A program made the translations under genes and the position numbers. The notes beneath the pieces were generated by a model. That model saw only the letters and a list, made by a program, of their open reading frames with translations, did no database searches and was not told where the DNA came from. DNA of 64,000 bases, from positions 128,001 to 192,000 of the forward strand of contig CAVPHD010000012.1 of the NCBI GenBank assembly GCA_963704165.1, in the 5' to 3' direction. Below, piece by piece: positions 1 to 64,000 of the stretch. Source of the stretch: an uncultured delta proteobacterium. GTDB taxonomy: Bacteria; Myxococcota_A; UBA9160; SZUA-336. The first letter of the stretch is position 1. Every line of letters starts with the position of its first letter.

Positions 1-1550
1 TGCGCGATCTTGTGTCGGGATAGCGCGAGAAGCTGGCGGGTCAGAGCCGCCGCTCGCGTAGTCGCCTCCGAGATCTCGTGCGCGGCCGTGGCGGCTTCAC
101 CGGGGCCGAGCGACGTCTCGAGCACCGCCGCGTAGCCGCCGATCACCGTGAGCAGGTTGTTGAAGTCGTGCGCGACTCCACCCGCCAGACGTCCGATTGC
201 CTCCATCTTCTGCGCCTGGCGAAGCTGTTCCTGGAGCGAGCGCTCCTCGGTGAGATCACGGGACTGCACGATCAACCGCACTTCGCCTTTGGCATTCGAG
301 TATCGAACGACGGAGCTGCCGAGCCAGACGACTCCTCCGTCGGGGAGGATGGACCGGTACAAAAGGTACCTCGGCACACCGTCCAAAGCCGTCTGAGTGA
401 ACCGTCGCTCGCACTGCTCTCGGTCGTCGGGGTGGATCAGGTCGAACCGTCTTCGCGAGCGGTACTCCTCGACGTCGATGCCCAGCATCTCGTAGACCCG
501 CCGGTTCGCGAAGACGATCTCCCCCGATGCGTCGAACTCGCGGATCATGTCCGGAGCGTTCTCGGCCAGGAGCCGGTAGCGCTCTTCGCTCTCGCGAAGT
601 GCCGCCTCGGTCCGCCGCTGCTCGGTCACGTCGCGGGCCACGGTGACCACGCGTCTGCGACCTTTGGCATCGACATAGGCCGCCGCGGTCGCTTCGAGAA
701 AGCCGGGCTTTCCGTTCGCACCGAAGGTGCGAAACACCGCGCGATCCGCGCCTCCGTTCTCTGCGAGCGTGCGGAGCTGACTCATGACCCGGGGTGCGTC
801 GTCCGGGTGCATCCACGCATCGAGACTCTCGTTGCGGAACTCCGCGAGCGTCGCCCGGCCCGCGCCCGCGATCGCACTCGCATTCCCGTAGATCACGCGC
901 GCGTCCGGGCCGAGCTCCAGGATCATGTCGGGAGCGTGATCGGCGATCGCGCGGAAGCGCGCAGCGCTCTCCCGCTCGCGCGCGCGCGAGCGATTCGCCT
1001 GATGCGCCGCGATCGAAACGATCGCGGCGATGCCGATGTAGACGGACGACTGCATCAGCCACATTCCCAAGGTCATCGATGGACCCCAGTTGGGAGGTGT
1101 CTGCATCTCTGCGCCGAAGAGCGTGAAGACCGGAAAGACCGAGACCGCGAGAACGCTGAGGACGACGGCGCCTCTCGGCCCCAGGAGCAACCCGGCGATC
1201 ACGATCGGGACCAGGAAGGACGAGATCACCGGCGACGCGGTACCCACAGTCACGAAAAACCCGATCGCGAGGACGGCCCACCCACCGATCACGAGCACCC
1301 AGGCGCTGACCTTGGCCCGTCCGAAGCGCAGCGGCACCAGCGAACTGACGACCGCGACGATCATCGCGACGGTGACGAGCGTGCGCGGTCGGGGGTCGGG
1401 CCTGAGGAACCAGATCACGAGCGCCTGTGCGGTGAGGGCTGGAACAAGGACTAGCCCCATTCCTTGAATGATCGAGGCGATCCGGCTCTCTTCCTCGTCG
1501 GGAAACTCGGGAGGAGCGAGCAGGCCGCGAAGTCGTGCCAGGAGCTGCAC
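1..1550 (-). CDS. Membrane-bound PAS-domain sensor histidine kinase (CckA/NtrB-like), 3' end beyond window edge
   Basis: Manual translation of the minus strand from GTG 1550: N-terminal TM helices, PAS segments ([15 protein letters not shown]) and H-box [28 protein letters not shown]. Absent from the ORF track because it runs off the edge. Confidence 0.88.
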
Positions 1551-1582
1551 GAGCCAGAGACTAACAGCCCGTCGCGCCTCGG

Positions 1583-2359
1583 TCAGTCACCGGCGAGTGA
1601 CAAAAAGCGCTCCAACATCGCATTCACCTGATCGGGGACTTCGAGCTGGTGAAAGTGCCCCGCGCCCGCGGTCTGCGCGGTCTGAAGATGCGTGCAGAGC
1701 GTGCGGAACCGGATCCGGTCGGCAACCGGGGCCTCGGCGTCGATCAGGAGCGCGGGAACCCGGCAGGCGCGCGCGGCACTCTCGCTGTCGAAGGCGAACA
1801 GATTCCGGAAGGCGGAGTGCATGACGTGCTGCGGCGTCGCGCACATCGCCTCGACGATCCGCTCCCTTCGAGCAGCGTCGTCGGTCGGCGAGAAGAGACG
1901 GTCGCGCATGAAGCCGGCGGCGATTCCGAGATGTCCGGGCCCGCCGAGCGCGTCGATGAACGGCCGGATGGACTTGCGCACGACCTCGGGCACGACCACG
2001 GCCGGGTCACAGAGCGCGATCGCACGCGGAAGTCCCGGATGCCGAACGGCGGTCGCGAGCGCGACCGCGCCTCCCAGGCTGTGACCGACGAGCGCCGGTC
2101 TCTCGATGCCGAGCTCGCCGCAGAGCCAGGCGAGATCGTCGGCGAAACCCTCGATCGTGTACTCCTGCTCGGGCTTGTCGCTCGAGCCGAAACCCCGCTG
2201 GTCGATCGACACGACCCGGTGTCGGGTCGAGAAGTACGCCGCCTGCGGCGCGAAGTAGCTCGAGTCGCAACACCAGCCGTGGATGAAGACGATCGGCGCG
2301 GCGCCCGTGCCAGCTTCCTCGTAACAGATTCTCACACCGTCGCGAACGAGGTTCTTCAT
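1583..2359 (-). CDS. Alpha/beta fold hydrolase
   Basis: FIHGW oxyanion motif, GHSLG nucleophile elbow, C-terminal GHF catalytic His. Confidence 0.9.
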
Positions 2360-2811
2360 AGCCAGTCCAGATCCTCCCAGAAGACCGCGAGAAGCTCCGT
2401 GTCACTCGAGATCGTCCAGGACTCGAGAACGTCCTGGTCGATCATGAGGTAGGCACCTGCGAACGATCCACGGACGTCGATCTCTCGACGTGTCTTCGCA
2501 ACGGACAGCCGGGCCTCGATCGCCCGATTCAGCTCGTCCCGCGCAAGCGGCTCGCAGAGCGCGTTCCCGACGATCGGCTCGAACCGCTCCGGTACGCCCG
2601 CGCGCTCGAGCCAGACGCGGAGCGCGTGGGCCCAGAACTCGAACTCCGTCGTGAACCCGCGGATCGGCGCGCGAAGCCAGGTCATGCGTTGCTGCGTCCC
2701 GGTCGCGCGGAAGTCCTCGGGCAGGAGCGCGTCGCAGACGAAGCCTGAGAATGGATGCGCGCGTGCGTCTTCGACGATTCTGCGCAAGACGCTCGTCGGC
2801 TGAATGCTCAT
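2356..2811 (-). CDS. Hypothetical protein (~151 aa)
   Basis: ORF from ATG 2811 (MSIQPTSVLRR); 4-bp overlap with the downstream hydrolase start; protein-like composition. Confidence 0.55.
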   Translation of the reverse strand: MSIQPTSVLRRIVEDARAHPFSGFVCDALLPEDFRATGTQQRMTWLRAPIRGFTTEFEFWAHALRVWLERAGVPERFEPIVGNALCEPLARDELNRAIEARLSVAKTRREIDVRGSFAGAYLMIDQDVLESWTISSDTELLAVFWEDLDWL

Positions 2812-2878
2812 CTCGGTCGGGCACGGTACCACGGGTCGCGCCTTCCCTCGACCGCTTCGTTCGCGGTAGAGTCGCGCG

Positions 2879-4051
2879 ATGCAGAGCGGCTGGGATCCGT
2901 CGAAGATCGATCTCTCGCTCGACTCGCGCGCGGTCACGTTCGAGAATCCGACCGGCGCGCGCGGCGCGGGCGGAACGGCCTTCGGCGGCCGCAAGGGCGC
3001 GCCGATGCGCGAGCTCGCGCCCGGCGAGAAAGTCGTGCTCGCCGATCTCGAGGGTCCGGGCACGATCCGGCACGTGTGGATGACCTTTCCACCCGCGCGA
3101 CCGGAATGGATGCGCGCGCTCGTGCTCGAGGTCTTCTACGACGGCGCGAGCGAACCGTCGATCTCGGTGCCGTGCCTGGACTTCTTCGGCCTTCCGCACG
3201 GACGGCCCGCACACTACGTGTCGGCGCTCACCGCCGCGCAACAGGGCCGCGGCTTCAACGCATACCTGCCCATTCCGTTCCACCGTCGAATTCGCATCGA
3301 GCTCACGAACGGCGCCGCGCGCCCGATGTACCTCTACTACCAGCTCGACTACACGCTCGAACGACAGCTCTCTCCCGACACCGGACTGCTCCACGTCTCG
3401 TTCCGCCGCGAGAACCCGACGCGCCTTCGCGAGGACTTCACGATCGCGAAGGGACTGCGCGGGCCTGGGCGATATCTCGGCTGCAGCGTCGGAATCCGAC
3501 CGCTTCCCGCCGACCACTTCACCTGGTACGGGGAGGGCGAGCTGAAGATCTATCGAGACGGCGACACCACCCACCCGACGATCTGCGGCACCGGCCTCGA
3601 GGACTACGTCGGCACGGCCTGGGGCATGGGCCAGCACTTCGCGCTCTACGGCGGTGTACCGCTCGAAGTGCGCGCGCCCGACGGTCCCGCGATCCCCGAG
3701 TTCACGAGCTTCTACCGCTGGCACGTGCTCGATCCCGTCGTCTTCGAGCGGGAGCTCCGAGTCACCATCCAGCAGATCGGGTACGTGATCGTGCCGAAGA
3801 GCGCCGAGGCCGGGTTCGAGAGCTTCGCGCGCGCGACCCCGGCCGCGGGCCGCGGGTGGCTGCGCGACAACCCCGCCCTCGCGGCGCACGGCCTCGGCGA
3901 ACGCGTGGACGACTACTGCGCGACCGCCTACGTGTACTGCCGCGAAGCCCAGCCGGTGCCGAGGCTCGATCTCGCGGAGGCGACGGCGGACATCGAGCGA
4001 CGTCCGTTCGAGAGCAAGTCGGATCCGAAGCAGGTTCTCGGCGTCGTCTGA
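2879..4051 (+). CDS. DUF2961 / GH172-like glycoside hydrolase
   Basis: GPGTIRHVWMT, WYGEGELKIYRDGD, GTGLEDY and FYRWHVLDPV motifs typical of DUF2961. Confidence 0.85.
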   Translation: MQSGWDPSKIDLSLDSRAVTFENPTGARGAGGTAFGGRKGAPMRELAPGEKVVLADLEGPGTIRHVWMTFPPARPEWMRALVLEVFYDGASEPSISVPCLDFFGLPHGRPAHYVSALTAAQQGRGFNAYLPIPFHRRIRIELTNGAARPMYLYYQLDYTLERQLSPDTGLLHVSFRRENPTRLREDFTIAKGLRGPGRYLGCSVGIRPLPADHFTWYGEGELKIYRDGDTTHPTICGTGLEDYVGTAWGMGQHFALYGGVPLEVRAPDGPAIPEFTSFYRWHVLDPVVFERELRVTIQQIGYVIVPKSAEAGFESFARATPAAGRGWLRDNPALAAHGLGERVDDYCATAYVYCREAQPVPRLDLAEATADIERRPFESKSDPKQVLGVV

Positions 4052-4052
4052 C

Positions 4053-5483
4053 TCAGCCCGCCGCTCTGCGACGCTCCGCCAGCTCGAGCTGGATCTCGAC
4101 GACGCGTGCAGCGGTCAGCGAGTAACGGACCAGGAAGACGAACGCGATCAGCCCGAGCAGGAAGATCCCCGGTCCGTACAGGATGCCGAGATGCCGCACG
4201 ACCTCGGGCGCGACCTGTCCCGGAACGGCTTTCTCTGGGAACGCGATCAGGTCGATCGCGACGCCGGCGATCAGGTGACCGAGGCCGGACGAGGCCTTGC
4301 CCGAGAACGCGATCGCGCCGAAGAAGATGCCCTCTTGTCGCCGGCCGGTGTCGAACTCGTGCTCATCGACGAGGTCGGCCATCATCGACCCGGCCGCGAT
4401 CAGCGCCGCGGCACCGCCGAACGCGGCGAGAAACCCGCAGAGCGATAGCAGAGCGATGCTGAGACCGCTCTGCTCCTTCGCGGGCCAGAACTCGGCGAGC
4501 TTCAGCAAGAGCGGGAGCATGGCGAAGATCGCGAAGACGAGCGTACCGACGAGGAACGTCGGTTTCTTGTCGAGTCTTCGCGAAGCCAGCGTCCAGAACG
4601 GCACACCGAGCACGAGTCCCGCCACGCTGATCACGCCGACGATCAGGATCTGCTGCGTCGTGAGCTCCCAGAAGTGCGTCGACACGTGCAGGCCGAGTTC
4701 CATCTGCACACCTCGCATCACGAAGAACACGAGAACGCCGACGAAGAGCGAGCGGAACGACGGACTCGCGAGCGCGTCTCGAAGCTCGCTCGCGAGCCGC
4801 TTCAGGTTGAACGCACCGTGGGCGTGCAGAGGCTCGAGCAGATGTCGGATTCGCGAATGCGTACCTGCCGCCGACACGAGAACGACGATCACCGACGCGG
4901 CGGCGAAGAACATCGCGTAGGCCGGATACGCGCTCGGGTTCAGCTGACCCGTCGGGAACTCGGGCGTCGCACGCATGAAGAGGCCGAGTCCGAGCGTGAG
5001 CGTGATGAGCCCGCCCAGAACGCCGAAGACCGTGCGATAGCCGACGATCGCGGTGCGCTCGTGGTAGTCGGCGGTCAGCTCGGCACCGAGTGCGTTGTGC
5101 GGAACCAGGTAGGCGGCCATGGTCGCGCGCACCGCGACGGCCGTCACCGTCAGCCAGACGAAGAGCCCCGTCTGTCCGAGTCCCTCGGGCGGCACGAACA
5201 GCAGGTAGAACGTGATCCCGAACGGGATGGCCGCGGCGTACATGAACGGGTGGCGGCGTCCCCATCTGGATTTGTTCGCGTCCGAGAGCGATCCGATCAT
5301 CGGATCGATGATCGCGTCGAAGATCAGCGCGATCGCGGTCGCCAGACCCGCGAGCGTGCCCGAGAGCCCGAGCACCTGGTTGTAGTAGAAGAAAAGGAAC
5401 GTCTCGAAGGAGCTGTTCTTGAAGCCTTCGCCGAGCTGTCCGATTCCGTACGCGAGCTTGGTGGTGAGGTGCAGCTTTGACAC
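4053..5483 (-). CDS. MFS transporter, GPH (MelB-like glycoside-pentoside-hexuronide) family
   Basis: FDAIIDPMIGSLSD, SRWGRRHPF and TGRRQEG motifs; about 12 TM segments. Confidence 0.9.
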   Translation of the reverse strand: MSKLHLTTKLAYGIGQLGEGFKNSSFETFLFFYYNQVLGLSGTLAGLATAIALIFDAIIDPMIGSLSDANKSRWGRRHPFMYAAAIPFGITFYLLFVPPEGLGQTGLFVWLTVTAVAVRATMAAYLVPHNALGAELTADYHERTAIVGYRTVFGVLGGLITLTLGLGLFMRATPEFPTGQLNPSAYPAYAMFFAAASVIVVLVSAAGTHSRIRHLLEPLHAHGAFNLKRLASELRDALASPSFRSLFVGVLVFFVMRGVQMELGLHVSTHFWELTTQQILIVGVISVAGLVLGVPFWTLASRRLDKKPTFLVGTLVFAIFAMLPLLLKLAEFWPAKEQSGLSIALLSLCGFLAAFGGAAALIAAGSMMADLVDEHEFDTGRRQEGIFFGAIAFSGKASSGLGHLIAGVAIDLIAFPEKAVPGQVAPEVVRHLGILYGPGIFLLGLIAFVFLVRYSLTAARVVEIQLELAERRRAAG

Positions 5484-5532
5484 GCGCGCATTCTAGGTGA
5501 ACGGCTCAGGCAGCGTCGGGACCGCGTCTTCC

Positions 5533-6324
5533 CTACTTGGGCGGGATGAACTGCTTGAAGAGCGGAACCAGGTTCGGGCCCTTGCGAATCGTGTGACCGC
5601 CGTCGACGGCGATGAGCTGGCCCGTGATCCAGCTCGCCTCGTCGGAGAGAAGGAACGCGACCAGCCGGCCCACGTCTTCGGGCTCGCCGATGCGCGAGAT
5701 CGGCATCAGCGACAGGTACTCGTCGCGAGAGATGGGGACCGTGGCGAGCGCAGCTGCCAGGGGTGTGTGCACGATGCCCGGAAGAACCGAGTTCACGCGG
5801 ATCCGGTGCTCGCCGAGCTCGTCGGCGGCGCAGCGCGTCAGCATGTCGAGGCCGGCCTTCGAGACGCAGTACGAGCTCATCCACGGGTGCGTGAGCGCGC
5901 CGGCGATCGAGCTGATGTTCACGATGCTGCCGCCGCCGGCCTCGACCATCGCGCGCGCCTCGGCACGCGTGCATCGGAACGCGCCGGTGAGATTCGTCGC
6001 GAGCACGCGCTCGAACTCCTCCGTCGTCGTCTGCAGCAGCGGCCCGGCGGCTCCGATTCCCGCGCAGTTCACCGCGACGTGGAGCGCGCCGAAGCGCCGC
6101 ACCGTCGCCTCGACCGCGGCGTCGACCGACTTGTCGTCGGTGACGTCGCACGCCACCCAGGCGGCGTTCGGACCGAGGGCCTCCGCCGCCTCGCGCAGCG
6201 TGTCCTCGCGGCGGGCGCAGATCATCACCTTCCCCCCGGAGGCGACGATCGTCTGCGCGCAGGCGAAGCCGATCCCCGTCGCACCCGCCGTTACGAACGC
6301 GACCTTTCCCGATAGATCCGGCAT
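5533..6324 (-). CDS. Short-chain dehydrogenase/reductase (SDR)
   Basis: Starts MPDLSGKVAFVTAGATGIG; NCAG, YCVSK (YxxxK) and ITGQLIAVDGG motifs; RBS GGGGGAG upstream. Confidence 0.92.
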   Translation of the reverse strand: MPDLSGKVAFVTAGATGIGFACAQTIVASGGKVMICARREDTLREAAEALGPNAAWVACDVTDDKSVDAAVEATVRRFGALHVAVNCAGIGAAGPLLQTTTEEFERVLATNLTGAFRCTRAEARAMVEAGGGSIVNISSIAGALTHPWMSSYCVSKAGLDMLTRCAADELGEHRIRVNSVLPGIVHTPLAAALATVPISRDEYLSLMPISRIGEPEDVGRLVAFLLSDEASWITGQLIAVDGGHTIRKGPNLVPLFKQFIPPK

Positions 6325-6398
6325 CCGCTCCCCCCTTGATGTGAAGTCGTCGGCTTCGATTCTAGCCCGGTGAGCGCGAGCCGGAGCCTCACGGCCGC

Positions 6399-7568
6399 CT
6401 AGCCTGCGATCGCGTCGAGCCCCGTCAGCTGCTTCCCGATGATCAGCGTGTGGATGTCGTGCGTGCCCTCGTAGGTCCGCACGGTCTCCAGGTTCACCAT
6501 GTGCCGCATCGAGCAGTAGTCGTCGACGATCCCGTTCGCGCCGAGCATGTCGCGCGCGAGCCGGGCGATCTGCAAGGCCATGTCCACGTTGTTCATCTTC
6601 GCCATCGACACCATCGCGTGTTGAAGCTTCCCCGCGTCCTTGAGCCGCCCGAGCTGGAGTGCGAGCAGCTGGGCTTTGGTGATCTCGGTCGCCATGAACG
6701 TGAGCTTCTGCTGCGGAATCTGAAGCGAGCCAAGTGGACGATCGAAGACGATTCGCTCCCGCGCGTAGTGGAGCGCCTCCGAGTAGCAGGCCTGCGCCGC
6801 GCCGATCGCCCCCCAGGCGATTCCGTAACGCGCTTGCGTCAGGCATCCGAGCGGCCCCTTCAATCCCTTCACCCCGGGCAATCGGTTCGCCTCCGGGACG
6901 CGGACATCGGACAGGAAGAGCTCGCTCGTGATCGAGCCGCGCAGCGAGAACTTCCCCTTCATGTCGCGCGCCTCGAAGCCGGGCGTGCCCGCTTCGACCA
7001 GGAAGCCCTGGATCTCGTCGTCGGTCTGCGCCCAGACGATCGCGACCTGCGCGACGCTGCCGTTCGTGATCCAACGCTTGGTGCCGTTCAGGACCCAGCC
7101 GTCGCCCGATCGCTTCGCGCGCGTCAGCATGCCACCGGGGTTCGAGCCGTAGTCGGGTTCGGTCAGTCCGAAGCAGCCGATCACGCGGCCCTCGGCCATC
7201 GGCGGCAGCCAGCGCTCCTTCTGCGCGTCCGTGCCGTACGCGTAGATCGGATACATGCACAGTCCGCCCTGCACGGACGCGAAGCTGCGCAGACCCGAGT
7301 CGCCACGCTCGAGCTCCTGCATGACCAGCCCGTACGCGACGTTGTTCATGCCGGCGCAGCCGTAGCCGTGAAGGTTCGCGCCGAACAGACCCAGCTCGGC
7401 CATCTTGGGCACGAGCTCCATCGGAAACGATCCGTCCTGCCGGACGTGAGCAATCACGACGGGCAGGAATTCCTTCTCTACGAACTCGCGAACCGTGTCG
7501 CGCACGATGCGCTCTTCGGGCTCGAGCGAGTCCTCGATCCGGTAGAAGTCGAGCGGCTCGAAAGACAT
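6399..7568 (-). CDS. gcdH: Acyl-CoA dehydrogenase, glutaryl-CoA dehydrogenase-like
   Basis: ELERGDSGLRSFASVQ, GCFGLTEPDYGSNP and TYEGTHDIH motifs characteristic of GCDH. Confidence 0.85.
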   Translation of the reverse strand: MSFEPLDFYRIEDSLEPEERIVRDTVREFVEKEFLPVVIAHVRQDGSFPMELVPKMAELGLFGANLHGYGCAGMNNVAYGLVMQELERGDSGLRSFASVQGGLCMYPIYAYGTDAQKERWLPPMAEGRVIGCFGLTEPDYGSNPGGMLTRAKRSGDGWVLNGTKRWITNGSVAQVAIVWAQTDDEIQGFLVEAGTPGFEARDMKGKFSLRGSITSELFLSDVRVPEANRLPGVKGLKGPLGCLTQARYGIAWGAIGAAQACYSEALHYARERIVFDRPLGSLQIPQQKLTFMATEITKAQLLALQLGRLKDAGKLQHAMVSMAKMNNVDMALQIARLARDMLGANGIVDDYCSMRHMVNLETVRTYEGTHDIHTLIIGKQLTGLDAIAG

Positions 7569-7570
7569 CT

Positions 7571-7603
7571 GCGCCTCCGGAAGCGATGAGCTTCCGGAGG
7601 CGC
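7571..7603. repeat. Perfect 14-bp inverted repeat (hairpin) overlapping the gcdH RBS
   Basis: GCGCCTCCGGAAGC-gatga-GCTTCCGGAGGCGC. Confidence 0.85.
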
Positions 7604-7608
7604 GGAGA

Positions 7609-7980
7609 TCAGCCGGCTTCGCTGTGGTGAGCGCGCGAGGCCGACCGGCCCTCGGAGAGCTCGGAAAGCTGCTTCGAGATCTTGTTCATCCGCTTGTTCA
7701 GCTTCTCGATCTCGTGCTTCGAGGCAATACCAAAGACGTCGTAGATCTGCGAGCGACTCGAATCGACGCGGTGCTCGAGATCCTTCCGGGCGCTCTCGGC
7801 GCGCTTGTAGAGATCGCTCTCCTGAACGCGCACCTGCAGCTTCTCGGCGCGTTTCTTCACATCGCGCTCGAGCTTTCGACGCTGGTGGTCGAAGCGCTCG
7901 CGCAGATCCTGGAGCTGCTCGTCGAGGCTCTTGAGCGCGTCGTTGAATCGGTCGAACCCACTGCTTCGGGTCTGGGCCAT
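7609..7980 (-). CDS. Phasin-like (PHA granule-associated) coiled-coil protein
   Basis: Charged helical 123 aa with C-terminal FGIASKHEIEKLNKRMNKISKQL, resembling the PhaI/PhaF-type tail; strong RBS AAGGAGG. Confidence 0.65.
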   Translation of the reverse strand: MAQTRSSGFDRFNDALKSLDEQLQDLRERFDHQRRKLERDVKKRAEKLQVRVQESDLYKRAESARKDLEHRVDSSRSQIYDVFGIASKHEIEKLNKRMNKISKQLSELSEGRSASRAHHSEAG

Positions 7981-8016
7981 TTCGATTTCCTCCTTGTTTC
8001 TCTCGGGACGACGCGG

Positions 8017-8044
8017 AAACTAACACGATGCGTCAGAGCGTCAA
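8017..8044 (-). promoter_or_regulatory. Putative sigma70 promoter for the phasin-like gene
   Basis: Minus strand TTGACG-N16-TAGTTT with TG extended -10, in an AT-richer intergenic region. Confidence 0.45.
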
Positions 8045-8137
8045 GGGAGGATCTTTTCGTGTGTTTTTCGATAGTTGGACCCGGAATCGCCCTTCCGGCT
8101 CAGGCGATTACAACGCGCCGAGTCGTAACTCCACGGC

Positions 8138-9147
8138 CTACCAGCGGATCAGCGCCGAGCCCCAGGTGAAGCCCGACCCGAAGCCCGCCATCGCGATCAG
8201 GTCACCCTCGCGGATGCGTCCGGCCTGAAGGCATTCGTGCAAGAGCATCGGAATCGAGGCCGCGGAGCAGTTCCCGTACTTCTGGATGTTGTTGTAGCTG
8301 CGTTCCGGCGGGATCCCGAGCCTTTGCGCGACGAACTCGTTGATGCGCAGGTTGGCCTGGTGGAAGAGGAACAGGCTCGACGTCCGAGATCTGGCACTTG
8401 TTCTGGGCGAGCGCCTCTTCGATCACCTCGGGCATGCGCTGCACGGCGTGCTTGAAGACGAAGCGGCCCTCCATCACGCGGGAACTGCCGACCTTCGTCG
8501 AGCATCTCGTGCGTGATCCGCTGCGGCCAGAACGACGACCCGGGCGCTTCGACCCAGAGCTTCTTGGCGTACTTGCCCTCGGCATGGGTGTGGACCGAGA
8601 GGATTCCGCGGTTCGGATCGGGTGAGGCCTCGAGCACGACCGCGCCCGCGCCGTCACCGAAGATCACGGCCACGTCGCGGCCGCGGGTCGTGAAATCCAT
8701 GCCCGTCGAATGCACCTCCGCGCCGACGACGAGCACGCGGTCGTACTGTCCCGACGCGACGTAGAGCTCGCCGACCTGCAGCGCGTAGAGGAAACCCGTG
8801 CACTGGCAGCGCACGTCCATCGCCGGGCAGCCGGCGATCCCGAGGTGGTCCTGCAGGAAGCACGCGATGCCCGGGAAATCGTGGTGCGGCGAGAGCGACG
8901 CGACGACGATCGCATCGACCTGCTCGGGCGTGATGCCCGCATTCGCGATCGCCTGTTTCGCGGCCTCGTGAGCGAGTTCCGCCGGACCCATTCCCGCATC
9001 GACGTGATGGCGCTCGACGACGCCCGTGCGCTGCTGAATCCACTCGTCGCTCGTATCCATCAGCTTCGTCAGGTCGGCGTTCGTCACCACGCGCGGCGGC
9101 ACGAACATGCCGGTGCCCGCGACCCGAACGCTGCGCATCACCCTCAT
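8138..9147 (-). CDS. fabH: 3-oxoacyl-ACP synthase III (FabH family); two apparent frameshifts (~8478, ~8377)
   Basis: DTSDEWIQQRTG, CQCTGF (catalytic Cys), FGDGAGA, then in other frames HQANLRI, YGNCSAASIP and GFGSGFTWG; TAG stop at 8138-8140. Confidence 0.9.
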
Positions 9148-10778
9148 CCCTCACCTCCCTCGAAAACGACTCGCTCCACGGCTTGCAGCATCTCCTCGAT
9201 GCCGTCGCCGTTCAAGGCTGAAATCGGAACACCATTGAACCGCTTCGCCAGATTATCGCGCTCCTCGGGCGAGATCCGATCCGACTTGTTCAGGACGGGG
9301 ATCTCCGGTTTGTCGTCGAGCCCGAGCTCGGCCAGGATCTTGCGCACCGCGTCGATCTGCTGCACGAGCTGCGGGCTCGAAGCGTCGATCACGTGCAGGA
9401 GTGCCGTCGCGTCGCGGATTTCCTCGAGCGTCGATTTGAAGCCCGCGACGAGCTCGGGCGGGAGATCGCGAATGAACCCGACCGTGTCGGTGATGATCAC
9501 GTCCCGCTCGCGTGGAAAGCGCAGCCTGCGGGCCGAGGTATCGACCGTCGCGAAGAGCTTGTCCGCGGCGTGCACCTCGCTCTTCGTGAGCCGGTTCAGA
9601 AGCGTCGACTTCCCGGCATTCGTGTAGCCGACGATCGAGAGCACCGGCAGACCTTCGCTCTTGCGCCGCGCGCGCCGGGTTTCGCGCTGGCGCGTGACTT
9701 CCCGGAGGTTGCGCTCGAGCAGCGTGATGCGGTCGCGCACGCGCCGGCGGTCGGTCTCGAGCTTGGTCTCCCCGGGTCCGCGTCCCCCGATGCCGCCCTG
9801 CAGTCGGCTCATGCCCTCGCTCTGACCGGCGAGCCTCGGCAGGCGGTACTTCTGCTGCGCGAGCTCGACTTGCAGCTTCGCCTCCTTGGTGCGCGCGTTC
9901 TGCGCGAAGATGTCGAGGATCAGCTGCGTGCGGTCGACGATGCGCGCCTCGACGATGTCGGTGATGCCGCGCAGCTGGCCGGACGAGAGATCGCGATCGA
10001 AGAGCACGAGCGTCGCTCCGCGCTGCCACGCGCGCGTGACGAGATCCTTGATCTTGCCGGGCCCGACCAGGTAGCGCGGATCGGGACGCGGCCGACGCTG
10101 CCGCACGACGTCGACGATCTGCAGACCCGCGGTCCTCGCGAGCTCGCGCATCTCGTCGCAGCGCTCGTCGGCGAACGGGTCGTTCCCCAGCTCGACGCAG
10201 ACCAGCACCGCGCGCTCGCCCTTGCCGTCGACGGCGATGCCCTTCTGCGCTTCTCCGAAACGCGCTTCGAGCTCGTCGATCCACTCCAGGTAGTCGAAGT
10301 CCAGCCGGCTCGGAGACACGAGATCGTGGTGGGTGACGGTCTCGCCCGAGGCGTCCGGCGGCTGAAGCGATGCGTAGTCGACCTTGTCGGGAAGACCCTT
10401 GCCATCGACGAGCACGGCGACCATCGCGTCGAGCCGAAGCAGCGCGAGATCGGTCATGTCGTCCTGCGTGAGTCGCTCGCCGCCGAGATGCGTGTGGATG
10501 CAGCGAAGACCGCGGAAGCGCCCGGCGCCCGCGCGCACGCGCTTGAAGTCGGGCAGCGTGATCGAGAGTGCGTCGCCCACCATCACGTACTCGACGCGGC
10601 CACCGCGGCCGACGAGCACGCCGACCTGCCGGCCGCACTCGAACGAGAGCTCGGAGAGCTGACGCGCGAACTCCTGGGTGACGAGGCGATCACGCGGCAG
10701 CTTGCGCTTGTACAGGTTCTCGAGGCGCCGGAGCAGGCTGGCCTTCAGTCCGTAGGTCTGACCGTAGAGGTCGGAGAT
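9144..10778 (-). CDS. hflX: Ribosome-splitting GTPase HflX (long N-terminal type), probable non-canonical ATC start
   Basis: GRGPGETKLETDRR, GYTNAGKSTL, DKLFATVD, DTVGF and NKSD motifs; the frame stays open and HflX-like (ISDLYGQTYGLKASLLRRLENLYKRK) 53 codons upstream of the first canonical start at 10619. Confidence 0.92.
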   Translation of the reverse strand: MSDLYGQTYGLKASLLRRLENLYKRKLPRDRLVTQEFARQLSELSFECGRQVGVLVGRGGRVEYVMVGDALSITLPDFKRVRAGAGRFRGLRCIHTHLGGERLTQDDMTDLALLRLDAMVAVLVDGKGLPDKVDYASLQPPDASGETVTHHDLVSPSRLDFDYLEWIDELEARFGEAQKGIAVDGKGERAVLVCVELGNDPFADERCDEMRELARTAGLQIVDVVRQRRPRPDPRYLVGPGKIKDLVTRAWQRGATLVLFDRDLSSGQLRGITDIVEARIVDRTQLILDIFAQNARTKEAKLQVELAQQKYRLPRLAGQSEGMSRLQGGIGGRGPGETKLETDRRRVRDRITLLERNLREVTRQRETRRARRKSEGLPVLSIVGYTNAGKSTLLNRLTKSEVHAADKLFATVDTSARRLRFPRERDVIITDTVGFIRDLPPELVAGFKSTLEEIRDATALLHVIDASSPQLVQQIDAVRKILAELGLDDKPEIPVLNKSDRISPEERDNLAKRFNGVPISALNGDGIEEMLQAVERVVFEGGEG

Positions 10779-10789
10779 CGTGGTCCCCT

Positions 10790-11632
10790 TCAGCCGACGC
10801 TGCGCGCGAGCTCGGCGTGGCGATCGAGAAGGGGTAGCAATTTCTCGGCCGGTTCGGGCGGCAGCCCGAAGATCACGCGCGTCACGCCCGCGTCGCGCGC
10901 CTTCTCGACCTCGGCCCGCTGCGACCCCATGGCGAAGATCGAGACCTCGAACTTCGCCGGGTCACGGCCCGCGGCCTCGAGCATGCCGCGCAGCTCGGGC
11001 AGACGCGCGACGATCGAGTCGCGGCCGAAGATCGGCATCCACCCGTCGCCGTACTCGACCGCGCGCTTCGCGCCGCCCGGAAAGCCGCCACCGACGTGAA
11101 TCGGCGGGTGCGGCTTCTGGACGGGCTTGGGCCAGGTCATGATCGGATCGAAATCGACGTGCTTTCCGTGGAACTCGGGCTTCGACTTCGTCCAGATCTC
11201 CTTCATCGCGAGCACGCGCTCGCGCATCACGGACGTGCGCTTCGAGAAGTCGGTGCCGTGATTCCGCATCTCTTCGGCGTTCCAACCCGCGCCGACTCCG
11301 AACAGGAAGCGCCCGTTCGAGACACGATCCAGTGTCGCCACGTTCTTGGCGAGCTGGATCGGGTCGCGCTGCACGACGAGGCAGATCCCGGTCGCGAGCT
11401 TGATCGTCTTCGTGACCGCCGCGGCCGAAGCGAGAGCGACGAACGGCTCCATCACGTCGTAGTACATCTTCGGGAGCTCGGGTCCGCCGGGCCAAGGCGA
11501 TTCGCGCCGGGCGGGGATGTGCGAGTGCTCCGGGAACCAGAGCGATTCGAAGCCACGGCCTTCCGCTTCGCGCGCGAGCTCGGCGGGCGCGATCGAGGCA
11601 TCGGTCGGGAAGATCGTGAGTCCGTACTTCAT
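10790..11632 (-). CDS. LLM-class (luciferase-like) F420-dependent oxidoreductase
   Basis: ESLWFPEHSHIP, RDPIQLAKNVATLD and PKPVQKPHPPI motifs. Confidence 0.88.
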   Translation of the reverse strand: MKYGLTIFPTDASIAPAELAREAEGRGFESLWFPEHSHIPARRESPWPGGPELPKMYYDVMEPFVALASAAAVTKTIKLATGICLVVQRDPIQLAKNVATLDRVSNGRFLFGVGAGWNAEEMRNHGTDFSKRTSVMRERVLAMKEIWTKSKPEFHGKHVDFDPIMTWPKPVQKPHPPIHVGGGFPGGAKRAVEYGDGWMPIFGRDSIVARLPELRGMLEAAGRDPAKFEVSIFAMGSQRAEVEKARDAGVTRVIFGLPPEPAEKLLPLLDRHAELARSVG

Positions 11633-11663
11633 CGCGGCATTCTACGCTGCGGGCACGTCCGGT

Positions 11664-12353
11664 TCAGGGGAAGAGCTGGTACCAGAACCAACGTGCGCCG
11701 GGCTCGAACTCGAGCCTCGTCCGCGGCAGGGGACGGCCGTCGAGGTGGAGACCGTCGATCTCGAGCGCGCGTGGAAGCTCGGGCCAGTCGAGCGTCGGGA
11801 AGCTCAGCCAGATTTCGGCGTCGCCGAAGATCGCGAGCTCGGCGCCGTCGATCGACGTGCCGGGAGCGACGTCGGCCGAGCAGGGCTCGAGCGAATCGTC
11901 GATGTGTTCGGTGACGAGCTCGTATCGACTCGGAGCGACGCGGACGCCGCCCTCGCCCTCGAGGGCGATCGCTGCGAGGCTCGTGCGCCAGGATTCCGTG
12001 GCCGCGAGCGTCAGTCGCAAAACGGTCGTTCCGGGCCGACCCGCCGTGTTCCCCGGCGAGAGCAACGGAATCGGAAGCGGTGGGAAGACGACGAACCAGA
12101 CGCCGTCGTCCCAGTCGCAGACCGCGGCCGTGACGCTCGCGCCGCCGGCAAAGCTCGCGCGCGCGAGTGACGGTGAGTGAGAGAGCGCGTGTCCCTCGCG
12201 GCCGGGAGAGACCTCGAAGCTGCGATCGGGATCGATCGCGACCGCATCCGGTCCGCGGAGTGTCGTGTAGGTCTCGCGTGCGAGCACGATGCAGCCGGAA
12301 CTCGTGATCGAGAGTCCGAGCGCGAGCAGCAGCGTCGAATTCCAGTTTCTCAT
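11664..12353 (-). CDS. Hypothetical lipoprotein
   Basis: MRNWNSTLLLALGLSITSSGC signal peptide ending in a lipobox-like Cys. Confidence 0.6.
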   Translation of the reverse strand: MRNWNSTLLLALGLSITSSGCIVLARETYTTLRGPDAVAIDPDRSFEVSPGREGHALSHSPSLARASFAGGASVTAAVCDWDDGVWFVVFPPLPIPLLSPGNTAGRPGTTVLRLTLAATESWRTSLAAIALEGEGGVRVAPSRYELVTEHIDDSLEPCSADVAPGTSIDGAELAIFGDAEIWLSFPTLDWPELPRALEIDGLHLDGRPLPRTRLEFEPGARWFWYQLFP

Positions 12354-12393
12354 CACGGCCGATCGAGGCCGATTCTCTGCTACGATCGCGCGC

Positions 12394-13636
12394 ATGTCAC
12401 TTCCGAGAACGGGACGCGCGGCCGACGAAGTGCTGGACGAGCTCGAGCGGATGCGCGCCAGGGACGTCGACTGGCGGAGCGGACGCGCATTCAGTCTGGC
12501 CTACTTCGCCGGCGACGAGGTCCTGGATCTCGCCAAGAACGCGTACGCGCGTTTCTCGAGCGAGAACGCGCTCAACACCGACGCCTTCCCGAGCCTGCGT
12601 CGGATCCAGGGCGAGGTCGTGGCGATGACCTCGGGGCTCCTGAACGGCGGCGAGAGCGCGGCGGGATTCATGACCAGCGGGGGCACCGAGAGCCTGCTCA
12701 TGGCCGTGCTCGCCGCACGCGAGCGCGGTCGCAAGGAACGCGGCGTCGTCGCACCCGAGATGGTGCTCCCGACGAGCGCGCACGCCGCCTTCGAGAAGGG
12801 CGCGCACTACTTCGGCGTGAAGTCGGTGCGCGTTCCCGTGCGCGACGACTTCCGCGCCGACGTCGACGCCACCGCGAAGGCGATCAACGCGAACACCGTG
12901 CTCGTGGTCGGATCGGCGCCGCAGTATCCGCAGGGCGTGATCGACCCGATCGAGGCGCTCGCCGGACTCGCGGAGCAGGCCGGCGTGAACTGTCACGTGG
13001 ATGCGTGCATGGGCGGAATGATGCTCCCGTTCCTCGAGCGCCTGGGTGAGCCGATCCCGCGCTGGGACTTCCGCGTGCCCGGCGTGACTTCGATCTCGGT
13101 CGATCTGCACAAGTACGGGTACACGGCGAAGGGCGCGTCGGTGATCGTGCACCGATCGAAGGAGCTTCGGCGCCATCAGACCTTCGTCACGCAGAACTGG
13201 CTCGGCGGCACCTACGGAAGCTCCGGCGTGCTCGGCACGAAGTCCGGCGGAGCGATGGCCGCCGCCTGGGCCGTGATGAACCACCTCGGCGAAGACGGCT
13301 ATCTGCGACTCACGCGAATCGCGCGCGGTACCGCGCTCCGGCTGGCCGACGCGGATCCGAGAGATCCCGGGGCTGAGATTGCTCGCCGAGCCGCAAGTGA
13401 CGCTCGTCGCCTTCACGGGTACGGATGGGATCGACGCCTTCGCCATCGGTCAGAAGCTCGCCTCGCGCGGCTGGGTTCTCGACGCGCAGGGACCGCCGCC
13501 GAGCTTGCACGCGACCGTGAACGCGGTGCACGAGCGCGTGCTCGACGAGTTCCTGATCGAGCTGCGCGCGACCGTGTCCTCCGTGGGCGAGCCAGGGACC
13601 GCCGGACGCGCGAGCGCGTACGGCACCGTCGACTGA
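12394..13636 (+). CDS. PLP-dependent group II decarboxylase / sphingosine-1-phosphate lyase-like; frameshift ~13352
   Basis: FMTSGGTESLLMA, HVDAC and SISVDLHKYG (PLP Lys); C-terminus continues in the 13379-13636 frame. Confidence 0.85.
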
Positions 13637-13806
13637 TCGGGGGCCGATCGCCCCGGAGCCCGACCGCTGCGAACCTGCGACTGGCGGGAGCGATCCCTTC
13701 CGGCGCATCCTCGCCGATCCGCGGCTGCGCACGGGCCGCGACTTCCAAAGACTTCCTCAGGACGCGATGATCCAAGGCCGATCATCGCGGAATCAGGAGA
13801 GAATCC

Positions 13807-15201
13807 ATGGCTCGGGGCAATCTGGCGCTGGTCTTGATGGCGGCGGGAAAGGGCACGCGAATGCGTTCGCGTCTGCCCAAGGTGCTCCATCCCGTGTGCG
13901 GCCGGCCGATCCTGATGCACGCACTCGAGCTCGGGCGCGAGCTCGGCGCCACGCGCCGGATCGTGATCGTCGGCTCGGGCGGAGACGAGGTCCGCGCGGC
14001 CGTCGCGGGGCTGGACGTCGAGATCGTCCCCCAGCACGAGCAGCTCGGCACCGCACACGCCGCGCTTCAGGCGCGTGCAGCGCTCGCGGATCACGACGGA
14101 CCGGTGCTCGTGATGAACGGCGATCACCCGCTCTACCGGGCGCGCACCTTCGAGGCGCTGCGTGAAACCTGGGAATCGACCAAGGCGGGACTCGCGATCC
14201 TGGTCACGGAGATGCCCGACCCGAGCGGATACGGGCGGATCCTCCGCAGTTCGTCCGGGCGCGTCACGCGCGTGGTCGAGGAGAACGACTGTTCGGTGGC
14301 GGACCGGCGCGTGCGCGAGGTGAACCTCGGCGCCTACCTCGCCGACGCGCGAATCCTCTTCGAGCTGCTCGCGCGCGTGCGCAACGAGAACGCCAAATCC
14401 GAGTTCTACATCACGGATCTGGTCGAGCTCGCGCTCGCCTCGGGTCACACGGTCGAGACGTCGGCGGCGGAGGACTGGCGCGAATCGCTCGGCATCAACA
14501 CGCGCACGGAGCTCGCGCTCGCCGAGACGCTTCTGCGCGAGCGCATCGTCGGCAAGCTGATGCAGGACGGTGTCACGCTCGTCGATCCGGCCACGACCTT
14601 CGTCGAGGTGGACGTCGAGATCGGTGAGGACACCGTGCTCGGCGCGGGCGTGACGATCCGCGCGGGCTCGCGGATCGGTTCGGGCTGCCGGATCGACCCG
14701 GGCGTGGTGATCGAGGAGTCGGTGATCGGCAACGACGTGCGGGTCAAACCCGGCTGTTTCTTCGAGCGCGCTCGCGTCGGCGACCGCTGCGAGGTCGGCC
14801 CGAACGCCCATCTTCGGCCGGGCGCGGACCTGCGCGAAGACGTGCGCGTCGGGAACTACGTCGAGGTCAAGAACTCCGTGCTCGGCGCGGGTACCAAGGC
14901 CGACCATCTCTCCTACATCGGGGACGCGGACGTCGGCGAGGGCGTGACGATCGGCTGCGGCGCGATCACCGTGAACTACGACGGCGCGAAGAAGACGCGA
15001 ACCACGATCGGAGACCGCGCCTTCATCGGCTGCAATTCGAATCTGATCGCGCCGGTGACCATCGAAGCCGAGGCGTACGTCGCGGCGGGATCGACGATCA
15101 CCAAGCCCGTGCCGGGTGGGTCGCTCGCGGTGGCGCGCGCGCGACAGCGGGTGATCGAGGGTTGGCGCGAGAAGCGCTTCGGCGACGGCGGACAGGAATA
15201 G
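13807..15201 (+). CDS. glmU: Bifunctional UDP-GlcNAc pyrophosphorylase / glucosamine-1-P acetyltransferase
   Basis: AAGKGTRMRS, QLGTAHA, GYGRI, hexapeptide repeats, HLSYIGDA and NYDG motifs. Confidence 0.96.
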   Translation: MARGNLALVLMAAGKGTRMRSRLPKVLHPVCGRPILMHALELGRELGATRRIVIVGSGGDEVRAAVAGLDVEIVPQHEQLGTAHAALQARAALADHDGPVLVMNGDHPLYRARTFEALRETWESTKAGLAILVTEMPDPSGYGRILRSSSGRVTRVVEENDCSVADRRVREVNLGAYLADARILFELLARVRNENAKSEFYITDLVELALASGHTVETSAAEDWRESLGINTRTELALAETLLRERIVGKLMQDGVTLVDPATTFVEVDVEIGEDTVLGAGVTIRAGSRIGSGCRIDPGVVIEESVIGNDVRVKPGCFFERARVGDRCEVGPNAHLRPGADLREDVRVGNYVEVKNSVLGAGTKADHLSYIGDADVGEGVTIGCGAITVNYDGAKKTRTTIGDRAFIGCNSNLIAPVTIEAEAYVAAGSTITKPVPGGSLAVARARQRVIEGWREKRFGDGGQE

Positions 15202-15214
15202 CGAGGAGCGAGGG

Positions 15215-17055
15215 ATGTGCGGAATCGTCGGTTACGTCGGGCACAGTGATCGCGCGCAGGACGTGATCATCGACGGCCTTCGCCGTCTGGAGTACCGCGG
15301 GTACGACTCGGCCGGTGTCGCGATCCTCGAGGGCGAGAAGCTCCGGGTGATCCGGGCCCAGGGCAAGCTCGTGAACCTCGAGAGCGCGCTGCGCGACGTG
15401 CCGCTCGCGGGCTCGCTCGGCATCGGACACACGCGTTGGGCCACCCACGGCAAGCCCAGCGAGCGCAATGCCCACCCGCATCTGGCCGGTACCGTCGCGG
15501 TGATCGGCAACGGCATCATCGAGAACTTCCGCGCGTTGCGCGACGAGCTCGCCGCCTGTGGCTCGGTCTTCAACTCCGAGACCGACACCGAGATCATCTC
15601 GCACCTCGTCTTCGCGGAGCGGAAGACCGGGAAGTCGCTGCGGGACTCGGTGCGCGCGGCGCTGCGCCGACTCGAAGGCTCGTACGCGATCGCGGTCGTC
15701 GACGAGACCGCTCCCGACGAGATCGTGATCGCGAAGAACGGCGGCAATCCGATCGTCGTCGGGCTCGGCATCGGCGAGAACTTCATCGCCTCCGACATCG
15801 CGACGATCCTGCCGTACACGCGCCAGATGCAGATCCTGCAGGACGCGGAGCTCGCGGTCGTGACCCGCGAAGGCGTCGCGATCACGACCTTCGACGGCGC
15901 ACCCGTCGAGCGCGCGCGAAAGCTGATCCAATGGGATCCGGTCCAGGCCGAGAAGGGCGGCTACGACCGCTTCATGCAGAAGGAGATCTTCGAGCAGCCG
16001 CGCGCGATCAGCGACACGATCGGCACGCGCGTGCGCGAGGACGAGGGCGACATCGATCTCGACGGCATCTCCCTCGACCGCGACATGGGTGCGCGCGCTC
16101 GCCGGGATCCAGCTCGTCGCCTGCGGAACGGCCTGGCACGCGGCGACGATCGGGCGCTCGATGATCGAGCGGCTCGCGCGGATCCCGTGCGACGTCGACC
16201 TCGCGAGCGAGTACCGCTACCGCGAGCCGATCGTCTCGGAGCGACATCTCGTGATCCCCGTCTCGCAGTCGGGCGAGACCGCGGATACGATCGCCGCGCT
16301 GCGCGAAGCGATGCGCCGCGGCGCGAAGTCGCTCGCGGTGTGCAACGTGCACGAGAGCACGATCGCGCGCGACCGCCGACCACGTGCTCTACACGCACGC
16401 CGGACCCGAGATCGGCGTCGCATCGACGAAGTGCTTCACGACCCAGGTCGTGGCGCTCAATCTGATCGCGCTCCGGCTGGCGCTGCTGCGCGGCACGATG
16501 TCGCACGAGGAAGTGCGCACGGAGTCGCACGAGCTGCGACGGCTGCCGCGCCTGGTCGAGGAGGCACTCGGTCTCTGGTCCCACGTCGAGGCGATCGCGC
16601 GCCGCCACATGCACGCACGCGACTTCCTGTTCCTCGGCCGCGGCTACGGGTTTCCGGTCGCGCTCGAGGGCGCGCTCAAGCTGAAGGAGATCTCGTACAT
16701 CCACGCCGAAGGCTACGCCTCGGGCGAGATGAAGCACGGGCCGATCGCGCTGATCGACGAGAACGTGCCGGTCGTGATCGTCGCGAATCAGCGCTCGGTG
16801 TACGGCAAGCTGATCTCGAACGCCGAGGAAGCGCGCGCGCGCGGCGGAATCGTGATCGCGATCGTCGAGGACGGGAACACCGAGGCCGAGAGCTTCGCCA
16901 ACGAGGTGATCCGCGTGCCCGCGACCTCGAGCGAGGCGCTCTCGGCCGTGATCGCGACCATTCCGCTGCAGATGCTCGCGTACCACGTGGCGACGCTGAA
17001 GGGCACGGACGTGGATCAGCCGCGCAACCTCGCGAAGAGCGTCACGGTGGAATGA
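15215..17055 (+). CDS. glmS: Glutamine-fructose-6-phosphate aminotransferase; two apparent frameshifts (~16083, ~16378)
   Basis: [48 protein letters not shown] and [11 protein letters not shown] motifs spread over three frames. Confidence 0.95.
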
Positions 17056-17123
17056 GCGGCGCCGGCGCGCGGCCGTCCGCGTCGCTTGCAGCGCTCGAAC
17101 CCATCGGCGACCCTCGCATCCGG

Positions 17124-19337
17124 ATGTCGAGGTTGGATCAGATCGTCGCCGGGCTGAATCCCGAGCAGTGCGAGGCCGTGCAGCACGTGGCGGGCCCCCT
17201 GCTCGTGCTCGCCGGCGCGGGCAGCGGCAAGACGCGGATGCTCACGCACCGCATCGCGCACCTGATCGAGAGCGGCGCTGCGCGGCCGTACGAGATCCTC
17301 GCGGTCACGTTCACGAACAAGGCCGCCCGCGAGATGCGCGAGCGCGTCGAACGCCTGATCGGCGCCTCGGCCGGCGACACGCGCGGCGTCTGGGTCTCGA
17401 CGTTCCACTCGACCTGCGTGCGCATCCTCCGACGCGACGGGGTCACAGCTCGGCTACGAGCCGAACTTCGCGATCTACGATCAGGACGACTCGCTCGCGC
17501 TCGTGAAGCGCGTGCTGAAGGCGATCGGCGCCGACGAGAAGGCTTGGCCGCCGCGAGGGATCCGCACCGCGATCGACCGCATGAAGAACCGCGGCCTGCT
17601 GCCGGCCGACCTGACGCACGACGACTCCCTCGAAGCGCGGCGTCTGCGCGACGTGTATCAGCGCTACCAGAAGGAGCTTCGTCGCGCGAACGCGCTCGAC
17701 TTCGGCGACCTCATCCTGTCTGACCGCGCGACTCTTCGAGCACCACCCCGACGTGCTCGCGAGCTACCAGCGCCGCTGGAAGTTCGTGCTCGTCGACGAG
17801 TACCAGGACACCAATCCGATCCAGTACCGGCTGCTTCGCCTGCTCACCGCCTCGCATCACAACCTGTGCGTGGTCGGCGACGAGGATCAATCGATCTACC
17901 GCTTCCGCGAGGCGGACATCCGCAACATCCTCGACTTCGAGAAGGACTTCCCGGGCGCGAAGGTCGTCCGCCTCGAACGCAACTACCGCTCGACCCAGCC
18001 GATCCTCTCGGCCGCGAGCGCGGTGGTCGCGAACAACGTCGAGCGCAAGGGCAAGCGCCTGTACACCGATCGCGACGGCGGCGAGCCGGTGCGCTTCTAC
18101 GAGGCGGCGGACGAGCGCGGAGAAGCCGCCTACGTCATCGGCGAGCTGCTCGCGCCTTCGCGACCGGGGCACGCCGCTCGGCGACTCCGCGATCTTCTAC
18201 CGCACGCACGCCCAGTCGCGGCCGCTCGAGGAGGAGCTGCTCAAGTACAACCTGCCCTACGTGGTCGTCGGCGGCACGCGCTTCTACGACCGCGCCGAGG
18301 TGAAGGACGCTCTCGCCTACCTGCGCGTGCTGCGCAATCCCGCCGACACCGAGAGCCTGCTCCGGATCGTGAACACGCCCACGCGCGGCATCGGCCGAAC
18401 GACGCTCGAACGCGTTCTGCTCGCCGCGGAGCAGGCCGACACCACCCTCTGGGACGCGCTCGTGCGCGGACTCGGCGGGCTTCCGAACGCGGCCACCAAG
18501 CGCATCGCCGAGTTCGTCGAGCTGATGAAGGACCTCGCGCCGCTCTTCGAAGGTGAGTCGATCGCGCAGCCGCTCGCGACCGTGCTCGAGCGCACGGGCT
18601 ACCTTCGCGCGCTCGAAGCGGAGAACACCGTCGAGGCCGAGGCGCGGCTCGAGAATCTGAAGGAGCTGCTCGCGGCGGTCGAGGAGTTCGAGCGCCAGAA
18701 CAGCGGCGCCCCCGACGAGAACGACATCAAGCGCGATCTCGCCGATCTCTTTCTCGAACAGGTGACCCTGCTCTCCGACGCCGATCGCGCCGAGCAGTCG
18801 AGCGACCGCGTGCCGATGATGACCGTGCACGTAGCGAAGGGGCTCGAGTTCCGGCACGTCTTCGTCGTCGGCCTCGAGGAGGGAATCTTCCCGCACTTCG
18901 CCTCGCTCGACGATCCATCCTCGATCGAAGAAGAGCGGCGGCTCTGCTACGTCGCGATGACACGCGCGATGGAGCACCTCACGCTCAGCAACGCGACGAT
19001 GCGGCGGATGCACGGCTCGGTTCGGTACAACGCCCCGAGCCGGTTTCTCGCCGAGATCCCCGAGGAGCTGCTCGCAGGACGACGCCTGCGACCGACCCGT
19101 TCGTCCGAACCCACGTTCGAACCGGGTCCGCGCGTGGACTACAGCGACGCCCAGTGGGCCGCGGACGATCTGCCGGTCCTTCGTACGGGCATGCGCGTGG
19201 AGCATCCGATCTTCGGTCTCGGACGCATCACCGAAGTGTCCGGTGCCGGCGAGGCTGCGAAGCTCTCGATCCTCTTCGAACGCGCGGGCGTGAAGATGCT
19301 GAAGCTCAAGTACGCGCAGCTTCGGATCCTGTCGTGA
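17124..19337 (+). CDS. pcrA: ATP-dependent DNA helicase UvrD/PcrA; three apparent frameshifts (~17445, ~17722, ~18155)
   Basis: [67 protein letters not shown] and C-terminal Tudor-like VEHPIFGLG. Confidence 0.93.
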
Positions 19338-19912
19338 TCGACTATTCGCCGACGGAGCTTCTGACGCGAAGGCTCCGGCTGCGCGCGCCGAGACGCGCCG
19401 ACGCCGGACCGCTCCACGAGGCGATCGAAGAGACGCTCGATCAACTCGTGCCGTACCTGCCGTGGGCGCGCCGCGGTCACTCGCGCACCGAAACACGTCG
19501 CTACCTCCGTGCTTCGCGAATCGCGTGGACGCGGCGCGCGTCGTTCGAGTTCTTGATCGACTCGCCCCGTCAGGGAGTGATCCTCGGAGTCGCGAGTCTG
19601 CACCGCATCGATTGGCTGCGACGCTCCGCGGGCATCGGCTACTGGGTGCGCCGGAGCCACTTCGGCCAGGGCATCGCGACCGAAGCCACCGGCGCGCTGC
19701 TCGAGCACGCCTTCGGCACGCTGATGCTCCACCGGGTGGAGGCCCTCGTCGCGCTCTCCAACAAGCCGAGTCAGCGCGTGGTCGAGAAGCTCGGCTTCAC
19801 GCAGGAAGGCATCGCGCGCGGCTCCGAGTTCATCGACGGTGAGTTCATGGACCATCTTCAGTACAGCCTGCTCGAGTGCGACCGCCCTCTCGACTCGCGA
19901 GACACGGGCTGA
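19334..19912 (+). CDS. GNAT acetyltransferase, RimJ/RimL family
   Basis: IGYWVRRSHFGQGIATEA and NKPSQRVVEKLGF motifs; GTG overlaps the helicase stop. Confidence 0.88.
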   Translation: MIDYSPTELLTRRLRLRAPRRADAGPLHEAIEETLDQLVPYLPWARRGHSRTETRRYLRASRIAWTRRASFEFLIDSPRQGVILGVASLHRIDWLRRSAGIGYWVRRSHFGQGIATEATGALLEHAFGTLMLHRVEALVALSNKPSQRVVEKLGFTQEGIARGSEFIDGEFMDHLQYSLLECDRPLDSRDTG

Positions 19913-19914
19913 GC

Positions 19915-20628
19915 ATGCGCTTCGCTCTCGAATCCGACATGGGGATGGTGCGGACCAACAACGAGGACTCCGCCGTCGCAGACCTCGACCTCGGCCTCTT
20001 CGTCGTCGCGGACGGAATGGGTGGCCACGCCGCGGGAGAGGTCGCGAGCCGAGTCGCCGCGGACGCGATCGTCTCCGCCATGCGTGCGCGCACGCGCCCT
20101 GCGCGCGCACGTGACGAGGCCGAGCCCCTGCTCCAAGCCGTGCACGACGCGAACGCCGCGGTGGTGCGCGAGGCCGTCGAGCGCGGGACGCACGGCATGG
20201 GAACGACGCTCTCGGTCGTGTGCCTGCGCAAACGCGCCGCGGTCATCGCGAACGTCGGGGACTCCCGCGTCTACCTGATCTCGCGCAAGGGCATCCATCA
20301 GCTCACCATCGATCACACGCTCGTCATGCAGATGGTCGAGCACGGGCTGCTGACTCGAGAACAGGCGCGAACCCATTCGGACAAGCACGTCCTGACGATG
20401 GCGATCGGAACGCCCGGCCCGCTCGAGCCACAGCTTCTCGTCGCGAAGGTTCCCCCGGGTGGGCGGCTCCTCTTGTGCAGCGACGGACTGCACGATCTGC
20501 TGCCGGACGATGAGATCGAGGAGCTCGCGAAGCTTCCGGACATCGATGCGGCGGCGCGCGCGCTGGTCGAGCGCGCGAACGCGCGTGGCGGGTTCGACAA
20601 CGTCACGGTCTTGCTCGTCGAACCCTAG
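19915..20628 (+). CDS. PP2C-family Ser/Thr protein phosphatase
   Basis: RTNNED, VADGMGGHAAGEVAS, MGTT, NVGDSR, LCSDGL and GGFDNVT motifs. Confidence 0.93.
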   Translation: MRFALESDMGMVRTNNEDSAVADLDLGLFVVADGMGGHAAGEVASRVAADAIVSAMRARTRPARARDEAEPLLQAVHDANAAVVREAVERGTHGMGTTLSVVCLRKRAAVIANVGDSRVYLISRKGIHQLTIDHTLVMQMVEHGLLTREQARTHSDKHVLTMAIGTPGPLEPQLLVAKVPPGGRLLLCSDGLHDLLPDDEIEELAKLPDIDAAARALVERANARGGFDNVTVLLVEP

Positions 20629-20664
20629 CGGAGCTCCGGTACGCTCCGCGCTCCGCTTGCGACG

Positions 20665-21213
20665 TCAGTCGGTCCCTTCGAGCACGCCGAGCCAGTCGAG
20701 CTCGCGGTAGGCGCCGTCGAGGTCCATCCCGTAGCCGACGATCCAGCCGTCCCCGACCTCGAAGCCGACGTGGTCGAGCACGACCGCGGTCCGCAGGCGT
20801 TCGGGCTTGCAGACGAGCACGGCGATGCGCACCGAACGCGGGGCGCCCGAACGCACGAGCTCGGAGACGGCCTCGAGGGTGCGGCCCTCGTCGGCGATGT
20901 CGTCGGTGATCACCACGTCGCGACCGCGAAACACACCGGCGTCGCAGCCTTCGAGCACGACGTCGCGCAGCTCCGTGCCGTGGCTCCGACGCGCCCGAAC
21001 CTCGGTTCGATCCGACGCGATGCCGAGCGCCTCGAGTCCGAGCGCGAGTCGTGTCGCGAACGGCCGCGCACCCTCCGCGATCACCACGAAGAGGGGCGTG
21101 CTCCCCGCAAGGGCGCGAGCGAGATCCGAGGCGAGCTCCTCGATCCGCGCGTCGACTTCACGCGCCGAGTGAAGCTCGAGCACGCGGCGCTTCTTTTCGT
21201 CCTCGAGCGGCAC
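20665..21213 (-). CDS. hpt: Hypoxanthine phosphoribosyltransferase-like
   Basis: VVITDDIADEGRTL PRPP loop and WIVGYGMD motif. Confidence 0.8.
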   Translation of the reverse strand: MPLEDEKKRRVLELHSAREVDARIEELASDLARALAGSTPLFVVIAEGARPFATRLALGLEALGIASDRTEVRARRSHGTELRDVVLEGCDAGVFRGRDVVITDDIADEGRTLEAVSELVRSGAPRSVRIAVLVCKPERLRTAVVLDHVGFEVGDGWIVGYGMDLDGAYRELDWLGVLEGTD

Positions 21214-21279
21214 GGCTTCGATCCTATCGCTGGTCGCGGCCCGCGCGCAAAGGCAGGCTCCATCGCGTATCGTTGGCCG

Positions 21280-22089
21280 ATGCCCGTCATCCCCGCACCC
21301 GCGGCCACCGTGATCCTGCTGCGCGACACCCGCCCGGGACTCGAGGTGCTGATGCTCGCGCGGCATTCCCGGAGCGAGTTCCTGCCGGATGCCTACGTCT
21401 TTCCGGGCGGGCGGGTCGAGGATTCCGATCACGATCTCGTCGAACGGGTCGCCGGCCTGTCGCGTACCGAGGCCGGTGCGCGGCTCGCGACGGTTCCCGC
21501 CGAACAGGCGCTCGGTTTCTTCGTCGCGGGCGTGCGCGAGACCTACGAGGAATCGGGCATCCTGCTCGCGCGAAGGCGCGGAAGCTCGGAGCTCCTCGAT
21601 GCCGCGAGTGCCGCGTCTCTCTCGCGTCTCCGACTCGACGTGCAGCGGGGCGATGTGTCATTCCGCGACCTGGTTCTCGGAGAGGATCTCGTGCTGGCCG
21701 CCGAACTGCTCTCGGTGCACGGACACTGGGTGACTCCCGAAGACTCGCCGCGGCGCTTCGACACGGTCTTCTTCGCGGCGCAGACACCGCCGGGCCAGAT
21801 GGCCGCTCACGACGGAGTCGAGCTGACCGACCACGTCTGGCTGTCACCCGAGCAGGCGCTCAGCGACTATCGCGCGGGCCGACGGCAGATGATCATTCCG
21901 ACCTGGGCGAACCTCGAAACGCTCGCCGGTTTCTCCACCGCGGAGGCCGCGCTCGAGGTCTCGCGACGAAGGCCGATCGTTCCGATCCTGCCGATCGTGG
22001 TCGAACGCGACGGTCAGCGCCGGATCGTGATTCCCGAAGACGCCGGCTATCCGACGACGGAAGAGAGGGTCGGGCAATTGCCGCGCTAG
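21280..22089 (+). CDS. NUDIX hydrolase (Nudt19-like CoA diphosphatase type)
   Basis: AATVILLRD, YVFPGGRVE, VRETYEESG and HWVTP..RRFDTVFF motifs. Confidence 0.88.
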   Translation: MPVIPAPAATVILLRDTRPGLEVLMLARHSRSEFLPDAYVFPGGRVEDSDHDLVERVAGLSRTEAGARLATVPAEQALGFFVAGVRETYEESGILLARRRGSSELLDAASAASLSRLRLDVQRGDVSFRDLVLGEDLVLAAELLSVHGHWVTPEDSPRRFDTVFFAAQTPPGQMAAHDGVELTDHVWLSPEQALSDYRAGRRQMIIPTWANLETLAGFSTAEAALEVSRRRPIVPILPIVVERDGQRRIVIPEDAGYPTTEERVGQLPR

Positions 22090-22133
22090 ACGCTTGCGCG
22101 GGCCGACTGGCGTCGTCAGAGTAGGCCGCGTTG

Positions 22134-23114
22134 ATGCGTGCCATCGTCGTTCTCGGAGGATACGGTCAGCTCGGACGCCTCTGCGTCCACGAGCTGGCCG
22201 CCCGGACCCGCGCGCCACTGATCGTGGCGGGTCGGAGCCTGCAACGAGCGGAGTCGCTCGCGCTCTCCGTCGGTGAGCGCGCTCGCGGCCTCTACGCGAA
22301 TGCAGACGATCCGCGCACGCTCGCGCGAGCGCTCGAGGGTGCCGGGCTTCTCGTCTCGTGCTGTGGAGGGAATCAGAGCGGAGCTCTGCAAGTCGCACTC
22401 GAGCTGCGAGTTCCCTTCATCGGCCTGTCACCGGTGCGGATCGAGGCGCGAAGCCGCGCGCTCGTCGCGGAGCAGGCCTGGCGCGCACAGATCCCCGTCG
22501 TGCTCTCGGCGGGCGCGCTGCCCGGGCTACCCGGAATACTCGCGGAGCTCTTGGTTCGAACGCTTCCGGCGATTCACCGGCTTCGGATCGCCTCGACCGG
22601 CGCCTTTGGCGACACCGAAACCGCGCGGCGCGACACACGGCAACTGCCGACCGCTGCGGGAGAGAGCGCGGGGGCGCTGCGCCGACGCATACCCGAGCTC
22701 TGGCGCTTTTCCGATCCCATCGGCATGCGTCCGCTCGTGCCCTCGTCGTGCGCCGATCTCGATGGATTCGCCGAGAGCCACTGCGTCGAGTCCGTCACCT
22801 ATCTCGAACCGCCCCGGGGCATGATCGGCCGGTCGATCGGCAGGCTGGTCTCGCGCCGAGCCGACTCCGGCTTCGCTCTCGCGGCCGCGGCAACCTGCGA
22901 TTCCGATCCAGCCGCGGCGGCCACGGCCTCGATCGAACTCTACGCGCCGAACGTCCTGATCCCCGCGGCGGCCATCGCCACCGCGCTCGGCGTCGCGATC
23001 CTCGAGGGGCGCGTGCCCGCGGGACTCTCGACCCCGCGCGAGATCCTGCACCCGGCCCTGGCCTTGGGTGAGCTCGAGAAGCGCGGGGTCCGCGTCAGCG
23101 CAGCTTCGCGTTGA
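22134..23114 (+). CDS. Saccharopine dehydrogenase-like NAD(P)-binding protein
   Basis: VLGGYGQLG Rossmann motif, IVAGRS, AGALPGL. Confidence 0.7.
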   Translation: MRAIVVLGGYGQLGRLCVHELAARTRAPLIVAGRSLQRAESLALSVGERARGLYANADDPRTLARALEGAGLLVSCCGGNQSGALQVALELRVPFIGLSPVRIEARSRALVAEQAWRAQIPVVLSAGALPGLPGILAELLVRTLPAIHRLRIASTGAFGDTETARRDTRQLPTAAGESAGALRRRIPELWRFSDPIGMRPLVPSSCADLDGFAESHCVESVTYLEPPRGMIGRSIGRLVSRRADSGFALAAAATCDSDPAAAATASIELYAPNVLIPAAAIATALGVAILEGRVPAGLSTPREILHPALALGELEKRGVRVSAASR

Positions 23115-23976
23115 GGTAGTCGCGCAGCGGACGCATCCCGCTGGTCCGGATGCCGAAGCGATCCAGCTCTCGCTGCATCGACCCGTCGCTGTAGATGCGG
23201 TGTTCTTCGTCGCGCTGGCGCCAGTCGTGGGTGATCGACTCGAGCTCGGGACCACCCTCTGCGCAGTGCGTGATCAGGTAGGACAGTCCGGGGCCCAGGC
23301 GTTCGACGCGCGCAATGTTGTGCGCGAGGCCCTTGCCGGGCGTGAAGGACAGCGAATCCGCCTCGAAGTGGTCGAAGATCGGAAAGCCCGCCGCCTCGGC
23401 CGCGTCGATTCTCCGCTCGAAGTCGGCCAGACGGCTGCCCAGGTCGAGGACCCGCGCCTCCCGGCGCTGCAGGCGCGGAATGAAGGCCGGGAGCTTGAAC
23501 TCGTGCGCGAGGCGGAAGTAGACGTCGACGAACTTCAGGTCGAAGACCGTGCCCATGTGCGCGTCGATGTGCGTGACGTCGATTCCGGCGTCGAGCGCGC
23601 GGTGGATCTGCGCGCGCAGCTCCCGATCGACCTCCTCGACGATGCCGTGCTCGACCGTCTCGCGCACCGTGCGCCACATGCCACCGTCGGGCGCGACCAG
23701 GCTCGGCACGTCGCTTCGGACCGGCGCCCAGCGGTGCCCCTCGTATTCACAGTTCAGTGTCAGGTGGACGCCGAGATCGAGATCCGGCCGCTCGCGCGCG
23801 ATCCGGGTCATGTCGGAGAAGCCGGGACACGGCACCATGATGCTTCCGCAGGTCGCCGATCCGTCGAGCGCACGAACGCCGCCCACGTTGGCGGCGAGCG
23901 ACATGGCCAGGTCGTCCACGTGCACGACCACCACTCGTTCGTCCGGGGCGTAGCCGAGCTCGGCGAGTAACGACAA
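23095..23976 (-). CDS. ChbG/HpnK (YdjC-like) carbohydrate deacetylase
   Basis: VHVDDLAM, LGVHLTLNCE and THIDAHMG motifs; TTG start after AAGGAGG. Confidence 0.82.
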   Translation of the reverse strand: MSLLAELGYAPDERVVVVHVDDLAMSLAANVGGVRALDGSATCGSIMVPCPGFSDMTRIARERPDLDLGVHLTLNCEYEGHRWAPVRSDVPSLVAPDGGMWRTVRETVEHGIVEEVDRELRAQIHRALDAGIDVTHIDAHMGTVFDLKFVDVYFRLAHEFKLPAFIPRLQRREARVLDLGSRLADFERRIDAAEAAGFPIFDHFEADSLSFTPGKGLAHNIARVERLGPGLSYLITHCAEGGPELESITHDWRQRDEEHRIYSDGSMQRELDRFGIRTSGMRPLRDYLNAKLR

Positions 23977-24034
23977 CGTCCGCCTCCTTGGGCCGGCCAG
24001 CATAGCGGCCGACGGAGATGAGAACATCATCCGC

Positions 24035-24910
24035 ATGGAGCCGGAACGCTCGTTCGAGATCGGTCCGGGCGACGCGGGCCGCCGCCTCGACGTCGTCGTG
24101 GCGCGCGTTCTCGGGCTCTCGCGCGGGTGGGTGCGCAAGCTGCTCGAATCCGAGCGGGTGCGGCTCGACGGCCGGCCGGCGACGAAGGGCGCGATCCTGC
24201 GCGCGGGTGACCGCATCGACGTGCTCGAGTTCGCGCGTCCCGACGCCGGCCCGATCGCAAACGCCGAACTCGCGGTGACGGTCGTTCGCGAGACGGCGGA
24301 CCTGGTCGCGATCGACAAACCGCCGGGCCTCGCCGTGCACCCGCTCGATCCGGACGAGACCCACACCGCGCTGAACGCGCTGGTCGCGCGCCACCCGGAG
24401 ATGGTCGGCGTGGGCGAGGGGGGCCTGCGCTCGGGCGTGGTCCACCGCCTCGATCCGGGCACGTCGGGCGTGCTCGTCTTCGCGAAGCACGAGCGCGCCT
24501 GGGTCGAAGCGCGTCGGGCCTTCACCGAGAGGCGCGTTTCGAAACGCTACGTCGCGCGAGTGCACGGCGCGTTCGCGGGCAAGCGCGACATCGAGCTCAG
24601 GCTCGAGAATCGCGGCACGCACGTTCGCGTCGTCGCGCACGGCGGGCGGCTGGCCTCGTCGCACATCCGTGCTCTCGAGACCGGGTCGGAGACGAGCCTC
24701 GTCGAGATCGCGATGCACACCGGTGTCCGGCACCAGATCCGCGCCAGCCTGGCCGAGCTCGGCCATCCGGTCGTCGGCGATCGGCTCTACGGCTCGAGCG
24801 CCGAGCTCGACCGGCACTGGCTGCACGCGGTCGCCGTCGCCTGGGACGATTTCGCGGCCGAAGCCGCGCCGCCGAGAGAGCTCAGACCCGCTCGAACCGC
24901 CGCAGTGTGA
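24035..24910 (+). CDS. RluA/RluD-family pseudouridine synthase with S4 domain
   Basis: IDKPPGLAVHP, VHRLDPGTSG, TGVRHQIR and GHPVVGDRLY motifs. Confidence 0.92.
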   Translation: MEPERSFEIGPGDAGRRLDVVVARVLGLSRGWVRKLLESERVRLDGRPATKGAILRAGDRIDVLEFARPDAGPIANAELAVTVVRETADLVAIDKPPGLAVHPLDPDETHTALNALVARHPEMVGVGEGGLRSGVVHRLDPGTSGVLVFAKHERAWVEARRAFTERRVSKRYVARVHGAFAGKRDIELRLENRGTHVRVVAHGGRLASSHIRALETGSETSLVEIAMHTGVRHQIRASLAELGHPVVGDRLYGSSAELDRHWLHAVAVAWDDFAAEAAPPRELRPARTAAV

Positions 24911-25559
24911 GCAACACCGCTCGCGCGATCACGAGCACGAGCGCCGCGCCGAGCACCGGCGTGAGCAGGTGGCCGATCGTCTGGTGGAGCTCGTCCGGGT
25001 AGGCGCAGCCGAGAATTCCCGGCTGCGTGAGCCCCCCGAGCGGCGCCGCGGCGCCGACCGCGATCGCGACGGCCAGCTGGCGCGGCACCGCGCGCGAAGC
25101 GAAGCGCGCGAAGAGCAGCGCCGGGAGTACCGCGGGCAGGACCGCGTGGAGCGAACACGTGACGGTCGCAGCGAGCCAGCCGGGCGCGAGCGACGCCGCA
25201 CCAGGCCAGCCGGCGATCCGCACGGCGGCGATCCCTGCCAGCGCGGCGAGTGCGAGCGCGAGCGCGATCACACCCGACCGGGCGAGTCGCTCGCGTCCGG
25301 GCACACAGACGCCGAGCGCAAACACGAGCGCACCCGAGAACAGCAGCGCGTGCACCGCGATCGTCCACGCATCGAGGCCGCCGAAGTCGGGCTTCGGCCA
25401 CGGCGCCGGGCCGATCCACGCGAAGACGATCTGCGCCGCGACGAGCGCGAACGTCAAGCCCGCGATGCTCGCGGCGACGCGGCCCAGACGCGGCAGTCGC
25501 CGGACCGGCTGCAACTCCCGGGTGAGACTCCGGATCAGCACCTCGGTGCGCTCAGGCAT
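24882..25559 (-). CDS. NrsF/DUF1109-like membrane anti-sigma factor
   Basis: Multi-TM protein directly downstream of an ECF sigma; TEVLIRSL..L.PVRRL start and Cys/His near the C-terminus. Confidence 0.7.
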   Translation of the reverse strand: MPERTEVLIRSLTRELQPVRRLPRLGRVAASIAGLTFALVAAQIVFAWIGPAPWPKPDFGGLDAWTIAVHALLFSGALVFALGVCVPGRERLARSGVIALALALAALAGIAAVRIAGWPGAASLAPGWLAATVTCSLHAVLPAVLPALLFARFASRAVPRQLAVAIAVGAAAPLGGLTQPGILGCAYPDELHQTIGHLLTPVLGAALVLVIARAVLLTLRRFERV

Positions 25560-26130
25560 CGCGCTCGCGACCTCCGAGCAACCCACGCAGGGCCTTGTAG
25601 CCGCGATGGGCTCGCACCTTGAGCGCGCTCACCGTCACCCCGACGCGTTCCGCCGCCTCGGCCACGGAGAGCTCGCGCACGTGGATCAGCAGGACGGCCT
25701 CGCGTTGGGAGGCGGGAAGCTCGGCGAGCGCGCGCTCCATCCGCTCCGAAAGCGGAGCCTCCATTCGCGATGGCTCGCGCTCGTCGGCGAGCAGGTCGGC
25801 GTCGGGCAGGGCCGCCTCGCGCTCGGCTTGCTTGCCGCGCGCGCGAAACGCGTCGACGACCGCGTTGCGCGCGATCGTGCGGAGCCACGGGCCGAAGGGC
25901 CGGCTCGGCTCGTACGTATGGCGGGCACGGTGGAGAGAGAGCAGCACGTTCTGAACCACGTCCTCCGTCGCGGAGGCATCGCGAAGCCGCAGATCGACGA
26001 ACACGCGCAGCGCAGGAACGATCTCGTTCAGCAGCGCCGCATAGGCCGCCGCATCCCCATCCTGGGCGGCGGCCATCCAGCGGCCCCAAGCGACTTCCCG
26101 ACGGGCGGCGCCGTCGCGTCGTCCACTCAT
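25552..26130 (-). CDS. ECF sigma-70 factor (SigF/NrsF-paired type)
   Basis: AAQDGDAAAYAALL, EDVVQ, HTYEPSRPFGPWL and SALKVRAHRG motifs. Confidence 0.9.
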   Translation of the reverse strand: MSGRRDGAARREVAWGRWMAAAQDGDAAAYAALLNEIVPALRVFVDLRLRDASATEDVVQNVLLSLHRARHTYEPSRPFGPWLRTIARNAVVDAFRARGKQAEREAALPDADLLADEREPSRMEAPLSERMERALAELPASQREAVLLIHVRELSVAEAAERVGVTVSALKVRAHRGYKALRGLLGGRERDA

Positions 26131-26186
26131 ACGGTCCCCGAACCCACCTGGTTACCGCGTTCCGTCGACGCGATGCGGGTGCGCAC

Positions 26187-27161
26187 TCACGGGGTGATGA
26201 TCACCTTGCCGTAGCTGCCGCGGGAGCCGAGCGCCTCGAGGGCCTTGGGAACCTCGTCGAGGGAGTAGGTGCCGAAGATCAGCGGCCGCACGTGGCCCGT
26301 CCCGTACAGCTTCGCGAGGTCGGCAAAGATCTCCGGGATCCGCTCGGGCTGGTGGATCGCGTACGCCCCCCAGTGCAGTCCGACGACGGCGATGTTCTTG
26401 AGCAGGATCCGGTTGGTCTTGACCTCGGGGATCGTTCCGCCGGCGAAGCCGATCACGAGCAGTCGGCCGTTCCAGGCGATGCACTTCATCGAGCCCTCGA
26501 AGATCTCGCCTCCGACGGGATCGTAGATCACGTCGGCGCCCTTTCCGGCGGTCGCCTCCTTCACCGCCTCGACCCAATTGCCGACCGAGTAGTCGATCGC
26601 GAGATCCGCGCCCGCGCGCCTTGCGACATCGAGCTTGTCGGCGCTGCCGGCCGTCGCGATCACGCGCGCGCCGAGCGCCTTGCCGATCTGCACCGCTGCG
26701 ACGCCGACACCGCCGGCCGCGGCGTGCACGAGCAGGGTTTCGCCCGCGCGCAGGTTCGCCCGATCGACGAGCGCGGCGTACGAGGTCGGGTAGACGACCG
26801 GAAACGCCGCAGCCTCGGGAAAGCTCATCGCGTCCGGCATCGCGTGCAGCGACGCCACCGGCAACGCGACGCGCTCGGCGAATGCTCCGAGCGCCAGCCC
26901 CGCGAAGACGCGATCCCCGATCGCGACTCCGCTCACGTCCGGACCGAGCTCTCGAACCACGCCGGCGACCTCGGCCCCTGGCGTGAAGGGGAACGCCGGC
27001 TTCATCTGGTATCTGCCCTGCACGAGCAGGATGTCGAAGAAGTTGCAGCCGGCGGCTTCGACGTCGATCACGACCTGGTTCGCGCGCGGCACCGGATCGG
27101 GCAGCTCGCGAACGACGAGATCCTTCGGCTCCGTCCAGCGATCGACGACGACGGCTCGCAT
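26187..27161 (-). CDS. NADPH:quinone oxidoreductase (MDR/zeta-crystallin family)
   Basis: PFTPGAEVAG, VHAAAGGVG and YDPVGG motifs. Confidence 0.92.
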   Translation of the reverse strand: MRAVVVDRWTEPKDLVVRELPDPVPRANQVVIDVEAAGCNFFDILLVQGRYQMKPAFPFTPGAEVAGVVRELGPDVSGVAIGDRVFAGLALGAFAERVALPVASLHAMPDAMSFPEAAAFPVVYPTSYAALVDRANLRAGETLLVHAAAGGVGVAAVQIGKALGARVIATAGSADKLDVARRAGADLAIDYSVGNWVEAVKEATAGKGADVIYDPVGGEIFEGSMKCIAWNGRLLVIGFAGGTIPEVKTNRILLKNIAVVGLHWGAYAIHQPERIPEIFADLAKLYGTGHVRPLIFGTYSLDEVPKALEALGSRGSYGKVIITP

Positions 27162-27230
27162 GCTCTCCTCCCGGGGGCCGCTCGCGCGGCTCGCCGAGTC
27201 TAACACCGCGACGCTGCGCTTAAATGCGAA

Positions 27231-27281
27231 CGCCGGCCGGGTCGATCCGGCCGGCGAGCGTAGTCGGGGCGGAAACCCCGA
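27231..27281 (-). terminator. Tandem GC-rich hairpins downstream of the histone-fold gene (probable terminator/stabiliser)
   Basis: TCGGGG-6nt-CCCCGA (27264-27281) and CGCCGGCCGG-6nt-CCGGCCGGCG (27231-27256), followed by TTCGCATTT on the minus strand. Confidence 0.55.
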
Positions 27282-27491
27282 TCAGACGTCCTGCGGGCGC
27301 AGCGTCTTGCGACCGTTGGCTCCGGCGCGGGCTTCGGCCTGCGCGATCACCGATCGCACGTGAGCCTCGAGCGCACCGTAGAACTCGCTTCCGACGTTGC
27401 ACTTCTTCGCCGCCGCCTTGACGCGCGACTTCGAGATGATCATCGAATCGCCGCCCTTCTTCGCGGCGCCCGCCTTCTTCTTCGCTGCCAT
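27282..27491 (-). CDS. Bacterial histone-fold protein (alpha3-truncated, face-to-face/DUF1931-like) with Lys-rich N-terminal tail
   Basis: MAAKKKAGAAKKGGDS-MIISKSRVKAAAKKCNVGSEFYGALEAHVRSVIAQAEARAGANGRKTLRPQDV; helix pattern and terminal RKTxxxxD histone-fold motif; RBS GGGGAG. Confidence 0.85.
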   Translation of the reverse strand: MAAKKKAGAAKKGGDSMIISKSRVKAAAKKCNVGSEFYGALEAHVRSVIAQAEARAGANGRKTLRPQDV

Positions 27492-27630
27492 TTCAAGCTC
27501 CCCGTTTTCGCGACCGCCGATCGTGCGCGAGCGCGGATTCGTGTCTGGGCCGAACATTCGGCACAGGGCGCAAATAGCACGCGGCCTTTCGAAAGCAAGG
27601 GGATTGCGGGTTTCCGGCTAGACTCCGGAA

Positions 27631-28440
27631 GTGCGATCGATTCGGTGGACGACGATTCTGTTCTCGATCTTCGCGTTCGTCGCGGCGTCGGCGCATGCGC
27701 GCGATGGCGGCGTGGACGGAAACTGGAGCAAGCGTCGCTCGAGCCACTTCGAGCTCTTCCAGGACGTCGCGCTCGAACGCTACTCGGGGCGAGATGGCTC
27801 GCGCGCCTTCGAGATCTCCCTGCTCGCCGCGCTCGAGTCGGCGCACGATCGCGTCCGCGACGGCATCGGCGTCGAGCCGCGCGCCCGTGTGCGCGTCTTC
27901 GTCTACGACCCGGACGTCTTCGACGCCTCGTATTCGGCGCGCTTCGGTTTTCGCGCGGCGGGTTTCTGGGACGGTGCGATCCACGTGCGCGGCGGAACGG
28001 CCGTCGACGCGAGGATCGTCGGAACGCTCGTTCACGAATACGTGCACGCCGCGCTCGCATCCCTGGCTCCCGCTGGAATCTGGCCGGCGTGGTTGAACGA
28101 AGGGCTCGCCGAGCACTTCGAACGCGAGGCTCTCGGCATCGTTCGACTCGGCGCGCACGAACGTGCGGAGATCCGAGCTGCGATCGCGCGCGGGCGCTGG
28201 CTTCCGCTCGAAGCTCTCGGTGGTCCCTCGTTCGCCGGGCTCGACGAGTCGTCGGCGCGGATCGCCTATCTCGAGTCCTACGCGTGTGTCGAAATGATTC
28301 TGCGCCGCTACGGCCGCGAACGGATCGAACGGCTCGTCGAAGAGCACGCGAAGGCCCGCCGGATCGAGCGCGCACTCCAGCGCGCGTTGCGCACCGACCT
28401 CGCGAAGCTCGAGGCGCAGCTCCTCGCCGAGCTCGACTGA
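27631..28440 (+). CDS. Secreted peptidase MA-like (gluzincin) protein
   Basis: Signal peptide; HEYVH...WLNEGLAE zinc-binding motif. Confidence 0.8.
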   Translation: MRSIRWTTILFSIFAFVAASAHARDGGVDGNWSKRRSSHFELFQDVALERYSGRDGSRAFEISLLAALESAHDRVRDGIGVEPRARVRVFVYDPDVFDASYSARFGFRAAGFWDGAIHVRGGTAVDARIVGTLVHEYVHAALASLAPAGIWPAWLNEGLAEHFEREALGIVRLGAHERAEIRAAIARGRWLPLEALGGPSFAGLDESSARIAYLESYACVEMILRRYGRERIERLVEEHAKARRIERALQRALRTDLAKLEAQLLAELD

Positions 28441-28461
28441 CGCAGCGTCGACCGCGCCGGA

Positions 28462-28611
28462 CTACTGAAGCGTGTAGACGAAGTTCCCTTCGGAGCCGAG
28501 GCTCGCGATCACGAGCAGTGCGAAGAAGGCGAAGACGATGATCAAGGGAAGCAACCAGAACTTCTTGCGTGCCTTGAGGAACTCCCAGACACCCGCTTCC
28601 GTGCTCCGCAT
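28462..28611 (-). CDS. DUF5989 (SxtK-like) small membrane protein
   Basis: WEFLKARKKFWLLPLIIV...FVYTL signature, 49 aa. Confidence 0.75.
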   Translation of the reverse strand: MRSTEAGVWEFLKARKKFWLLPLIIVFAFFALLVIASLGSEGNFVYTLQ

Positions 28612-28652
28612 TCGCGATCTCCCGAAGTGCCGCGGATCGTAGCTCCGCGCCG

Positions 28653-29927
28653 TCAGATGTGAAGGTCCTCCTTCACGAGCGCCTCGGGTCCCCGCAGGAA
28701 TCTCTCGCCCGCGAGCGCCGAGAGGTCGAGCGTGCGGAAGGCGCCGTCGCAGACGAGCTCGGCAACGCCGCGCCCGACCGCCCAGGACTGCATCACTCCA
28801 CGGCCCGTGAAGCTGTGTGCCTCGAGCGCGTTCGAGAAGCCGGGAAGTCGCCCGAGCACGCCGCTGCAGTCGGGCGTCACCGAGTAGAGCCCCGACCAAC
28901 CGCGCACGTGGTGACAGCGCTCGAAGGCCGAGGCGCGGTGCGCGAGCCTCGGCCACACCTCTCGTTCGAAGTACGCGTCCCCGTCGTAACGGAAGTCGTA
29001 TCCGGCGGGCTCGTCGGGGTTCGAGAAGCCCGCGAGCGTGTACGTTCCCTCCGGGTGGAAGTAGAGACCCGAGGCGTCGACGATCATGCCGGCGTCGTGG
29101 AGATCGACCCCCGGCGGGAGATCGCGCGCCCGCACGTCGACCATCGCGATCTGACGCCGCACCGGCACGGCCCAGTCGCGGACTCCGAGCCTGGCCGAGA
29201 GCAGCGGGCTCCAGGCGCCGAGCGCGTTCACGAAGATCTCGGGCCGAAGCGACGGGTGGTCGACGCTCGACTCGGGTGGAACACGGTGCTGTGTCAGAAT
29301 GCGGTGCACGAGTCCGCTCTCGTCGGCCGGATCGCCCTTCTCCACCTCGACGACGTGTACGCGCGCGATCCGACGCTGGCCGGGCTCGCGTTCGCCCACC
29401 TCGACCGCCTCGACGTAGTGACGGTTCAGGAATCGTGCGCCGCCTGCGGTGGCCCGCTCGCGGTACAGGCGCCGCACCGCGTTGGGGTTGACCAGACCGT
29501 CTCGCGGCGAGAAGGTCGCACCGACGATCTCATGCAGGTTGCGGTCGAGCAGGGGGAAGCGCCGCGAGATCTCGGGCAGGTCGAGCAGATCCACGCTCAC
29601 GCCGAGACGCTTCTGGAACTCGCTCCGCTCCCGCGCGCGCGCGAATCGCTCGACGTCGTCGTAGAGCCACAGGTAGCCGCGCTGTCGCAGCGAGACCTCG
29701 GCCGCATTCGCCTCGAAGAACGCGATCGTGTCCCGGCAGGACGCGACGTTCGGCTCCTGCCACCAGGTCGCGCGTGCCCCGCCTGCGTTCAGCTCCGAAG
29801 ACGCGTACAGACCCGCGAGGTCGAGATCGACCACACAGACGTCGCTCACCCCGCGTTCGACGAGCGCGCAGGCGATCGCCGAGCCGATGATTCCACCGCC
29901 CGCGATGAGCACTCCGACACGTTCCAC
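28653..29927 (-). CDS. FAD-dependent oxidoreductase (DAO / sarcosine oxidase beta / FOXRED1-like)
   Basis: IAGGGIIGS, WSGLYSVTPD and FTGRGVMQ motifs. Confidence 0.88.
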   Translation of the reverse strand: MERVGVLIAGGGIIGSAIACALVERGVSDVCVVDLDLAGLYASSELNAGGARATWWQEPNVASCRDTIAFFEANAAEVSLRQRGYLWLYDDVERFARARERSEFQKRLGVSVDLLDLPEISRRFPLLDRNLHEIVGATFSPRDGLVNPNAVRRLYRERATAGGARFLNRHYVEAVEVGEREPGQRRIARVHVVEVEKGDPADESGLVHRILTQHRVPPESSVDHPSLRPEIFVNALGAWSPLLSARLGVRDWAVPVRRQIAMVDVRARDLPPGVDLHDAGMIVDASGLYFHPEGTYTLAGFSNPDEPAGYDFRYDGDAYFEREVWPRLAHRASAFERCHHVRGWSGLYSVTPDCSGVLGRLPGFSNALEAHSFTGRGVMQSWAVGRGVAELVCDGAFRTLDLSALAGERFLRGPEALVKEDLHI

Positions 29928-30008
29928 GTTCTGCCTCCGGGGAAGACGATGGGAGTCGTTCGAGAGGGATCGATCCGAAGCGTAGGGGCTACAATGACGC
30001 CGCGAAAG

Positions 30009-30476
30009 ATGGAGTCATCGAACGCGCCGACCGGTGGGAGTGAGGGCGAGCTCGCGGCGCGTCCGGCCCGGCGCGTATTCGTCGAGAATCACGAGATCCC
30101 GTGGCTCGTGATCGGGACGGCGCGCGGCGATGCGGCCGCCTGCCGCCGCGTGCTCGGCGCGCGGCGCGGCGGGCGAGTCGGATTCGTTCTTGCGCTCACG
30201 GGACTCGCGCTGGCGGCTCCGAACCTGCGTGCGGCCTTCGTGTCGGCTCTCGTCCACGTCGTTCTGGCCCTGCTCGTCGGGATCGGAGCGCGAAGGCGAG
30301 GCGGGCAGACTACTCGAGAGGTGCAGCGGCTCGCGCTCTGGACCGTGCTGACACCACTTGGCGTCGCTGCGCTCGCGCGGCTCGCGGGATTCGGCTCGCT
30401 TCGGCTCTGCCTCGCCGCCGCGATCGTCGGTCAGATCCTGCTCGTCCGCGCGCTCCGCGTGACTCGCTCGGCCTGA
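30009..30476 (+). CDS. Hypothetical membrane protein
   Basis: About four hydrophobic segments in the 3' part of the 28659-30476 frame; start uncertain (29994 or 30009). Confidence 0.5.
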   Translation: MESSNAPTGGSEGELAARPARRVFVENHEIPWLVIGTARGDAAACRRVLGARRGGRVGFVLALTGLALAAPNLRAAFVSALVHVVLALLVGIGARRRGGQTTREVQRLALWTVLTPLGVAALARLAGFGSLRLCLAAAIVGQILLVRALRVTRSA

Positions 30477-30480
30477 TCGA

Positions 30481-30813
30481 CTACTTCGAAGCGGGCGCGG
30501 CGGGCACTTCCTCGAGCTCCTCGGGAAGCACGCCGTCGGGAACGCCCGAGGGGCGCACGGACGGATCCGGGTGCCATTGACCCTCGAGCGGGTAGTTGTA
30601 GCCGCTCGTGTTCAAGACGATCGACCTGTTGTCGGGGTTGGCTCGCGGCACCTGCGGCTTCGCGGTCGCGGACCTCTTGATCACGACCGGCGCCGGACAC
30701 TGGCTCTGCGCCGCGGCACCGTCCGCACCCGAGTCCGCGTGACCGACGATCGCCACGCCGCCGGTCGTGAAGACCAGCGTCAGGGCGACGAGCGAGAGAC
30801 CGAGCCAACGCAT
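30481..30813 (-). CDS. Small secreted hypothetical protein
   Basis: RBS AGGAGG; signal peptide MRWLGLSLVALTLVF; IVLNTSGYNY motif. Confidence 0.6.
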   Translation of the reverse strand: MRWLGLSLVALTLVFTTGGVAIVGHADSGADGAAAQSQCPAPVVIKRSATAKPQVPRANPDNRSIVLNTSGYNYPLEGQWHPDPSVRPSGVPDGVLPEELEEVPAAPASK

Positions 30814-30883
30814 GCCCTCCTGGATCGGCGAAGTCCGTTTGCGACTTGAGCGCCACGGGCCGCGCGCGTACGTTGCGCGCTCG

Positions 30884-31615
30884 ATGCCCGCGAAGGAGAG
30901 CCCGCTCGAGCGCCTGGAACGCGAGATCCCCGCGTGCTCGGAGTGCCCGCGCCTCGCGGACTTCCTGGCCGATCTGCGCACGCGTCATCCCGAGTATTGG
31001 AATCGGCCGGTGCCCGGCTTCGGCGACCACTCCGCGACGCTCGCGATCGTCGGCCTCGCCCCGGGACTGCACGGTGCGAATCGCTCGGGCCGACCCTTCT
31101 TCCTCGACGCCTCGGGTGAATGGCTCTACGGAGAACTCGCACGTCGGCGGCTCTGGGACGGTGAGCGACTCGATGGTGTGTACATCGTGAACGCGGTGAA
31201 GTGCCTCCCGCCGGGAAACCGGCCGAGCTCCGACGAACAGACGCGCTGCCGGCCCTGGCTCGAGCGCGAACTCGGTTTGCTCGAACGCGTGCAGGTGGTG
31301 CTCGCGCTCGGCCGGATCGCGCACGAGGCCGTGCTTCGTAGCTGGCGCGTGCGTCCGCTCGCCCGCCATCCGTTCGCGCACGGACGCGTCGCGCGGGTGC
31401 CGGACCGGCCCACCCTCGTCTCGAGCTATCACCCCTCGAGACAGAACACGAACACGGGCGTGCTCACGCGCGCGATGTGGCGGGAGGTGTTCGCACGCGC
31501 GCTGCGAGTTGCCGCGAAGCGAAGAACGTCCACAGGATCACGGGCAGAATCCCCGCCGCGGCCGTCCGGTGCAGACCCTCGACGAAGCCGAGCGAGATCA
31601 GAAAGGGACGCGTGA
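30884..31615 (+). CDS. Uracil-DNA glycosylase, family 5 (UdgB-like, Fe-S)
   Basis: CSECPRL, GLAPGLHGANRSGRPF, NAVKCLPPGNRP and SYHPSRQNTNTG motifs. Confidence 0.92.
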   Translation: MPAKESPLERLEREIPACSECPRLADFLADLRTRHPEYWNRPVPGFGDHSATLAIVGLAPGLHGANRSGRPFFLDASGEWLYGELARRRLWDGERLDGVYIVNAVKCLPPGNRPSSDEQTRCRPWLERELGLLERVQVVLALGRIAHEAVLRSWRVRPLARHPFAHGRVARVPDRPTLVSSYHPSRQNTNTGVLTRAMWREVFARALRVAAKRRTSTGSRAESPPRPSGADPRRSRARSERDA

Positions 31616-32045
31616 CGGCGATGCCCCGGAGGGCTTCCCGTTCCCAACGTTCGACGTCGCTCATCAGCATCGCGACGCAGAGCAGGAAGACGAGCCCACC
31701 GCCGGCGAGCAACGCCACGCCGACATCGCGAGCACGGAGCCGTGGCGTCGCGAGCACGAGCGCGACGAAGAGGACGAGAACGAACGCGTGCTTGTGGTAC
31801 GGGCGCTCGAGCTTTCGCACGACCGCTCCGACGCGGAGATCGTAGACGTAGACGGAGGCGTCTCCCTTCCACTCGAAGCCGAGCGCGCGGGACTGCATCG
31901 CGCCTCCGGTGAGCGATGCGTTCGCAACGCGCGTCGCGCCCGACTCGATGAACGCGTAGACGGGCACGCTGGCGCAGAGCCAGACGAGCAGCCCGTAGAC
32001 GACGACGAAACGCGCGAGCAGCAGGAGCGCGAACCTAGAGTTCAT
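31464..32045 (-). CDS. Exosortase-associated membrane protein
   Basis: Four TM segments; overlaps the exosortase stop; LFVALVLATP motif similar to exosortase-like partner proteins. Confidence 0.6.
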   Translation of the reverse strand: MNSRFALLLLARFVVVYGLLVWLCASVPVYAFIESGATRVANASLTGGAMQSRALGFEWKGDASVYVYDLRVGAVVRKLERPYHKHAFVLVLFVALVLATPRLRARDVGVALLAGGGLVFLLCVAMLMSDVERWEREALRGIAVTRPFLISLGFVEGLHRTAAAGILPVILWTFFASRQLAARVRTPPATSRA

Positions 32046-32532
32046 CGGATACCGGCACGAACTGGATCCAGACGAGAAGCGTCGCGAGACACACCGCCGT
32101 GATGAAGGCCGGCCAGACGTAGACGTGAACGAGATCGAAGAGCCGTTCCGAGCTCGCGTTCAGCCAGCAGAGCGTGAGCACGCGCAGGAAGTTCACGAAG
32201 AATACGATCGCAAAGCCCGCGACGATCCCCTGCAGGCGCGCGCGCCAGGGCGCGGGAAAGACCAGCATCGCGGAGGCGAGAAAGATGCCGACGTCGATTC
32301 CCGTGCACGAGTTCACGATCTCGACCGCGCTCCCACCCAGGAACACGCGCTGTCCGACCACGCGCACGTTGTCGTGCACGAGTTCGAGCACGAAGCCGGA
32401 GGCCGAGGCGATCGCGAGTCTCACCGGCTCGAGGAGCGTGCGGTCGACGACCTCGAACAGGAGCACGTTCGAGAGCACGGCGACCAGCGCGATGTAGACG
32501 GCGGAGCGGAGCCAGAGTCCGCCTCGTCCCAC
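32035..32532 (-). CDS. Exosortase/archaeosortase family protein (XrtH-like)
   Basis: EIVNSCTG (Cys), VNFLRVLTL (Arg) and FDLVHVYVW (His) catalytic triad in a multi-TM protein. Confidence 0.85.
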   Translation of the reverse strand: MGRGGLWLRSAVYIALVAVLSNVLLFEVVDRTLLEPVRLAIASASGFVLELVHDNVRVVGQRVFLGGSAVEIVNSCTGIDVGIFLASAMLVFPAPWRARLQGIVAGFAIVFFVNFLRVLTLCWLNASSERLFDLVHVYVWPAFITAVCLATLLVWIQFVPVSDEL

Positions 32533-32611
32533 GTCCCTGCCCTCCTCGCATCGACTTATACCACCGTCGCGCGCTCTGTACCCCGCGTCGGCGCGGGGCT
32601 AGCATCCGCGA

Positions 32612-33874
32612 GTGACCGGACAGGAACTGCCACGGATCGTCGCTTCGGTGCCGGGACCACGCGCGCAGGCGTTGGCGCGAAGGCTCGCGCGGGTCGAGAA
32701 CCCCGAGGTCACGTTTCTCGCCGATCCGGGGCCGATCTTCTGGAGTCGCGGCGCGGGCGTGAACGTCTTCGATGCCGACGGCAATCGCTACGTCGATCTG
32801 CTCGCCGGATTCGGCGCCGCGGTGCTCGGGTACGCGCACCCGGAGCTCACGGCCGCGCTGGCGGCGCAGGCCGGCGAGCTCCAGCACGCGATGGGCGACG
32901 TGTACCCGGCCGTGCGCAAGGTCGAGCTGCTCGAGTCGCTCGTGCGCGTGCTGCCCGGCGGGCTCGGCGGGGTGATTCTCTCGGGATCGGGATCGGATGC
33001 GGTCGAATCCGCGCTGAAGACCGCGATGATCGCGACCGGCAGGCCCGGCGTCGTCGCGTTCGAAGGCGCATACCACGGACTCGGGCTCGGCGCGCTGGAC
33101 GCGACGCACCGAGCGGACTTCCGAACGGAGTTTCGCGGGAGGCTGGCCGGTCGGACGAGCTTCGTTCCCTACGGCGACGCCGAGGCCGCGCGCCGCGCTG
33201 CGCGCGAGAGCGACGCGGGCGCGATCCTCTTCGAACCGATCCAGGGCCGCGGCGGGCTCCGCTTTCCGCCCTCGGGCTTCGTCGCCGCGCTGCGCGAGAT
33301 CGCCGACGAGGTCGGCGCGCTCCTGATCGCGGACGAGGTCTACACCGGCATGGGTCGCACGGGCCGCTGGCTCGCTTGCGAACACGAAGGCGTCGTGCCC
33401 GACGTCGTCGCGCTCGGCAAGGCGCTCGGCGGGGGCCTTCCGCTCTCGGCCTGCGTCGGGCGACCCGAGGTGATGGGGCGCTGGCCCGCTTCGAGCGGCG
33501 AGGCCCTGCACACCAGCACTCACCTGGGAAATCCACTCTCGTGCGCGGCCGGTCTCGTCGTGCTGCGCGTGCTCGAACGCGACTCACTCTTGAAACGCGC
33601 CGAAGAGCTCGGCGCCCACTGGCTCGCAGAGCTTCGCGCGCGGCTCGCGCCCAGCCCGCACGTGCGCGAGGTTCGCGGACGCGGACTTCTTCTCGCCGTG
33701 GAGCTCGACGACGCGGGCCGAGCGCGCAGCGTCGTGTCGGGGTTGCTCCGGTCCGGATGGATCACGCTCGGAGAGGGCGCGGACGGGCGCACGCTCGCGC
33801 TGACGCCGCCCCTCACGATCGCGGAGCCGCTGCTCGAAGCGGCGACGGAAGCCCTGGCGGAGCAGCTCTCGTGA
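32612..33874 (+). CDS. Class III aminotransferase (GabT/ArgD-like)
   Basis: FEGAYHG, LFEPIQGRGG, IADEVYTGMGRTG and LGKALGGG motifs. Confidence 0.92.
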   Translation: MTGQELPRIVASVPGPRAQALARRLARVENPEVTFLADPGPIFWSRGAGVNVFDADGNRYVDLLAGFGAAVLGYAHPELTAALAAQAGELQHAMGDVYPAVRKVELLESLVRVLPGGLGGVILSGSGSDAVESALKTAMIATGRPGVVAFEGAYHGLGLGALDATHRADFRTEFRGRLAGRTSFVPYGDAEAARRAARESDAGAILFEPIQGRGGLRFPPSGFVAALREIADEVGALLIADEVYTGMGRTGRWLACEHEGVVPDVVALGKALGGGLPLSACVGRPEVMGRWPASSGEALHTSTHLGNPLSCAAGLVVLRVLERDSLLKRAEELGAHWLAELRARLAPSPHVREVRGRGLLLAVELDDAGRARSVVSGLLRSGWITLGEGADGRTLALTPPLTIAEPLLEAATEALAEQLS

Positions 33875-34959
33875 CACGTGCGGGAGTCGAGCGCGACGTT
33901 CTCGCTTGGATCGCGGAAGGTGTCGACGCACCCGTCGACGATGCGCGCTTCGAAGCGCTCGCGCTTCGGCTTTTTCGCTTGCAGTTCGAGCAGGGCGCGG
34001 CCTACCGTCGGCTCTGTGCGGCATTCGGGAGCGAGACCGGAGTCGTGGACTCGTGGAAGCGGATTCCCGCCGTGCCCACGGGCGCGTTCAAAGAGGCGCG
34101 GCTCGCGGCCTTTCCGGCCGACGCGACCGTGCGGGTGTTTCGCACGAGCGGCAGCACGACCGAGACGCGTGGCGCCCTTCACCTCGACACGCTCGCGCTC
34201 TACGACGCGTCGTTGCTCACGACGTTTCGCGCGTACATCTGCCCCGACGTCGAGCGGATCCGTTTCGTCGTGCTCGCGCCCGCGGCGGACGCGGTTCCCG
34301 ACTCCTCCCTCTCCTACATGTTCGCGCGCGCCGCGCGCGAGTTCGGCACGACGGACAGCCGGTTCTGGATGGGCGCGGACGGGCTCGATCTCGAATCGCT
34401 GGCCGCCGAGCTCGCCGGGTCCAGCGACCCGATCCTGCTCGCGGGCACGGCCTTCGCCTTCGTCCACCTGCTCGACTTCCTCGAGCTGCGCGGTGCCAGT
34501 CTCCGCTTGCCGGCCGGTACCCGCGTGATGGAGACGGGGGGCTTCAAGGGTCGATCGCGCGAGCTGACACGGGACGAGCTTCACGGTGCGATCACCTCGC
34601 GACTCGGCGTGCCGCGCGCGCGAATCGTCAACCAGTACGGAATGTGCGAGCTCGCGAGCCAGTTCTACGAGGCGAGCCTGCGCGCCGGTGCGGCCACCGA
34701 CGTGAAGTCCGTTCCGCCGTGGGTGCGCACGCGCGCCGTCGATCCAGCGACGCTGCTCGATGTTCCGGACGGAAAGCCCGGCGTGCTCGTCCACTACGAT
34801 CTCGCGAACACCGGCTCGGTGCTCGCGGTCATGACGTCGGATCTCGGGACGATCGTCGAGGGTGGCTTCCGGGTGCACGGCCGGCTTCGCGGCGCCGAAG
34901 CACGCGGCTGCTCGCTTGCGGCGGATGCGCTGCTCTCGAATTCGGGAGCGTCGCGATGA
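33871..34959 (+). CDS. LuxE-like acyl-protein synthetase (long-chain fatty acid activating)
   Basis: IPAVPTGAFKE, FRTSGST, SSLSYM, METGGFKGRSRE, NQYGMCELASQFY and GAEARGCS motifs; GTG overlaps the upstream stop. Confidence 0.85.
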   Translation: MTRAGVERDVLAWIAEGVDAPVDDARFEALALRLFRLQFEQGAAYRRLCAAFGSETGVVDSWKRIPAVPTGAFKEARLAAFPADATVRVFRTSGSTTETRGALHLDTLALYDASLLTTFRAYICPDVERIRFVVLAPAADAVPDSSLSYMFARAAREFGTTDSRFWMGADGLDLESLAAELAGSSDPILLAGTAFAFVHLLDFLELRGASLRLPAGTRVMETGGFKGRSRELTRDELHGAITSRLGVPRARIVNQYGMCELASQFYEASLRAGAATDVKSVPPWVRTRAVDPATLLDVPDGKPGVLVHYDLANTGSVLAVMTSDLGTIVEGGFRVHGRLRGAEARGCSLAADALLSNSGASR

Positions 34960-36122
34960 GGGATCTCGCCGAGCTCGCCGACGCGCGCGCCGCACTCGAT
35001 CCCGAGCGCACGATCGCGGCGCTGGCCGGCGCGTTCGAGCTCTGGCGCGCTCCGGAGTCGAAGTACCGCGCGCAGCTCTCACGCGAGCACCCGATCTTCT
35101 CGCCAGGGATGGTCGACTTCGGCATCCGGACCGCGCTCGCGGGCTGGACGGCGGACGCGCTGCGAGGACTTCGTTCGCGCGAGCTACCTGCGGTCTTCTC
35201 CGCTCCGCGCGTCACCGCGGTGTGGCTCGCCGGCTCGATCCCGCCCGCGGCGTTCTCGGCGATCGCCCTGCCCCTGCTCGCGGGCTCCGCGGTCTACGCG
35301 AAGCCTTCTGCGGCCGACCCCGTCTCGGCGCGCCTGTTCGCGGAGTCGCTGCGCGAGATCGACCCGGGAATCGCCGCGTGCCTGCGCATCGGCACGGACT
35401 CGAAGGCCCTCGACGAAGCGGACGCCGTGATGGCGCACGGAAGCGACGAGACGATCGCGGCGATTCGCGCGCGGGTTCCACTCGCGCGCCCGTTCTTCGG
35501 CTATGGCCACAAGCTCTCGCTCGCCTTCGTCGGTCCCGGCGTCGATCCCACGATCGCCGCACGTAGCCTCGCCCTCGACGTAGCGCTCTGGGATGGACGC
35601 GGCTGTCTCTCGCCGGCGTGGGCGCTCGTCAGCGATTCACCGCGCGGGCGCGCGGCCGAGCTGGCGCACGCGCTCGCGGCCGCGCTCGAAGAGCTCGACG
35701 AGTCGCTGCCGCGCGGAACCCTCGAGGCCGCGGAATTCGCGGAGCTTCTCGACCTTCGCGCTCGGGCCGCGGTGCGCGAAGGCACCCGTCTCGAGCTCGC
35801 CGCCGGAGCGTCGAGCTGGACCGTCGTGCTCGAGAGCTTCGAGGTCCGGCCGCCGGCCGGGATGCTCCGCTTCCTGTCGGTGATTCCGATCGACGGACGC
35901 GAAGGTCCGGCGCGGTTCGTCGCGTCTCTCGCACCCCATCTGTCCTGCGTCGGGCACGCCGGCTGCGGAGAGGACATCGCTCAGATCTACGCGGCCGCCG
36001 CCGATGCAGGCGCGTCTCGGCTCTGCCCGCTCGGCCGGATGCAGCTTCCGCCGCTCGACTGGAGCCACGATGGCCAGTCTCCGCTGCGGCCGCTGGTCCA
36101 CGCTCTCGACATCGAGAGCTGA
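34956..36122 (+). CDS. LuxC-like acyl-CoA reductase
   Basis: AHGSDETI, FGYGHKLS, DVALWDGRGCLSP (catalytic Cys) and RLCPLGRMQ..P..WSHDG motifs. Confidence 0.85.
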   Translation: MRDLAELADARAALDPERTIAALAGAFELWRAPESKYRAQLSREHPIFSPGMVDFGIRTALAGWTADALRGLRSRELPAVFSAPRVTAVWLAGSIPPAAFSAIALPLLAGSAVYAKPSAADPVSARLFAESLREIDPGIAACLRIGTDSKALDEADAVMAHGSDETIAAIRARVPLARPFFGYGHKLSLAFVGPGVDPTIAARSLALDVALWDGRGCLSPAWALVSDSPRGRAAELAHALAAALEELDESLPRGTLEAAEFAELLDLRARAAVREGTRLELAAGASSWTVVLESFEVRPPAGMLRFLSVIPIDGREGPARFVASLAPHLSCVGHAGCGEDIAQIYAAAADAGASRLCPLGRMQLPPLDWSHDGQSPLRPLVHALDIES

Positions 36123-36130
36123 ACCGCGCT

Positions 36131-37690
36131 TCAGCCTTCAAAGGGGAAGATGCTGGCGAACGAGACGCCGGTGAAGGCGGCCTGGAAGAGCGCGACCAGC
36201 CACGGGTTCGGCATCACCCGCGCGAGCCGCAGCGCGACGAACTCGAAGAAGACGAAGAAGAGCGCGATCGGCACGATGCCGAGCAGGATCACGAACGGAA
36301 GGAGACCCGAGAGCGCGCCGGCAGCGACAGCGACAAGTGTAAGACCCTTGCCGACCGCCGGGAGCCAGAGCCCCGTGCGACCGGAGCCGCGCAAGAGCCA
36401 CTCGGACGCGCCGAAGAACGGCAGCAGGAGCAGGGTCGCCGCGGCGCTCCAGACCAGACGATGCGGAGCCGGGAAGATGTTCCAGAACGGCGCGTTCAAG
36501 GTGCCGATCACGAGGTAGACGAGGCCGAAGAAGAGGCCGGCCGCGAGCCAGGTGCGCAGGTCGCCGAGACCGTCCATGCGAACCGCGCCGCGCGAGGCGC
36601 CGAACGCGAGAAGCAGTGCGCCGGCGAGCCCGAAGAAACCGAACAGGTCGCGCCCCGCTGCGAGCGGGATGAAGCCGAAGGGCCCGCGGGACGAGCTCGA
36701 ATCGAAACCGGACAAGAGCACGACCGCGCTCGCGAGCGCGAAGACGACGAGCGCGAGATTCGCAACCGGCCGCGCGAGACGCGGGAGCCCGACTCGGGGC
36801 GAGATCGACACCAATGCGTGCGGCGCGCCGAAGATCAGCACCAGCGCCGCGAGCAACCCGAGCCCGGAAAAGCGGAAGCGCGGATCGCCGCCCGGCGTCT
36901 CCGGCCGGCCGTGCCCCGGCCCGAGCGTGAGCGCGAGCCAATCGACGATGCGTCGCGCGGCCTCGGCCGAATAGAGGATCGTGATGTGATCGGTGCCCGC
37001 GACCTCGCTCATGCGCACGCCCGAGCCGTGCTCGATCTCGCCGTACGTCCGATCTTCGACCAGTTGCTCCTTGCCCGCGAGCTTCGCGGCGAGATCTCGA
37101 CCGCGCTTCCGAGTTCGATCGGGGTCGCCCGAAGCCCAGATGAAGAACGTGTTCGGCGACGCGAACGGCCCGCTGGCGTCGCGACCACCCGAGATCGGCA
37201 CGACGGCCGCGATACCGGGATCTCGCTGCGCGTGCGCGAGCACCGCAAAGGCACCCATCGAGTGACCGGCGAGCGCGATGCGCTGACCGTCGAAACGCGG
37301 CTGCGTGCGCGCGTAGAGCAGCGCGGCGTCGATATCCTGGCGCAGACCGAGACCGTCCGCGGTCGGCCCGAGCGGATTTCGATTTCCACCGTGACCGCGG
37401 AAGTCGATCGCGATCACCGCGTACCCCGCCTTGGCGATCCGCCGCGCGAGTGCGCTCGTCATCGCGGTGTTGCCGGCGAAGCCGTGACAGAGAACGACAA
37501 CGGGGGCCGGCGGGTCGAAGCTCGGCGATTGCCCGAACGGGAGCGGCTTCGACGGCTCCCAGACCACGGCGGGTACGCCACCGGGCAACTCCAGCGAGCT
37601 CCGCGCGATGTCGTTCGAGGCGAATCGCAGACCGATCAGTGACACCGCGAGAAGGACACCCGCGAGTGTGTAGACGCTCTTCGCGATCAC
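36131..37690 (-). CDS. Membrane-anchored alpha/beta hydrolase with C-terminal multi-TM domain
   Basis: CHGFAG, DFRGHG, GHSMG and DHITIL motifs; about 7 C-terminal TM helices; start GTG 37690 or ATG 37699. Confidence 0.8.
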   Translation of the reverse strand: MIAKSVYTLAGVLLAVSLIGLRFASNDIARSSLELPGGVPAVVWEPSKPLPFGQSPSFDPPAPVVVLCHGFAGNTAMTSALARRIAKAGYAVIAIDFRGHGGNRNPLGPTADGLGLRQDIDAALLYARTQPRFDGQRIALAGHSMGAFAVLAHAQRDPGIAAVVPISGGRDASGPFASPNTFFIWASGDPDRTRKRGRDLAAKLAGKEQLVEDRTYGEIEHGSGVRMSEVAGTDHITILYSAEAARRIVDWLALTLGPGHGRPETPGGDPRFRFSGLGLLAALVLIFGAPHALVSISPRVGLPRLARPVANLALVVFALASAVVLLSGFDSSSSRGPFGFIPLAAGRDLFGFFGLAGALLLAFGASRGAVRMDGLGDLRTWLAAGLFFGLVYLVIGTLNAPFWNIFPAPHRLVWSAAATLLLLPFFGASEWLLRGSGRTGLWLPAVGKGLTLVAVAAGALSGLLPFVILLGIVPIALFFVFFEFVALRLARVMPNPWLVALFQAAFTGVSFASIFPFEG

Positions 37691-37696
37691 GCGGCC

Positions 37697-37708
37697 CATG
37701 CTAGCATG
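37697..37708. promoter_or_regulatory. Palindrome CATGCTAGCATG giving overlapping -10 boxes (TAGCAT) for two divergent leaderless genes
   Basis: TAGCAT-6nt-ATG(37714) on + and TAGCAT-7nt-GTG(37690) on -. Confidence 0.55.
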
Positions 37709-37713
37709 CGCTC

Positions 37714-38787
37714 ATGCGAGTGGCCGAGATCGACACACCAGCACTCGTCGTCGACCTCGACCGGATGGAGCGGAACATCTCGGCGATGGCTCGTTTCTTC
37801 GCGTCGAAGCGCGCGAAGCTCCGGCCACACTTCAAGACACCGAAGTGCGCCGAGGTCGTGAGACGCCAGCTCGATGCGGGTGCGATCGGCGTGACGTGCG
37901 CGAAGCTCGGCGAGGCCGAGGCTCTCGCCGCCGCCGGAGTTCGCACGTCGGTGTTGATCGCGAACCAGCTGATCGGCGGGGCGAAGCTCGCACGGCTCGT
38001 CGCACTCGCACCCGCGCTGCCCGAGCTGATCGTGGCCGTGGACAGCGAGGCGCAGATCGACGCGCTCGACTCCGCGATCGCGGACTCGAAGGCGCGGATC
38101 GGCGTGCTGATCGAGGCCGACATCGGCATGCACCGCTGCGGCACGGACACGCCGGAAGAGAGCGTCTCGCTGGCGCGGCGAATCGAGAAGAGCCGCGCGA
38201 CGTACCGCGGGATCATGGGCTACGAGGGTCACGCGGTGCTCGTGCCCGACGCTGGCAAACGCAAGGAGCTGGCCGAGATCTCGATCGCGACGCTTCGGGC
38301 GCACGCCGACGCGCTGCGTGCCGCTGGACTCGCGCCCGAGATCGTGTCCGCGGGCGGAACCGGCACCTTCGAGCTCACCGGCAGCGCGGACTTCGTGACC
38401 GAGATCCAGGCGGGCAGCTACGTGTTCATGGACGGTCGGTATCGGGACGTGCGCACCGACTTCGAAACCGCTCTCACCCTACACACGACGGTGATCCGCC
38501 GTCGTGGCCGGCTTCTGATCACCGACGCGGGGGTGAAGTCCCTCTCGACCGACTTCGGCCTGCCGCGCGGCGCGGACCTGCCACTGGGCGTCGTCGGTCT
38601 GTCCGAAGAGCACGGTCACCTGCTGATCGACGAAGGAGCCGATCTCGCGCTGGCACCGGGCGACCGGATCCGGCTCCTGCCGAGCCACGGCGACACGACC
38701 ATCAACCTGCACGACCGGTACTACGCGGCCCGCGGAGACGACGTCGAAGCGGTCTGGTCGATCGTGGGCCGCGGGCGATTCGTCTAG
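37714..38787 (+). CDS. DSD1 / D-threonine aldolase family PLP enzyme (alanine racemase fold)
   Basis: DTPALVVDLD, LRPHFKTPK, MGYEGH, GGTGT, EIQAGSYVFMD and SEEHG motifs. Confidence 0.9.
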   Translation: MRVAEIDTPALVVDLDRMERNISAMARFFASKRAKLRPHFKTPKCAEVVRRQLDAGAIGVTCAKLGEAEALAAAGVRTSVLIANQLIGGAKLARLVALAPALPELIVAVDSEAQIDALDSAIADSKARIGVLIEADIGMHRCGTDTPEESVSLARRIEKSRATYRGIMGYEGHAVLVPDAGKRKELAEISIATLRAHADALRAAGLAPEIVSAGGTGTFELTGSADFVTEIQAGSYVFMDGRYRDVRTDFETALTLHTTVIRRRGRLLITDAGVKSLSTDFGLPRGADLPLGVVGLSEEHGHLLIDEGADLALAPGDRIRLLPSHGDTTINLHDRYYAARGDDVEAVWSIVGRGRFV

Positions 38788-38788
38788 G

Positions 38789-39705
38789 ATGGCGTCGAGA
38801 ATCGCCGTCACGGGTGCGAACAGCGCGCTCGGACGCGTGTTGATCGAGCGCGCGCTCGGACGCGCGGACGTCGAAGTCGCCGCGCTGGTGCGCTCCGCGA
38901 GCGCCGAGGCGGAGCTGCGGCGCTTCCGCCGGATCGGGTGAAGACCGTGCGGGTGGACTTCGGTGACGCGGCCGGGCTTCGCGAAGCCTGCGCGGGGGCG
39001 ACGTGCCTGGTGCACCTCGCCGGGATCCTGATCGAGTCGCGCACGACGCGCTACCGCGAGGCGAACGTCGAGACCACGCGCGCCGCGATCGGCGCCGCGC
39101 GCGCCTCGGGCGTCTCGAAGTTCGTCTTCGTCTCGGCGATCGGCGCCGATCCACGGTCGAGCAATCCGTACTGGCGAAGCAAGGGCGATGCCGAGACGCT
39201 CGTGCGCGCGTCGGGACTGTCCTACACGATTCTGCGTTGTCCTCTCCTGCTCGCCTGTGATGGCGCCGGCGTGCACGCGCTCGCGCGCGAGGTCGCCGCG
39301 CGGGTCGTTCCGCTACCGGGAGGTGGCGCGAACCTCGAACAGCCGCTCGACGCGCGCGACCTCGCCGACGGAACGCTGAATGCCGCGCTCTCGCCCACGT
39401 GCGCCCACGACGCCGTTCTCGACGTCGTCGGGCCGGAATCCCTGTCGATGCGCGAGCTCGTGCTTCGAGGCGCGCGACTCCGGAAGAAGTCCCCGGTCAT
39501 CGTCCCGGTTCCGGCGCGGCTCCTGCGCGTGGTCCTCGTGCTGCGCTCGCGGCTCCTCGGACCGGGATTCTCGCCGGAGGTGATCGACGTCATGCTCGCC
39601 GACACTCGACTCGACCCGGCGCCCGCCGCGAAGGCGCTCGGGATCTCGCTTCGATCGCTCGACGAGACGCTCGAACACAGCCTCGCGCTCGCGGACGCCG
39701 CGTGA
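38789..39705 (+). CDS. NAD(P)-dependent epimerase/dehydratase (NDUFA9-like atypical SDR); frameshift ~38930
   Basis: MASRIAVTGANSALG in one frame; HLAGIL, FVSAIGAD and YWRSKGDAE in the next. Confidence 0.8.
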
Positions 39706-40688
39706 GCGACGTTGCCGCCGCGAAGCGTTCACCGCTCTGGCAGCGAACGCTTCCCTGGCTGATCACCCTGATCTGCTTCGGCTTCCTCTGGACCCGAGTC
39801 GAGGGCGCGGCGGCGCGGGCTGGCCTCGACGTCGCCTCGTACATGGCGCGCATCCTGGCGTCGGTGCGCTGGGGGCCGTGGCTCGCGCTGATGGTGCCGT
39901 ACTCGCTGCTCTTCCTGTGCATCGACACGCTGGTGATCTGGCGTGTGATCCACTGGTTCAACGCGCCGGTGCGCATGCGCGACGTGCTTCCGATCCGGGC
40001 GTCGAGCTACATCCTGTCGATCGTCAACGAACAGGTCGGCAAGGGCGCGATCGCGGTCTACATGAATCGGCGTCATGGCATCCCGGGCTTCGAAGTCGGC
40101 TCGAGCATGCTCTTCATCATGTTCTGCGAGTTCTACTACCTGCTCGGCTGGGCGCTCTTCGGATACGCGCTGTCCCACGACTCGCTGCCGCCGATCTTCC
40201 GCGTGATCCCGCTGGTCGCGGTCGTCGCACTGGCTTTCTTCGCGCTCTGGTGCGCGTTCTTCCGCGGGCGTCTGGGCGCGGGCTCGACGCTCCGCGATCG
40301 CTCGATCCTGCGCGCGTTCCGGCTCGCGCGGCCGGCGCAGTACCTCGGCGTCATGCTCCTGCGTTCACCCGCGATGATCGCAGCCGTGGTCGTCTACACC
40401 GTCGCCGCGGGGCTCTTCGGCATCTCGGTCGAGCTGCGCACGATGCTGGGCTACCTGCCCGTGATCTTCTTCGGCGCGGCGATGCCGGGCCCCATGCGCA
40501 CGGTCGCGATCACGCTCTGGGTCGTGCTCTTTCCTGGCTACGAGGGCGAGGTGACGACCTTCGCGTTCCTGCAACACAACTTCTTCGTGTTCTTCAACGC
40601 GACGATCGGTCTGGTCTTCCTGCGCCGTGCCTACGCCGAGCTCTTCCTGGGATCGGACGCGACGCTCATGCACCCGCCATCATCATGA
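39702..40688 (+). CDS. Integral membrane protein, lysylphosphatidylglycerol synthase TM / flippase-like
   Basis: About 8 TM segments; RASSYILSIVNEQVGKG motif; GTG overlaps the upstream stop. Confidence 0.6.
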   Translation: MSDVAAAKRSPLWQRTLPWLITLICFGFLWTRVEGAAARAGLDVASYMARILASVRWGPWLALMVPYSLLFLCIDTLVIWRVIHWFNAPVRMRDVLPIRASSYILSIVNEQVGKGAIAVYMNRRHGIPGFEVGSSMLFIMFCEFYYLLGWALFGYALSHDSLPPIFRVIPLVAVVALAFFALWCAFFRGRLGAGSTLRDRSILRAFRLARPAQYLGVMLLRSPAMIAAVVVYTVAAGLFGISVELRTMLGYLPVIFFGAAMPGPMRTVAITLWVVLFPGYEGEVTTFAFLQHNFFVFFNATIGLVFLRRAYAELFLGSDATLMHPPSS

Positions 40689-41094
40689 TGCCCTCGAGGA
40701 ACTCGGAGAAGCTCTTCGTGATCGGCGTGATCGACGTCGCGCCGAGGTTCTTCGTCGAGACGGAGCAGACCGCCGCGCCGTCTTCCTTGCGAAGGTCGAA
40801 GAGAAAGAGCTCGTCGGCACCGTCGCTGCCGAAGGCGTAGAAGCCGGGCAGGCGGGTCTCGACGCCGTACTCGCGATTCCGCTCGAGCGCGCGCTCGAGC
40901 GGCCAGAGCTCGAGGTAGCCGGTCTCGTAGGGGATGTCCCCCTTGGCGCCGTTGCAGGACTTGATGAAGCGCAGGTAGGTGCGAGGGAGATTTCGGGGGG
41001 CGGCTTCCTGAAACTGCTTCACCTGCCCCGGTTCGGCCGCACCCCCTTGCTCGAGCCGGAACCGCGGATTGCGAAGCAGCTTCTGCACGTCCAT
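40666..41094 (-). CDS. SMI1/KNR4 (SUKH) family protein
   Basis: LPRTYLRFIKSCNG and AFGSDGADELFLFD motifs; RBS GAGGAG. Confidence 0.8.
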   Translation of the reverse strand: MDVQKLLRNPRFRLEQGGAAEPGQVKQFQEAAPRNLPRTYLRFIKSCNGAKGDIPYETGYLELWPLERALERNREYGVETRLPGFYAFGSDGADELFLFDLRKEDGAAVCSVSTKNLGATSITPITKSFSEFLEGIMMMAGA

Positions 41095-41241
41095 CCGATT
41101 CTCCTCCTCGTGTTCAGGAGCCGGGCCTGCGCGCGCCTGCACGCGCCGCCGAGCCGATTATACATGCCTTCAGGCCCGGAACATGAAGTAGACGGCGCCG
41201 ACCGTGCGCGATCACGACGCAGGCGATGCCAAACCCGCGCG

Positions 41242-41523
41242 TCAGTCACCCCCGGCCGAGACGATCGTCCAGATCCCGATCGCGATGAAGCCCGCGCCGG
41301 CGACGTACGAGAGGAGCTTCGGGCTCACGTACTGCGCGACGAACGTTCCCGCGAGCACGCCGATCGCAGAGGTCAGCACGAGCGCAGAGGCCGCGGCCGC
41401 GAAGACGAGGAGCCGTGGGTTACGCGCCTCGGCCGCGTAGAGCAGGGTGGCGAGCTGGGTCTTGTCACCGAGCTCGGCGATGAAGACGGTGGCGAAGACG
41501 GTCGCGAAGAGCTTCAGGTTCAC
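41242..41523 (-). CDS. TMEM165/GDT1 (UPF0016) half-size Mn/Ca transporter
   Basis: FIAELGDKTQLA motif, three TM segments, 93 aa. Confidence 0.88.
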   Translation of the reverse strand: MNLKLFATVFATVFIAELGDKTQLATLLYAAEARNPRLLVFAAAASALVLTSAIGVLAGTFVAQYVSPKLLSYVAGAGFIAIGIWTIVSAGGD

Positions 41524-42053
41524 TTTGTCTCCGGGCGGGTGGAGCGGCTCGATGCGAGCCCGCGGTCCGCGATCGACACGAGCGTCGAGACGACGAGGAG
41601 CCACGCGACGATCCGCGTCGGCGCGTCGAGGAAGTCGAGACCGAGCTTCACGAGAATCACACCACCGAGCGGAACGAAGTAGAAGATCCCGTTCCAGCGT
41701 CCGAGCGCGCTCATGCGCAGCTCGCGGGCGCGGTGAAGCCAGTACGAGTCCACGACGTACTGGACGAACGCGAACGTCACGAGAGCCGGTAGAAGCCAGG
41801 GAAGCGCGCCGATCGTCGCCGCAGCCCCGAGTCCCGCGGTCACGAACAGGAAGTCCGCGCCGTGGTCGAGCACCCGCCCGAGCGCGCTCTCGGTGCCGCG
41901 TGCGCGCGCGAGCCGCCCGTCGGCGATGTCGGTCGCGATGGCGACGCAGAACAGCATCGCGGCAATGAGTGCTGGAAAGAGACCGACCGTCGCGATCGTC
42001 GCAGCGAGCGGCAGAGCGAGCAGAAGCCGGACCAGCGAGAGCAGATTGGCCAT
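41520..42053 (-). CDS. CDP-alcohol phosphatidyltransferase
   Basis: ANLLSLVR and TDIADGRLAR...GRVLDHGAD signature. Confidence 0.9.
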   Translation of the reverse strand: MANLLSLVRLLLALPLAATIATVGLFPALIAAMLFCVAIATDIADGRLARARGTESALGRVLDHGADFLFVTAGLGAAATIGALPWLLPALVTFAFVQYVVDSYWLHRARELRMSALGRWNGIFYFVPLGGVILVKLGLDFLDAPTRIVAWLLVVSTLVSIADRGLASSRSTRPETK

Positions 42054-42937
42054 CAGTCGCGAAACCGCGGCACGCGATCCACGAGCCCGTTGATCCCGAG
42101 CCGCTCGCAGAATGCGCCGAGGCGATCGCGATCGGCGCCCTTCCAGTGCAGCTCGTCGAGCCGGGTCCGGATCGGCAGATCCTCGCGCATGCGCACGAGC
42201 GAGCGCGCGAGCGCGATCGCTTCGGTGTTCTCGGCCAGCGCACGCGCCACGCGCGCGGCTCCGCGCACGCCGACGCCCGCCCACTCGCGCGGGTCCGCGG
42301 GGATGTCCTCGATCCGGCCGAAGGACCGCAGCAGCAAGGCCGCGGTCTTCGCCCCGATCCCCGGCACCCCGGGGATGTTGTCCACGGCGTCACCGACGAG
42401 TGTCAGGAAGTCGGGAACCAGATCGGGCGCGACCCCGAGCCGGGCTTCGATTTCGGCCGGGCCGAGCAACGATTCCGAGCGCGGGTCGAAGAGCGAGACG
42501 CGCTCCGAGACGAGCGCGCCGAGGTCCTTGTCGCTGCTCGCGATCACCACGTCGGCGCCGGCGTCGAGCGCGTGCGCGGTCATGGTCGCGATCACGTCGT
42601 CGGCCTCGAAGCGCTCGACGCCGAAGACCGGCACGCCGAGGGCGCGCGTGACCTCGTCGCAGAGGGCGAACTGCGGCTCGAGATCGGCGGGCGCCTCCGT
42701 GCGTCCGGCTTTGTAGCCCGGGTACAGATCGTTCCGGAAGCTCGTGAGTGCGAGGTCCCAGGCCGCCGCGAAATGCGTCGGCTTCTCCCGGACCAGCAGC
42801 TTCACGAGCTGCGATGCGTAGCCGCGCACGGCTCCGGTCGGCGTGCCGTCGGGAGCGCGCAGATCCGGCATGGCGTAGTAGGCTCGGAAGATCTGGTAGT
42901 GCGAGTCGAGCAGCCAGAGCGTCGGGCCCGAACTCAT
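42053..42937 (-). CDS. Stand-alone 5'-3' exonuclease / flap endonuclease (PolA N-terminal-like)
   Basis: FRNDLYPGYKAGR, FEADDVIAT, SSDKDL and GDAVDNIPGVPGIGAKTA motifs. Confidence 0.92.
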   Translation of the reverse strand: MSSGPTLWLLDSHYQIFRAYYAMPDLRAPDGTPTGAVRGYASQLVKLLVREKPTHFAAAWDLALTSFRNDLYPGYKAGRTEAPADLEPQFALCDEVTRALGVPVFGVERFEADDVIATMTAHALDAGADVVIASSDKDLGALVSERVSLFDPRSESLLGPAEIEARLGVAPDLVPDFLTLVGDAVDNIPGVPGIGAKTAALLLRSFGRIEDIPADPREWAGVGVRGAARVARALAENTEAIALARSLVRMREDLPIRTRLDELHWKGADRDRLGAFCERLGINGLVDRVPRFRD

Positions 42938-44637
42938 CCGCGCTTCTGGACCAGCACCGCCACGACGTCGCCGAGCGCGACTTCCGCGACCGTGCCGGTC
43001 GCGCGCTCCGCGAGCTCGACGCAGCCCTTCGCCAGCGCACGCGGTCCCGGCACGATCCGGAACGGAATGCCGACGAGATCGGCATCCTTGAACTTCACGC
43101 CCGGCCGCTCGTCGCGATCGTCGAGCAGGACCTCGAACCCCGCGGCCGAAAGCTCCGCGTAGAGCTGCTCGGACTTCTCACGCTGCTCCGGATCGCTGGC
43201 CTTCACCGTCGACACCACGACGTCGAAGGGCGCGATCGAGCGCGGCCAGATGATCCCGTTCTCGTCGTGGTGTGCCTCGATCGCGGCGGCCATGATGCGC
43301 TCGATGCCGAGCCCGTACGATCCCATCACGATCGGCACCTCGACACCCTCGGCGGTCAGCACGCGCGCGCGCATGGGTTCGGAGTAGCGGAGCCCGAGCT
43401 TGAAGATGTGGCCGATCTCGATGGTCTTCTTGGTCTCGAGCGGCTTTCCGCAGCTCGCGCACGCTTCGCCGGCCCGCGCGTTGCGCAGATCCGCCCACGC
43501 GACGTTCGGAAGGTCGCGCGACACATCGACGTGTCGCAGGTGGAACTCGTTCTCGTTCGCTCCGGTCGTCATCTCGCGCCGGCCTCGCAGCGACTCGTCG
43601 GCGTGGATCGCGAGTTTCGCGACGCCGACGGCGCCGAGGCTGCCCGGCAGCGCGCCGAGCGCCGCGCGGCACTCCTCCGGACCCGCGGGCCGGAAGTGCG
43701 ACGAGCCCGTCGCCTCGGCGAGCTTCACCTCGTTCAGCTCGTGATCCCCGCGCAGCAGGAAGAGCGTGACCCGGTCGTCGACGAGGTAGACGAGCGTCTT
43801 GATCTGGCGTTCCGGCGCGGCGCCGCCGTTCATGCGCGCGAGATCCTCGATCGTCCGCACGCCCGGCGTGGGGAACTTCTCGAGCGCGCCCGAGCTCGCG
43901 GGATCCTCGACCGGCGATGGCCGCGACACCGCCTTCTCGAGATTCGCGGCGTACCCGCAGGCCCCGCAGGTGACGATCCAATCCTCGCCGGCGTCGGAAA
44001 CGGCCATGAACTCGACGGACTCGCTTCCGCCCATCGCGCCCGAGGACGCCTGCACCGGAATCGACTCGACGCCGCAGCGCGAGAAGATCCGCCGGTAGGC
44101 GTCGGCGTGCTTCTGGAACGAGACGTCGAGCCCCGCGAGGTCGGCATCGAAGGAGTACGAGTCCTTCATCGTGAACTCGCGCCCGCGCAGCACGCCGGAC
44201 TTGGGTCGCGGCTCGTCGCGGAACTTCGTGCCGATCTGGTACCAGATCTGCGGCAGCTGCCGGTAGCTGCGAAGGCCGTCGCGCGCGAGCGTGGTGAAGA
44301 TCTCCTCGGCCGTCATCGCGAGCGCCATGTCGGTCTGCTTGCGGTCGCGAAGCCGGAAGAGCTCGTCGCCCACCGAATCCCAGCGCCCCGACTCCTTCCA
44401 CGGCTCGGCGGGATGGAGCATCGGCAGTCGGAACTCCTGTGCGCCGATTCGCGACATCTCCTCGCGAACGATCGCCTCGATCCTGCGCGCGACCCGATCG
44501 GCGAGCGGCAGCTTCGAGTAGATCCCCGCGCCGAGCTGACGGATCAGTCCGGCGCGAAGCATCAGGCGGTGGCTCGTGGCCTCGGCATCGGCCGGGACTT
44601 CGCGGAGGGTCGGGATGAACATCTGGGACCAGCGCAT
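42934..44637 (-). CDS. proS: Proline-tRNA ligase (bacterial type with editing domain)
   Basis: MRWSQMFIPTLRE, YQIGTKFRDEPRP, REFTMKDSYSF, IEIGHIFKLG and MGSYGLG motifs. Confidence 0.97.
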   Translation of the reverse strand: MRWSQMFIPTLREVPADAEATSHRLMLRAGLIRQLGAGIYSKLPLADRVARRIEAIVREEMSRIGAQEFRLPMLHPAEPWKESGRWDSVGDELFRLRDRKQTDMALAMTAEEIFTTLARDGLRSYRQLPQIWYQIGTKFRDEPRPKSGVLRGREFTMKDSYSFDADLAGLDVSFQKHADAYRRIFSRCGVESIPVQASSGAMGGSESVEFMAVSDAGEDWIVTCGACGYAANLEKAVSRPSPVEDPASSGALEKFPTPGVRTIEDLARMNGGAAPERQIKTLVYLVDDRVTLFLLRGDHELNEVKLAEATGSSHFRPAGPEECRAALGALPGSLGAVGVAKLAIHADESLRGRREMTTGANENEFHLRHVDVSRDLPNVAWADLRNARAGEACASCGKPLETKKTIEIGHIFKLGLRYSEPMRARVLTAEGVEVPIVMGSYGLGIERIMAAAIEAHHDENGIIWPRSIAPFDVVVSTVKASDPEQREKSEQLYAELSAAGFEVLLDDRDERPGVKFKDADLVGIPFRIVPGPRALAKGCVELAERATGTVAEVALGDVVAVLVQKRG

Positions 44638-44692
44638 GGGGGCCGTAATCTAGCCGGTAAAGTCGCGCCCTTCCCGGGGCCGATGGGCGGGC

Positions 44693-45286
44693 ATGGCACG
44701 ATCGACGTCCGTTCGGGTGGTGTTCGCGCTGTCGCTGGCCCTGGGCCTTTTCTGCCTGGCCGCGAACGCCAGCGCTCAGGCCTACAAGTACGAGGACGAC
44801 CGCGGGCGCATCCACTTCACCGAGAACCTGCACGACATCCCGGCGAAGTACCGCGGCCAGATCGAGACGCGCGACATGCCCGTGCACGTGCCCGAGCCCG
44901 GCTCGGCCGAGGAGGCTTCCGCTCCGCCCGCGGAGGGCAGCGTGGCCGCCTCGTTCCAGCAGGCGCTTGCGCAGGAGAGCGGCCAGTCGCTCTCGGGCGA
45001 GCAGCAGGCCGCGCTGAACGCCTGGATGAAGCGCTGGGTCGTCCCGGCCGCGATCTCGATCCTCTTGAACATCGCGGTCGCGCTCGGTCTCGTGATCCAC
45101 GCCTTCAACCAGGGGCACATCGGTTGGGGACTCGCGAACTTCTTCCTCGGATTCACGACGCCGGTCTATCTGTTCGTACACGTCGAGCAGAACCTCTCGG
45201 TCCGGCTCGGCCTTTTCGCGCTGATGGTCTCGCCGCTGATCGTCGGCGGCATGGCCGTCGCGCAGCTGGCGAGCGTCCTCACCTAG
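44693..45286 (+). CDS. DUF4124-like exported protein with C-terminal TM helices
   Basis: Signal peptide; YKYEDDRGRIHFTENLHDIPAKYR motif; three C-terminal TMs. Confidence 0.7.
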   Translation: MARSTSVRVVFALSLALGLFCLAANASAQAYKYEDDRGRIHFTENLHDIPAKYRGQIETRDMPVHVPEPGSAEEASAPPAEGSVAASFQQALAQESGQSLSGEQQAALNAWMKRWVVPAAISILLNIAVALGLVIHAFNQGHIGWGLANFFLGFTTPVYLFVHVEQNLSVRLGLFALMVSPLIVGGMAVAQLASVLT

Positions 45287-46068
45287 CGGGCGGCATCCGC
45301 GAGCGACGCGAACGGCTCCCCCCAGGCGTAGGGGAGATCGACGAGGATGCCGCCGCGGTCCGCGGTCTCGGCCAGGTGCAGCGCGTCGAGCAGGATCGCT
45401 CGCTGCGTCGCGCGGTCACCCGCGCGGCCGAACGGATTGCCCATCGGGAAGTTCACGAAGACCGAGCGCGGCGGCAGCACCTGCGCGGTGAGATCGCGCC
45501 CGGTCGAAACCAGCACCGTTGGAATTCCCGAAGCCTCGATCACCCGTGCGACCAGACCCACGGTCTGGTGGTCGAGCGGTCAGGAAGGCACGAGCACGAA
45601 GAGATCGACTTTGTCGCGCTCGAGCTCGCGCGCGAGCGCGGGCGCAGACTCGTTCACGACGACGTTGCGCGTGTAGATGCGGCCCATGAAGCCGCTCCAC
45701 ATCCGGTCCGCGAGCGCGCCGATCAGGCCTTCGGCAGCGAGCTCGCGAAGCCGGTCGAGCGGGAAGATGCAGTTGAGATCGCGGTCGGCGTCACGGTGAT
45801 CGTAGTAGCTGTCGTGGATCTGGAAGTCCGACGTCGGGGCATCGGACGCGACTTCGTCGAGCCGCAGGTCGTTCTTCGCGTCCGGATTCCACGGCGCCGC
45901 GGCGCAGCGCGAGACCCCGCCCGAGGTCAGCATCGATACCCGGCACTCGCGGAGCGGTTTGCGAAGCGGCGTCAGATCGGCGCTCGTGTTCACCGTCCAG
46001 CGGTAGGGCGGAAATCCCTGTGAGGCGTAGCGTCGGTTCAGCAGGTCGACGTAGCGAACGGGTTCCAT
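45283..46068 (-). CDS. Glycine/sarcosine/betaine/proline reductase selenoprotein B-like protein (Sec at TGA 45580-45582)
   Basis: Two track ORFs (45580-46068, 45283-45561) are in the same frame and separated only by TGA: DLFVLVPS-U-PLDHQTVGLVARVIEASGIPTV; YDHRDADRDLNCIFPLDRLRELA and FPMGNPFG family motifs. Confidence 0.88.
45550..45579 (-). promoter_or_regulatory. Bacterial SECIS-like hairpin
   Basis: 10 nt after UGA: ACCAGACC-GUG-GGUCUGGU, a perfect 8-bp stem with a G-starting apical loop. Confidence 0.75.
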
Positions 46069-46080
46069 TCGCGAAGCATA

Positions 46081-47493
46081 CTACGGACACACCGGTGTCG
46101 ACTCCGGCTGGACTCCCGAGAGCAGGAAGCGGGTGACGGGTCCATCGACGCAGGCGATGCCGCGCCCAAACGCGGTGTGGGCCTGCGTCTCGACGCTGAT
46201 CAACGTCGAGCCGGGAAGTGCCCGGGACAGACGCTCGCCCCAGACGTACGGCGTCAGCGGATCCCCGCGACCGGAGATCACGAGAACTCGCTCGCCGGCC
46301 GCATCGCGGAGCACGACGGGCGATCGCGCGGGCTTCTGCCAGAACGCGCACGGCAGGAAGCTCGTGAGGTTTGCGACACCGATGTGCGGCGCGACGCGCG
46401 CGAGCTCCGGCAGGGCTTCTCGAAACGCCTCCGGCGACTCGAGTCGGTGCAGATCCGCGCAGAGCACCGCGAGCTGCGCATCGACCCGGAGCCCGGCGGT
46501 GCCGTCCGCCTCGCGCCGGAAGTAGCGATCGGAGAGCCGGACGAAGCCCGCGCCGTCACCCGCCTGCGCGGAGCCGATCGCGAGCGCGAGCTCGCGCCAT
46601 CCACCGGTGGGCTCGATCACGGCCTCGACGCTGCCGTACAGGACGTCGGTCGCCTGTGCCGCGCGCAAGCCCCCGGAGCTCGGAATCGGAGCCGACTTCG
46701 CGCGCGCGGCGACGGATTCGAGCACGGCGATTCGGTGCCAGCCCTCGCGCCCGGCCGCCTCGTCGTACGCGCGCAAGGCGGCCTCGACCGCTTCGGCCTG
46801 CTCGCGCGCGAAGGTCAGGAGATCGAAGGTGGGGTCGATCGCGCCGTCGAGCACCATCGCGCGCACGCGATCCGGATGGAGCCGCGCGTAGCTCGCGCCG
46901 AGCGCGGTCCCGTAGGAATAGCCGAGGTACGAGATCTGCTCTTCGCCGAGCGCCGCGCGCACGCGATCCATGTCGCGCGCGCTCTCCTCGGTGCCCATGA
47001 ACGGCAGCAGATCGGCGTGATTGCGCGCGCACTCCTCGGCGAGCGCGCGGCTCACGGCGACGGTACTCACCCACTCCGCATCGGTCTCGGGCGTCGGATC
47101 GAGTTCGAGATACGCCGCCAGGGACTCGCGGCAATCGAGTCCCCCACTCGTACCGGTGCCGCGCGTATCGAACGCGACCAGATCGAAGCGCTCGCGGAAC
47201 GCTGCGCCCCAGTGCGGCGCGCCCGCACGGAGGTAATCGATCGCGGAGATTCCCGGTCCGCCCGGGTTCACGATCAGTACGCCGATCCGCTGCGCCGGTT
47301 TCTCCGCCGGCCGTCGCAGGAGCGCGAGCGAGATCTCGTCGCTCCCGGCTCGGGCGTGATCGATCGGAACGCGGAGCTCGGCGCACTCGAAGCCACCGCC
47401 GCAGTCGCGGAAAAGGGCCGATTCACGCTCGATCGATTCCGGTTGCGATATGCAGCCAGCCAGGAGGACCGCGACGAGATGGATTCGCCTCAC
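46081..47493 (-). CDS. Lipoprotein alpha/beta hydrolase, TAP/tripeptidyl-peptidase-like
   Basis: LLAGC lipobox, VNPGGPG, FDTRGTG, GYSYGT, MVLDG and DPLTPY motifs. Confidence 0.87.
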   Translation of the reverse strand: MRRIHLVAVLLAGCISQPESIERESALFRDCGGGFECAELRVPIDHARAGSDEISLALLRRPAEKPAQRIGVLIVNPGGPGISAIDYLRAGAPHWGAAFRERFDLVAFDTRGTGTSGGLDCRESLAAYLELDPTPETDAEWVSTVAVSRALAEECARNHADLLPFMGTEESARDMDRVRAALGEEQISYLGYSYGTALGASYARLHPDRVRAMVLDGAIDPTFDLLTFAREQAEAVEAALRAYDEAAGREGWHRIAVLESVAARAKSAPIPSSGGLRAAQATDVLYGSVEAVIEPTGGWRELALAIGSAQAGDGAGFVRLSDRYFRREADGTAGLRVDAQLAVLCADLHRLESPEAFREALPELARVAPHIGVANLTSFLPCAFWQKPARSPVVLRDAAGERVLVISGRGDPLTPYVWGERLSRALPGSTLISVETQAHTAFGRGIACVDGPVTRFLLSGVQPESTPVCP

Positions 47494-47534
47494 GCGCTCG
47501 CAAGCATCGGCGATCGAGTAAGATTCGCGCCAGC

Positions 47535-47966
47535 ATGGCGGCCGAAAAGCCACGGAAACGCGCAACGCCGGCCAGGGCGCTCGAGCCCATCGAGAGCTGG
47601 CGCCAGGACGCCGCGAAGGTCGACGCCCTCGAGGAGGACGTCGCCAGCGCGCTCGAAGGGAACGACCTGCCGCGGGCCCGGCGGAGCTTCACCGAGTACC
47701 GCGAGCAGATCCTCGCCCACCTCGCCCGCGAGGAGGACATCTCCTTCCCGGCCGCCGAGCGGCGGGCGCCCGCCCAGGGCGGCCCGATCCGGAGCCTCCG
47801 GGTGGGCCACATCGGTATCCGCAACGACCTCGAACGGGTGGCCTCGCACCTGGCCCTGGGCCATTTGGGTGCGGCGCGAGCGGTGTTCTCGGCATTTCAG
47901 GAGACCTTTGCCGCCCACGAGCGCCTCGAGGACCAGCTGATCGAGCTTCTGCGCAAGACGCCGTGA
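47535..47966 (+). CDS. Hemerythrin/HHE cation-binding domain protein
   Basis: HLAREED, GH and AHERLED helical motifs. Confidence 0.7.
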   Translation: MAAEKPRKRATPARALEPIESWRQDAAKVDALEEDVASALEGNDLPRARRSFTEYREQILAHLAREEDISFPAAERRAPAQGGPIRSLRVGHIGIRNDLERVASHLALGHLGAARAVFSAFQETFAAHERLEDQLIELLRKTP

Positions 47967-48098
47967 TGGCCACGATCGGCTCTGGCTTCGGCCGCTTCGC
48001 CGGTTAGAATCGGTCGGCGCCTGGGTCGCGGGACATCCCACCGATCGCGCGCTGTCCAGGTCGGTCGATACCCCTGCAGGAGTCCCAGCTAGCGGCGC

Positions 48099-49391
48099 AT
48101 GGCGGAGTATCGCTTCATCGACAGGGTCGCAGAGGTCGAGGAGCTAGCCTCGAAGCTCGCACTGGAGAAGGTCGTCGCCGTCGATACCGAGGCGGACTCC
48201 TTCTTCCACTACTTCGACAAGCTCTGCCTGCTGCAGATCTCCGCGTCGTGCGGGACGTTCCTGATCGACCCGCTGTCGATGCCGCCGCGCGGGCTCGAGC
48301 CACTGGCGCCGGTGATGCTGAACCCGGCCATCCGCAAGGTGTTTCACGCCGCCGACTACGACCTGTTCGTCCTGAGCCGGCACTGCGGAATCACCGTGCG
48401 CGGATTGTTCGACACGATGATCTCGGCGCAGATGCTCGGCTATCCCGCCGTCGGTCTCGGCGCCCTGGTCGAACGCCACTTCGGCGTGAAGCTCTCGAAG
48501 GACCAGCAGCGCACGGACTGGTCGCTGCGGGCACTCAAGCCCGCCCAGCTCAATTACGCGGCCTCCGACGTGATCTATCTGATCGAGCTCGCCCAGACGC
48601 TCGAGCGCGAGCTCACCGAGAAGAAGCGTCTCGCGTGGGCGAAGGCGGAGTTCGCGGCGCTCGAGCAGCGCCTGTGGCCCGAGCGCGAGTTCGACATGCA
48701 GGGCTACCTGCGCATCAAAGGCGCGCGCAAACTCACCCCGCGCGGGATCGCGGTCCTGCGCGAGCTGTACCTGTGGCGCGACAAGCGGGCGCGCGAGCTC
48801 GACAAGCCGCCGTTCAAGGTGATGGGAAACGGGACGCTTCTCGATCTGGCTCAGAGTCCGCCGGGCTCGCGCAGGGCGCTCGGCATGCGCAAGGGAATCT
48901 CGGAGCAGGTGCTTCGACGCCAGGGTCAGGAGCTGCTCGAAGCGATCGAGCGCGGAACGGACGGACCGGAGCACCCGCCGCTCGAGCGCAAGCAGCCGAC
49001 CGGAGAGGGCCGGCGCCGGCTCGACCGTCGCGGCGAGTCGCGCCTCGACGAGCTCAAGCTCTGGCGCGCGAAGCGCGCGGGAGAGCTGGGCCTCGATCCC
49101 GGTGTGTTCTGCCCGAACGCCTCGCTCGAGGAGATCGCCGCCGTAGCGCCCAAACGCCCCGAAGAGCTCAGTGGGCTCACGGCCGTCAAGCCCTGGTGGA
49201 TCGAGCAGTTCGGCCCGGAGGTCCTGAAGATCCTCTCCGACTCCGACGCGCCGGCGGCCACCGCCGAGGTCCCGAAGCAGACCCGCGCTCAGGCCGCGCC
49301 CGATCCCGAGTCCGGGAGCCCGGAGCAAGTCCCTCGCAAGCGCTCACGGCGAAGTCGGCGGGGATCTCGCGGGGGGCGGCGGCGGCGCTGA
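48099..49391 (+). CDS. rnd: Ribonuclease D with HRDC domains and Arg-rich tail
   Basis: AVDTEADS, KVFHAADYD, LFDT, DWSLR and YAASDV exonuclease motifs; WRDKRARELDKPPF HRDC. Confidence 0.9.
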   Translation: MAEYRFIDRVAEVEELASKLALEKVVAVDTEADSFFHYFDKLCLLQISASCGTFLIDPLSMPPRGLEPLAPVMLNPAIRKVFHAADYDLFVLSRHCGITVRGLFDTMISAQMLGYPAVGLGALVERHFGVKLSKDQQRTDWSLRALKPAQLNYAASDVIYLIELAQTLERELTEKKRLAWAKAEFAALEQRLWPEREFDMQGYLRIKGARKLTPRGIAVLRELYLWRDKRARELDKPPFKVMGNGTLLDLAQSPPGSRRALGMRKGISEQVLRRQGQELLEAIERGTDGPEHPPLERKQPTGEGRRRLDRRGESRLDELKLWRAKRAGELGLDPGVFCPNASLEEIAAVAPKRPEELSGLTAVKPWWIEQFGPEVLKILSDSDAPAATAEVPKQTRAQAAPDPESGSPEQVPRKRSRRSRRGSRGGRRRR

Positions 49392-49504
49392 GGAACGCCC
49401 GCCCGGGGCGCTCCCATCCCTTCCCGTCCATCGCTGGCGCCTCGAGGCGCGAGCTGTGATCAGCGTCACTCTGTTTCTGCCGGCGCGCGTCGCTGTAGAG
49501 GGCC

Positions 49505-49954
49505 GTGGCCGCTCAACACTCCGACACCCCCGCGTGGCTCTTCTCGTTCGTCGATCTGGCCTTCCTGATTCTGCTCGCCATGACGCAGGTCGGGTCGCTC
49601 GACGCCGAGAAGGGGCTCGATCTCGGCGAGCTGATCGTCCCGAGGGTCGGAGAAAAGGCGCCTGCCGACGCGCTGACCGCGGGCGGCGACGCGACACAGG
49701 TACGCGTATACCCGCCGGGTGATGCGCAGCCCGTCTTCGAGCTCGTCCGGGCCGGAGTGCCGAGCGAACGCATCGGCCGCGAAGCGCTTCGCGAGCGCCT
49801 GGTCCGACTGCGTGCGGATTCCACGGAGCGGCCGATCCTCGCGCCGCACGCGGACTCGCGCAGCGAGGATCTGCTCGCCGCCGTGAGCCTGATCGAAGAC
49901 GCCTGGCCGAGCGAGCGCCGCGCGATGGTTCAGCGAGTCGAGCTGTCGCATTGA
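49505..49954 (+). CDS. ExbD/TolR-like single-pass protein
   Basis: N-terminal TM WLFSFVDLAFLILL with conserved Asp; C-terminal ILAPHADSRSEDLLAAV resembles the ExbD periplasmic domain. Confidence 0.7.
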   Translation: MAAQHSDTPAWLFSFVDLAFLILLAMTQVGSLDAEKGLDLGELIVPRVGEKAPADALTAGGDATQVRVYPPGDAQPVFELVRAGVPSERIGREALRERLVRLRADSTERPILAPHADSRSEDLLAAVSLIEDAWPSERRAMVQRVELSH

Positions 49955-51121
49955 GAGCGGACCCGCTCGCCCGCCGATTCGGTCACGGTGCGTCACATTT
50001 CCGTGTCGCCGCGGAGCCGCTCGCGCCGGTGCCGCCGCTCGCGCCACTGGGCGGAGCGGGGAGCGCCGCAGCGACGGTGGTCGCGAGCGGTCTCATCATC
50101 TTCGCCGGTCTGCGTGCGCTCGATTCGAGCGAAACCGAGCCCGGAGCGCTCCGGATCGTGCCGCTGCATGCGCAGGTCGTCGCGCCGGAGCCGGAACCCG
50201 AGCCGGAGCCCGAGCCGGAGCTCATCGCCGAGCCCGAGCCGCCGCCACCGCCTGCGCCTCGCGAGCCCGCGCCCGCGCCCGAGCCGATTCGCGCCCCCGT
50301 CGCGAAGCTCGAGCGGATCGAGCCACGACCCGCGCCCGCGCCGGTCGCGCGCCGCGTCGCGCCTCCGGTCCGGATCGACCCACCGCGCGCGCCAGCCGAG
50401 TCCGTCGAGACCGCGACGCGGACCGCGTGGCGTCCGCCCTCGGTCGAGCCGAGCGCAAGTCCGCGCGCGAATACACCGCCGCGTGTCGCGATCGACGGCA
50501 TCTCCGGCCCGGCAGAGCCGGTCGCGGAGAACCCGTCGCATGTCCGCAGTCTGCCGCCGGGCGTGCCCGCTCCGCGCCGCGTCGTCGCGCCGACGCTTCC
50601 GAGCGTGATGCCGCCTGCGGCCGCCGCGCCGACACTTCCCGGTGACGGGCCGATCGCGCGCCTGGCCTCGCGCGCGGCTCCGATCGAGGCGCCCGCCGAA
50701 CGCGGCGCCACGCGCGGTGCCCGGCCGCAGCATGTTTCGTTCGCGGGCGCAGCGAGTCCGTCCGCGGCGACGGCCGCGCACGCTCCGGCTTCGGCCGCGC
50801 GCGCGCGCGTCGAGGCCGCACCCATGCCCGCTTCGGCCCGGCGCTCGGAGCCGGAGTCGAAACTGCGTGGCGTGCCGCTCTCCGCGCTCGAGGCCTGCCG
50901 AACCGACCAGCGCGAGGACTCGCTCAAGCTCGCGGTGATCGCCGCCGTCGGAAACAGACATCGAGTGCTCGAACGCCGCGGGGAGCTACCGGTTCGTCGA
51001 GACCAAGAACCTGAACGCGTTTCTGATGTGGATCGAGCGCGCGCCGGGCCGCGCAGCGGTGGACCGCTGCGGCGAGCTCGCGCACGCGCTCGGTTGTCTG
51101 TCACGACCGGGAGCGATGTGA
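49951..51121 (+). CDS. TonB/TolA-like Pro-rich protein with Cys-containing C-terminal domain; frameshift ~50960
   Basis: TM (VVASGLIIFAGL), (EP)n repeat, long Pro/Ala linker; after the shift ECSNAAGSYRFVETKNLNAFLMWIERAPGRAAVDRCGELAHALGCL...; TGA overlaps the next ATG. Confidence 0.6.
50185..50220 (+). repeat. Coding 6-bp-period repeat encoding (PE)n
   Basis: ccggag ccggaa cccgag ccggag cccgag ccggag. Confidence 0.7.
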
Positions 51122-53166
51122 TGAGAATTGGAGCGAGCCTCGGACTGATGGTCCTGACCTGCGCGATCGCGAACCCGGTCCTGGCCGGAACCGAATCGAC
51201 GGTGTGGTCGGGCTACCTCGACTACGCGTACGTCTACTCGTCCGCCGATGCCCGCGCGCTGCGCGAGCGCTTGCAGGGCTACGGAAACGAGGCGGGTATC
51301 TCGCTCGATCGCTACGTCACCGACTACTTCGAGACGCTGGCGCCGCACGAATCCGGCGACGAAGAGGCGCTGCAGCGCAGAAAGGCCATCGCCTATCTTC
51401 TGCTCCACCTCTCGAAGGGCGCGCCCGACGCGCTCGAAGCGAGCGTCAAGTCGATTCGCCAGCTCTCCAATCGACTCGACCGGCACGAGAACGCCTACTG
51501 GTACCACTACATCCTCGCGACGCGCGCGCTCGAGCGCGGCAACGCCGGAGACTTCGTCCAGGAGATCCTCGACGTCTGGCTGACCGTCGTGCTGCCGCTC
51601 GAGGCGACCTACCAGACACTCGACAATCTCTCGCTCTCCGACGCGCCGAACTCCGGCTTTCTCGCAGCGCTTCCCTACGTGTACGAGAACACCGCGCGCA
51701 TGATCGTGCTGCGAAGCCAGGAGAAGGGCGTCGATCGCGACCTCGACCCGCTCGGAACGATCGTGCGGCTGCTCTACGACGGCCGCGTCGGCGCGTATCC
51801 CGACGTGATTCCGCCGGCCGCGTCCTCGCGCGCCTACCTCGAGCGGATCATCGGCCGCATGGACGGACCGGAGTCCGACGTCGGCAGCCTCACCTTCACG
51901 CTCGCGCTGCTCGAGGCCAGCAAGCACCACGAGAACGCGCGCGGTCTTCTGGCGAAGGAGGGCCTCGGTCCCGCGACGCAGCGCGCGCTGCGCACGACCA
52001 CCGGCGCCTATGAGATCGCCTTCAAGCGGGCGCGCACCGTCGAGGGACAGTGCGCGGTGTACTCGCGCGTGCTCCGCGAGATCGGCGAGGTCTACGTCGC
52101 GAAGCAGCGGCTCGACACCGAGGTCGAGCTCGACATGCCGTTCAGCATCGAGGGCGCAATCGGGGTCTGGGCGACGCTGCGCGGATCGATGAACGACGAC
52201 TGGGAGAAACTCGGCTACCAGAACGTGTCGCGCGAGCAGTATCTCGACTCGATGCGCCGTCTCTGGGAGGAGATCCAGGAGACGAGTCTCAACGTCGCCG
52301 ACTACTACCTGTGGCGCGCCGTGAAGGAGCCACAACGCGCCGACGAGTACGCGCGCGCGGCCGCCCGCGTCTACGGCCGCTACCTGGGATTCTTCCACCA
52401 GTACGCGACGGAGGACGGCAAACCCGCGCTTCCGGATTCAGCCTACTTCGCGGCGTTCGAAGCGTCGAAGGGCGTCGGCAACGCGCTTCTCGCCTATGCG
52501 ACGCGGCCGACGTCGGCCGAGGTGGTGCTCGGAACGGAGCGCTATCGCAGCGCGCTCCTGCTCTTCCCGTTCGATCGCGAGCTCTGGCCCGCGATCACTT
52601 CGGGACTCGGCCGTCACGGACGCCAGAGCGAGTACGCCCGGATCGTGCGCCCGATCGCCGAGCACGTCGCGCGCTCGCGCGCGCTCGCGAGCTGGATCGA
52701 CGGCGGCGAGCCCGAGTGGAAGCGCCTTTCGGTCCTCCGAACCGCGCTCGCGGACAGCGAGGTGCTGCTCTACATGGGCTTCGCCGAGAGCTCGAGGATT
52801 CCCGCGCTCGACGCGGAGCTCGAAGACCTGCGAGGCAAGCGCGACACGCTCCTGCGCCAGATCGCGGAGCTCGGCGCGCGGCGCGATGCGGTTCGTGCGC
52901 TCCCGCTGGAACAGTTCCCCGCTTCGCCCGACGCGGGCGCGGACGATCTGGCCGACGTGGCGCAGAAGCTCGCGGACGCGGAAGCACTCCTCGTTCGCAC
53001 GGAGCAGCAGATCGCTTCGCGTTCGCGTGCGCTGCCGCTCTTCAAGGCGACGCTCGAGACCGACGGACTCGCGCAGGAGATGCGCGCCCGGCGCGACCAC
53101 CCGGTGCACGTGCTGCTTCGGCGCATGTACCACGAGGGCCGGCCACTGGAGAAGACGAATGACTGA
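51121..53166 (+). CDS. Large secreted alpha-helical hypothetical protein (~681 aa)
   Basis: Signal peptide MRIGASLGLMVLTCAIANPVLA; Tyr-rich helical body; C-terminal coiled coil; no family recognised. Confidence 0.75.
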   Translation: MRIGASLGLMVLTCAIANPVLAGTESTVWSGYLDYAYVYSSADARALRERLQGYGNEAGISLDRYVTDYFETLAPHESGDEEALQRRKAIAYLLLHLSKGAPDALEASVKSIRQLSNRLDRHENAYWYHYILATRALERGNAGDFVQEILDVWLTVVLPLEATYQTLDNLSLSDAPNSGFLAALPYVYENTARMIVLRSQEKGVDRDLDPLGTIVRLLYDGRVGAYPDVIPPAASSRAYLERIIGRMDGPESDVGSLTFTLALLEASKHHENARGLLAKEGLGPATQRALRTTTGAYEIAFKRARTVEGQCAVYSRVLREIGEVYVAKQRLDTEVELDMPFSIEGAIGVWATLRGSMNDDWEKLGYQNVSREQYLDSMRRLWEEIQETSLNVADYYLWRAVKEPQRADEYARAAARVYGRYLGFFHQYATEDGKPALPDSAYFAAFEASKGVGNALLAYATRPTSAEVVLGTERYRSALLLFPFDRELWPAITSGLGRHGRQSEYARIVRPIAEHVARSRALASWIDGGEPEWKRLSVLRTALADSEVLLYMGFAESSRIPALDAELEDLRGKRDTLLRQIAELGARRDAVRALPLEQFPASPDAGADDLADVAQKLADAEALLVRTEQQIASRSRALPLFKATLETDGLAQEMRARRDHPVHVLLRRMYHEGRPLEKTND

Positions 53167-53689
53167 ACGGACGCTTCGCACCTGGGTCGCCGCCATCGCG
53201 TGCAGCGCGCTCGCGGCCTGCGCGTCGTCGGGGAATCGACCCGCGGATTTCGGCAGCACCGAAAAGGCGGCGGAGGAAACCGCGCCGCTCGGCGGCGCGT
53301 CGCTCGATGTCCGCCGCGAGACCATGGGGCGCATGTACGAGGACCTGATGCACTTCCGCACGTCTCTCGATCACGCCGAGCAACGCGGAGACCGCACGAC
53401 CCAGGTCGCGCTCAACCACTTCGTCGACGCGTACATCGGGATGCACCTCGACCCGATGCTCGCCGGCGAATGGCAGAGCCGTCACCCGGAGCTCTGGGGC
53501 GTCGATGCCGATCTGCGCCTGGCCAAGGCGCAGGTCCTGAAGCGGATGCGCGAGCGAACCCGCGCGGACGACGTGCTCGAGGAGATCGGCACGCGCTACG
53601 CCGGCCGCGAAGACATGCTCGTGCACTATCCGCCCGGAAGTCAGAGCCCGCTCGGCAAGGCCGTGCAACTGATTCGCGACGGAAACTGA
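53159..53689 (+). CDS. Hypothetical lipoprotein
   Basis: MTERTLRTWVAAIACSALAAC lipobox; overlaps the upstream stop. Confidence 0.72.
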   Translation: MTERTLRTWVAAIACSALAACASSGNRPADFGSTEKAAEETAPLGGASLDVRRETMGRMYEDLMHFRTSLDHAEQRGDRTTQVALNHFVDAYIGMHLDPMLAGEWQSRHPELWGVDADLRLAKAQVLKRMRERTRADDVLEEIGTRYAGREDMLVHYPPGSQSPLGKAVQLIRDGN

Positions 53690-53702
53690 GGAAGGATCCC
53701 CG

Positions 53703-54332
53703 ATGGACGGCTCCATGCTCTCGACCCAGGCCACGATCGTCATCGTCATGAGCGGCCTCTCGCTCGTCGCGATCTGCGTTCCTCTCTATCGAGGTCTCGC
53801 GCTGGCCATGCGCGCGTCGAAGGCGACGCGGTTCGTGCCTCGTCCCGCGCTCGAGAAGAGCCTGCAATTCTCGACGAAGGGCCCCGCCGACTCCATCGCC
53901 GTGCTCATGCTTCGCGTGCTCGCCAAGTCGCTGCGCTCGCCCGACGCCCGTGCGGTGGCGAGCGACTTCGTCGTCGATGCGAGCCGGCAGTTCGTGATGA
54001 ACGAGTACGAGTCCAGCTACGCGCGGCCGATCTCGATGTACTCGAACCTGCTCCCGCCGATCGGTCTGGCCGGAAACGCGATCGGAATGCTGATCCTGCT
54101 GGTCTCGAAGCACATGGCCGGCACGCCGCTCGAGCTCGGCGCGCTCGGACTCGCGCTGTCGTCGACGATCTTCGCGCTGCTCGGCTACGCGCTGCTCGAG
54201 GCGATCAAGCTGCGGCTCTACGGCCGGATGCTGCGCTGCCTCGAAGAGGTCGTCTCGCTGCACCGCATGGCCGAGGAGCGCGCGGAGCGCCCGGCCGCGT
54301 CGGGTGCGGCGCCTCTGCCGTCGCCCGCCTGA
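53703..54332 (+). CDS. MotA/TolQ/ExbB proton-channel family protein (divergent)
   Basis: Three TMs; LLPPIGLAGNAIGM and ALGLALSSTIFAL resemble the PxxGLxGTxxGM and ALxTT motifs. Confidence 0.75.
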   Translation: MDGSMLSTQATIVIVMSGLSLVAICVPLYRGLALAMRASKATRFVPRPALEKSLQFSTKGPADSIAVLMLRVLAKSLRSPDARAVASDFVVDASRQFVMNEYESSYARPISMYSNLLPPIGLAGNAIGMLILLVSKHMAGTPLELGALGLALSSTIFALLGYALLEAIKLRLYGRMLRCLEEVVSLHRMAEERAERPAASGAAPLPSPA

Positions 54333-54338
54333 TCCGGG

Positions 54339-56474
54339 TCAGATTCGCGGCGGCGTGGCGACTTCGAGCCTCGTCGAGAAGCCGCGTTCCCGAAGCAGGA
54401 CGGTGACCGGACCGAGCTCCGAGATCTGCTCGAAGCCGATCAAGTAGACGTCGTAGCGATCGCGCTCGTCGCCGCGCCACGGCACGAGCGCGGGTGTTCC
54501 CGCGAGGCCGCGGATCTCCTCGACGACGAGATCGGCCTCCGCCCGCGTCGCGCGCGTCGCCACGAGCACCGCGTACGGCGCGCTCGTGAGCGAGCCCAGC
54601 GGACCGACGCGAAGCAGCTGGCGCTCGAAGGCGAGGCGGCGCGTCGTCGATTCAGCCCGCTGCTCCTCCGGTGAGTCGATCCGGGTCGCCTGCACCGCGG
54701 TGACGAGGCGCCGCGTTCGTGCGACGTCGCGCGTCGAACGGAAGAACCAGCCCAGGATGGGGATGTCCATCAGATAGGGCACGCCGGTCACCGTGCTCGC
54801 GGTCGTGTCGGCGGGCGCCGCGGCCACGAGCATCACCGCACCATCGGTCAGCCGCACGTTCGCATCCACGTCGAACTTGCGCAGCGTCGGCCCGCGCTCC
54901 TCGCTCGAGGTCTCCGATTCGCTCACGACCGTCAACGCATCGGCCACGGAGCTCACCGTGACGTGGAGCTCCAACACGATGATGTCTTCGGTGACGACGG
55001 TCGGCGTGATCTTCAGATCGACGCCGACGTCCTGACGCTGGATCGCGACCGAAGTCACGAACGGATCGGTCGAGCTCGTTCCACTCGCGTCGGTGCCGAA
55101 GTCCGTCGTGGCCGCGGCGCCGGACGAGACGGGGATCGGCACCTGATCGCCGCTGAAGATGCGCTGCTCCTCGCCGGCCGCGGCGAGCAGGTACGGACTG
55201 GTCAGCGCGCGGATCGAGACGTCGCCCTGCGCCGCTGTGATCTGCGCGCCGCCGGTCGGCACGACGGCGACGGTGGGTAGACCGTCGGGCCCGATGATCG
55301 GAATCACCAGCGGCGTGCGCGTGAATCGCGCCAGGAAGGGCTGCGCCTCGGGGGGAGCGAGCAGGCTCGCGGCGTCGCCGATCGCGGTGAACGCGATCGT
55401 GTCGTTCGGATCCTCGATGTGGACGAGCGGGAGCAGCGCGTCGAAGCCGAGCTCGACGCCCTTCGCCGTCTCGACGTCCCAGACGTGCACCTCGATCCCG
55501 ACCCGCGCTGGGATCCGGTCGAGCTCGCCGATCACCCGGCTGACCTGCGCGAAGACCGCGGGCGTCGCGCGGATCACGAGCGAGTTCGTCGCGTCGTCGG
55601 TGACGATTTCGAGCGCCGAATCCGGTAGACCGGAGGCGTCGGCGGACTCGAGCTCGAGTCCGCGCAGATGATCCGCGAGCACTTCGGCCTCGGCGTTCAC
55701 GACGCGGACGACGTGCACGCCGCTCGCCGAGCGTGTCGGAAGATCGAGCGTCTCGATCAGGGCGCCGACCTCGGCGACGCGCGCGGGGGGACCCTGGACG
55801 AGAAGCGAGTTCGTGCGCGAATCGACGACGACACGCCAGGGTCGTTCGGGCGCGTTCCCGGAACCGAACGCCTCGTCGAGCTGGCCGGCGAGCGTCTCGG
55901 CATCGGCGTAGCGCAGCGGGAAGACCCGCAGCTCCGTCTTCGAGGCCTTGTCGAGCGATCGCACCACCACGAGCATCGCGGCGAGACGATCTTCGGGAGC
56001 GGCGATGATCAGACCGTTCGTCGCCGGATACGGCAGCACGATCGCGGCGCGCGTGTCGCGACCGAGGATGTCGGCGATCTCGTCGGGATCGGCCGAGTCG
56101 AGCCGGACGAGGGTCGTCACGAGTCGCGCCGACTCGCTCGACGCCTCGTCATACAGCCACGGTGCGGCGCCGCGACTGGCCTCGATCGGCAGGATCTTCC
56201 AGATGCCGTCGGGACCGGGAGTCGTCGCGTACCCGGTCATCAGGAGCGCCGCGTTCAGGACCTCGAGCGCTTCGTCCGCGGTGATCTCGTCTTCGAGGAT
56301 GATCGTCGCGCGACCGCGGAGATCCCGGTCGTATACGAAGCGCTGACCGGTCGCGCGCGCGACCGCTTCGACGATCGCCGTGATCTCCGCGTTGCGGAAG
56401 TTCAGCACGAGCCCCTGGCCCCGCGCGGAGGCGGCGAGCAGGATCACGATCGCGAAGCCGGCGAGCGCGCGCAT
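54339..56474 (-). CDS. gspD: Type II secretion secretin GspD-like with C-terminal SPOR-like extension
   Basis: LNFRNAEI N0 domain, three N-domain repeats (PLRYADAE, DSRTNSLLV), RQDVGVDLKITP and GVPYLMDIPILGWFFRS motifs. Confidence 0.85.
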   Translation of the reverse strand: MRALAGFAIVILLAASARGQGLVLNFRNAEITAIVEAVARATGQRFVYDRDLRGRATIILEDEITADEALEVLNAALLMTGYATTPGPDGIWKILPIEASRGAAPWLYDEASSESARLVTTLVRLDSADPDEIADILGRDTRAAIVLPYPATNGLIIAAPEDRLAAMLVVVRSLDKASKTELRVFPLRYADAETLAGQLDEAFGSGNAPERPWRVVVDSRTNSLLVQGPPARVAEVGALIETLDLPTRSASGVHVVRVVNAEAEVLADHLRGLELESADASGLPDSALEIVTDDATNSLVIRATPAVFAQVSRVIGELDRIPARVGIEVHVWDVETAKGVELGFDALLPLVHIEDPNDTIAFTAIGDAASLLAPPEAQPFLARFTRTPLVIPIIGPDGLPTVAVVPTGGAQITAAQGDVSIRALTSPYLLAAAGEEQRIFSGDQVPIPVSSGAAATTDFGTDASGTSSTDPFVTSVAIQRQDVGVDLKITPTVVTEDIIVLELHVTVSSVADALTVVSESETSSEERGPTLRKFDVDANVRLTDGAVMLVAAAPADTTASTVTGVPYLMDIPILGWFFRSTRDVARTRRLVTAVQATRIDSPEEQRAESTTRRLAFERQLLRVGPLGSLTSAPYAVLVATRATRAEADLVVEEIRGLAGTPALVPWRGDERDRYDVYLIGFEQISELGPVTVLLRERGFSTRLEVATPPRI

Positions 56475-56519
56475 GCGGCGGAGAATACCGCCGCCGGTCG
56501 GCGCGCGCCGTGAAGCGCC

Positions 56520-58025
56520 TCAGACGATCGGTGCGAACGCGATCAGGGCATCGAAGGACGCGCCCGAGCCGAGGCCGTGCGTCGGCAGGACCGACCCGAA
56601 GCTCCCGACGCGGTCGTGCAGCGCCAGGTAGTTCAGAACCACCGCCTCGGCGAGCAGCGCGACGTTGTTCGCGACCGCGGTCGATGCGGTCTCGACCGAC
56701 CCGGAGGGCCGGAAGTAACCGATCTGCTGTGCCGTCGCGCGCGTCATCGCGGGCCGGCCCGTGGGGCTGTAGACCAGAACCAGGTTCGCGGCGGTGTCCG
56801 AGCTGTCGCCCTTCCAGATCCCCTTGCCGCGCCCGTCGGCGGAGTTGTCGAGCACGCCGTCGCTCGAGAGCGAGCCGTCCGAGAGCACGTAGAGCATGAG
56901 CGGCGCCGCGCGCCGCGCGGCGAACTCGAGCGCCGCTCCCATCATCTGACCGGCCAGGAAGTCGCGGACCTCGCCGGTCGCGCGCGTGCTGTCGTGGTAG
57001 TCGTAGCCACCCTGCTCGATCGTGCCCGCGCCCGCGAAGCCTTCGACGACGAGCTTCATCACCGCCGCGGTCTTCGCGAAGCGGCCCTGATTGAGCTCGG
57101 CCGCGGTGAAGATCGGATTGGCGCCGGTGGCGATGTCGGGATCGACCAGCGGGTTCACCAGATCGGGATTTCCGTAGCGCGCGATCAGGTCGGTCGTCTG
57201 GGTGTAGTTGCACAGGATCTGAGACTCGAGCGCCGGGTCCTCGTTCTCGTGCGCGAGCTTGATCGCGCTGATCTCCTCGGCCGCGCGCGCGACCTGCCCG
57301 GCCTGCGTCTGGTTCAAGAGCGACACGAGATTTCCGGTGTCGATCAGTCCGGTCGCGTCGCGCGCGGAATCGACCTTGGTCGGACGCTTGGTCGGATCGA
57401 TCATCGACATCGGCGCTTCCGAGTTTCCGCCCGAGACCGAGCTCACCGAACCGACGAGCGTGACGAGCTCGCCGTCCGCGCCGGCGCGGTTGATGCCGTA
57501 CATGGGATTGTGCGGGTTGTTGTCGGTGTCGTTGTCGGAGCGCGCGCAGAAGATCGTTCCGTTGACGTTCGCACGCGTTGCAGCCGAGGTCTTCGACAGG
57601 ATGCCGCGCAGGAACGCGCTGTCGGAGTGGAACGCGATGCCGAGCTCGGTGTTCACCTGACCCGCGTTGCCCGGCGTCATGTCCGAGGGCAGGCCGAGCT
57701 TCGAGTAGCCTTCGCCGGTGAGGAGATCGAGCTGACCGCCGGGTCCACCGACGAGAACGTTCGAACCGGCGATGCTCGCGCCTCCGGCGAGATCGATGCA
57801 CAGGAACGGAATCAGCCCCGCGCCCGCGCGCAGCACGCAGCCCGCGCCCTGAGCGCGCGCGGTCGAGGCGCGAAGCAGCGAGAGCAGCGTCGGCGCCATG
57901 ACCAGGCCCGCGCCCGAGAGCAGCCCGCGCGCGAGGAAGTCGCGGCGCGTGACCGGACGCCGGTGGTCCTCGAGCCGGAGCGGCGCGTCCGCAGGGTGGG
58001 TGTGTCTTCGCTTCATCTCGCTCAC
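56520..58025 (-). CDS. Tat-exported protein (DUF1501/DUF1552-like partner of cytochrome module)
   Basis: TRRDFLARGLL twin-arginine signal; GGYDYHD and LSDGS motifs. Confidence 0.65.
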   Translation of the reverse strand: MSEMKRRHTHPADAPLRLEDHRRPVTRRDFLARGLLSGAGLVMAPTLLSLLRASTARAQGAGCVLRAGAGLIPFLCIDLAGGASIAGSNVLVGGPGGQLDLLTGEGYSKLGLPSDMTPGNAGQVNTELGIAFHSDSAFLRGILSKTSAATRANVNGTIFCARSDNDTDNNPHNPMYGINRAGADGELVTLVGSVSSVSGGNSEAPMSMIDPTKRPTKVDSARDATGLIDTGNLVSLLNQTQAGQVARAAEEISAIKLAHENEDPALESQILCNYTQTTDLIARYGNPDLVNPLVDPDIATGANPIFTAAELNQGRFAKTAAVMKLVVEGFAGAGTIEQGGYDYHDSTRATGEVRDFLAGQMMGAALEFAARRAAPLMLYVLSDGSLSSDGVLDNSADGRGKGIWKGDSSDTAANLVLVYSPTGRPAMTRATAQQIGYFRPSGSVETASTAVANNVALLAEAVVLNYLALHDRVGSFGSVLPTHGLGSGASFDALIAFAPIV

Positions 58026-58035
58026 CTCTTCCGTG

Positions 58036-60201
58036 CTAGTGCAGCTGCACCGCGGCGCTCGATAGCACCGCTGCGCAGACGCCCTTCACGACGTTTCGCG
58101 TGTGGCTCGCCGGGCACGACGCCGCGCTGCACCCCGCCGTCAGCTGGTCGATCAACGTGTCGAGGTGCGAGCGCACCTCGGACGCGGCCGGCTGGTTCGC
58201 GAGCGACGTCCCGAGCATTTGCGTCGAGATGGGAGCGATCACGGAATCCCGTTGCGCCGTCGTCGAGAACGCGGTCGTGGCGGGCAGGGTCCAGTCGAAG
58301 CCCGCGCCGAAGAACGCGGTCCGCAGGGTCGTGTTCTCGATCATCTGATCGCAGTAGTCGAGCGCGAGCCGCGAGATGCCGACCTGGTGCGCAGAGACGA
58401 AGGCCTCGACGTCGCTGTCGCCCGGCAGCGCCTGCTGCAGCTCGATCCAGGTCGCGCGCACGATCGCATTGGTCGCGGGAACACCCGTGATCTCGGACAT
58501 CGAGTCGTTGATCTGCGAGAAGTCGCGGATGCCGATGCCGGCCGACGGCAGGACCACGCCCGGCGTGGGCGGCGGAGATCCCGGCAGATCGACCATCGGG
58601 CTCGAGAAGTCGCCGATCGCGTCGAAGAAGACGTGGAAGACGTCGAGATCGACGCCGAGATCCTTCGGCACGACCTGACACTGCTCGGAAAGCCGCGTGC
58701 TCGTCTGCGTGATCGCGGTGTCGAGCAGGCGGAAGCTCTGGCTCGCGACCGGCGCCACGCCGTTCACCGAGATGCGGATCGTCTGCACGCTGAAGCCCGT
58801 CCGCCCGCCGGAGTTCAACACCGGTGCGCAGAACAGGTAGCTGTAGGCGTCGAACTCGCTGACCGTGAACTCGACCCAGGCGTCCGGCGCGAGCGCATCG
58901 TCGAGCCCGAAGCGCAGCGTGTAGCGCTGGTTCGCACCGGCGAGGAAGTTCTGCGTGATCTGCTCCTGCGTGAGGATGTCCTCGTAGATGGCGACGAGCT
59001 TCACGATTCCGTGCCACGCGCGGTTGTTGCTCGTCTCGTTTCCGACCGCGAACGTGTACCCCGGGTCCCAGCTCACGAGCAGGGCGGGTGCGACCTCGTC
59101 CACGTCGTCGGTGAAGACGCCATCGACGAAGATGCGCCGACCGCGCGTCTGGTCGTAGGTGAGCACCACGTGCTGCAGCATCGCCTGCAGGTCCTCGTCG
59201 GCGTCGGCCGTGACGAGCGCGGGTTCGCCGTTCGTGCTGACCAAGGGGTTCACGCTGCGATTGCGGTAGACGTAGTTGTACATGACCTGGCCGAGCATGA
59301 AGTTGCGCGCGCCGGTTCCGCTCGAGTACGAGAGGATGCGCGCGGGACCTTCCTGCGTCGTGTTCGCCGGGATCAGCCAGCTCTCGATCGAGTACTGCTG
59401 CATTCCGCTGCCGCTCGCGAGCTCGTTGTAGAGCTTGCGGCTGTCGGTCGCGTTCGAGCTCGCCTTGCCGCCGGTGAACTCGAGACCGCCGCCGGAAACC
59501 CAGCCGACGTCGCCCGAGAGCGCCAGGTTCATCGTCGGGCCGACGCGGCTCGTGTCGAGCGCGACCGATCCCGAGCCTTCCGCGAACTTCCAGAGCGCGA
59601 TCGGGTTGCCCTCGTAGCGCCCGCTCTCGGCGCGGACCGCGGAGAGGAACGTCCGCCCGTCGCTCGCGATGATCGTCGGCGGGATCTCCGTTCCCGGATC
59701 GTTCGGATCGGGATTCGCGACGACGACCGCGTCGGCCCAGAGCTGGATCGCGGCCTGCATCGCGTCGGCGTCGGAGTCGCAGTTGTTCCAGCAGAAGTGG
59801 CGATCCGTGCGCAGGCGCTCGACCAGACGCGAGCGCGAGGGATCGAGCAGGTTCACCTTCTGGTTGTCGATCACCGCGCGAAACGCCGTCTCGCCGTCGG
59901 GATGCGAGATGTGCGGGAAGCCCGGACCCGAACCGACGTGACACTGCACGCAGTACTGCCGCGTCAGCGGATGGACGTTGGCTTCGAAGGCCGCCTGCCC
60001 GATCGCGCCGCCGCCCGCGGGCACGCCGACACCCACACCGCCGCCACCGGCGCCGGTATTCGACGGCACGTTCGTCGGCGCGGAGCCGATGTCGCGGCCG
60101 CCTTCGCCCTCGCCGCCGCCACCCCCGCCGCCACCACAGCCCGAGGCCGCGACGAGGACCGAGAGCGACAGCGCAATCGTGTAAGTCCGGCTCGTGCTCA
60201 T
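58036..60201 (-). CDS. Lipoprotein with monoheme c-type cytochrome and LamG/ConA-like domain
   Basis: AASGC lipobox, Gly-rich linker, YCVQCH, ALWKFAEGSG, SIESWLIP, QHVVLTYD...IFVDG and WHGIVKLVAIY. Confidence 0.78.
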   Translation of the reverse strand: MSTSRTYTIALSLSVLVAASGCGGGGGGGGEGEGGRDIGSAPTNVPSNTGAGGGGVGVGVPAGGGAIGQAAFEANVHPLTRQYCVQCHVGSGPGFPHISHPDGETAFRAVIDNQKVNLLDPSRSRLVERLRTDRHFCWNNCDSDADAMQAAIQLWADAVVVANPDPNDPGTEIPPTIIASDGRTFLSAVRAESGRYEGNPIALWKFAEGSGSVALDTSRVGPTMNLALSGDVGWVSGGGLEFTGGKASSNATDSRKLYNELASGSGMQQYSIESWLIPANTTQEGPARILSYSSGTGARNFMLGQVMYNYVYRNRSVNPLVSTNGEPALVTADADEDLQAMLQHVVLTYDQTRGRRIFVDGVFTDDVDEVAPALLVSWDPGYTFAVGNETSNNRAWHGIVKLVAIYEDILTQEQITQNFLAGANQRYTLRFGLDDALAPDAWVEFTVSEFDAYSYLFCAPVLNSGGRTGFSVQTIRISVNGVAPVASQSFRLLDTAITQTSTRLSEQCQVVPKDLGVDLDVFHVFFDAIGDFSSPMVDLPGSPPPTPGVVLPSAGIGIRDFSQINDSMSEITGVPATNAIVRATWIELQQALPGDSDVEAFVSAHQVGISRLALDYCDQMIENTTLRTAFFGAGFDWTLPATTAFSTTAQRDSVIAPISTQMLGTSLANQPAASEVRSHLDTLIDQLTAGCSAASCPASHTRNVVKGVCAAVLSSAAVQLH

Positions 60202-60204
60202 CGC

Positions 60205-61389
60205 CTAGTTCCCCATGCAGTGCGCGGCGGTTTCCGCGAAGACGCGCTTCATGCTGTGGTTCTCGGTCTCGAAGACGTCCGCGATCGTCTGCACCGCGAG
60301 CCGGTCCTCGGCGGATTCCGGCACACGCAGGCAGACGCGCCGGAAGACCTTCTCGACCTGGCACTCCGAGAACGCGCGGGTCGAGGCCACTTCCACGCCG
60401 AGGCTCTTGGGTCCGTTGCCCGAAGCGGACGGACCCTCCCAACCCAGCGACGAGTTCGGCCCGACACGCCAGGGGTTCAGCCAGCGGTCGTCGACGGTGA
60501 CGTAGCCGCCGGGGAACGTGTTCGCGTTGATCAGATGCTTGGGCGCAACGCTTCCGCGCGTGAAGACGACGCGCCCGAGCGCCTCGTCCCACTCGAAGAA
60601 GGCGAACGCGCCGGCGAGCGGGTCCATGCCCGCGTGACAGCCGACGCAGGTGTTGTGGAAGATCCGGCTGTCGCCGCCCGGACTGCGGCTGATGTCCTGT
60701 CGGATTCGATCCGCCGGGCGCGTGATGTCGTTCAGCTGTTCGAGGTCGCGGCACAGGAAGTTCATCGCGGTGAAGCGCAACATCCGGCGGTTCGTGCCCG
60801 CGGAGAAGAACGCTTCTCCGGCGGCGCGCGTCGTCAGCACACCCGCCGTGTCTCCCGTCGCGATCGAAGCGCCGGGCAACGTGGACTGCGGCCGCTGCAC
60901 GAGCACCGCCGGATTCGAGAGATCCGCGCGCGCCTGCTCGAGCTGTTGGTAGTGCAGATTGTCGGTCTGGGAGTAAGCCGCTCCGACCACCCCCGGCGCG
61001 CCGACATAGACCATGTCGGCCCAGAGAACCTGGTCGAACGGCACGTCGTCCCGGATCATGCCGATCACCGTCGCCGAGTAATCGTTCAAATCGGCGAAGA
61101 CGGTCTGTGAGACGTTGGTCCAGGGCGTGACGAAGTTCTTCAGCGCCGAGACGTAGAAGATCGGGTTGTCCATCGCGGTGTAGGCCGCGGTGAGCGGATC
61201 GCCGCCGTCGATCGACACCTGCATCGACGTCAGCACGGCCTCGGACGGCGGCACGCCGACGAGGCGATCGTGCATGCGTTTCGCCTGCTCGCGCGAGCCC
61301 GCGTTCGCGTCCCCGGGCCAGGCTCCCAGCAGCACGAGCCACAGAGCCGCCAGGAGTGGCGTTCCGATCGGAGTCCGAAGCCAGCTCAT
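60205..61389 (-). CDS. Secreted c-type cytochrome-like protein (DUF1585/DUF1588-like)
   Basis: Signal peptide; AGVLTT and CVGCHAGMDPLA motifs; C-terminal MKRVFAE. Confidence 0.7.
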   Translation of the reverse strand: MSWLRTPIGTPLLAALWLVLLGAWPGDANAGSREQAKRMHDRLVGVPPSEAVLTSMQVSIDGGDPLTAAYTAMDNPIFYVSALKNFVTPWTNVSQTVFADLNDYSATVIGMIRDDVPFDQVLWADMVYVGAPGVVGAAYSQTDNLHYQQLEQARADLSNPAVLVQRPQSTLPGASIATGDTAGVLTTRAAGEAFFSAGTNRRMLRFTAMNFLCRDLEQLNDITRPADRIRQDISRSPGGDSRIFHNTCVGCHAGMDPLAGAFAFFEWDEALGRVVFTRGSVAPKHLINANTFPGGYVTVDDRWLNPWRVGPNSSLGWEGPSASGNGPKSLGVEVASTRAFSECQVEKVFRRVCLRVPESAEDRLAVQTIADVFETENHSMKRVFAETAAHCMGN

Positions 61390-61621
61390 CCGCGCTCCTC
61401 GACGCCCCTCGCCGATATCACCTCTTCGGTGAGATCCCCTGTCGCACAGCGTGAGCCGGCGCACGGTCGCGAACTCGTCTGCGCGTTCGCAGGTGAAGGC
61501 CGGCCGATGTGCACGAGTTGCGCATTCGCGATGTCCCAGTCGGTGTGCGTTGAGTCACATCGCGCCGCGCGCGCCGGTCGATGAGGTGCGGGGACTCGAG
61601 GGGACGAAGGAAGTGCGGAGC

Positions 61622-62131
61622 ATGGTGACGTTCGGATTCGTCGTCGCTGCGATCGGAGCTGCTTGCGTGTCGCTCGCTTCGGGACCGGCGCGCGCCGCGG
61701 ACGAGGGCGAGCTCGCGCCCGTGTTCTCGGCGAAGTCCCTCGACGGCGAAAGCACGATCTCGCTCGGCGCCTACCGGGGCAAGGTCGTGTATCTCGACTT
61801 CTGGGCGTCGTGGTGCGCTCCGTGTCGGACGGCGCTGCCCGCGATCGAGAAGCTGCGCACGGAGTTCCCGGCGCAGGACTTCCAGGTCATCGCGGTGAAC
61901 GTCGACACCGACGTCGAGAAAGCGCTGCGGCTGATGGCGGAGCACAAGATCGGCTACCCGAGCGCGGCGGATCCCGACGGCGTGCTGCCCGAGACCTTCG
62001 GCCTCAAGACCATGCCGACCTCCTACCTGATCGACCGCGCGGGCGTGGTGCGGCTGGTGCACCCGGGCTTCCGATCGAGCGACGTCGAGAAACTGCGCGC
62101 CCAGATCAAGACGCTCGTGGAGGCGAAGTGA
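61622..62131 (+). CDS. TlpA/ResA-like thiol-disulfide oxidoreductase
   Basis: YRGKVVYLDFWASWCAPC and MPTSYLIDR motifs; start may be GTG 61613. Confidence 0.92.
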   Translation: MVTFGFVVAAIGAACVSLASGPARAADEGELAPVFSAKSLDGESTISLGAYRGKVVYLDFWASWCAPCRTALPAIEKLRTEFPAQDFQVIAVNVDTDVEKALRLMAEHKIGYPSAADPDGVLPETFGLKTMPTSYLIDRAGVVRLVHPGFRSSDVEKLRAQIKTLVEAK

Positions 62132-62436
62132 TGAAACGGATCGCGGTCTGTCTGGCGGCGCTCGCGATGTCGGGCTGCGGGACCTTCCTGTGGCCGAGCG
62201 ACGATCTGCCGGACTTCGAGGCGTACAGCGAGCATCCGCGGAGCTATCTCGAGATCTGTCTCGAACACGACTTCCTGGTGCGCGTGAAGCCGTGGGAGCG
62301 CGCCGTGCTCTCGCGCGACGACATGGCCTGGGTGCCGGATCCGCTCGAGGGATCGCGAAGGCGGCACACGTTCTTCAGCAAAGAGGCGTCGTTGCCCGGC
62401 GGTGGCGCGGCCGGTGGAGGCTGCGGGTGCAACTGA
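62131..62436 (+). CDS. DUF4266 lipoprotein
   Basis: MSGC lipobox, VKPWERAVL, FSKEAS and terminal GGGCGCN. Confidence 0.85.
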   Translation: MKRIAVCLAALAMSGCGTFLWPSDDLPDFEAYSEHPRSYLEICLEHDFLVRVKPWERAVLSRDDMAWVPDPLEGSRRRHTFFSKEASLPGGGAAGGGCGCN

Positions 62437-63665
62437 AACGGGCGACGAAGACGGGAAGGGAGTCCGCGACCTTGCGCGCGCTCCAGGCGAGCGCGCTCGC
62501 GCTCTCGGGCATGGCGCGCGTCGCCGCGGGTGACGCGCCGATCGACCAGGTCTACAGCTCGTACAGCTTCTCGAGCTACGACGAGGACGAGCTCGAGGCG
62601 TCGAAGGGCTTGCCGCTCGCGGATGGCGAGCGCTACTCCGTCTCGACCCATCAGGCGATGCTCGCCGCGCCACTCACCGAACGCATCGACTTCTCGCTCG
62701 AAGTCACGCACGAGACGATGAGCGGCGCGAGCCCCTGGTACACGGTTCCCGACGCGGGTGGAGCGCCGATCCAGGTCATGAGCGGCGCGACGATCGAGGA
62801 TTCGCGCGACGACTTCCTCCTGCAGGCGAACTACTTCTACGAGAACGCGCGGATCGGGCTCTCGAGCGGCTACTCGGGCGAGAACGACTACACCGCGATC
62901 AACTTCGGTTTCAACGGCGAGACGCACTTCAACGAGAAGAACACCACGCTCTCCGGCGGATTCGGCGTGTCTCTCGACGAGATCGATCCGACCGACGCCG
63001 ACCTGTACGCGACGCGGCCGAGTCACGAGTCGAAGCAGACCTATTCGCTGAACGTCGGGCTCTCGCAGATCCTGAACCGCCGCTCGATCGTCCAGTCGAA
63101 TGTCTCCTACGCGTTCGGCACCGGCTACCTCTCGGATCCGTACAAGCAGGTCTTCGCCGTCGGCGGCGTGTTCTTCTCGGACGAGCGCCCCGACGCGCGC
63201 CACGGGCTCTCGTGGCTGACGCGGTATCGCCGGCACATCGAGGAATTCGAGGCGACGGTGCACCTTGGGTACCAGTACTACTTCGACACCTGGGGAGTCA
63301 GCTCGCACACGATCGAGGCCAGCTGGTACCAGTCGTTCGGCGACAACCTGCAGATCACGCCGACCGTCCGCTACTACACGCAAGAAGAAGCGGACATGTA
63401 CGTGAACTACCTTCCGCTCGGCGCGACGGGCGGCGGCGAGTACTCGAGCGACTACCGGCTCTCGAGCTACGGCGCGCTCGGTCTCGGCCTCTCGGGCGAG
63501 TACACGCTGCGCACGCGCTGGGTCGCCGACATCGAGTGGAAGCTCAAGCTCTCGTACGAGCGCTATCTCTCGAGCGCCGACCTCGCCTTCAACGGCCCGT
63601 CGGTGGAAGCTCCCGGGCTCGTGAGCTTCGACGTTTTCTCGATCGGGATCCGCGCGGCGTTCTGA
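62427..63665 (+). CDS. DUF3570 outer-membrane beta-barrel-like protein
   Basis: GTGCAACTGA overlap with DUF4266; SGAS/SGAT motifs, GYLSDPYK, RPDAR, YYFDTWGV and SSDYRLS; terminal Phe. Confidence 0.82.
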   Translation: MQLKRATKTGRESATLRALQASALALSGMARVAAGDAPIDQVYSSYSFSSYDEDELEASKGLPLADGERYSVSTHQAMLAAPLTERIDFSLEVTHETMSGASPWYTVPDAGGAPIQVMSGATIEDSRDDFLLQANYFYENARIGLSSGYSGENDYTAINFGFNGETHFNEKNTTLSGGFGVSLDEIDPTDADLYATRPSHESKQTYSLNVGLSQILNRRSIVQSNVSYAFGTGYLSDPYKQVFAVGGVFFSDERPDARHGLSWLTRYRRHIEEFEATVHLGYQYYFDTWGVSSHTIEASWYQSFGDNLQITPTVRYYTQEEADMYVNYLPLGATGGGEYSSDYRLSSYGALGLGLSGEYTLRTRWVADIEWKLKLSYERYLSSADLAFNGPSVEAPGLVSFDVFSIGIRAAF

Positions 63666-63670
63666 CCGAC

Positions 63671-64000
63671 ATGCTGCGCGCGCGTCACCCGTTCCGTGCG
63701 ATGGGCTCGCCGTGCGAGCTGCACCAGTACGGCGCTTCCCAGCGCACGTGCGATGCGCTCGCCGAGCGCGCGATCGGCGAGGTGCGCCGCCTCGAAGCGA
63801 AGTACTCGCGCTACCGCGACGACAGTGTGACCTCCGCGATCAATCGCGCCGCCGGTAATCCCGCCGGAGTCGACGTCGACGACGAGACCGCGGCGCTTCT
63901 CGACTACGCCGCAACCGCGTTCCGCTCGAGCGACGGGCTCTTCGATCCCACGTCGGGCGTGCTCCGCCGCGTCTGGAACTTCAAATCCGCCCGCGTGCCC
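63671..64000 (+). CDS. apbE: FAD:protein FMN transferase ApbE (5' part, truncated by window)
   Basis: FRAMGSPCE, RLEAKYSRYRDDS...INRAAG and SDGLFDPTSG..VWNF motifs. Confidence 0.9.
   Translation, partial: MLRARHPFRAMGSPCELHQYGASQRTCDALAERAIGEVRRLEAKYSRYRDDSVTSAINRAAGNPAGVDVDDETAALLDYAATAFRSSDGLFDPTSGVLRRVWNFKSARVP

Follow-up and report, generated by a model that had tools for sequence, protein, structure and literature searches.

Which machine do five adjoining genes in an uncultured myxobacterial relative encode, and what would its motor drive? The window, a 64,000-nucleotide stretch of DNA, holds an operon that the initial annotation had described as a candidate ion-driven envelope motor: an ExbD-like subunit (g1), a TonB-like rod protein (g2), two novel proteins (g3 and g4), and an ExbB-like subunit (g5). 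The sequence bears out five co-oriented genes that overlap or nearly abut (Table 1). A TTG/TGA overlap at 49951 joins g1 and g2, TGATG at 51119-51123 forms the g2/g3 junction, g3 and g4 overlap at 53159-53166, and a gap of 13 nt separates g4 from g5. A promoter and terminator scan gave chance-level hits only. In 39 of 44 loci, which span several families, all five genes are present and identically ordered; the linked set is real and conserved across many uncultured myxobacterial relatives. Within the class, homologs of g3 are present in 85-86 of 201 genomes and were not found in 115. The five-gene system did not turn up in listings of the open literature, a search that stops short of subscription papers and of the supplements of PMC12204202, PMC12505986, and PMC8238504, where such operons might appear.

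Table 1. Features of the operon and of the linked module in the window
Feature	Position	Strand	Description
g1	49505..49954	+	ExbD/TolR-like motor subunit, 149 aa, one N-terminal TM, invariant Asp17
g2	49951..51121	+	TonB/TolA-like transducer, broken by one extra base at 50953-50962
g3	51121..53166	+	681-aa helical solenoid (TPR-like), no family
g4	53159..53689	+	176-aa predicted lipoprotein, likely helical, no family
g5	53703..54332	+	Divergent MotA/TolQ/ExbB-family subunit, 209 aa
Secretin	54339..56474	-	Orphan GspD-type, C-terminal SPOR-like tail (AMIN added in some relatives)
501-aa protein	56520..58025	-	Twin-arginine-like N-terminus, no family; linked in 20/45 loci
LamG protein	58036..60201	-	LamG domain (PF13385, E=5.6e-13), likely lipoprotein; linked in 22/45 loci
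F6 marker	60205..61389	-	Exported protein, invariant CxxCH haem-c motif; co-distributed with g3
TlpA-like thioredoxin, DUF4266, DUF3570	61622..63665	+	

The motor subunits were recognised by profile searches, which uphold the homology first proposed from the letters alone. PF01618 matches g5 in 33 of 41 members at E<=1 (best 4.9e-7), with two family copies exceeding the curated cut-off; the best NCBIfam match among members is exbB2 (9e-5), and the g5 profile finds TolQ structures at E=0.0056. g1 is a weak ExbD/TolR homolog: Pfam ExbD matches 10 of 41 members at E<=1 (best 0.0014), and no solved structure matched its profile significantly. Neither g1 nor g5 of the window itself matched a Pfam or NCBIfam model. 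The WLFSFVD segment of g1 is in place, and the g5 motif reads PPIGLAGN. Asp17 of g1 is kept in all 41 members and aligns to D25 of E. coli ExbD in a weak, non-significant pairwise profile match (E=0.21). T/N125 and S/T155 of g5 align to T145 and T178 of TolQ; the first site is T in 33 and N in 8 of the 41 members, the second S in 23 and T in 18. The reading of GN for the usual GT is thus correct for the window but is no family trait, as all eight GN members are the window and its same-genus relatives; on this alignment GN is a mere genus-level variant of GT. In a quick tree, which does not settle the sister group, g5 branches apart from TolQ/ExbB, AglR, and MotA as a separate clade on a long branch. 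Among the best 120 g5 homologs, most are unnamed or 'hypothetical' and three carry PF01618; they may represent a motor lineage missed by annotation. Profile and tree comparisons set the five genes apart from Tol, Agl-Glt, Mot, and Zorya components. At the sequence level, none of the three findings on which the initial annotation was to be given up, loss of synteny among them, was encountered.

Intact g2 consists of a cytoplasmic [YF]GxG motif, a TM segment lacking the SHLS His, a D-box-like strand, a Pro-rich rod (median about 266 aa), and a 95-aa C-terminal domain with four Cys. A His occurs only at the edge, in 2 of 36 TM windows. The D-box-like motif, a pattern chosen after seeing the g2 sequences and similar but not identical to the D-box described in excerpts of PMC10907165, is found no more than 35 aa past the TM in 29 of 36 g2 proteins; at the rate seen elsewhere in the rod, about 5.6 would be expected. 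In the proposed mechanism, a g5 pentamer would surround a g1 dimer, with protons passing Asp17 and the Thr/Ser ring; the TM of g2 would dock on this motor, and the g1 dimer would grip the D-box-like strand. We regard this part as very probable. Homology, residues, and motif are seen in the sequences; the binding is predicted, and the 5:2 stoichiometry we infer from the family.

In the window itself, g2 does not end in the four-Cys domain as had been described, the domain being out of frame. Bases 50953-50962 comprise 10 nt in place of the 9 in four close relatives. Because of this one extra base, the frame from 49951 continues into g3 as a 1071-aa ORF, leaving three of the four Cys in the +1 frame. 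In related loci with the domain, the segment across the break is one open frame with four Cys (43/43), and the longest among the best 120 g3 homologs listed has at most 706 aa (proteins to 1192 aa were searched). A programmed frameshift or a real g2-g3 fusion was ruled out, the break being unique to the window's assembly. The extra base is either an assembly error or a real lesion; no reads are listed for the assembly. Decay of the operon in this genome, leaving no working motor, is doubtful. The break is the sole frameshift among syntenic genes in about 35 kb compared with same-genus loci and falls in g2, and Asn occupies the equivalent of TolQ T145; against this, GN is common to all eight genus members sampled, of which the other seven have intact g2, and the other four window genes are intact and 72-86% identical to their closest relatives. 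Decay here would in any case say nothing about the family.

Neither a family nor a specific fold could be assigned to the four-Cys domain, g3, or g4. The domain, folded from a relative (L002, pLDDT 76), is predicted as helix-3 strands-helix and is probably disulfide-bonded. It has no Foldseek match at E<=0.001, none of 48161 chains reaches Z>=5, and the best VIA match is an unrelated protein (Z 3.8, rmsd 3.2, 55 aligned). No TonB_C or TolA-III chain is among the 50 structure matches listed; by sequence, intact g2 of relatives has no Pfam or NCBIfam match, whereas a control GltG tail does match tonB_Cterm. At its N-terminus g3 has a hydrophobic, signal-like segment, and at its C-terminus a coiled-coil hairpin. 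Its AF2 model (pLDDT 87.8) finds only generic helical matches (best Z 12.0), and there is no Pfam or NCBIfam match. In g4, Cys21 is conserved in at least 90% of 44 sequences, and a lipobox-like motif is present in 43 of 44. Atlas neighbours of g4 are unnamed or TPR-like clusters (0.90-0.92).

Two genomes show g2 with another membrane anchor. In G070 (96% complete) and G110 (89%), g1 and g5 are both missing genome-wide with these profiles, while the four-Cys domain, g3, and g4 are retained. The g2 of G070 starts with a GltG-core membrane segment (E=1.2e-24, against 0.012-5.5 for four ordinary g2 controls), and that genome also has a Glt core. In G110, the TM reads AALLHAAVI, resembling by eye SAVLHVIL of TolA and including the SHLS-type His; in this assembly the swapped anchor and the four-Cys domain lie in different frames. 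Loss of the motor with retention of these parts behind other anchors points to g2 as the putative transducer and to the four-Cys domain, g3, and g4 as the predicted output. The swaps suggest that transducer anchors are motor-specific and outputs portable. In the next step of the mechanism, the Pro-rich rod would span the periplasm and the four-Cys domain would engage g3 and g4 at the outer membrane, which we consider likely from their co-retention.

The initial annotation had noted no outer-membrane partner nearby. This holds for TonB-dependent receptors (three PF00593 matches lie on contigs C3, C4, and C5) and for Tol-Pal, a canonical tolQRAB-cpoB-like locus sitting on C7; however, the operon directly adjoins a secretin gene, and DUF3570 is found at a distance of about 8 kb. 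Both belong to a conserved secretin/LamG/DUF3570 module whose linkage it did not mention. In 19 of 45 loci, no more than about 9 kb separate the secretin from g3; module secretins carry SPOR or AMIN domains, and the main T2SS has its own gspD on C9. Residues C248, C251, and H252 of F6 are invariant (23/23). The F6 and DUF3570 profiles found no significant solved structure, and F6 has no plasmid match. apbE begins at 63671 and runs past the window end; dsbD-like and gspC-like genes follow about 10 kb beyond it. The module contains the DsbD/ApbE/DUF3570/DUF4266/thioredoxin flavinylation cluster, described with its function stated as uncertain in excerpts of Meheust 2021 (PMC8238504); ExbB, MotA, and LamG do not occur in the main text of that paper. 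Among the 201 class genomes, 85 have g3, 84 F6, and 75 both, a count that includes kin and overstates the association because kin are not independent. Where both are on one contig (43 genomes), they are at most 20 kb apart in 42; in one complete genome, G128, 640 kb lie between them. Ten genomes have g3 without F6, and nine have F6 without g3, none of these nine with a Glt core; in these assemblies the module can therefore exist without either motor. The small beta-barrel neighbour was looked for in 31 genomes of the window's family and seen in none.

This conserved link favours a putative role in outer-membrane export or gating over motility. Force would be applied to outer-membrane components of the module, with the orphan secretin or the DUF3570 protein as the likeliest targets, and the LamG, haem-motif, and twin-arginine proteins would be released or positioned; for this last step, suggested by linkage, we put the chances at even. 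As a whole, we lean slightly towards a dedicated ExbB/ExbD-type ion motor that would pull a new periplasmic output via a TonB-like rod, energising outer-membrane export or gating for the module. The same motor and output could instead serve a general Tol-like envelope job (tethering, remodelling, or polar/septal positioning) with the module merely a genomic neighbour. The lipoprotein and the TPR/coiled-coil protein recall Pal and CpoB, a distant g3 homolog (P0183) carries AMIN, and operon and module are separable, second operon copies in one genus adjoining unrelated genes in the survey of 45 loci. We consider this unlikely, given the Tol locus already in the genome, the tight linkage in 42 of 43 informative genomes, and the lack of g3 in so many class genomes, which is unlike a core function.

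Compared with Ton and Tol, the system shares a MotA/TolQ/ExbB subunit with TM2 P-x-x-G-x-x-G-[TN]-x-x-G and a TM3 hydroxyl, a single-TM Asp partner, and a TM plus Pro-rich rod with a D-box-like strand. It differs in the separate g5 clade, the missing SHLS His, the gene order (D-rod-g3-g4-B), and the four-Cys domain in place of TonB_C/TolA-III, with no receptor, TolB, or Pal; neither tolB nor pal was found in the operon at surveyed loci, and g5 is outside the TolQ clade. Nutrient import by a divergent Ton system, which would energise receptors whose genes lie elsewhere, is very improbable. The genome does have its three receptors, g2 a D-box-like motif, and the g5 members their top NCBIfam match in exbB2, but the C-terminal domain has no TonB_C match and is predicted as helix-3 strands-helix, the 45 loci show no recurrent receptor family next to the operon, and another ExbB/ExbD/TonB-like locus lies on C4.

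The Agl-Glt core complex comprises gltC, D, E, aglR, Q, S, and gltG, with its function stated as unknown in excerpts of Luciano 2011 (PMC3169522). It likewise groups motor, transducer, TPR scaffold, and lipoprotein in one operon. A Glt-core-like cluster comes after the same LamG/DUF3570 module in 23 of 80 metagenome loci from other bacteria, which places two unrelated motor systems beside the module. Our operon has one ExbD-like gene where Agl-Glt has two (aglQ and aglS), and g5 is outside the AglR clade in the quick tree. g2, g3, and g4 gave no NCBIfam match at E<=0.01 to GltC, GltE, GltG, or AgmX/PglI-tail models, whereas Glt-core control genes do match GltC, GltE, GltG, and NF033768 (the GltD model is absent even in controls). 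A Glt core is present in 58 of the 201 class genomes, 45 of them also with g3; this coexistence rules out a genome-level non-orthologous replacement of Agl-Glt. It is improbable that the operon is an analogue of Agl-Glt, a separately evolved motor for gliding or surface translocation whose adhesin is the LamG lipoprotein. The parts mirror Glt as laid out in excerpts of PMC11761067 (motor, Pro-rich transducer, TPR scaffold, lipoprotein, beta-barrel), and G070 joins the output to a GltG-type anchor. Yet no FHA domain and no GltI or GltJ-like gene was found in surveyed loci, gliding is not believed to be driven by the Glt core by itself (PMC3169522, in excerpt), a separate Glt core occurs in 45 of the 85 g3-bearing genomes, and the linked genes are for redox and secretion.

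A precedent for the layout is given by the vWA-type transducers, a TonB-like rod with a non-TonB end domain beside TPR and motor genes (excerpts of Williams-Jones 2025, PMC12204202). They combine a vWA domain and an SHLS TM with two tolR-like genes, whereas the operon pairs a single exbD-like gene and a very divergent motor with a His-free TM and the four-Cys domain. The four-Cys domain may be a new type of transducer end-domain beside TonB_C/TolA-III and vWA. The MotAB/PomAB stator and ZorAB belong to the same superfamily as g1/g5, but g1 has no OmpA-like domain match, and g5 is short, has no tail, and lies outside the MotA clade. In a PADLOC scan covering g5, the ZorA model matched one of 41 members (E=0.049). 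The genome also has a separate motA.

Tentatively, the operon may represent an unrecognised branch of 5:2 ion motors with a His-free transducer and a modular output that anchor swaps could re-wire to Glt- or Ton/Tol-type motors, and may directly power a secretin-dependent step, export or gating, that serves a surface redox module linked to flavinylation. If this holds, the operon would make up a proton-powered secretin system and give a lead on what the orphan Glt core does in Proteobacteria; the system might also reach into cultured Geomonas species. The neighbourhood shared with the Glt core offers a concrete hypothesis for the function of that complex, an open question since 2011 (PMC3169522), and likewise for DUF3570 clusters. 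g3 homologs exist in cultured Geomonas species and may offer an experimental entry; those of Geobacteraceae had no match among plasmids or viral contigs. Outside the class, only weak short g3 matches occur, in Myxococcota, one in a 301-genome and four in a 401-genome search.

The five genes lie where the initial annotation placed them, with their overlaps confirmed in the window sequence: g1 (ExbD/TolR-like, 49505–49954), g2 (TonB/TolA-like transducer, from 49951), g3 (681-aa helical protein, 51121–53166), g4 (predicted lipoprotein, 53159–53689) and g5 (MotA/TolQ/ExbB-like, 53703–54332). The claimed end of g2 in a four-Cys domain (g2C) does not hold for the window, where the frame opened at 49951 has no stop at 51121 and, as sequenced, is a 1071-aa ORF reaching into g3. 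Three of the four cysteines lie in the +1 frame, and bases 50953–50962 comprise 10 nt as compared to 9 nt in four close relatives. A single frame with exactly four Cys crosses this region in all 43 related loci having the domain, and all four are invariant in them. No other frameshift turned up in the syntenic genes compared, which cover about 35 kb; an assembly error is considered likelier than a true lesion. In the window's genus alone (7/45 loci), the operon has an RNase D-like gene (3'-5' exonuclease and HRDC, 48099–49391) upstream.

The relatives are MAGs assigned to Myxococcota or deltaproteobacteria. In the class surveyed (201 genomes), which we take to be GTDB UBA9160, g3 was detected in 86 genomes, or 85 once one weak match (E = 6e-4) was removed; outside the class, the phylum gave no g3 matches other than weak, short ones. 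Forty-four loci with wide flanks, picked among the g3 matches for long contigs and diversity, were examined. The proposed operon is syntenic, with all five genes in the same order in 39 of them; two of the remaining five are truncated by contig ends and three are without some genes. A g3 profile gave 266 matches at E ≤ 0.001 against 1.84 billion representatives, including a distant full-length subfamily (~20% identity) of which Geobacteraceae, with many cultured Geomonas species, form one branch; WP_162604616.1 and WP_183351286.1 are two of the Geomonas homologues. The distant homologues P0178 and P0183 carry C-terminal extensions, with an AMIN domain in P0183. A second, more divergent five-gene copy is seen in one genus (L054, L056, L059, L061 and L069–L071); these second copies adjoin cdaA-like and glyoxalase genes and in several genomes lie ~45 kb from the Glt core. 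No description of the five-gene system was found in the literature searched.

No Pfam or NCBIfam model matched the window copies of g1 and g5. The claimed MotA/ExbB homology of g5 is borne out across the family, in which PF01618 matches 33 of 41 members at E ≤ 1 (best 4.9e-7); against structures, the g5 profile finds TolQ (E = 0.0056) and PomA (0.63). The ExbD-like assignment of g1 stands in part, the ExbD profile matching 10 of 41 members (best 0.0014) and leaving the window g1 unmatched. Asp17 of g1 is invariant. At the position of TolQ T145, 33 of the 41 g5 members have T and 8 have N, these eight all coming from the window and its genus; at that of T178, all 41 have S or T. A quick tree was built from 62 rows, comprising 14 of the 41 g5, the canonical paralogs of 11 Myxococcota genomes and three E. 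coli references. In this tree g5 forms a single clade, with a branch length of 3.1, that falls outside those of TolQ/ExbB, AglR and MotA, in keeping with the distinct motor proposed; its sister is not settled. The ZorA model matches one of 41 g5 members (E = 0.049). The window's genome (G000) also has a Tol locus of its own, a further ExbB/ExbD locus, motA and a complete T2SS, so the five-gene system is additional there. On C4, an exbB/exbD pair (L076, G000:C4:379568-385554) is accompanied by a TonB-like gene in divergent orientation and a gene for a 1094-aa protein with DTNGDG-type repeats, with no receptor noted alongside. The motA-like gene of this genome (L077, G000:C12:12496-13212) is apparently frameshifted in its N-terminal part.

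At its N-terminus, the transducer g2 carries a conserved [YF]GxG motif; its single TM lacks the SHLS His and is followed by a rod (median about 266 aa, about 24% Pro). A D-box-like strand, a pattern picked post hoc, follows the TM in 29 of the 36 g2 scored (8 sequences skipped) against ~5.6 expected; the D-box binds the ExbD dimer, according to PMC10907165. The end domain is modelled as helix-3 strands-helix (pLDDT 76), and its fold search gave no match at Z ≥ 5. The model of g3 is a helical solenoid with a coiled-coil hairpin (pLDDT 87.8), for which fold searches gave nothing beyond generic matches. A lipobox-like motif is present in 43 of 44 g4, which resemble unnamed or TPR-like clusters. 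Judged by sequence, the system belongs to the motor superfamily, and it lies outside Ton, Tol-Pal, Agl-Glt, Mot and Zorya. By analogy with Ton, Tol and Agl-Glt, it would combine an ion motor with a transducer that spans the periplasm and an output at the outer membrane. PMC12204202 offers a precedent for a transducer whose end domain is not of the TonB type; related literature includes PMC3169522, PMC11761067, PMC12505986 and bioRxiv 10.64898/2026.07.10.737566.

The operon adjoins a module of linked genes, counted within about 9 kb at 45 loci including the window (table). Across the 201 genomes, counts that include non-independent kin, g3 and F6 (a CxxCH haem-c motif protein) co-occur in 75, with g3 alone in 10, F6 alone in 9 and neither in 107. 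The two share a contig in 43 of the 75 (separate contigs in 32) and are less than 20 kb apart in 42 of these 43. Some results speak against the link, as do the second operon copies beside cdaA-like and glyoxalase genes. Both g3 and the Glt core are absent from the nine F6-only genomes, and g5 is also missing in the two checked. In G128, the operon is 640 kb from the module, and the secretin and barrel stay with the module. The small barrel was detected in 23 of 101 genomes but in none of the 31 that belong to the window's family. DsbD, ApbE, DUF3570, DUF4266 and thioredoxin have been described as a flavinylation cluster whose function is uncertain (PMC8238504). The orphan GspD secretin (window 54339–56474) has a SPOR-like tail, with SPOR and AMIN matches in relatives; an orphan GspC-like gene (G000:C12:201175-201969) adjoins dsbD, the main T2SS being separate, on C9. 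The two are possibly a dedicated GspC/GspD pair. At L078, L082, L084 and L091, from genomes that have F6 and lack g3, LamG reaches about 1700–1800 aa through a long additional N-terminal stretch, and its gene adjoins multihaem-cytochrome-like genes.

Chimeric g2 genes and neighbours of the five-gene operon
Feature	Character	Coordinates (genome)	Loci
Chimeric g2	GltG-type membrane anchor	L073:11103-12818 (G070)	
Chimeric g2	TonB/TolA-like membrane anchor	L046:10988-11999 (G110)	
LamG	operon neighbour		22/45
F6 (CxxCH protein)	operon neighbour		22/45
Twin-arginine-like protein	operon neighbour		20/45
Orphan secretin	operon neighbour		19/45
DsbD-like	operon neighbour		14/45
ApbE	operon neighbour		13/45
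TlpA	operon neighbour		12/45
DUF3570	operon neighbour		12/45
DUF4266	operon neighbour		10/45
Small beta-barrel	operon neighbour		9/45

A metagenome survey of F6 covered the best 80 of 552 loci; among these 80, the five-gene operon is present in three and another series of TPR genes in 23, with no locus having both. The 23 loci are presumably proteobacterial. Their TPR series is assigned to the start of the Agl-Glt core, the flanks ending before the agl genes. Its homologues run on into GltE-like, AglR/Q/S-like and GltG-like genes in seven class genomes, and gene order and sizes agree with the accessible supplement of PMC3169522. The operon and the Glt-core series are found beside the same module; therefore, two unrelated motor systems adjoin it, suggesting that envelope force is required by the module. 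The two motors can coexist: of the 85 genomes with g3, 45 also carry a Glt core at another site. Proteobacterial-type Glt core clusters occur in 58 of the 201 class genomes; at seven loci (L194–L200), the core is followed by very large (about 1000–2000 aa) repeat or adhesin-like genes. At metagenome loci L124–L175 (e.g. L149 and L152), the LamG/F6/twin-arginine/DUF3570 module is flanked by two TIGR04565-like beta-barrels, a propeller protein of HZS-alpha/TolB-like type and the beginning of a Glt core cluster; this link was not found in the literature searched.

Two genomes of different families, G070 (96% complete) and G110 (89%), retain g2C, g3 and g4 next to the linked module. Genome-wide searches found g1 and g5 nowhere in either; the two genes are at opposite ends of the operon, yet both are missing. 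The N-terminus of g2 differs from that of ordinary g2 in both genomes. In G070, which has a Glt core, it matches the Glt-core GltG membrane segment at E = 1.2e-24 (0.012–5.5 for four ordinary g2 N-termini), and this anchor shares one reading frame with the rod and the four-Cys domain. The G110 TM (AALLHAAVI) resembles TolA SAVLHVIL by eye; its assembly has a frameshift between the anchor TM and the end domain. The simplest reading, on the basis of two genomes, is that g1 and g5 function as a pair, that the g2 anchor is motor-specific and that g2C–g3–g4 form a portable output. One further locus (L065) contains g3 and g4 only, in a genome having other full operon copies.
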